From assembly GCA_038889235.1 (NCBI GenBank), contig JAWAHN010000002.1, forward strand, positions 74,356-106,355: 32,000 nucleotides of DNA, in the 5' to 3' direction. The stretch is from Candidatus Jordarchaeales archaeon (lineage in GTDB: Archaea; Asgardarchaeota; Jordiarchaeia; Jordiarchaeales; Freyrarchaeaceae). Position numbers and translations under genes: made by a program. Under the pieces are notes generated by a model, which searched no databases, was not told the origin of the DNA, and was given only the letters and a program-made list of their open reading frames with translations. Below, piece after piece: positions 1 through 32,000 of this stretch; position 1 is the first letter of the stretch; each line of letters begins with the position of its first letter.

Positions 1-1
1 C

Positions 2-286
2 CTCGTTGGGCCCAAGGGACGCGTCATCAAGAGCCTAAGCGAGGAACTAGGTAACAAGAAGATACGTATAGTGGAAGAGACTTCTCCCCTTAAAAAGACA
101 ATAGAAGACATAATCTCTCCGGTCAGTCTCTTAGGCGTGAACACCGTCTGGCTCCCCGACGGAAGCAATGAAAAGAAAGTGAGAATCCGGCAAAGTGAAA
201 GCAAAAAGCTCCCGGCGCCTACACAGGTGCTAGAGAAGCTAATATACGACTTAACAGGTGAAAGAGTGAGGTTTGTTTTTGAATAA
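2..286 (+). CDS. NusA-like KH-domain protein, 5' truncated by the window edge
   Basis: Frame is open from nt 2: LVGPKGRVIKSLSEELGNKKIRIVEE... contains a KH GxxG motif and the RIVE segment typical of archaeal NusA-family proteins. The ORF track's start at 71 is internal. Confidence 0.7.
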   Translation, partial: LVGPKGRVIKSLSEELGNKKIRIVEETSPLKKTIEDIISPVSLLGVNTVWLPDGSNEKKVRIRQSESKKLPAPTQVLEKLIYDLTGERVRFVFE

Positions 287-288
287 TT

Positions 289-1599
289 TTACGGAACAAG
301 TCTATCTCTGTCTCTGGGATAGAACACGCACTCTCTGATGTTTTCTACTCCTGTTATCACCATCAAGAGTCTGTCCAGTCCTAATCCCCAACCGGCGTGA
401 GGTGGCATTCCCCAGTCAAAAGTCTTCAAGTGAAAGTCGAAGGAAAGTGGGGATAGGCCTTGCTCCTTCAGTCTCTTAATTAGCAGTTCCTTTTCATGTA
501 TCCTTGTGCCTCCCGACGCTAGTTCAATCCACTCGTGCATTAAGTCAAAGGCTTCGCAGATCTCCGGCTTATCCTCTCTCGGCTTTATGTAGAATGGTTT
601 CCCCCTCGTGGGCCACTCCGTTATGAAGTAGAACCCTTTAATCATCTTTCCAAGCTCACGGTAAGCTGGAGTAGGAATGTCTTCACCCCAAGCCATTGGG
701 ATGCCGCTCTTTTTGAGCATCTCAAGGATCTCGCTGTAAGTGTACCTGGGGAATGGTGGCTTTTGAATATCGAGGCTTCTCTCGAGCACGCTTAACTCTT
801 CAGTGCACTCCTCAGCCGTCCTACGGAAAACGTGGTATATCAGTCGCTCAAGGAGATCCATGACGTCCTCGGCGTCGGCAAAAGCGACTTCAACGTCAAC
901 CACGTATATTTCACTTAGGTGCCTAACAGTCCTACTCTCCTCGGCACGGTAACATGGCCCTATCTCGAAAACTTTTTCGAAGACGCTTGACAGCTGCTCT
1001 TTGTAAAGCTGCGCTGACTGGCTCAGGAAAGCCTCACGCTCGTAATATGATATGGGAAAAAGGTCTGCTCCCCCCTCAGTAGCCGCGGCTATTATCTTCG
1101 GTGTCTGTATCTCGATGAATCCCTCCTCTAAAAGGAACTCCCTTATAAACCTGAGAACATTGTGCCTTATCCTGAATATAGCGTTCACTTTTGGTCTCCT
1201 GAGGTCGAGGACTCTATTGTCTAGGCGCGTGTCGAGGTTCGCATCAGTCTTCCCAGAAGGGTCTAATGGAAGGGGAGACGTGGCAACGTTTAGAATAACT
1301 AGTTCCTGTGGGATTACCTCAGCACCTCCGGGAGCATTCTCCATTGCTTTAACAATTCCTCGCACAGCTATCACGTATTCTTTCCCTAACTTTTTGGCTC
1401 TCTCGTAAAGCTCCTTGTTCTTCTTGGAAACAGTAACCTGAACCTTTCCCTCTCTGTCTCTTAGAATCACGAAGACTATGCCTCCCAAGTCCCTTACACG
1501 TTCAACCCAACCGCAGACAACGACCTCTTTTCCGTCGAGTTGCGGGGTCACTTCCTTCGAGTAGTGCGTTCTTTTGAGTCTGGGTGAGCTGCAAGCCAA
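289..1599 (-). CDS. aspS: Aspartyl-tRNA synthetase, archaeal type, probably non-discriminating
   Basis: OB-fold N-terminus (GWVERVRDLGG), motif 1 region (FIEIQTPKI), LSQSAQLYK, motif 2 (YRAEES), motif 3 (GMPPHAGWGLGLDRL). TTG start preceded by a GGTGA SD. Confidence 0.97.
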   Translation of the reverse strand: MACSSPRLKRTHYSKEVTPQLDGKEVVVCGWVERVRDLGGIVFVILRDREGKVQVTVSKKNKELYERAKKLGKEYVIAVRGIVKAMENAPGGAEVIPQELVILNVATSPLPLDPSGKTDANLDTRLDNRVLDLRRPKVNAIFRIRHNVLRFIREFLLEEGFIEIQTPKIIAAATEGGADLFPISYYEREAFLSQSAQLYKEQLSSVFEKVFEIGPCYRAEESRTVRHLSEIYVVDVEVAFADAEDVMDLLERLIYHVFRRTAEECTEELSVLERSLDIQKPPFPRYTYSEILEMLKKSGIPMAWGEDIPTPAYRELGKMIKGFYFITEWPTRGKPFYIKPREDKPEICEAFDLMHEWIELASGGTRIHEKELLIKRLKEQGLSPLSFDFHLKTFDWGMPPHAGWGLGLDRLLMVITGVENIRECVFYPRDRDRLVP

Positions 1600-1656
1600 T
1601 GCCTATCACCTTTTGCACTCTCAAAGGGGCTTAAGTGGTGTTGGAGCTCGTAGCTA

Positions 1657-2994
1657 TTAATACTTTGCCGGATCTGTTTTCATTATTTCGCGCATGAGGC
1701 AAGTAGCGTAGCTTCCCTTTGGAAGGGAGAACGAAAGTAATGCCATGACACCTTTCAACTCGTCATCCTCTGAAACTCTCAAAAGTTTCAGTATTGGCGG
1801 GTTAACTAAAGCTTGCCTAAAGCTCCCCCTAGCTCCAAGCTCCGGCATTGACTTCATCTTAAAAGACTCTAAACTTATTCCAAGCGTTGACAAAATACGT
1901 CTAACTATCATTTCAGAAGGTGATCCAGCTGGAAGAGACGTGTCGTAACCAACCACGGGGAGGGCTAGTGCTGCTTGGCCCATCTCGATCCAGGAATTAA
2001 TTTTATCTACGTTGCTCTCATCGACCAGCGTTACGGAATCCGGCAGGCTGTTTTTTAGCGTCATCGCGAAGTCACCTACAACGACACGGTTTAGTGGTAA
2101 GCCAAGCTCCCTCCTATGGCTCAGAACTAGGTTAAATATGTACGACTGGGCGGCATGGACAAACATCAAGGTAAGCCCCCTCGGAAGCTTCCTGAATGCG
2201 CCCACAAAGTCGTTCGGAAATTTAACTAGATGGTTAAGCATAGCACGCTCGTATACTAAATACTTGGGGAAAACCTTCAACGCCTCCCTAAAGTCCAATG
2301 TCTCCGCCAGATGCTTTCTTGCCTCCCTTGCCTCCTCACTTTCAGCCTCATAGGCGCGAGAAAGAAAGTCCAATGCAGCCTCTCTAAACTCTCCTCTAAG
2401 AAGCCGTAAGCCAACCAGGTGAGTTATAGGGCGTGTCACACCGAAGCGTTGGTGCCCGTAAAAGTTCGGGATTCCCCCCTCACTCCTTATCTCCTGAATT
2501 ATCCTCACTATTCTCTCTTCAGCCCTCCACTCCGGCAGGCGTATGCCACGCACATTAATTCTGAAAAAGTTCCCCCAAAGGTCACCCATCTTGACCCCAT
2601 CACTAGAACGCCAAGCCCCCCTTATAATGACACCCCTAATCTTCAAGGCCATCACATCCTCGGGGTCAACTCCCCACACACTCATTCTCTGAACGACAAT
2701 AGCCCTCTTGTCTTTAACCCCAGCATAGGAGAAGCGTTTCCGGCTAACCTTCAGTCTCCTTGCCATCTCTCTTATCATTTCAAACGTATCATATGTTCCA
2801 TGGCGCTCTACTATGAAGACGCAGTACTTTCCCTCTCCTCCTCGCGCGCCCCAGTCGAACCCGCTACGCAGAACCTCCCCCTCAGAAGTCACCTCTTCGA
2901 CGATGAAGTCTTTCAACTTATATCTAAGGCAGCCTCCAACGCCCGGCGTTTTCGTAATGAAGAAGCGCATCCCCATCTCGGGCTCTAAGCTCAA
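1657..2994 (-). CDS. truD: tRNA pseudouridine(13) synthase TruD/Pus7
   Basis: DFIVEEV, YAGVKDKRA (catalytic Asp), GNFFRINVR, PNFYGHQRFG, FSLPKGSYAT motifs. Confidence 0.95.
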   Translation of the reverse strand: MSLEPEMGMRFFITKTPGVGGCLRYKLKDFIVEEVTSEGEVLRSGFDWGARGGEGKYCVFIVERHGTYDTFEMIREMARRLKVSRKRFSYAGVKDKRAIVVQRMSVWGVDPEDVMALKIRGVIIRGAWRSSDGVKMGDLWGNFFRINVRGIRLPEWRAEERIVRIIQEIRSEGGIPNFYGHQRFGVTRPITHLVGLRLLRGEFREAALDFLSRAYEAESEEAREARKHLAETLDFREALKVFPKYLVYERAMLNHLVKFPNDFVGAFRKLPRGLTLMFVHAAQSYIFNLVLSHRRELGLPLNRVVVGDFAMTLKNSLPDSVTLVDESNVDKINSWIEMGQAALALPVVGYDTSLPAGSPSEMIVRRILSTLGISLESFKMKSMPELGARGSFRQALVNPPILKLLRVSEDDELKGVMALLSFSLPKGSYATCLMREIMKTDPAKY

Positions 2995-3019
2995 AGTGAA
3001 CCATCTCGCGCTCTGATTG

Positions 3020-3376
3020 CTAAAGCAAAGACAGGTGTCCCGTCAACTGGTCTATAATTTCGTTTGGGGCTGGTCCTATAGCTAGAGCTGTCACTGTTCC
3101 AGGAGGAACTTCTGTCAAGCCCATGTCACAGATTTTCGCATGGGGTAGCCCCTTTTCCTCAGCCTTTCTCTCGAAGAATTCAAGCTCCTCTAGAGAGGAA
3201 ACTTTCAATGCAACCTTCTTTTGCCCTTCTTCCATCCATTTTTGCCACCACTCAGGCTTGCTTCGCCTAGCCTCCTCCGCAGCCGAGACAGCTGCATGTG
3301 CTACTTGGACCGCTGTTTTACCCTTACTCATTTTCAAGTCACTTCTAACCAGTATAACCATCTTGTACTCGAACAA
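3020..3376 (-). CDS. pth2: Peptidyl-tRNA hydrolase Pth2
   Basis: YKMVILVRSDLKMSKGKTAVQVAHA, GQKKVALKV, DMGLTEVPPGTVTALAIGP. GAGGTG SD. Confidence 0.96.
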   Translation of the reverse strand: MFEYKMVILVRSDLKMSKGKTAVQVAHAAVSAAEEARRSKPEWWQKWMEEGQKKVALKVSSLEELEFFERKAEEKGLPHAKICDMGLTEVPPGTVTALAIGPAPNEIIDQLTGHLSLL

Positions 3377-3527
3377 GCGCCGCCACCTCTAGTGAGCAAC
3401 CATCACTTTAAACTGCGTGCTTAAAAATGCTACAGAGGCCTCGAAATTAAGTAAGTAAAAGTCCACTCTGCGACAACTTCCATGGGTTTAAAGCCCTCGT
3501 AAGCGCCACCGAAATTCGCTGTCTAAG

Positions 3528-4934
3528 CTATAGAGCAGCCAACATCACTATGTCGTTTACATTCGTCCCCGTCGGCCCCGTCACTATGAGTCCATCCCCT
3601 ATTTCTTCAAAAAAGCTTGTCGTATCATGCCTTCGCAAGTACTCTTCTGCCATAGCTCCGCGCATAACCCCCCTTTTCACAGTTCTTCCATTGACGAGCG
3701 CTCCTGCAGCATGGGAAGCCCCATCCACTCCGTCGGTGCCAAAACTGACGACGAAAACCTTTCTCAAACCCGCTATCTTCAATGCCGCGCTGAGGGCAAG
3801 CTCTTGATTTCTTCCCCCTCTCCCTGCATCGCCATGTATTGTTACTGTTGTTTCACCGCCCATCACTATTAAAGCAGATCTCCTAAGCGGCTCACCGTTT
3901 AACGCCACACTCCTAACAATCCCCCCAGCTAGGCAGCCAACTTCTCTAGCCTCTCCCTCCATATGAGTCGTCAGGATGAACGAGTTTAATCCCCTCCTAG
4001 CAGCCTCACAGGCTACGGCAGTGCAAGCCTTCCTGTTCGTCGCTACAAGAACATTCCTCACCTTCTCGAACACGGGGTCGCCGGGCTTCAGAGTTTCCTC
4101 TACCCTCCCTTCTACCCCCGAAAGGAGCCTTCTTTTAACGCGCTCTCCGCACTTTTCCCACAAGCCGTACATTTTTAGAACGTTTACAGCATCCGAGAAA
4201 GTTGTAGGGTCCGGCGCCGTTGGACCGGATGCAATATCCTCCAATCTGTCACCGACAACATCAGACACAATCAAGCTCACGACGAACGCAGGATAAGCAA
4301 TCTTAGCTAGCAACCCACCTTTAACCCTCGAAAGGTGTCTTCTAACAATGTTGATCTTACCTATGTCCGCTCCGCTTTTAAGCAGAAGTGTGGTGACTTC
4401 CTGTACATCTCGGAGCTCCAACCCCTCAGCTGGAAACGTTAACATAGCTGACCCACCGCCAGAAATAAGGCATATAACGATGTCACCTTCCCCCGCGCCC
4501 TCAACGAGCTTAACGACCTCCTCAGCTCCTCTAACGTTTTCCTCTGTTGGAATAGGGTGTGACGTTTCGAAAAGTCTGACCTTTTTCACGCTAAACATCT
4601 TCGAAGTACCCTTCTGGACGCAAACGACCCCGTCAACTATCAAGTCCCCTAAAACTAGTTCTAAGGCCTCCGCCATGGCACCGCTTGCCTTGCCCGCCCC
4701 TACAACATACACGTTGCCTACCTTATCCAGCGGGAATATTTCCCCAGCCACCGAAACAGCCTTTCCGTCGAATTTCACCTCTCTCTTAACCGCCTCCCTG
4801 GGATCTGCAGCCCTTATCGCCACGTCCACCAAGTCTAAGAGTAATCCTCTCTCTTCACGCTCATCCCCTCCCTCCTCCAAAAGCTCCTCGCGGTTTTTCA
4901 CAACAGACATGACAAACCCCCAGCTACTCTTCAC
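3528..4934 (-). CDS. Glycerate 2-kinase (MOFRL family)
   Basis: GAGKAS, LISGGGSA, SDVVGD, IASGPT, GGETTV, GGRNQE, TDGVDG, TGPTGTNVND motifs. The true start may be a few codons downstream. Confidence 0.92.
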   Translation of the reverse strand: MKSSWGFVMSVVKNREELLEEGGDEREERGLLLDLVDVAIRAADPREAVKREVKFDGKAVSVAGEIFPLDKVGNVYVVGAGKASGAMAEALELVLGDLIVDGVVCVQKGTSKMFSVKKVRLFETSHPIPTEENVRGAEEVVKLVEGAGEGDIVICLISGGGSAMLTFPAEGLELRDVQEVTTLLLKSGADIGKINIVRRHLSRVKGGLLAKIAYPAFVVSLIVSDVVGDRLEDIASGPTAPDPTTFSDAVNVLKMYGLWEKCGERVKRRLLSGVEGRVEETLKPGDPVFEKVRNVLVATNRKACTAVACEAARRGLNSFILTTHMEGEAREVGCLAGGIVRSVALNGEPLRRSALIVMGGETTVTIHGDAGRGGRNQELALSAALKIAGLRKVFVVSFGTDGVDGASHAAGALVNGRTVKRGVMRGAMAEEYLRRHDTTSFFEEIGDGLIVTGPTGTNVNDIVMLAAL

Positions 4935-6331
4935 AATAAAGATGAAATTTCATCTAAAGCCTCGACCACTCTTTTCCCCTTCTGCGTTAACCTGAAGTAC
5001 TTCCTTTTCTCTTTGTAGTATACCTCAACAAGCCCCCTTTGCTGTAGATCGTCCAAGTGCTGGTACACCGCCTGTATGGAAAGACGCTTCCCGATAGCCT
5101 TCCAGATCTCGTAGCCGTACGAGTCTCCAATCTCCAGAAACCTCAGGATTTCAAGCTTCGTTTTAAACCCGCCTCTAGGCCTCACCCCCATTTTTTCGCT
5201 GTCAGCCAGAGCCTCCACAACATAGGGGTCCTTCAACCCACTCGCAGTAATTAGGCAAATCACAACCTCTGATCGGTCAATTAACCCCTCCTCTCTCGCC
5301 TTTTTGAGGCAGGCGATTGAAGCTGCACTAGCTAGCTCTGAGAATATGCCCTCGTTTTTCGCCAGAAGCTTCTCGGCTTCTAGTATTTCCTTATCTGTGA
5401 CGTTTACAACAAACCCCCCGCTCTCCTCAACTGCTCGGGCCGCCAGCCAGCCGTACACAGGGTTCAGAGATATTAGGGGGGATGCTGCGCTCGTCGGTTT
5501 CTCAATCTTCCTTAGCTTCACTTTCCCCTCCTCGTTGAAAAGTGTGGCGCACCCGTCCGGTTGAACCAAAACTAAGCGCGGGGCAGTATCCGCTATACCG
5601 AAAACCAAGCATTCTTTAATACCCTTCCAAATAGAGTACGCTGTATTCCCTGTCCCGGTAGGAACAATAATTAAGTCGACTTCTCTACATGCCTCCAAGA
5701 TTTCATATGAGATTGTTTTCTGTGCTTCAACAGATAGGGGGTTAAGTTCCGGTGTGGCTTGATAGCAGCCATCAACAACTCTTTCTGCCTCAGCTATCGC
5801 ATCGTCGATTGTCTCCCCACTCCTAATAATGCGCCCACCGTAAATGTACATTTGAGCCAATTTGCCTATGTTGACGCGCCTTGGAGTTATTATCGTGCAC
5901 TCAATCCCCGCCCTTGCACAGTAAGCTGCTGCTGAGGCGCCAAAGTTCCCGTAAGAGGCGCAAACCAGCTTTTTCGTCCCGCTGTCGAGAGCATTGGAAA
6001 CAATGAGAGACGCTGCCCTGTCTCTGTAAGACCCGGTCGGGTTAGTAGTCTCGTCTTTGAGAAAGACTTTCTCTGCGTTGACGATACTGGCAAGTCTCCT
6101 TGCAGATCTAAGTGGGGTACCTCCCTCCCCCATGCTCACAATGCTCTTCTCGCTAATCCTGGGAAAAACTTGGTAATACTTCCATATGCCCTGCATTTCA
6201 CTATAAGTTAACTTCACTTCAGAGTAATCGTAAACATAATCAAGTATCCCGCCACACACATCACACCTAGATGCTGGCGGAAATGGTTCCCTTTCTCTCC
6301 CGCACAAAGTGCACTTAAGAACGGCGTCCAA
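4931..6331 (-). CDS. Threonine-synthase-like fold-type-II PLP-family protein (Lys to Arg at the PLP site) fused to a C-terminal PadR-like winged helix
   Basis: N-terminal Zn ribbon (CxxC...CxxC), EGGTPL, NPTGSYRDR, ASYGN, VPTGTGN. C-terminal ~75 aa: KLEILRFLEIGDSYGYEIWK...VYQHLDDLQQRGLV...RKYFRLTQKG. Confidence 0.85.
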   Translation of the reverse strand: MDAVLKCTLCGREREPFPPASRCDVCGGILDYVYDYSEVKLTYSEMQGIWKYYQVFPRISEKSIVSMGEGGTPLRSARRLASIVNAEKVFLKDETTNPTGSYRDRAASLIVSNALDSGTKKLVCASYGNFGASAAAYCARAGIECTIITPRRVNIGKLAQMYIYGGRIIRSGETIDDAIAEAERVVDGCYQATPELNPLSVEAQKTISYEILEACREVDLIIVPTGTGNTAYSIWKGIKECLVFGIADTAPRLVLVQPDGCATLFNEEGKVKLRKIEKPTSAASPLISLNPVYGWLAARAVEESGGFVVNVTDKEILEAEKLLAKNEGIFSELASAASIACLKKAREEGLIDRSEVVICLITASGLKDPYVVEALADSEKMGVRPRGGFKTKLEILRFLEIGDSYGYEIWKAIGKRLSIQAVYQHLDDLQQRGLVEVYYKEKRKYFRLTQKGKRVVEALDEISSLL

Positions 6332-6400
6332 ACCTTAGTCCCCCAAACACACAACTTTATCTAAATGTAAATCAACATAAAAGTTACTCGTACCCTGTGA

Positions 6401-6949
6401 ATGGTGGTTTTAATGAAAAGCAACTTGGAAAAACGCGCGTCCCGCTTACTCTTCCAACTGGAAGAGCAGGAAATCCAGCTCGTCGTCATAAAGCCGGTGC
6501 CAAAGTTAAACCTTGGAGAAAACGAAACTCTAGGCCCTTTCAAAGAGGGCGAGCTGGTTACGATCCCCGCTTGGCAAGCTTTCCACCTAATTAAAGCAGG
6601 TTTAGCGAAGCTGAAAAACGAGGAACCGATAAACTTGGCCGAGCTTTACAACTATTTATGGAAGGAAGAGCGACAGGCGGCGTTGCAACCCCTCCCGGAA
6701 AACTTCTTCCTTAGGATTAAATTCGCCATAGAAGCCTCCCCAGAAGAGGAAAGGAAGAAGATCGTGTTGGCCCTCAGAGACCTTCTCTGCCGGAGGATAG
6801 AAAAAGTTGTCAAAGCGGCAATTAGAGCTAGACAAAACTCGAAAGCCACCGAGAACATGCTTCCCGAAGAGAAGATGTTACATCACGAGGTTGCATCAGA
6901 TATCGAAAACTGGCTGAGCGTACTGCATAGGTTTTTAAACATAAGTTAG
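6401..6949 (+). CDS. gins23: GINS complex subunit Gins23 (Psf2/Psf3-like)
   Basis: N-terminal B-domain (LGPFKEGELVTIPAWQAFHLIKAGLA), LQPLPENFF, RRIEKVVK helical A-domain; directly upstream of mcm. Start may be the ATG at 6413. Confidence 0.85.
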   Translation: MVVLMKSNLEKRASRLLFQLEEQEIQLVVIKPVPKLNLGENETLGPFKEGELVTIPAWQAFHLIKAGLAKLKNEEPINLAELYNYLWKEERQAALQPLPENFFLRIKFAIEASPEEERKKIVLALRDLLCRRIEKVVKAAIRARQNSKATENMLPEEKMLHHEVASDIENWLSVLHRFLNIS

Positions 6950-6979
6950 CTTTTCCTTCCTTTGGAAAGGTGCTATATC

Positions 6980-9037
6980 ATGCAGATAAACCCTCAAGCT
7001 AGGTTTGAATCCTTCTTAATGGAGTACCGTTCCTTTTCAGGGTCGCCTCTATATCGGGAGAAAATAAAGCAGCTGACCGTGAGCGGGTCCAAGAGCCTCA
7101 TAGTCGATTTCAACCACCTCGTTGCATTTGATCCAGAACTAGCTCGGATGACTATAGAACACCCTGACCGCTACCTCACAGCGGCGAACAACGCCCTTAA
7201 GAGCATCCTGCAAGAAACAGACCCTGAGTACCTTGAAAAAGTCGAAAGAGTGTACGTCAGGCTCTCCAATTTCCCTGAGGAGTACAGAATCCCCTTAAGG
7301 AAGCTGAGGGCAGAGCACATAGGGAAACTCATCGTAGTCAACGGCATCCTTGTAAGGGCAACCGAAGTCAAGCCCCGCCTAGTTGAAGCCGTTTTCAGGT
7401 GTCGTAGATGTGGAGAGCTGATCTCAATATTCCAGGAAGACAGGGTGCTTGTGACGCCTGTCGAGTGCACGAACCCGAACTGCAGACGCAAGGGACCCTT
7501 CGACCTCCAAATCGAAGAATCAACATTCATAGACTGGCAGAAGGTAAGAATGCAGGAGAGACCGGAAGACCTTCCACCAGGGCAGTTGCCGAGGAGCATA
7601 GATGCGGTGATGATGGACGATATAGTCGACACAGCACGCCCCGGAGACAGAGTAACCATAATTGGAATTCTTAGACCCGTCCCCGAAAGTCTTACAGGGA
7701 AACGAGCGAAACTCGTGACATTTAACACGATACTTGAAGTCAACAATATCGAAGTTGTAGGTGCGGAAGCAGAGAAACTCGAAATAAGCGAGGAAGACGA
7801 AGAAAAGATAAAGCAGCTAGCCCAAGATCCGTACGTTGTACAGAAAATCATCCGCTCAATAGCTCCGAGCATCTACGGCTACGAGCACATTAAGGAAGCT
7901 ATAGCACTCCTCTTGTTTGGAGGGGTGCCAAAAGAAATGCCCGACAAGCACAGGATAAGAGGCGACATAAACGTATTGCTACTTGGAGATCCAGGTGTAG
8001 GGAAATCGCAGATACTTCAGTACGTAGCTAGGATTGCCCCTAGAGGTCTCTACACTTCCGGAAGGGGGGCCACTGCTGCTGGCCTAACCGCAGCCGTGAT
8101 GAAGGACCCCGATACTGGAACAATGATTCTCGAAGCTGGAGCCCTCGTCCTGGCGGACCAAGGTGTCGCATGTATCGACGAAATGGACAAAATGCGCGAA
8201 CAAGACCGGGTCGCTCTCCACGAAGCCATGGAAAGCGGCATGCTTTCCATAGCCAAAGGCGGGATAGTCGCTACGCTAAACGCTAGAACATCAATTCTAG
8301 CGGCAGCAAACCCAGCTTTGGGGCGTTACAATCCATACAGGCCTCCGTCGGAAAACTTCAGCCTGCCGCCGACAATACTCTCCAGGTTTGACCTCATTTT
8401 CGTCATGATAGACAAGCCTGCACGGGAACACGATGAAAAAATGGCTGACCACATTCTTCACCTACACCGTGAGCACTCAAGTGAAGAACCACCACCAATA
8501 CCGCCAGACCTGTTGAGAAAGTACATTGCATATGCTAGAAAGAACGTGAAACCCCGGCTTTCACAGGAAGCCGTAAAAAAACTACGCGAGTTCTACCTCG
8601 AAATGAGAAGCAAGGGAGAGCAGCCCGATGCCCCTGTCCCCATAACAGCAAGACAGCTCGAAGCGCTAGTGAGGCTTTCAGAAGCCAGAGCAAAAATGGC
8701 CTTGCGGGATGAAGTAACAGTGGAAGATGCCGAGGCAGCTATCCGCTTAATGAAAACCTCCCTGCAACAGATTGGACGAGACATAGAATCCGGCCTCTTC
8801 GACATAGACACAATATACCTCGGAAGCCCGAAAAGTCAACGTGACAAAATGCAGATGATCCTCGACATAATTAACAGTCTAGAAGCAGAACTAGGCGGCC
8901 CCGTTCCAATTGAACGAATAATAAGTGAAGCCGCGGCAGAAAACATTGACAAAAAATTCGTGGAAAAAGCCATAAACCGATTCCTCAGTGACGGACTACT
9001 CTTCGAGCCAAAGCAGGGCTACGTGAAACGCGTTTAA
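6980..9037 (+). CDS. mcm: Replicative helicase MCM
   Basis: Zn finger (CRRC...CTNPNC), Walker A GDPGVGKS, Walker B IDEMDKM, arginine finger SRFD, C-terminal wH; no intein. The ATG at 6980 follows a GGAAAGGTG SD, so it is preferred over the TTG at 6962. Confidence 0.98.
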   Translation: MQINPQARFESFLMEYRSFSGSPLYREKIKQLTVSGSKSLIVDFNHLVAFDPELARMTIEHPDRYLTAANNALKSILQETDPEYLEKVERVYVRLSNFPEEYRIPLRKLRAEHIGKLIVVNGILVRATEVKPRLVEAVFRCRRCGELISIFQEDRVLVTPVECTNPNCRRKGPFDLQIEESTFIDWQKVRMQERPEDLPPGQLPRSIDAVMMDDIVDTARPGDRVTIIGILRPVPESLTGKRAKLVTFNTILEVNNIEVVGAEAEKLEISEEDEEKIKQLAQDPYVVQKIIRSIAPSIYGYEHIKEAIALLLFGGVPKEMPDKHRIRGDINVLLLGDPGVGKSQILQYVARIAPRGLYTSGRGATAAGLTAAVMKDPDTGTMILEAGALVLADQGVACIDEMDKMREQDRVALHEAMESGMLSIAKGGIVATLNARTSILAAANPALGRYNPYRPPSENFSLPPTILSRFDLIFVMIDKPAREHDEKMADHILHLHREHSSEEPPPIPPDLLRKYIAYARKNVKPRLSQEAVKKLREFYLEMRSKGEQPDAPVPITARQLEALVRLSEARAKMALRDEVTVEDAEAAIRLMKTSLQQIGRDIESGLFDIDTIYLGSPKSQRDKMQMILDIINSLEAELGGPVPIERIISEAAAENIDKKFVEKAINRFLSDGLLFEPKQGYVKRV

Positions 9038-9161
9038 ACCCAAACACAGAGAGCCCCCCATTAACGCGTCCCCGAGGATTCCATCTCAAAAGAAAATTTA
9101 GAAACTTTAATAACATAAAGTTACACAAGTTTGTTTTGTTGTTTTCCCTTGATGAAAGGGG

Positions 9162-10346
9162 ATGTGGAAAATGAGTTCACCCGTCAGCATAAATTTTGAG
9201 CGAAGACTTGAAAAGATTAGAAGGAGGATGGAGGAGGAAGGCATTGACGTAATAGTTGGCACACGGCTCAGAACGCTGGGGTACGTTACTGGCGCCTTCA
9301 TCCCATGGAGAAGTGCGGTCATAATACCCCTCCAAGGTGAACCTGAAATTTTCACGATACTCCTAGACGTTGAAAGAGTTAGAGATGATAGCTGGATCAA
9401 AAACGTTAAACCCTGGGGGCCAGCTGAAGGAATGTACTTAGAACCACTAATCGCTGACTCGATTAAACGTTTGGGCTACGAAAAAGGCAGAATAGGTGTG
9501 GAGTACGGGCAGGAGTGGATTCTTGCATCGGGCCACATACTCGCCTCCGAGTACGACAACTTGAGGAAACTTCTTCCTGATGCCGAATTCAAAAACGCCA
9601 CGCCACTAATAGATGAGTTAACCCTTTACAAGGAACCGGAGGAAATTAAGCTCCTTAGAAGAGCGTCGGAAATAACAGACGTCGGTCAACAGGCGGTTAG
9701 AGACTCACTTGAGGTCGGAATGACTGAAACCGAAGTTGCCGGGATAGCGGAGTACGCTATGCGAAAGGCTGGCAGCGACTGGGCTTGGACGTTAACAGGA
9801 GGGCAGGAAATAGCATCAGGGTATCGAACAGCGTACGCCCTTGGAGGGTGCACCCCTGCAACAGATAAGATAATACAGCCGGGGGACAACGTGCTCGTCG
9901 ACCTTCACGCAATGTACCGCCTCTACTACGGAGACCTATCCCACAACTACATCATGGGCCGTCCATCAGAGGAACAGAGAAAACTGTCTGACGCATTTGT
10001 AGACATATCGTACACTGTAATAGATGAAATGCAGCCCGGTGTGAAAATAGGGGAGATTGCTAGGAAAGCCATTAGAGTCGCGGAAAAGCACGGCTATGCC
10101 AACAACGTCCTTTTCGGTTTTGGTCATGGAATAGGGGGCATAGGAAACGAGTCATACCCTCTAATATTAGACATGGCACCTTGGAAAGATATGGTGCTCG
10201 AACCTGGCATGGTCGAGGTAGCGGCCGTGGTTCTAAATAAGCCTGGGGTTGGAGGCATGAGGCTCGAAGCACCTGTATGGATTAAAGAAGACGGGAACGA
10301 GGTTCTTCCAAAGACACCGATAGAACCAGATATACTTGAAACGTGA
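9162..10346 (+). CDS. M24-family (Xaa-Pro peptidase/creatinase-like) hydrolase with one metal ligand altered
   Basis: Creatinase-type N-domain; pita-bread motifs KEPEEI, VDLH, GDLSHN, GHGIG, GGMRLE. Confidence 0.85.
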   Translation: MWKMSSPVSINFERRLEKIRRRMEEEGIDVIVGTRLRTLGYVTGAFIPWRSAVIIPLQGEPEIFTILLDVERVRDDSWIKNVKPWGPAEGMYLEPLIADSIKRLGYEKGRIGVEYGQEWILASGHILASEYDNLRKLLPDAEFKNATPLIDELTLYKEPEEIKLLRRASEITDVGQQAVRDSLEVGMTETEVAGIAEYAMRKAGSDWAWTLTGGQEIASGYRTAYALGGCTPATDKIIQPGDNVLVDLHAMYRLYYGDLSHNYIMGRPSEEQRKLSDAFVDISYTVIDEMQPGVKIGEIARKAIRVAEKHGYANNVLFGFGHGIGGIGNESYPLILDMAPWKDMVLEPGMVEVAAVVLNKPGVGGMRLEAPVWIKEDGNEVLPKTPIEPDILET

Positions 10347-10505
10347 ATAGTTACAGTTTAACCTTCTAATTTTTCATTTCTTATCGAGTGTGTTGCCTCC
10401 AAAGACTAAAACCCGTTTGCTAGAAAAACACGTTATTCATAAAAAAGTGAGGGCATTACTAGGGGCGGAGAAAAATAAAAAACCATTTTTTCTTAAATAC
10501 TTGGT

Positions 10506-10570
10506 GGGCTCTGATGAAGAAGCTCGGACTCTGAACTCCCTGATGAGCTCACGCAGGCCTTGAAGAGCCC
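10506..10570 (+). ncRNA. Box C/D guide sRNA (double guide)
   Basis: Terminal stem GGGCTC/GAGCCC; C box TGATGA 10512-10517; D' CTGA 10531-10534; C' TGATGA 10541-10546; variant D box TTGA 10560-10563; two 13-nt guides; T-run downstream. Confidence 0.85.
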
Positions 10571-10650
10571 CTTAAATTTTTGCATCACGCTGTTTTTCTG
10601 CCTAACTCCATGTGTGGCATACTGCTGTACACTGTTAGTGTAAAGCTAGG

Positions 10651-10977
10651 TCAGTAGTCCATTTCTTTTATCTTTTTGAGAACCCGCTGTTTGACTTTCG
10701 CTTTATCTAGTGATATTTCTTCTTCAAAAACAGCTTCTTCAATTTCTTCTTTGTGTTCCTTCTTGACAGTCAATCCGCACGTCAGGTCTTTTTGCAACTG
10801 TCCCTTAGCGCATATAGCGTACTTGCATGAAGGCCCTTGACATGGGTCCTCAGCCCATTGACACCAAATGACTTTCTTGTTTCCCGATTGAATTATCTTC
10901 ATACTCTTGTTGGCACATTTGAAGAGCTTACAGAATGGCGTACATTTCTTTGCATTCGACAAATTCATTAGCCCCAA
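10651..10977 (-). CDS. Small Cys-rich hypothetical protein (8 Cys, probable metal binding) with a charged tail
   Basis: CTPFCKLFKC...CQWAEDPCQGPSCKYAIC...TCG pattern; fits the strand of the upstream ubiX/moe operon. Confidence 0.7.
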   Translation of the reverse strand: MGLMNLSNAKKCTPFCKLFKCANKSMKIIQSGNKKVIWCQWAEDPCQGPSCKYAICAKGQLQKDLTCGLTVKKEHKEEIEEAVFEEEISLDKAKVKQRVLKKIKEMDY

Positions 10978-11058
10978 GGAAGCCCTCTTTCACAGGAAAA
11001 TCGGAAATAAGAAAATTAAAAAAATTTACGATCGACCCCCCCCACCTAAGAGAGACGA

Positions 11059-11634
11059 TCACTCTTCGCCCCCAGCTGCTTCGCCCTCCCATCTCCTGTA
11101 CAAGTTATGCGGTATTTTTAGGGCGTCAAGTATCTTGCCAACGATAAAGTTTGCTAGGTCATCAATGGTTTTTGGCTCATGGTAGAACGCCGGCATCGCT
11201 GGAAGGATTACCGCCCCAGCCACTTTAGTCCGCAACATGTTTTCTATGTGTACGAGGCTTAGTGGGGTTTCTCGAGGAACGAGTATCAAAGGCCTTCCCT
11301 CCGCGAGGGTGCAATCAGCAGCCCGTCTTATCAGCGTGTCCGCCTGCCCAGTGGCTATTGCTGCTAGCGTCGCCATGGAACAGGGAACGATCACCATAGC
11401 GTCAACCCGATACGAGCCGCTAGCTATAGGGGCAGTTAAGTCGTTGTTTTCAAAAACCCGCGTGGCTAGTTCGTAGAATTTTTTCTCGTTAAATCCGAGC
11501 TCAAATTTGATTACCTTCTTGGCTGCCTCTGAAACTACCAGAAACACTTCATCTCCTCTCTTCTTCAACTCCTCAAGAAGCTTGTAGGCGTATATGGCTC
11601 CGCTTGCTCCTGTAACTCCAACAATAATTCTCAC
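11059..11634 (-). CDS. ubiX: Flavin prenyltransferase UbiX
   Basis: GVTGASG, IASGS, PCSMATL, LIRRAAD, PRETPL, PAMPAFY. Confidence 0.95.
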   Translation of the reverse strand: MRIIVGVTGASGAIYAYKLLEELKKRGDEVFLVVSEAAKKVIKFELGFNEKKFYELATRVFENNDLTAPIASGSYRVDAMVIVPCSMATLAAIATGQADTLIRRAADCTLAEGRPLILVPRETPLSLVHIENMLRTKVAGAVILPAMPAFYHEPKTIDDLANFIVGKILDALKIPHNLYRRWEGEAAGGEE

Positions 11635-11653
11635 GTGAACTCCCCCGCAACTT

Positions 11654-12898
11654 TTAGGGCTCCCAAGTCTGTCTGAACAACTTTACAGTGACTTCTTCTC
11701 CCTTATCTATGAAACTTCTGCTCGCCCTTATCTCTAAGTAACCGTGCGTCGAAGACAAAGTGGTTATAGCCTCCGACCCGGTTGGCACAGGGTAAACCCT
11801 TAACTCGCCGCACTCTAATACAACTTTCACAGGCTTGAACTCAAGCTTCCCCTCTTCAGAAAAAATTCTAACGCCTGCCTTCGCCTTAACAACGACTTCT
11901 TTGCGCGGAGGCAGGCGAGACCACTTCCTAATGTACGGGTCAACTATGACGTAGTATGTTAGAAGGGCTGAGGTGGGGTAGCCGGGAAGCATAAAAATGG
12001 GCTTACCCTTACAAGCTGCTACGAGTGTGGGTTTTCCCGGCTTGATAGCCAGACCATGAATTATGAAGTCAAGGTCCTCTAATTCCATTAAGGCGGACGG
12101 AACAGTATCACCAGGTCCTTTTGACGTCCCACCTGAAAAAACAACAACATCGCACGCCGCCAGTGCTTCTTTTAAAGCTTTTAAAAGAACGTCTTTGTCA
12201 TCCCTCAAAATACCCATGTAGACAGGCTCTCCACCAGAATCCTTAACAGCATTAACCAGCGTGACCGAATTAACATCATATATCTTTCCTACCCTCAGCT
12301 CCCCTCCTGGAGCAACTAGTTCGTCCCCCGTGCTTGCAACAGCGACTTTCAGCCTCCCGTAAACCCGTACCTTGCTAACCCCAGTAGCAGCTATCGCACC
12401 GGCATCCTGCGGAGCTAGAACTCTCCCTCTCTCAACTATAAGCGTCCCCTTCTTTATGTCTCCTCCCTCCTCCACAACGTTCTCCCCAGGTGTCACAGCC
12501 CTGTAAACCTCAACGTCCCCTCCTCTTTCAACAGTGTATTCTACCATGACGACGGCATCCGCCCCTTCGGGCATCAAGGCTCCGGTAGCAACCTTCACGC
12601 ACTCCCCGCTGCTAACTCGAGGAGCCTGCTCGTCTCCAGCCTTAACCTCGCCTACAAGCTTCAATGTTACAGGCTTCTCTTCTCCAGCGCTAAAAGTGTC
12701 CTTCGCCACAACAGCGTATCCATCCCTAGCCGCCCTCCTAAAGTGGGGTACGTTGATTGGAGCTCTAAAGTCCTCGGCTAAAACCCTCCCCACAGCCTCC
12801 CAGACACTGACCTCTATGACAGGAGGAGCAACCTTTAGCTCGTCGAGTTTCGAGAAGACTTCCTCAAGCGTAGCTAGAGAATAAAACAGTTTCCTCAT
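11654..12898 (-). CDS. moeA: Molybdopterin molybdo/tungstotransferase MoeA (paralog 2)
   Basis: RAARDGYAV, ATGALMPEGADAVVMVE, STGDEL, SGGTSKG, IKPGKP, LPGYPTS. Confidence 0.94.
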   Translation of the reverse strand: MRKLFYSLATLEEVFSKLDELKVAPPVIEVSVWEAVGRVLAEDFRAPINVPHFRRAARDGYAVVAKDTFSAGEEKPVTLKLVGEVKAGDEQAPRVSSGECVKVATGALMPEGADAVVMVEYTVERGGDVEVYRAVTPGENVVEEGGDIKKGTLIVERGRVLAPQDAGAIAATGVSKVRVYGRLKVAVASTGDELVAPGGELRVGKIYDVNSVTLVNAVKDSGGEPVYMGILRDDKDVLLKALKEALAACDVVVFSGGTSKGPGDTVPSALMELEDLDFIIHGLAIKPGKPTLVAACKGKPIFMLPGYPTSALLTYYVIVDPYIRKWSRLPPRKEVVVKAKAGVRIFSEEGKLEFKPVKVVLECGELRVYPVPTGSEAITTLSSTHGYLEIRASRSFIDKGEEVTVKLFRQTWEP

Positions 12899-12910
12899 CT
12901 CTTAACCCTC

Positions 12911-14149
12911 CTAGAAAACGTGAGGGAACAGTTTAACCCTCACCTTCTCTCCCTCCTCTAACCCTTCAACGTCCTCGGGGATTTCGACCACACCGTCCGC
13001 CCTAGTCATGCTGCTCAGTACTCCTGAACCAGCAGTTCTCAACGGGACAGCCACAATCCCCCCCTCTCCCTCCTCAAGTTTAACTCTAAGAAAGTCCCGT
13101 CTACCAATAGTTGAGGGTACACGTCTGGCTAGGACAGCGTCGACGACAGGTCTTGGGTCAAGCACTCTTGCACCAAGCATTTTCCTAATTAGGGGGACCA
13201 CTACACTCTCGAAAGCCACCATGGCAGCTACTGGGAATCCTGGAAGGCAGACAACTGGTTTATCTCCCACGAGGAACACCGCGGTTGGTCCTCCCGGCCT
13301 TATAGTTAACCCGTGCGCTACGATTTTTCCCCCAATTTCCGCGACAACTTCAGGGACGTAGTCGTACTTTCCTACAGATGTCCCACCCGAAATCACCGTT
13401 ATGTCGTAGCTTAATGCCTTAGTTACGACGGCTTTTATTGCTTCCCGCTCGTCTGGCACAATTCCAAGATACACGGGTTCACCGCCGTAGATTTTAGTCA
13501 TAGCCGCTAACATGTGCTCATTTGACGCCACAACTTGCCCAACATCTGGCTCCTTGTCCGCATCGACGAGCTCGCTTCCCGTTGAGGCTATGGCGACCCT
13601 TGGCCTTGACGCAACGCTTACCTCTAAAACACCGCATTGAAGTAGTAAACCTATCTCCTGAGGGCGTATAGCACTGCCGTCTGCAACCACGACGTCCCCA
13701 GCTTTTACATCCTCACCTCTACGTGATACGTTTTGAAAAGGAGCTACAGGCTTGTAAACTTTAACATAGCCATCATCCAACGACGCGTATTCAAGCATTA
13801 CGACAGCGTTTGCTCCTCGAGGCATAGGGGCCCCCGTGGATATTTGAGCGGCTTCCCCTCGCCTAACCTCAATATCCGTTCTTCTTCCAACAACACACTC
13901 GCCAACCAGTCTTAGCCTTGCCGGATTTTCCTGGCTGCACTTGAATGTATCTTCAGCGACCACAGCGTACCCGTCCATCGCCGCCCTGTCAAAGTGTGGC
14001 ACGTCGCGCTTAGCTCTTATATCGCCATAAGCAATTCGACCTAAAGCCGAAGTAGTCGGAATTTTTTCCGGACGAGTTCTTGGAAGAACTGGAAGGACGC
14101 TTTCTAAAACTTCCTTCAAAGACTTCCTCTCATAAAACCCCTTCATTCT
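12911..14149 (-). CDS. moeA: Molybdopterin molybdo/tungstotransferase MoeA (paralog 1)
   Basis: DRAAMDGYAV, STGAPMPRGANAVVMLE, STGSEL, SGGTSVG, LPGFPVA. The start lies between 14161 and the ATG at about 14146; approximate. Confidence 0.93.
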   Translation of the reverse strand, partial: RMKGFYERKSLKEVLESVLPVLPRTRPEKIPTTSALGRIAYGDIRAKRDVPHFDRAAMDGYAVVAEDTFKCSQENPARLRLVGECVVGRRTDIEVRRGEAAQISTGAPMPRGANAVVMLEYASLDDGYVKVYKPVAPFQNVSRRGEDVKAGDVVVADGSAIRPQEIGLLLQCGVLEVSVASRPRVAIASTGSELVDADKEPDVGQVVASNEHMLAAMTKIYGGEPVYLGIVPDEREAIKAVVTKALSYDITVISGGTSVGKYDYVPEVVAEIGGKIVAHGLTIRPGGPTAVFLVGDKPVVCLPGFPVAAMVAFESVVVPLIRKMLGARVLDPRPVVDAVLARRVPSTIGRRDFLRVKLEEGEGGIVAVPLRTAGSGVLSSMTRADGVVEIPEDVEGLEEGEKVRVKLFPHVF

Positions 14150-14702
14150 CACGTCCGACACTCTGTCCCCCTCCTTCCTTTAAGTGAAAGACTATGTGCC
14201 CTATCTCTGGTAGGATGAGCCTGGTCAGAGCAACATAGACCGCGTGGGGGGAGCCTGGAAGACAGAAAACCGGTATTCCCCTATATATCCCAGCTTCAGC
14301 TCGTGTGAGCATCGCGGCGGAGCCTATCTCCTTGTAACTCTCCAACCTTAGAAGCTCTCCGAATCCTGGGATCTTCTTTTCAAAAACTTGGACAAGTGCC
14401 TCCAGTGTTACGTCCCTTCTCGAAAGACCGGTGCCACCAGAAGTTACAATAACGTCCGCTCCGCTTTCCGCGGCTCTTCTGACCGCATCTAGTATTTTTT
14501 CGGCCTCGTCGGGGACAACCTCCCTGAAAAAGAGCTTGTGCCCTTCCTTCTCAACAAGCTCCTTAAACAAGGGAGTGGTCTCGTCACTACTACTCTTTCC
14601 TTCCCTTTCCTCCCTATACCGCGTGTCGCTCACCACTATGAGAGCGAAGCGTAACGAAACCCTTCCCTTTCTGTGTTTGTGATGAGTTGGTTCAACCTTC
14701 AT
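14130..14702 (-). CDS. moaB: Molybdopterin adenylyltransferase MoaB/MogA family
   Basis: IVVSDTR, TSGGTGLSRRDVT, IPGFGELLR, AMLTRA, LPGSPHA. Confidence 0.94.
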   Translation of the reverse strand: MKVEPTHHKHRKGRVSLRFALIVVSDTRYREEREGKSSSDETTPLFKELVEKEGHKLFFREVVPDEAEKILDAVRRAAESGADVIVTSGGTGLSRRDVTLEALVQVFEKKIPGFGELLRLESYKEIGSAAMLTRAEAGIYRGIPVFCLPGSPHAVYVALTRLILPEIGHIVFHLKEGGGQSVGRENEGVL

Positions 14703-15138
14703 TTTCCTCCTCCTTGACTTTGCTGACCACCCTAATTTCCTCTATCACAGTTTCAGGGTACTGTCCACGTTCGTCCTTTTCATATTGCTTACACATGTCC
14801 CAAATTGTGAGCAGAGCTATGGAAACAGCTGTTAAAGCCTCCATCTCGACACCTGTCTTCCCAACGGACCTAACTACGGCCCTAACCTCGACGAAGAAAT
14901 CGCCCACCTCTACATTCACGTCCACGCTGGTTATAGAGATATTATGGCAGAGAGGTATAAGCTCCGGCGTCTTCTTGGCCGCTAGGATACCAGCTAGCTG
15001 AGCTACAGTCACAACATCTCCCTTCTCTATCTTTCCCTCCAGTATCCTCCTGATGGTGTCAGGTTTAAGCCTTATCCTTCCTCTCGCTTCAGCCAATCTC
15101 AAGACGTCCTGCTTTTTTCCTACATCTACCATTTTCAA
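14692..15138 (-). CDS. moaC: Cyclic pyranopterin monophosphate synthase MoaC
   Basis: MVDVGKK, KGDV, AAKKTPELIPLCH, KTGVEMEALT, IWDMCK. Confidence 0.96.
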   Translation of the reverse strand: MKMVDVGKKQDVLRLAEARGRIRLKPDTIRRILEGKIEKGDVVTVAQLAGILAAKKTPELIPLCHNISITSVDVNVEVGDFFVEVRAVVRSVGKTGVEMEALTAVSIALLTIWDMCKQYEKDERGQYPETVIEEIRVVSKVKEEENEG

Positions 15139-15225
15139 GAATCAACACCTCAGCTGAATGGAGAAACGGCAAGTTACATTTAAACTTAATTTCAAGCCAT
15201 CTATAAAGCAGAGCAGCTAAAGCCG

Positions 15226-16023
15226 GTGAGCTTCTTGTTTGTCTTCCAATTTGTAAGCCTGAGCAGCCACGCGGGAAAGACCGCTGTAATAGTGCAGCTG
15301 ATAAGGCTTTTCAAGGATAAAGGTTTGAGGGTCGGTGTTATCAAACACAGCCACAGCTACGACCTTGCCTTCGACTTGAAGAGCGCTGAGGATGCCAAAG
15401 ACACCGTGAGGTTCGTTGAGGCTGGCTCAGATGTAACCGTGGCGGTAACCGACAACGTAATGGTGGCGATCACGCATTCCGCAGGCCTTGAAAGAGCACT
15501 TGACACCATCCTAGGATTTGCAGACGTGGTTTTCGTGGAGGGGTTTAGGGGGGAAGAGCGTTACCCCCGGGTGGTTGTAGCGAAAGAGCTTGGCGACGTA
15601 GCCCCCCTCCTAACCAAGAACACCATAGCCATTACTGGAGGAGTAACAGTGTCACGTTACAGGGAGCTCGCAGCTCTATACCCCTCCATAGCAATAGCTA
15701 GAAGTGCTGAGGAGCTAGCTAGCGTGCTCCACTCTTATATCGTTGAGAAATTTGCAAAAATAGTTGGAGGGAAGAATTGTGGAGTTTGCGGCTACCGTAG
15801 CTGCGAGGAACTAGTAAGAGAACTAAAGCTCGGAAAAGCTAAACTGTCGGCGTGCCCTTGGGCATTTCCTAGAGTATCCGTACATTTGGACGGTAAGCCT
15901 TTACCGTTAAACCCGTTTGTTCAATCTATTATAGAGAAAACCGTAAGAGGGATGTTAAGCGCCCTTAAGGGGGTCGGGAAGCCGAGCAAAATAGAGATTT
16001 TCATAAGTTCTCCCCCCGAGTGA
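15226..16023 (+). CDS. mobB: MobB (molybdopterin-guanine dinucleotide biosynthesis) with a C-terminal Fe-S domain
   Basis: Degenerate Walker A (SHAGKT), VIKHSH, DTVRFVEAG, FVEGFR; CGVCGYRSC...CP cluster; LNPFVQSII tail. Confidence 0.85.
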   Translation: MSFLFVFQFVSLSSHAGKTAVIVQLIRLFKDKGLRVGVIKHSHSYDLAFDLKSAEDAKDTVRFVEAGSDVTVAVTDNVMVAITHSAGLERALDTILGFADVVFVEGFRGEERYPRVVVAKELGDVAPLLTKNTIAITGGVTVSRYRELAALYPSIAIARSAEELASVLHSYIVEKFAKIVGGKNCGVCGYRSCEELVRELKLGKAKLSACPWAFPRVSVHLDGKPLPLNPFVQSIIEKTVRGMLSALKGVGKPSKIEIFISSPPE

Positions 16024-16100
16024 AGACCACCCGCTTTTTCCATAGACGCTGTGTACGTTTTTCCAGGGGGCTTCCCGTTAAAGTTTCGGGGTGTCGTCCT

Positions 16101-16928
16101 TTGCGTTACGCTGTTAAGCTTGCTTACATAGGAACTAATTATTTTGGTTTTCAGCGTCAACCATCAAAAGTTACAGTTGAAAGCGTCCTTCTTGATGCCA
16201 TGTGCAAAGCCGGCTTATTTACTAACCCCAAGGAAGCCAGATATTGCTCTGCTGGGCGAACAGACAGAGGGGTTCACGCTTTGAGCCAAGTAGTGGCGTT
16301 CAACTCAGAGGAGGATCTTTCTTTACAAAGAATCAACGCGTTTCTTCCTGTGGACGTGCGCTGCTGGGCTTACGCCATGGTTCCTGAAAACTTTAACCCT
16401 CGAAGAGACGCCATACTGAGAACATACAGGTACTATGCTGCCTGGAGGGGGGAAGATCTGGGGCTCATGAGGGAAGCAGCCTCACTGCTAGTTGGAACAC
16501 ATAACTTCAAAAACTTCTGTAAGTGCCGTAAAGGCGAGTCAACTGTTAGGACGTTGAGCAGCGTCAACGTGGAGTTACGAGAAGGCGTCCTGTGCTTCAC
16601 TTTCTCAGCTAAAAGCTTCCTCTGGGGTATGGTTAGACGAATGGTTTCGGTCTTGCTCATGGTGGGCTCAGGGTTGAAGGACGTCGACTTCGTCGCTTCC
16701 CTACTTAACCCCGAATTTAAGCCGAGGGAGGGGGTTAAACCGGCAAACCCGGATGGGCTAATACTCTACGATATAAAATACCCGTTCGAGTTCACTGTCT
16801 GCGAGAAAAGCCGGATCTCCTTCATAAAATACCTAAGAGAAAGATTTTACACCACGATAACGCTTTCATCGGTCTACCGTGCGTTGATTGAGGGTGTTTC
16901 GCCCACTAGCCAGTCATGGCTCTCTTAA
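16101..16928 (+). CDS. truA: tRNA pseudouridine(38-40) synthase TruA
   Basis: YxGxxYFGFQRQP, AGRTDRGVHA (catalytic Asp), GTHNFKNF, FLWGMVRRMV. The TTG at 16101 follows a GGGGTG SD, so it is preferred over 16020. Confidence 0.94.
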   Translation: MRYAVKLAYIGTNYFGFQRQPSKVTVESVLLDAMCKAGLFTNPKEARYCSAGRTDRGVHALSQVVAFNSEEDLSLQRINAFLPVDVRCWAYAMVPENFNPRRDAILRTYRYYAAWRGEDLGLMREAASLLVGTHNFKNFCKCRKGESTVRTLSSVNVELREGVLCFTFSAKSFLWGMVRRMVSVLLMVGSGLKDVDFVASLLNPEFKPREGVKPANPDGLILYDIKYPFEFTVCEKSRISFIKYLRERFYTTITLSSVYRALIEGVSPTSQSWLS

Positions 16929-18174
16929 TTTTTTCGACAACTTCCCTTGAAACAATCCCCTCGAGCGCCTCGGGCTCTATACCCAGCCACTTGATTAGTC
17001 TTGCCCCTTTTTCTGGGTCTGACTCCAGGATGACCTTGAGGTAAGGTATGTACGATAGGATGGCTTCATTGGTCGAAATATGGCACTTCTTGCCTATTTT
17101 GCTCGCCAAATCTTCTAGCGCCCTCCTCTTGGTTTTAGCGGCGCTTAGCCCTTTAACCCAGCTTGGGAACTGGTACTTCGGCGCCCCCACCTTGCTTCCC
17201 TCCCTTGAAAGTGACACTCCAGCAGACATTAAAGTGAGCGCGTAGGACAACAAACCCCAATGTTGCCTATTCCTAATTCTGCCAAGGAACACGTCTGCCT
17301 TAGAAAGTGCGTCATATGCGTTTGCAAGCTCCCTCGGGGTCTGCATGTGTTGCCATGCGTTTTCGCATATCCACTGGATGAGCAGTTCATGGTCTACATC
17401 TGCCATTGACGCTGCCACACTAATTGCCTTCGCGCTTTTTCCGTAAAAAATGGCTTTAAGCGTGTCAAACACGCTTTTCTCTTGGTCTCTGGGGGAAAGT
17501 ATCTCCACGTCCTCTACACTTATCCTACGCTTCCCCTCAGCCACCGCCTGAAGGTCGTTGATGGCAGCCCTTAAGTCCCCCTTTGCGTTCTCGGCTATCT
17601 TTCTAAGTGCCACAGGGTCGGCTTCTATACCTTCTTTTTCACATATTCTGGCTAAGACGCTTGTTATCACGTTTGATCTAATCCTGTCATATTTCACAAG
17701 CTCGCAATATTCCCTTATCGGGGCGAGTTTAGGATCCCACGCGTCGTTGGCAATGAGAATGACCGGGTAAATTGTCTTTTTCAAGATCTCTAGTATTCCA
17801 CTTATTCCCCCTTTATCCTCGCTTCCACTTATCCCATCAACCTCATCTATCAGTATGATCCTTCTCTCCTTACTGACCAGGGATGAGAAAGAAGAAGCCA
17901 CCCCAACAGTCCTCTGGATGTCCTCCAAAGTTCTCTTGTCGCTTGCGTTAACCTCTATCAAGTCGTAGCCCAGCTCATTGGCGGCAGCGTAGACCGAGGC
18001 GGTTTTTCCAACGCCAGCTGGTCCCCATAGTAGGAGCGCTCTGGGGGTCTGATCAGCCCTCCAGTTTGCAATGAACTGAGCAACTCTTTCAGCTGCCCTT
18101 CTATTTTCAACTATCTCGCTCACTTTTTTCGGAGCATACTTCTCTACCCACAGCACCCTGGACACACTTTTCAC
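16906..18174 (-). CDS. rfcL: Replication factor C large subunit
   Basis: WVEKYAP, Walker [15 protein letters not shown], Walker [17 protein letters not shown]. Confidence 0.95.
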
Positions 18175-19160
18175 CCGCTAATCTGCGATCCTACGTATGC
18201 AAACTTCGCGAGAAGCGCACTAAGCTGTATCTCTTCGTCCGCCCCTTCGCTCATTCTAAAATCTATTTCTCCGACGGTATCTGCCAACTGAGCTTTCCAC
18301 TTCTCGGGTATGTCTAAGTTGAAGATTTCTCTGTGTATCTGTCTTACAATGTCTATGCCGGAAAGCCCATAGTTTATCAGTAGTTCGTGAAGCATCTTCC
18401 TCGCTCTGACGAAGTCTCCTTTAAGCGCTAACCCGAGCATTTCACGCACTTCTTCAGGCCTTGCTTTCCCGGTAACCATGAACACGGAATCAGCAGTGAC
18501 TGGACCACCTACCGCTGCAGCCGCCTGAAGCGTGTTAATAGCCCTCCTCAGATCTCCTTCGCATAGGTAGAGGATGGCCTCGAGCCCGCTCTCCTCTAGT
18601 TCAACCTTCTCCATTTCCGCTATGTAGAGTAAACGTTTTGCTATGTCCTCTCTCTTTAAGGGCGAAAACCTGAAGAGCGCACATCTAGACTGAATGGGTT
18701 CTATTATTTTGCTCGAGTAGTTTACCACAAGTATGAACCTACATGTCCTAGTGAACCTCTCCATTGTCCTCCGCAGAGCTTGTTGTGCTTCTTGAGTGAG
18801 CGCGTCAGCTTCATCCAGCACTAGTATTTTGAATGGTACGTCTCCAAGCGGCATTGTTCTGGCGAAGTCCTTAACGATGCCCCTGATTACGTCAATGCCT
18901 CTAGCGTCACTGGCGTTAAGCTCCAAGAAGTTTCCTTGGAAGTGTTCTCCAAAAAGGTCGTGGGCTAAGCAGAGAGCCGCCGTAGTCTTACCAGTCCCAG
19001 GCGGCCCGGAGAAGAGACAGTGCGGCATATCCTTCTTTTCGACGAACATCTTTAATCTTGAGACGATCTCAGCCTGGTTCACCATGTCATTAAGAGTGCG
19101 AGGACGATACTTTTCAGTCCACATGATTGCCTCTTCACTCGCCAACCCCCACACCTCCAA
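18171..19160 (-). CDS. rfcS: Replication factor C small subunit
   Basis: [29 protein letters not shown] motif; no intein. Exact start uncertain. Confidence 0.97.
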
Positions 19161-19225
19161 GATAGCATCAGCACAAGCACCAGTTACTGATTAATAATGG
19201 TGAATAATTAAAGAAAAAATGTTTC

Positions 19226-20158
19226 TCATGCGAAAAAGCCGTCAATTCTCGTTTTGTCCCTGTAAGCCGCAACACTTTCACCACTCTTGAGGAAGTTAAG
19301 TATTCTTGCAGCTTCGTCAAGCCTTCCCTCAATCCCTCTCCCGGACCTCGACTCACAGAACAAGACTACTTTCCCAAGGTAGTTTTGCTCCCGCAAAACT
19401 GAGAGAAAGAACATCCAGGGAACCCCACCCTCCTCCAGTGAAACGTGCCTCCTCTCACCTCTTCTAGTGGCTATCACCCCTGAGAGGTGAACCGGTATCC
19501 TACATCCTTTCACTTTTACGTTATCGTCTAAAAGCTCCAACCTTTTTAAAATCCCCTCCCTCGTCGTCAAAAGCCCTCCGAGGGCATAGTCGTGAGCGAT
19601 ATCCCAGCATATAAGGCACCCAACCTCACCCGCCACTCTTACAATGACCTCAAAACCTGCAAAGTTCCCCTTCTTACCTGCAACCTCGGGAGCAGGCATC
19701 ACTGTATACCCGTGCTCCTCCCTAACCTTCATAATTTCCTTCAAGAACTCTTTTACATGTTCTTCGGCGTTCTTAACCGCTGGCCCACAATGGAAAGTTA
19801 AATGATTTGCTAGAAGCGCGTCGCCAAGCTTGAAATTAATAGTAAAATGTGCCTTAGCCAGCTTTCTCCTCTTCGGACTAGGCGACGAAACAACAAGTGT
19901 GTAAGGCGCATGCAGCCCTACCATCACTCCCCCAAGAAGCGCCTTAGCATCCTTGGCTTGCATCACAGAGGGATAAATAAGCCCCTGACCTCCAGGCTTA
20001 ACGAATAACTTACACCGCGAAAAGGAGAGCTCAATTGAACTCAACCCCCTACTCCTCAACTCTCCCGCAATTTTTCCAATCTCCTCTATCTCGGTAAACC
20101 TTGTAAAAGGGAAACCGGCGAAACCGACAAGAACCTCTGACATCCAAGACTCCTCCAC
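19226..20158 (-). CDS. nfo: Endonuclease IV-like TIM-barrel AP endonuclease
   Basis: Metal-ligand pattern LHAPY, FHCG, PEVAGK, DIAH, VHLSG, ERRH, FCES. Confidence 0.82.
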   Translation of the reverse strand: MEESWMSEVLVGFAGFPFTRFTEIEEIGKIAGELRSRGLSSIELSFSRCKLFVKPGGQGLIYPSVMQAKDAKALLGGVMVGLHAPYTLVVSSPSPKRRKLAKAHFTINFKLGDALLANHLTFHCGPAVKNAEEHVKEFLKEIMKVREEHGYTVMPAPEVAGKKGNFAGFEVIVRVAGEVGCLICWDIAHDYALGGLLTTREGILKRLELLDDNVKVKGCRIPVHLSGVIATRRGERRHVSLEEGGVPWMFFLSVLREQNYLGKVVLFCESRSGRGIEGRLDEAARILNFLKSGESVAAYRDKTRIDGFFA

Positions 20159-20222
20159 ACATAAACAGTCACACTACAAATAAAAATCAGTTGATAACAC
20201 GCCAAAGCAAGCAAAGAAACCC

Positions 20223-20230
20223 TTTTTAAC
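20223..20230 (+). promoter_or_regulatory. TATA box of the SRP RNA gene
   Basis: TTTTTAAC preceded by purine-rich GAAA (BRE-like). Placing it at -30..-23 puts +1 at 20253, the first base of helix 1. Confidence 0.65.
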
Positions 20231-20252
20231 TCCTTTTGCACCACCCAATATT

Positions 20253-20614
20253 GGGTGGTGGGTCTAGGCGGGCGGCTAGGGGTCGCCTGAGAGGGGGCTA
20301 AGCTCCCTCGACCGCAAATCCCCTAAATGGCGGGCCGAAAGCCGGCGTGAGGCGTCACTAACCCGCTGTCCTCCTCCACACCGAGGCTATGAAGACTCGT
20401 CCCGGAGGGCTGGCGGTGGCCGTCTGCCTTCCGTAGGGAGGGCGTGTTCGGCCTTCGCCGGGGGAACCTGGCCAGGCCCGGGAGAGCCCACCAATAGGGG
20501 GCACCGACGGAGCAACCTAACCTCGGACGTACAGCGCTTCCGGGGGAGCGGGTTTGAGACCAGGTGTGGAGGATGTGGCGGGAAGGTGGCGTCGATCGCC
20601 GGGACCCACCACCC
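20253..20614 (+). ncRNA. ffs: Signal recognition particle (7S) RNA with a helix-8 insertion and an extra Alu-domain hairpin
   Basis: Helix 1 GGGTGGTGGGTC/GACCCACCACCC; helix 3 loop TAGGGG pairs with helix 4 loop CCCCTA; long helix 5; helix 6 GCCTTCC-GTAG-GGAGGGC with a GNAR loop; helix 8 motifs GGCCAGG and AGCAACC. Confidence 0.96.
20485..20508 (+). other. Putative 24-nt BHB/BHL-type intron in SRP RNA helix 8
   Basis: 5' bulge AGA (20483-85), central helix CGGG/ACCG (3 of 4 Watson-Crick pairs), 3' bulge ACG (20507-09), inner stem GCCC/GGGC. Cutting after nt 2 of each bulge gives CAGG-CCC-GGGA-GGG-AGCA. Confidence 0.75.
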
Positions 20615-20629
20615 GCTTAAATAAAAAGG

Positions 20630-21562
20630 TTACTCTGTTATGATTTCTTCAAGCAACAAGCAGACTTTACATTTCTCCCCGGAGGCAGGCTGACCACATT
20701 TTACACAAGTAACCGTTCTCGCCTCTTCTTCTGGCAAGAGTTGAAGTATTTTTTCATGAATTCTCACTATGTTGTATTTTGTCCCCGGCCTTTCTGCCTC
20801 CATCCTGTTGAGGAAGTTTCTTACGTCGTCCCTGTATGCTTCAGCGTGGTAAGGGCAAGGCGTTTCATGATAGTGTATGCGGTTGAAGAAGGCGTAGAGG
20901 ACCACCTCTTCTTCTGGTACATCTCTCAAGGGCTTTATGCGTGGAACGAAGCCCTCTATGTTCTTACGAGTGGGCCTATTCCTCAAAAAGTGAGTTAAAT
21001 CTCCTTTTAAGATATTCATGAGGACTGTTTGTGCTTCGTCATCTAGGTTGTGAGCTGTCGCTACGACATCGGCACCTACACTGACTGCCAGGGTATTTAT
21101 TGCCCTTCTCCTGAGAACACCGCAATAGGTGCATGCGCCAAGTCTTTTCTCACCATGCTTCTCGCCTGCCGCCTGAATTATCTCATCCAAGGTTTTTCCG
21201 AACAGCTCCTTGAAAGAGGTCTTTACCCAGGGGACTTTAAGCTGCCTGACATTCTCCTCTACTATTTCGAGCGACTCTTTTCTGTAGCCTTCTATTCCTT
21301 CGTCGACAGTTATCGCTATAAGCTCGCTTCTCGGAAAGCGTCTTTCAAGCTTTGCAAGTATGTGGAGGAGGACTAAACTGTCCTTTCCTCCCGAGACAGC
21401 GACAGCTATTCTGCTCTCTGGATTGAGCATTTTGTAGCGTGAAATGGTCCTCCTAACTTTGTTTTCAACAGATTCTGTGAAGCATCTTTTACAGAGCATC
21501 TCCCCGGAGTAGGGGCGGTAAACTACTGCCTCATGATCGCACTTCATGCACTTACTGTTCAT
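20630..21562 (-). CDS. ttuA: tRNA 2-thiouridine synthesis protein TtuA/NcsA
   Basis: N- and C-terminal Zn-finger CxxC pairs, PP-loop SGGKDS, CTYCGVLRR, TAHNLDDE, CPY. Confidence 0.92.
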   Translation of the reverse strand: MNSKCMKCDHEAVVYRPYSGEMLCKRCFTESVENKVRRTISRYKMLNPESRIAVAVSGGKDSLVLLHILAKLERRFPRSELIAITVDEGIEGYRKESLEIVEENVRQLKVPWVKTSFKELFGKTLDEIIQAAGEKHGEKRLGACTYCGVLRRRAINTLAVSVGADVVATAHNLDDEAQTVLMNILKGDLTHFLRNRPTRKNIEGFVPRIKPLRDVPEEEVVLYAFFNRIHYHETPCPYHAEAYRDDVRNFLNRMEAERPGTKYNIVRIHEKILQLLPEEEARTVTCVKCGQPASGEKCKVCLLLEEIITE

Positions 21563-21587
21563 TTTCTCATCATTCCTGGAATGACGT

Positions 21588-22787
21588 TTAGAGCGGAATG
21601 AATCCTGTTTTCATCAATGGAATTAAAGCATTTAGGACTAGCAAACATATAGTCGCCGCCCTCGCCGCGTTTATGGCAAACTTCCTCATTGAAACTTTCC
21701 TTCCGAAGAAGCACAAGCCTTTCCTCTCAGAGACTACAAGAGAAACTGCTTCTTTGAGTATTTTATCTCCGTCGAGTGCTGGAACAGGCATCATGTTTAT
21801 AATTGAAACGCTGAAGGATACGATGAAAATCCATTGGATGACCATGTAAACGTGGTTTGGAAAAGTGTAACCCAGCCACCAGGAGCTGGGGTATGGCAAG
21901 TAGAACGGTTGTGGATACATAATCCCTATGTACCCCTTGTAAGGCGCCCTCGGGTTAATCCCAGCGGTTACAGTGATCTCACCTATGCTAGTTGTTAGTT
22001 TGAGCGTGTCGAAGGGTTTAACGTTTAAAAGGTATAAGTCGAGAGCGGCAGGAGACGGTATTGGAGTCCCGTTTATGGCAAACAGTATGGTTGAAGGGAA
22101 AAGCTTTCCATACGCAAAGGAGTGTGAATCCACGCCTGTCACAATGACGCCTAAAGATGGACCATACCAGGGCGAAATTACTGCTTGAAAGTTCGCCAGT
22201 ACTAGAAGGGCTATGAGCGCTGTGGCCAAGTTAACTGCTGAGCCGGAGCTTAAAACTCTGACTCTCGAACGTGTTCTTACCTTTTCCATGGCCTCTTCAT
22301 CTACTTCTATAAATCCTCCTGGCATGAAGAGTACAAAAAGCAAGCCAGACGATTTTATAGGTATGCCCTCCGCCTTAGCTGTCAGACCATGAGCCAACTC
22401 GTGAAGTACTAGCGTAACGATTATTCCAACTGCAGCGTAGAGAAAGCTAAACCAAGTAATAGTAATTCCCGGTATCAAAGGTACTATGGGGTAGGAATGC
22501 TGCGGCTGGAAGAAGGCGTTTACTAGGTTTAAGAATAGAAGGTACACTCCATATCCTAAGGCAGAGTAGCTTAGGGGTATGGATGCGTCACCGAGCGCGC
22601 GCCACAAACGTGGCGCCCTAAGCGCTATCCTTGACAGGATATTGTTGAGTCTAGTTGTGCGCCAAACGACTGCGAAAGGAAGTACTGTGAACCCGTATTT
22701 TTCAAGCTTAAGCAATTTACCTGCAGCCATCACTCCACTCCAGAATATGAGTAAGATTAGGGCTACAAACTGCCACTCTTCAATCAC
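21588..22787 (-). CDS. Site-2 protease (M50) with a PDZ-like domain
   Basis: HELAH, SSGSAVN, NMMPVPALDG, multiple TM segments. Confidence 0.92.
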   Translation of the reverse strand: MIEEWQFVALILLIFWSGVMAAGKLLKLEKYGFTVLPFAVVWRTTRLNNILSRIALRAPRLWRALGDASIPLSYSALGYGVYLLFLNLVNAFFQPQHSYPIVPLIPGITITWFSFLYAAVGIIVTLVLHELAHGLTAKAEGIPIKSSGLLFVLFMPGGFIEVDEEAMEKVRTRSRVRVLSSGSAVNLATALIALLVLANFQAVISPWYGPSLGVIVTGVDSHSFAYGKLFPSTILFAINGTPIPSPAALDLYLLNVKPFDTLKLTTSIGEITVTAGINPRAPYKGYIGIMYPQPFYLPYPSSWWLGYTFPNHVYMVIQWIFIVSFSVSIINMMPVPALDGDKILKEAVSLVVSERKGLCFFGRKVSMRKFAINAARAATICLLVLNALIPLMKTGFIPL

Positions 22788-22941
22788 GCTTTTTCCTCCC
22801 TTTAAAGCTCGAGCTTAAGCTCACCTCTGAAACCTCTAGAAGTCCCTCAGGGGCTTCAAGGTGACTAGTGGCTTTCATTTCAGATAAATCTTTTAATCAC
22901 CAATCCTACTAGAATAAGTAGGCGAGTGAGGTGCTCTTCTA

Positions 22942-23421
22942 TTGAACGAAAAAAGAGCTGAAATAGAGATCGAAGCAATAAAGACCCCTGTAGGTGAAGT
23001 TCCGACGGTTAAAACCATAGAGAGAGTGATTGAAGGGCTAAACGCTCTCGGAGAAGACCTAGACTCCATATCACTCTCCTTCTCCGAAGCGTTGAAATCC
23101 ATAACTGCTGAAGTGAAAAGCCTACAAAAACTAATATCTAAAACCACTGTTTCATCTGAGGCCACCGCAGACGCGGTCAAAAGGCTTGAACGGAAATTCG
23201 AACAGTTCTCGCGGGAAGAATTAGAGAGGTGGGCTCGCCTTCAACAAGTCCTCTCCTTAATTGTTAATGCCTTAAAAGAAATTTACAACGGTGTGGATAA
23301 AAACATTAAGACGACAACTAAAATTGAAAAACTTTTTTCTCCCTTCACCGATTACTTAGCTCAAAAGAAGACTCCCATGCAGGAAAAACAGGCGAAGCCT
23401 CTCAAGAAAGTTTCCAGTTAA
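22942..23421 (+). CDS. Hypothetical alpha-helical/coiled-coil protein
   Basis: 159-aa ORF with a GAGGTG SD and upstream TTTTAA; heptad-like hydrophobic pattern. Confidence 0.75.
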   Translation: MNEKRAEIEIEAIKTPVGEVPTVKTIERVIEGLNALGEDLDSISLSFSEALKSITAEVKSLQKLISKTTVSSEATADAVKRLERKFEQFSREELERWARLQQVLSLIVNALKEIYNGVDKNIKTTTKIEKLFSPFTDYLAQKKTPMQEKQAKPLKKVSS

Positions 23422-24089
23422 TCCACTGTAAGCTCTCTACTGATCTCTACTTCGTTTCCATCAACTTTCACAATCCCTTTTCCTTCCATCCTGGCCAATA
23501 TAGCTCTCATTTGCCCTTCCAATACCCCGCTGCTTTTAGCTAAGTCGCTTACTTTGCAGCGCTTAATACTTTTCAGGATAAAGTATGGCTTATAGTTAAT
23601 GTCGTCCTTTATGAGGCTTTCAAGGGAGGCAATTGCCCTCTTTAACGCCTCTTTCTCCTCCTCGAGTTCAGAAACCCTTTTTTCCAAGCCGGCTACTTCT
23701 TCCTCAAGCTCTTTTATCTTTCTTTCTCTAAGAGAAATTTCATCCTTCAACCTTGAGATCTCCACTTGCAGCGTACTTTCACTAAGCTTCCTATCCTCTT
23801 CAAGCCGCTTAACCTTGAGCCTCTCTCCCTCCAGCATCCTCTCCAGTTCCTTTTTCTCCTTGTAAACCTTTTCCATAGCTTCCATTTCTCTCTTAAGTCT
23901 TGCAATCTCCGTCTCGTACTCTCTCTTAGCAGTATCGAACTTTACCCTCCACCCAGCTACTTCAGTCTCCAACTCCTCTATACGTCTCCTCTGTCTCTCT
24001 ATTTCTTCCTCCTGCCTTTCCAGTTTGGCTTCTAGGATTCTCAAAGCCTCCCTCTTCCCTTCAGTCTCCCCCAAATAAACCTCCTCCAA
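23418..24089 (-). CDS. Long coiled-coil protein with a C-terminal winged helix
   Basis: About 150 aa of E/K/R-rich heptads, then YKPYFILKSIKRCKVSDLAKSSG...LARMEGKGIVKVDG. Confidence 0.8.
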   Translation of the reverse strand: MEEVYLGETEGKREALRILEAKLERQEEEIERQRRRIEELETEVAGWRVKFDTAKREYETEIARLKREMEAMEKVYKEKKELERMLEGERLKVKRLEEDRKLSESTLQVEISRLKDEISLRERKIKELEEEVAGLEKRVSELEEEKEALKRAIASLESLIKDDINYKPYFILKSIKRCKVSDLAKSSGVLEGQMRAILARMEGKGIVKVDGNEVEISRELTVD

Positions 24090-24101
24090 AAAGTTAGAGG
24101 T

Positions 24102-24175
24102 AAATTCAGTTTGTCATGAGTTCTTCATCGTCTCCATCAAAGGGACACTCAGACTGGGGCGACGTCATCATATCC
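24102..24175 (-). ncRNA. Box C/D guide sRNA; D' guide targets the 23S P-loop (Gm2251, E. coli numbering)
   Basis: On the minus strand: C box ATGATGA 24171-24165; guide CGTCGCCCCAGT; D' CTGA 24152-24149; C' CGATGA 24130-24125; D CTGA 24109-24106. TATA TTTATAAG at 24206-24199. Confidence 0.92.
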
Positions 24176-24198
24176 GATAGCATTTAAGGGTGCTTCAC

Positions 24199-24206
24199 CT
24201 TATAAA
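24199..24206 (-). promoter_or_regulatory. TATA box for the C/D sRNA
   Basis: TTTATAAG about 24-31 nt upstream of the sRNA 5' stem. Confidence 0.6.
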
Positions 24207-24256
24207 CGTTGTTCGGCTACCCTTACTAATTTGCCTAGGTGTTCACGTGACAGTTC

Positions 24257-24655
24257 TCAGCCTGGAACACCAACGCTGTCTTTACTATCCTTTCCAGCTG
24301 CTTGAGCAAGCTTGCTCATTTTGAGCTCTTCCACTATTTTCCTTGCTTTTTTCAAGCTTCCTGTGACTCTCCGCACATCAACTAGGACGGGGGCTCCGCT
24401 TATGCTCGAAATTAAGCTTACCCCTGCTTGAACCGCACTAACAGTCCTATGTGAACAACGCAGCACACCGAACCCCGAATCCTTATCGTACTCAATTATC
24501 TTTAGCTCCATAACGCTAACTCCAAGCTCCCCAAAGATTCTGAGGAGCTCGCTCAATATGCTACCAGCTACCTCTTCAAACTCCAACCCTTTACTGCCCA
24601 CCACCTGGAAAACTATGTATCTCCTCCTAGCCTTCACTGATCGCGTGCCGGGCAA
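24257..24655 (-). CDS. rnp2: RNase P protein Pop5/Rpp14
   Basis: RRRYIVFQV, FGELG, GVLRCSH, VTGSLKKAR; conserved cluster with rpl15e and rpp30. Confidence 0.9.
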   Translation of the reverse strand: MPGTRSVKARRRYIVFQVVGSKGLEFEEVAGSILSELLRIFGELGVSVMELKIIEYDKDSGFGVLRCSHRTVSAVQAGVSLISSISGAPVLVDVRRVTGSLKKARKIVEELKMSKLAQAAGKDSKDSVGVPG

Positions 24656-24670
24656 TTGCTCACCGCTCCC

Positions 24671-25312
24671 TCAACTAACTCTTTGAACCCCTTCATAGCC
24701 CCTCCACTCGAGCACCAAGAAAGGATAAAACGAAAGCGCCTTCAACGCAGCCTCTCTCGGTATCCCAAGGAGAAGCGCTATAGCAGTAATGCTGGTAGGA
24801 GAACGTACTTCATAATAACTCCTGGGCTCCCTTGTTATAAAAAACACAGCCCCTTCCTCCAGTAGAATGGAAGCAGCCCTCCTCAGCACAGAAAAAGCCC
24901 GTATGCGTTTTACTCCATCACTGGTGAAAAGGGGGGCCAATGATAGTTCAATGGCCACCCCTCCCTCCTGGGAAAGTCTCACAAGCGACTTATCCAAGTA
25001 CTTGTAACACTCAATGGATGGAAAGTAAAGTATGTCGATGTCCGGGTTTCGGGCAGCCCACACAGCTACCTCTCTACTTATACAGGGAGCGGCTACTAGA
25101 TCCCCCTTCCCTCTAACTTTGCCCAATGTTTTTTTCATCTGAACGAGTCTTCCTCCCTCCAGATTTACTCTCGAGAATACTTCGACTCCCTCGCCTACCC
25201 CCCTTTTCTCGCCAACGGCAAAAACAGCGGTGAACCCCAACTTGCCAGCGACTTTCAAAAATTTTTCCTTAGAATCTGGAGTTAGGTACACGTGTGTTTC
25301 AACGAACCTCAC
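24671..25312 (-). CDS. rnp3: RNase P protein Rpp30
   Basis: PHP-like start (FVETHV), AARNPDIDIL, AIELSL, EVRSP. The GTG at 25312 overlapping the upstream stop is preferred over 25339. Confidence 0.85.
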   Translation of the reverse strand: MRFVETHVYLTPDSKEKFLKVAGKLGFTAVFAVGEKRGVGEGVEVFSRVNLEGGRLVQMKKTLGKVRGKGDLVAAPCISREVAVWAARNPDIDILYFPSIECYKYLDKSLVRLSQEGGVAIELSLAPLFTSDGVKRIRAFSVLRRAASILLEEGAVFFITREPRSYYEVRSPTSITAIALLLGIPREAALKALSFYPFLVLEWRGYEGVQRVS

Positions 25313-25755
25313 TCCACGATTAAATTGTACGTCTTGCATATCTCGCGTATCTCCTCGAGCTTATTCCTGGAAAACTTAATTTTGGCTCTGACAACGTCTT
25401 CGTAGTCGCTTAAACGCACCTCTCCTAAATACGCCTTTTGCTTGTCAAAGCGGAGGAAAAGGTTTCCATGACCATCGCATCTCAGTGAAAGTTGTCTTCC
25501 TATCTTCGCCTTGTCTTCCTCACTCATCAGAGAAGCTAAACGCCTAACAATTTTCTCAGCTTCTCTTCCGGAAGCCTTAGCCCTGAAGATTATTACTTCA
25601 TTGCCGTAGTGTCCTCTAACCTTCTCCTTTGCAACCTCTAATTTTTCATCAGAAAGAAAAAACAAAGCTTTAATGACTTTATCTGGGTCCTCAGTTGAGT
25701 GAGCGAAAACCTGAAACTCGATGCCTGCCACTCCTTTTCCACGCAACTCTCCCAC
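25309..25755 (-). CDS. DUF54-family RNA-binding protein
   Basis: VFAHSTEDPDKV, GHYGNEV, LFLRFDKQKAY; usual neighbour of rpl15e. Confidence 0.87.
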   Translation of the reverse strand: MGELRGKGVAGIEFQVFAHSTEDPDKVIKALFFLSDEKLEVAKEKVRGHYGNEVIIFRAKASGREAEKIVRRLASLMSEEDKAKIGRQLSLRCDGHGNLFLRFDKQKAYLGEVRLSDYEDVVRAKIKFSRNKLEEIREICKTYNLIVE

Positions 25756-25761
25756 CAGTTT

Positions 25762-26352
25762 TTAACCAAAGAACTTCTCACGGCTTGGTCTAACTTTCTC
25801 AGCACCCTTCCCTTTTCTCCTTAACCCCCTTGCCCTCTTACCGCTACTTGTAAGACCCCTGAAAACCCTGCCACGGTGCACCCTACTGCATATCCAATTT
25901 ATCTTCGGGTCAGACTTTATGACAGGGTGGTTTGGGTCAACTAAAATCACTTCAAACCACTTCCATCTCCCGTCTTCTCCAACATAATACGAGTTTAAGA
26001 CCTCCAAGTTTGGATATTTGCGGGCAACCCTTTCCTCAGCGATCCACTGAAGGTTTTTCCCCGGGGTCTTCTTAGCTACACCTAACCCCTTCGGCTTCCT
26101 ACCGCTCCTAGGCCTAGGCTTCCTTAATCCTCCCTTGCGTATGCGAACCCTGACTATTACGAAGCCTTGCTTTGCTTTGTAACCAAGTCTCCTTGCCCTA
26201 TCAGGCCTAGTTGGCCTATCGACTCTCACTATCGCAGGCTGTTTACGCCACAGTGTTAGTCTTTCACGCAGAAACTCCTTTAGCTCATCTCTCTCCTTCT
26301 TTATTAACTGTCTCCAGCTTTCTGAAATATAATTGTACATCGACTTCACCAT
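25762..26352 (-). CDS. rpl15e: 50S ribosomal protein L15e
   Basis: [45 protein letters not shown]. Confidence 0.98.
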
Positions 26353-26611
26353 TTTCGGCGCTCACTCCCAAGCTTACTTGTTTTAGAGCCTATCTTTCCA
26401 TACCAGAATATCTTTTTATAGTTTACCATAGTCTAAGCGGCAAAGAGCCCGCCAACTTATTAGTATCAAAACCAGTGGGTTTTAGCGCCCCGTATTCCGA
26501 AGGGTCTTAACAGGGCTTCCAAAAAAGTGAAATATGTGCTTCCCTAAAATTATCTTTGTGCTCAGCTTTTCCTGAGAGCAGGTATGCTGCGCGCTCCGGG
26601 GATGGTGCCAG

Positions 26612-27319
26612 ATGCCCGTGTTAAAATTCTTCGGCCACGCAGCCTTCAAACTCTCATCCCCAAAGTACAGTGTGCTTTTTGACCCGGGCTTCTTTGAAAG
26701 TAAACCTCTTGTCAGCGAAAACGAGAAAGCTAACGTTATATGTGTTACACACAGCCACCCCGACCACTTGGGAAACACAGCCAAAATCGCTGCAGCCCAG
26801 AAGGCATTCGTAGTCACTAGTAATGAGGTGGCTGAAAAGCTGAAGGCTGAAGGGGCACCAGAATGGCTCCTCCGCCCCTTAAACCCGGGCGAAAGCTTCA
26901 CTAGGCCGGAGATCAAGGTGACCGCTATAGACCTCAAGCATGGGCCACCGAGAGCCCCTATACCTGTACCGCATCTAGCATTCCTTGTAGAACTGGAAAA
27001 AGTTAAGTTGGTCCACCTTGGCGATGCAGGAACTAGGGGCACTCTGGGACACTACCAGATAGACGTGCTCCTCATAGGGATCGATGAAACAGAGACTTTC
27101 CCGCCCGTCCAAGCACTCCAAGCGGTGAGCGACCTAAAACCGAAACTCGCAATACCGATGCATGTTAGGAAAAAAGAAGAACTTGACTACTTCGAGGAAC
27201 ACTTTTCGCTGATGGCTCCTGAGGTTGGTTACAAGCGTATGTCTATTGGCGAAAGAATATCCGTCGAGTGGGTTGCTGGGACAGAATTTTCGTTTAAGCC
27301 CCTCATCCAAGAAGAATGA
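26612..27319 (+). CDS. Metallo-beta-lactamase-fold hydrolase (UPF0173-like)
   Basis: FFGHAAF, LFDP, THSHPDH, HLGD, IPMH. Confidence 0.88.
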   Translation: MPVLKFFGHAAFKLSSPKYSVLFDPGFFESKPLVSENEKANVICVTHSHPDHLGNTAKIAAAQKAFVVTSNEVAEKLKAEGAPEWLLRPLNPGESFTRPEIKVTAIDLKHGPPRAPIPVPHLAFLVELEKVKLVHLGDAGTRGTLGHYQIDVLLIGIDETETFPPVQALQAVSDLKPKLAIPMHVRKKEELDYFEEHFSLMAPEVGYKRMSIGERISVEWVAGTEFSFKPLIQEE

Positions 27320-27406
27320 ACGATCCACACTTACCTGCAGTAATGGTTAAATATTTTCAATTCCACACTACTTTTTTGCACAAACGAACGATGGAGGAGT
27401 TGCTTT

Positions 27407-29185
27407 TTGAGTGAAGCTTTAAAGGTAATCGTGGATTTATCAGAAAAAGTTGACTGCTTATTGTCGGGAGACAACAAAGTGAAGTCGATATCTGCAAAAG
27501 GTCTTCTCACCATAAAAAACCCAAGCCGAAAAAACAAAATATGGAGTTGTGAGCTACGCCTGGAAGGAATTTCTTCAACATCTCTCAAGGATGAGCGTTA
27601 TGCTGTAGGCGAGGTCCCTGCAGGCGGGTCGTGGAGTCTAAACTACAGCATTCCAGTAGAGAACCCCACGGTGGTCTTAAAGGAGATTGTTAACACTTTC
27701 CCCAGGGCCGAGGCGGTGAGCTGGGCGGTTCCATATAACCGCACCACGCCAATAAAATGTATAATCTCTATTTCGAACCCCAGTGACGTCTTCGTTAAGA
27801 ATATTGAATTAGTGAAGAAGATACCGAGAGGATTCGGTGATCCAACAATAGAACCACCACACACCGGAACGGCGGAGTATATTTCCGAAAGGAGAGAGGT
27901 TGTTTGGAAGAATTTCGACCTAGCGCCAGGGGCGGAAGCAAAACTAGTGATAAACATGGCTGTGAAAGCCGAGGACATAAAGCCGCTGGGTGCTGGAGAA
28001 ATAATATTGAACTACCAGGTTATAGGCAGTACCGTGTCATCGTTGATCCCAAGCCTTTACTGTATTTCAGACATACGTTTTGGTATTGAACCAGCCGAAT
28101 CTCCCTCCAAGCCAAATCTCTGGGATTGCACTTTAGAGTTCTATAACACCAGCGAATTCATAGAACTATTAATGAACGTTGAAAGTTTTTTCATCTCAGA
28201 TGGTAAGAAGACCGTAGTTTCAATCTCGCCAGACGTAGAATTACTCCCACAACAGCACTGGTCCCACAAGTTCCAAGTTGAAAGCCCCGATTTCCCTGTC
28301 TTTGAAACAAACTTCGACTACATGGTGGCTTACGAAGTTAGGAAGAGCGTGCACACGACGATAATAAAAGAAGAAACGCTTCTCCCAGTTATGAAAATAG
28401 AAGCCGAAAAACTCTTCGCTCCACCTGAGGTTGACGCGTACGATAAGACGCCTATGAGCGTTACGGTAAATGTTTTCAACGTCGGTAGCGCTGATTTGGA
28501 CGCAATATCAATCGTAGACACCGTCCCAGAAGACTTCAAAGCCCCAACCCCGGACAAAGTGAAAGTCATCCTGGCGGACCAAGACGTCACCCGTAACGCT
28601 ACAGTCGTAATAGAACCACCGTCTGCCCCCATAGAGCAGCTCAAAGAGGTGAAAATATCAGTAACTGGGTTAAGCAAGATAGGCGGCTTCAGACCAGGTC
28701 AAACAATGAAAGTTACATACCCAATTATCGCGTGGGGACCAAAACCAAACGTGAAATATGCTACGCCAGTTAAGGTCTCCTGTAACATCTCCCCTCCGGG
28801 ACTGGAGGGAGAGTTCGTTAGGCTTGAAGAGAGACCACCTGAGATAATGGTGAAGTATGCCAGGAGGGCAGTCAGGATATTCAAAGAAGCTGTAACTCCA
28901 GGAGCAGAGAAGAACCAGTACGTTGTCCCACTAGTCATAGTGAACTCCGGAGACGTCAACATAGAGAACATCTTGGTAAAGGATTTCATACCGTCTGGAT
29001 TCAAGCTGGTCTCATGGAAACCTGAGGAACTTAAACCGAAGGTAGAGGAAACACCGGAGGGACTGGTGCTTTCATTGTTCCTTGAGAGACTTGAGCCCAA
29101 GCAAGAAATACAGTTCTCATACGTTATAGAAGGTAGTGGACGTTACGTTAGAAGAGAACCACAAGTAACCATAAAGCCACAGTAA
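27407..29185 (+). CDS. Cytoplasmic multi-beta-sandwich protein with segments resembling the adaptin mu homology domain and DUF11-like Ig repeats
   Basis: 592-aa ORF with a GGAGG SD. Repeated V.N.G...L..I.V.D.IP.GF units; no signal peptide or TM anchor. Confidence 0.75.
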   Translation: MSEALKVIVDLSEKVDCLLSGDNKVKSISAKGLLTIKNPSRKNKIWSCELRLEGISSTSLKDERYAVGEVPAGGSWSLNYSIPVENPTVVLKEIVNTFPRAEAVSWAVPYNRTTPIKCIISISNPSDVFVKNIELVKKIPRGFGDPTIEPPHTGTAEYISERREVVWKNFDLAPGAEAKLVINMAVKAEDIKPLGAGEIILNYQVIGSTVSSLIPSLYCISDIRFGIEPAESPSKPNLWDCTLEFYNTSEFIELLMNVESFFISDGKKTVVSISPDVELLPQQHWSHKFQVESPDFPVFETNFDYMVAYEVRKSVHTTIIKEETLLPVMKIEAEKLFAPPEVDAYDKTPMSVTVNVFNVGSADLDAISIVDTVPEDFKAPTPDKVKVILADQDVTRNATVVIEPPSAPIEQLKEVKISVTGLSKIGGFRPGQTMKVTYPIIAWGPKPNVKYATPVKVSCNISPPGLEGEFVRLEERPPEIMVKYARRAVRIFKEAVTPGAEKNQYVVPLVIVNSGDVNIENILVKDFIPSGFKLVSWKPEELKPKVEETPEGLVLSLFLERLEPKQEIQFSYVIEGSGRYVRREPQVTIKPQ

Positions 29186-29208
29186 ACAAAGGGTAAACAT
29201 TTGATAAT

Positions 29209-29967
29209 CTAAACCTTTTTTGTTAGCTTCTCTAGTCTTTCCTCTATTTCTTTCTTCTCCCTCAATTTTGCATTTAACGCCTCCTTTTCCTCTACGCCTC
29301 CAAGTCCTACATCGATAAGGCTTTGCAAACTTGAGATCTCCAGTTGTAGCCTCACGAGTCTGGTTTTAAGTTGTGCTATCTCCCTCGCTTTTTCAAGGTC
29401 TTCAACTGCAGCGATAGGCTGCTTCCCTACCTCCTCTTTCTCAGCTACTTTTTCAACTTGAATGAGCTTTTGCTTCTCAGTCACAAAAGACGGTTTTTCT
29501 TCTTTAACGCTTATCGCCTCACGTTGACTAACAGTTTCTTCGCGGCTTTGAATCTCTTCGGTGGAGATTCGACTCTCACGTTGACCAGCAACCTCTTCTT
29601 GAGCAATTTGAGTCTCAGTCTCGCTAACCTCCCACTCTTCTCCTCGTATGGCTTGTTCTTCCACCTTTGGCAGTGCTGCAAAACGCCTGTCTATGTTCAC
29701 GAGACTTTCAGTAATCGTTTTTAACTGCTCACGGATCACTAGGATCTCCTTCATCATGTTCAATTTAAAGTCCATTAACTCCCTTTCCACCTTACCAATG
29801 TAATCAAATGTCTTTGCAACCTGTTCTACAAGTGACTTGAGATCTTCCCTAACTGTACTTATCACTCTCTCAGCACTCTTACCAGCCAGTAGATCTATAA
29901 GCGCGCTCACCACAGCATCTATGTTCTTTGTACTCGTAACTCCACCATTGTTAGAAGAAGAACTCAT
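29209..29967 (-). CDS. Hypothetical protein: helical N-domain, E/K-rich linker, C-terminal coiled-coil hairpin
   Basis: 252-aa ORF with an AGGTG SD and TTTAAA TATA at about 30006-30012. Confidence 0.75.
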   Translation of the reverse strand: MSSSSNNGGVTSTKNIDAVVSALIDLLAGKSAERVISTVREDLKSLVEQVAKTFDYIGKVERELMDFKLNMMKEILVIREQLKTITESLVNIDRRFAALPKVEEQAIRGEEWEVSETETQIAQEEVAGQRESRISTEEIQSREETVSQREAISVKEEKPSFVTEKQKLIQVEKVAEKEEVGKQPIAAVEDLEKAREIAQLKTRLVRLQLEISSLQSLIDVGLGGVEEKEALNAKLREKKEIEERLEKLTKKV

Positions 29968-30282
29968 GTTTCGACACCTAAACGCGCCCCTTTCTCAGAG
30001 TACTATTTAAATCTTCATAGGGGTACGGCAACTTATAAAACTGTCCCGACAGGTGGGGGGTGCACAGATAGGTCTCAATATACATTCTAGCTGTACCAGT
30101 TTACATTTCCCGTTCACGAGGTAACCAAACGAATGCCTGCCTTTCTCAACAATGTTCAATAATGACTGATTGTAGTTGATGATTTATCAATTTGAACTAC
30201 TAATTAGAGAAATAACTTTTATTAATGTTGAAAGTAATTAATGATACATGCCTCCCTCCTATGCTCATTAAGTGGTGGTTTC

Positions 30283-30984
30283 ATGCCATCCTCTCCGAAG
30301 GCGGTTGTTCAGAGCGAGGAGATGAATACTGCTACCCAAAAGGTGATAGAGCTGCTTACACCTGTTAGAGAGTGCATTGTTCGCACCCTCCTATCGAGGT
30401 TCCCCATGCGTGGGCTGGAGCAGATGCTCCGCGAGGCCTTCGACAACGCCGTTTCCGAGAATTTATGCTTATTCTCCAGTCTAATTTCTCAAAAAGAAGG
30501 AGAAGAGAGAAGAGAGGAATCACTAAAAAAGGCGATGTTAGATGCTAAAGAGCTCTTAAAGACTCCCGCTGTCGAGGGTGATGCACCTGAATCTTTGAAG
30601 GAAGACGTTTTGCGCTTAAGAAAAGAGATTGACCGCTTGGTTTTGGAGTTAAAGGTTAGAGACAAAAAGATCAAGGAACAAGAAAAACTCTTGGAAAAAT
30701 TGCGTGCACTTAATGAAGACAGCTTGTTCGTAACGCTACTCGGAGGAAACATGCCTCAGACTTGTCCGGAAACGCTTTCCTTCTGGAAGCAGGTTAGTAC
30801 ATTTCTAGAGAAAGAGCCGAAGTTTAAGATTTTACGCCTACTCATACACTTAAAAGAGTTGTCCCTAGAGAAACTCTACCAGTCGACTGGTATACAAAAA
30901 CAGCTTGTAGCGAGATACCTCGATGAAATGAAGGAAGCAGGGCTTATTGAAGTCGTGGGCGAGAATGTAAGGTTGAAAATATAG
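30283..30984 (+). CDS. Coiled-coil protein with a C-terminal winged helix
   Basis: The ATG at 30283 follows GGTGGT, so it is preferred over 30241. C-terminus PKFKILRLL...LEKLYQSTG...LDEMKEAGLIEVVG. Confidence 0.78.
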   Translation: MPSSPKAVVQSEEMNTATQKVIELLTPVRECIVRTLLSRFPMRGLEQMLREAFDNAVSENLCLFSSLISQKEGEERREESLKKAMLDAKELLKTPAVEGDAPESLKEDVLRLRKEIDRLVLELKVRDKKIKEQEKLLEKLRALNEDSLFVTLLGGNMPQTCPETLSFWKQVSTFLEKEPKFKILRLLIHLKELSLEKLYQSTGIQKQLVARYLDEMKEAGLIEVVGENVRLKI

Positions 30985-31326
30985 TTACTTCTGCCCCCGC
31001 GTTTTTACCAGCCAGTTAAGCGGGATCCTATATGTCCCCTCTCTATCTGAGACTATGAGTGGAGCACCTTTAACGAGTGCTTCAAGGTTTATCTCGAATA
31101 CTCCCCTACGCAGTATTCTCACGGTTTCAACTCTCTCCTCGCTTCCCTCACTGTCTACGTGTTGACTGAGCGTCTCGTCTACTTTCTCATCGGCTTTCTC
31201 CACTTTTTCACGGCTGAATTCCCGCACTAACTTAAAAACGTTGGAGCCGCATGCTGGGCAGCTTAACTCGCTGTGTCCATCAGGAATTTTTTTGCCACAA
31301 GCAGCGCAGACGTTGTAAAAGCTCAC
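30985..31326 (-). CDS. oapC: Zn-ribbon protein OapC/ArvC (DUF2072)
   Basis: CAACG...CPACG and the C-terminal VETVRILRRGVFEINLEAL...GTYRI motif. Confidence 0.85.
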   Translation of the reverse strand: MSFYNVCAACGKKIPDGHSELSCPACGSNVFKLVREFSREKVEKADEKVDETLSQHVDSEGSEERVETVRILRRGVFEINLEALVKGAPLIVSDREGTYRIPLNWLVKTRGQK

Positions 31327-31658
31327 TTAGTGCACCCCATCGTGTACATCAAGGAAATCAAATCTTTTCCTTTAGTTACTTCGACAAGGTCGGAGGGAGC
31401 AACGACTGTTATTTTGCCGCCTTTCCTCTCCCCGTTGAACGTGACAACTTCTATCCCGCAGAAATCCTTGAAATCAATTTCCATCATAGTCTCCTTAATA
31501 AGTTCGGCTTGCTCTTCAGGCTTCAGCTTTTCCTCTAAGATCAATATGCTCTTCCCCTTAACTTTCTCAATGATCATCTTCACTTTGTCGCTTGGGCTCA
31601 AGCTCTTGGTGGCTCTCTCGGAGATTATGTCTATCTTCAAGACGCGCCCTCCTAGCAA
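31323..31658 (-). CDS. oapB: OapB/ArvB (DUF2073)
   Basis: KVKMIIEKVK..ILILEEKLKPEEQAELIKETMMEID...GIE, ITVVAP; overlaps both neighbours. Confidence 0.85.
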   Translation of the reverse strand: MLGGRVLKIDIISERATKSLSPSDKVKMIIEKVKGKSILILEEKLKPEEQAELIKETMMEIDFKDFCGIEVVTFNGERKGGKITVVAPSDLVEVTKGKDLISLMYTMGCTK

Positions 31659-31999
31659 TATTCTGTTATCGTTTTGTAGAGCTCCTCCATATTATATCCA
31701 TGCAGCGCGGATACGCAAACAACCTTGTAGTCCGGGAAGGACTCCTTAATGAGCTCTGGCCGCGCCTCTGGAAGGTCTATCTTGTTTGCAACTATGATCG
31801 TCGGTATTTTCTTAGATTTCAGGCATCCCAGAATTACCAAGTTAACCTGGTCAAATGGAACCTTTGTCGAGTCAAAAACTGTTAAAGCCACGTCTATGTT
31901 GTCAAGCCACTGTATAGCCTCCACAACGCCGCGCGTGGCCTCCTTAGCCCTCTCCACTGCTTCTTCCTCGCTTAAACCGTACTTCATGAAGTCTCTATA
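31652..31999 (-). CDS. oapA: Small GTPase OapA/ArvA, C-terminal half (5' end beyond the window)
   Basis: Frame open to the window edge (YRDFMKYG...); family insert AVERAKEATRGVVEAIQWL; G4 NKID, G5 SALHG. Confidence 0.88.
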   Translation of the reverse strand, partial: YRDFMKYGLSEEEAVERAKEATRGVVEAIQWLDNIDVALTVFDSTKVPFDQVNLVILGCLKSKKIPTIIVANKIDLPEARPELIKESFPDYKVVCVSALHGYNMEELYKTITEYC

Positions 32000-32000
32000 G

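Follow-up and report, generated by a model that had tools for sequence, protein, structure and literature searches.

The SRP RNA gene of this Candidatus Jordarchaeales archaeon carries 24 extra nucleotides in the apex of helix 8, and with high confidence we propose that this insert is an archaeal BHB intron, which would be spliced out by the tRNA-splicing endonuclease EndA, the exons being joined by RtcB to give a helix 8 capped with a GNRA tetraloop. Few non-coding RNAs besides SRP RNA are universal, and within it few functional elements are as strongly conserved as the helix-8 tetraloop. As far as can be read from the gene, the SRP would very probably be functional only after the tRNA-splicing enzymes have cut and rejoined its RNA. 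BHB processing of SRP RNA is known in itself; what is new here is its form, a plain intron in a collinear gene.

The gene lies at positions 20256-20611 of the window, that is, of the whole stretch of 32,000 nucleotides that was analysed, and all features described below are on the same forward (+) strand. It matches the archaeal SRP RNA model RF01857 with 142.2 bits, compared with a gathering score of 96.5 (cmscan), and helix 1 can be extended by 3 bp to 20253/20614. Model positions 1-317 are covered end to end in a collinear alignment, the GNAR loop is present, and CAGG and AGCA flank the insert, bearing out the preliminary description of this region as SRP RNA; being collinear with the model, the gene is not of the permuted Thermoproteus type. 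No other RNA gene is reported by cmscan in the window, and a tRNA search of the window found none. A TATA-like box, TTTTTAA (20223-20229), read directly from the sequence, is placed ~24-30 nt upstream of the start of helix 1, a position which fits archaeal promoter spacing. A perfect 20-nt palindrome, ACCACCCAATATTGGGTGGT (20240-20259), extends into the SRP RNA at its 5' end; the left arm, situated downstream of the TATA-like box and ahead of the likely start, is probably outside the transcript. The helix-6 GNAR tetraloop, GUAG, was located at 20433-20436 by the cmscan alignment; this loop is the tertiary partner of the helix-8 loop (Hainzl 2002, as far as it is cited in PMC4731332).

In the genome as a whole (a 2.14-Mb assembly, 95% complete, in 8 contigs) the gene at 20256-20611 is the sole SRP RNA match. 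The search for an uninterrupted helix-8 junction elsewhere in the genome, allowing up to 2 mismatches, found none, and one site on contig C1 that agrees with the helix-8 3' motif at 13/14 positions was rejected as SRP RNA by cmsearch. A second, uninterrupted SRP gene, which the preliminary description had named as grounds for abandoning the intron, is therefore absent from both the genome-wide RF01857 search and the junction search.

Extra bases with respect to RF01857 are found at two spots of the gene, between helices 3 and 4 (~21 nt) and at the apex of helix 8, where 30 nt stand against 6 in the consensus, i.e. 24 extra (cmscan). The alignment places the latter insert within the helix-8 GNRA loop, as had been claimed, and the coordinates first given for it are exact: 20473-20484 reads CAGGCCCGGGAG, 20485-20508 reads AGCCCACCAATAGGGGGCACCGAC (24 nt; AGCCC...CCGAC) and 20509-20514 reads GGAGCA. 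Both the cmscan alignment and direct reading of the sequence give an exon 1 at 20256-20484, ending in CAGGCCCGGGAG, and an exon 2 at 20509-20611, starting with GGAGCAACC. The 24 nt are extra relative both to the Rfam consensus and to the uninterrupted relatives, and their deletion yields CAGG-CCC-GGGA-GGG-AGCA, i.e. CAGGCCCGGGAGGGAGCA, which is present without interruption in G014, G016, G102, G020, G030, G040, G077 and G073. The predicted spliced product CCCGGGAGGGAGCA is likewise encoded by several uninterrupted genes, those of G014, G016, G102 and family f12. The boundary defined by homology is unique, as a shift of one base alters the product. Cutting after the second base of each bulge, which is the BHB cleavage rule, and joining the ends removes exactly this homology-defined insert, as had been anticipated, and leaves CCC-GGGA-GGG, the sequence of the intron-less relatives. 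Copies of the intron in tRNA genes or elsewhere in the genome, which would be a sign of mobility, were sought with blastn-short, and only the self match was found.

All the parts of the BHB that had been listed from the letters are present. The exon strand of the central helix, CGGG (20479-20482), is invariant in 18/18 intron-bearing genes, and in the mature RNA it corresponds to the closing C and the GGG of the GGGA tetraloop. It is followed by the first bulge, AG^A (20483-20485, the caret marking the predicted cut), with a 5' splice site predicted after G20484; the same AG^A occurs in all the relatives and in the Thermoproteus tenax substrate. The inner hairpin, GCCC-A-CC / AAUA / GG-GGGC (20486-20502), pairs 20486-20489 with 20499-20502 in a 4-bp stem (GCCC/GGGC), continues through an A bulge and 2 bp to an AAUA loop, and appears in the minimum free energy (MFE) fold. 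The intron strand of the central helix, ACCG (20503-20506), forms three Watson-Crick pairs and one G-A mismatch with 20479-20482, and the second bulge, AC^G (20507-20509), sets the predicted 3' splice site after C20508. There are consequently two 3-nt bulges on opposite strands with a 4-bp helix between them. In the strict hBHBh' form both flanking helices have at least 2 bp; here the inner helix is sound and the outer helix has in strict register the single Watson-Crick pair C20478:G20510, so that the insert is a relaxed BHB, the weakest within the SRP intron family. EndA enzymes of the heterotetrameric or epsilon2 type are the ones that cleave relaxed BHBs.

Taken by itself, the motif counts for little, because a loose scan matches by chance in any SRP RNA; such a scan of 50 SRP RNAs gave several matches per molecule, intron-less genes included, and was discarded as evidence. 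What carries weight is the coincidence of two independent definitions, the register of the motif given by the enzymatic cut rule and the insert boundaries given by homology. An insert was considered to pass when at least 3 of the 4 central pairs and at least 3 contiguous inner pairs were formed in the register set by the homology boundaries. Shuffles of the 24-nt insert form such an in-register BHB in 0.2% of cases. Over the family, 16 of the 17 distinct same-site inserts pass, the seventeenth failing solely by an A-C mismatch which is followed by 7 bp; none of the 17 passes when the 3' partner is slid out of register by -3 to +3, and in the same register test shuffled inserts average 0.19, with 3 as the highest value.

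The class sample comprised 11 genomes of Jordarchaeia, in which 9 SRP genes were found. All nine have an insert at the same junction (18, 18, 19, 24, 30, 31, 31, 31 and 32 nt), among them the gene of the closed 3.6-Mb Freyarchaeia chromosome G006 (CP147778.1), and no second SRP copy was seen alongside these nine genes, the closed chromosome included. RF01857 was also searched over a sample of 151 Asgard genomes, from which ~50 genes were read, nearly all the matches of at least 335 nt included. Same-site inserts occur in the Asgard families f15 (24-26 nt; records named Baldrarchaeota) and f20 (20 nt), and more than 30 other SRP genes among those read are uninterrupted. A pattern scan of 185,579 species genomes adds two Bathyarchaeia, one Thermoprotei MAG and one further archaeon, all confirmed by RF01857; since the pattern presupposed part of the BHB, these non-Asgard cases count for the distribution and are no independent test. 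In total 18 intron-bearing genes stand against more than 30 intron-less ones, with the structure maintained at the same site. The SRP genes of Jordarchaeia score ~108-146 bits against RF01857, compared with 183-193 for the uninterrupted genes of G016 and G014. Judged by SRP length and score, record JAPDJY010000035.1 (L067), titled 'Thermoproteota archaeon S9B3_HD70', holds the same gene as G004, which is grouped in the genome set with the window's own family (Jordarchaeia), so that the public label looks wrong.

The analysis of the changes occurring among the 18 intron-bearing genes demonstrates what is held constant. The length of the insert ranges over 18-39 nt, and its sequence and terminal loops vary freely. 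The intron strand of the central helix reads CCCG, CUCG, CUUG, CCUG, CCGG or, in this genome, ACCG, always in the same register; in the relatives CCCG, CUCG, CUUG and CCUG form 4/4 pairs with the exon strand, and 15 of the 17 other same-site introns have all four central pairs. The A at the position of the G-A mismatch is found in this genome alone among the 18. The second bulge of the relatives is A[ACU]^G, and the inner helix, wholly different in sequence between lineages, retains its pairing directly beside the bulge. The survey of relatives which the preliminary description had called for thus returns inserts of different lengths at the exact site, with the pairing to a fixed exon strand kept and an inner helix always paired; the contrary outcome that it had foreseen, a variation in length unrelated to the BHB sites, does not appear in the relatives.

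Other inserts were encountered in archaeal SRP RNAs. The extra bases between helices 3 and 4 of the present gene, a 21-nt insertion in cmscan, form an 8-bp hairpin, GAGGGGGC-UAA-GCUCCCUC (20291-20309), with GA on both flanks, which is separate from the intron. Hairpins of different sequence, covarying, occupy the same helix 3/4 site in all Jordarchaeia, in G018, in family f19 and in two Bathyarchaeia genes. Because it is devoid of bulges, the hairpin at 20291-20309 is probably a retained lineage-specific helix and not an intron. In the SRP RNAs of family f13 (L015, L018 and L042, from G031, G021 and G044) the loop of helix 3 contains an insert of 30-31 nt (RNA positions ~21-57) which can be parsed as a strict hBHBh', CUAG, GG^A ... 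CUAG, AA^C, the inner helix having 4-7 pairs and the outer helix 8, and whose excision restores GGGGGGCUAGGGCUCCCC; judged from its sequence, it represents a second, different SRP RNA intron site, in the Alu domain. Nearly the same helix-3 site is occupied in family f12 (L019, L020, L022, L043, L047 and L048; RNA ~20-60) by an insert of ~31 nt, GGCU, AG^A ... GGCU, AA^G, with a 5-bp inner helix and no outer pair in strict register (manual parse), which is probably a relaxed BHB intron. The SRP RNA of L029 (G033) has at ~197-230 an insert of ~31 nt which lies within the 5' strand of helix 8, immediately before an intact CCCGGAAGGG apex; no convincing BHB could be fitted to this insert.

The genome encodes two EndA-domain genes. 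EndA-1 (196 aa) is most similar to catalytic subunits from heterotetrameric crenarchaeal enzymes (A. pernix 3p1z_B, E 4e-47); its Tyr/His/Lys triad is kept, and the region of the crenarchaeal-specific loop aligns without gaps, with a Lys at the position that corresponds to K44 of A. pernix. EndA-2 (195 aa) has Ala at the position of the catalytic His and is probably the structural subunit. The subunit check that had been proposed therefore finds a two-subunit EndA of crenarchaeal type, and RtcB (600 bits) and SRP19 are encoded as well. Broad specificity of this EndA would be expected from its family; a putative relaxed-BHB-cutting endonuclease and the RtcB ligase are both encoded. Two separate EndA-domain genes (~190-220 aa) are found in ~140 of the 151 Asgard genomes, and as a rule members of the phylum seem to have a two-subunit splicing endonuclease of the crenarchaeal type. 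EndA type was for that reason rejected as a predictor of the SRP intron; it permits the intron without predicting it. ARAGORN finds only ~20 tRNA genes in this 95%-complete genome, half of them with introns, and one of its calls has an implausible intron of 1333 nt (third contig, 113954-115379). Such a result would be expected if multiple or non-canonical introns interrupted most of the tRNA genes.

The alternative of retention has to be weighed against splicing. The 24 nt could be kept as a lineage-specific extension of helix 8 (CCC/GGG, an internal loop and a small hairpin) in an SRP which works without the usual GNRA loop, and we regard this as improbable. The local MFE fold is indeed an alternative register of this extension type, at -28.8 kcal/mol compared with -23.3 kcal/mol for the BHB-constrained fold at 37 C, i.e. 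better by 5.5 kcal/mol, and the same RNA has another extra hairpin (20291-20309) which is apparently retained. The central helix is part of the MFE in 4 of the 18 homologues and the local fold does not exceed shuffled sequences in stability (z -0.55); the folding energies are neutral to mildly negative for the BHB and do not discriminate. The pattern of conservation does, however, speak against an extension, in which the exon halves of the tetraloop and their closing pairs would be without a role and yet are identical to the letter in the 18 genes. Only the exon-pairing positions and the bulges are constrained, and this in the splicing register alone, length, sequence and loops being free. The helix-6 GNAR loop and SRP19 are kept, and both need the helix-8 loop as a partner. 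Furthermore, T. tenax cuts and rejoins its SRP RNA at this same core (PMC4731332).

An EndA cut that is not followed by religation would leave the SRP RNA as two base-paired pieces of ~229 and 103 nt with an open tip of helix 8. Fragmented stable RNAs are known in archaea, and helices 5 and 8 could keep two such pieces together; the presence of RtcB in the genome and the exon ends, which keep a perfect GGGA loop, nevertheless make this outcome very improbable. We find it hardly credible that the gene is decaying or an assembly artefact, with the functional SRP RNA in the unassembled 5% of the genome. Such a gap exists, the 8 contigs being 95% complete, and in no other member of the family is the BHB as weak as in this copy, but the alignment is full-length with all the conserved motifs kept, and 9/9 SRP genes of the class, including that of the closed G006 (CP147778.1), have the same-site insert with no second copy.

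With splicing as the preferred explanation, the following pathway can be proposed. The single SRP RNA gene would give a 356-nt precursor in which the apex of helix 8 is split by the 24-nt intron and C20479-G20482 pair with intron positions 20503-20506, leaving the tetraloop unformed. A two-subunit EndA of the alpha2beta2 type would cut after G20484 and C20508, the second base of each bulge, and RtcB would ligate the exons to CCC-GGGA-GGG, capping helix 8 with its GNRA loop; the predicted exon-exon junction is CCCGGGAG followed directly by GGAGCAACC, which may also be written as GGCCCGGGAG followed by GGAGCAACC. On formation of the GGGA loop, SRP19 would dock helix 8 against the helix-6 GNAR loop, and SRP54, which needs the capped helix 8, could assemble. 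The excised 24-mer would be released, probably as a circle, whose junction would read CACCGAC followed by AGCCCACC. We infer that cleavage and ligation take place in vivo in the Jordarchaeales host and that the unspliced SRP RNA is inactive. A bolder version of this mechanism, which is speculative and which we hold to be rather unlikely, is that the intron is no passive passenger: by sequestering the tetraloop the BHB would block SRP19 and SRP54 until EndA and RtcB act, an obligatory and possibly regulated checkpoint tying the supply of SRP, and with it membrane and secretory targeting, to the state of tRNA splicing and RtcB repair, and this arrangement, occurring in Asgard, Bathyarchaeia and Thermoprotei, would be of sufficient age for the permuted Thermoproteus gene to descend directly from it.

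An internal helix-8 intron would make an essential process, protein targeting, dependent on the tRNA-splicing endonuclease and RtcB, and would add a further kind of substrate to a pathway known to act on tRNA, rRNA and a few mRNAs. It would further provide the 'simple intron' stage from which, as Plagens et al. (2015, PMC4731332) postulated, the permuted circular SRP RNA of Thermoproteus arose; this stage would be present in no fewer than two archaeal phyla. In practical terms, annotation pipelines and covariance models give intron-bearing SRP genes lower scores, and structural models of the Asgard SRP should take the spliced sequence. The intron is also a further instance of the unusual abundance of endonuclease-type introns in Asgard lineages. 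A literature search for an internal intron in SRP RNA found no report; its coverage was partial, so that this absence is no proof.

The closest known system is the permuted SRP RNA of T. tenax and T. uzoniensis, in which, as predicted here, tRNA-splicing enzymes process the RNA at the tip of helix 8. The T. tenax gene is permuted, and its leader and trailer form a BHB (Plagens 2015, eLife, PMC4731332). Recombinant heterotetrameric T. tenax EndA cuts this SRP BHB substrate specifically in vitro, ligated junction reads with a restored helix-8 loop occur in vivo, and binding of SRP19 and SRP54 is significantly impaired when the S-domain is unligated (PMC4731332). The 'open' S-domain ends in ...CCGGGAG and starts with GGAGCA..., and the BHB substrate is formed by CGGG/AG^A and CCCG/AA^G (supplement 1B, PMC4731332). 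The present insert has the identical junction, ...CCGGGAG^GGAGCA..., and the same core of CGGG plus AG^A with a CCCG-type strand, differing in the second bulge (AC^G here, AA^G in T. tenax), and the endonuclease is likewise of the heterotetramer type. A 'simple BHB intron' ancestor was only proposed, as plausible, by those authors (PMC4731332); the present gene is the simple-BHB-intron form that they postulated, in a different phylum. In Thermoproteus, by contrast, the gene is permuted, the BHB joins leader and trailer, and the entire SRP RNA becomes a circle on ligation; here the gene is collinear, the 24-nt intron enclosed by the BHB is internal, and the ligated RNA would be linear. The outer helix is also weaker here, with one Watson-Crick pair compared with two, and the central helix has a G-A mismatch.

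tRNA introns at non-canonical positions were reportedly described by Sugahara in 2008 and by Fujishima in 2010. The insert resembles those of Thermoproteales and of Freyarchaeia/Atabeyarchaeia, which are short (~12-60 nt) and of BHB or relaxed BHB form, and which are cut by broad-specificity EndA and ligated by RtcB in intron-crowded lineages; the same enzymes are predicted to act here. In Freyarchaeia/Atabeyarchaeia 92-95% of the tRNA genes are reported to bear introns (Valentin-Alvarado 2024, PMC11291895). The host of the present insert is, by contrast, SRP RNA, which is absent from those tRNA-intron papers (PMC11291895). A further likeness, again on the predicted pathway, is with the BHB introns of cbf5 and rRNA in Crenarchaeota, which are also non-tRNA substrates of the same endonuclease and ligase. 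Such introns are said to have been found in crenarchaeal cbf5 pre-mRNA and rRNA by Watanabe in 2002 and Yokobori in 2009. There they interrupt coding sequence or an rRNA helix, whereas here it is a universally conserved tertiary-contact loop of the RNA that is interrupted.
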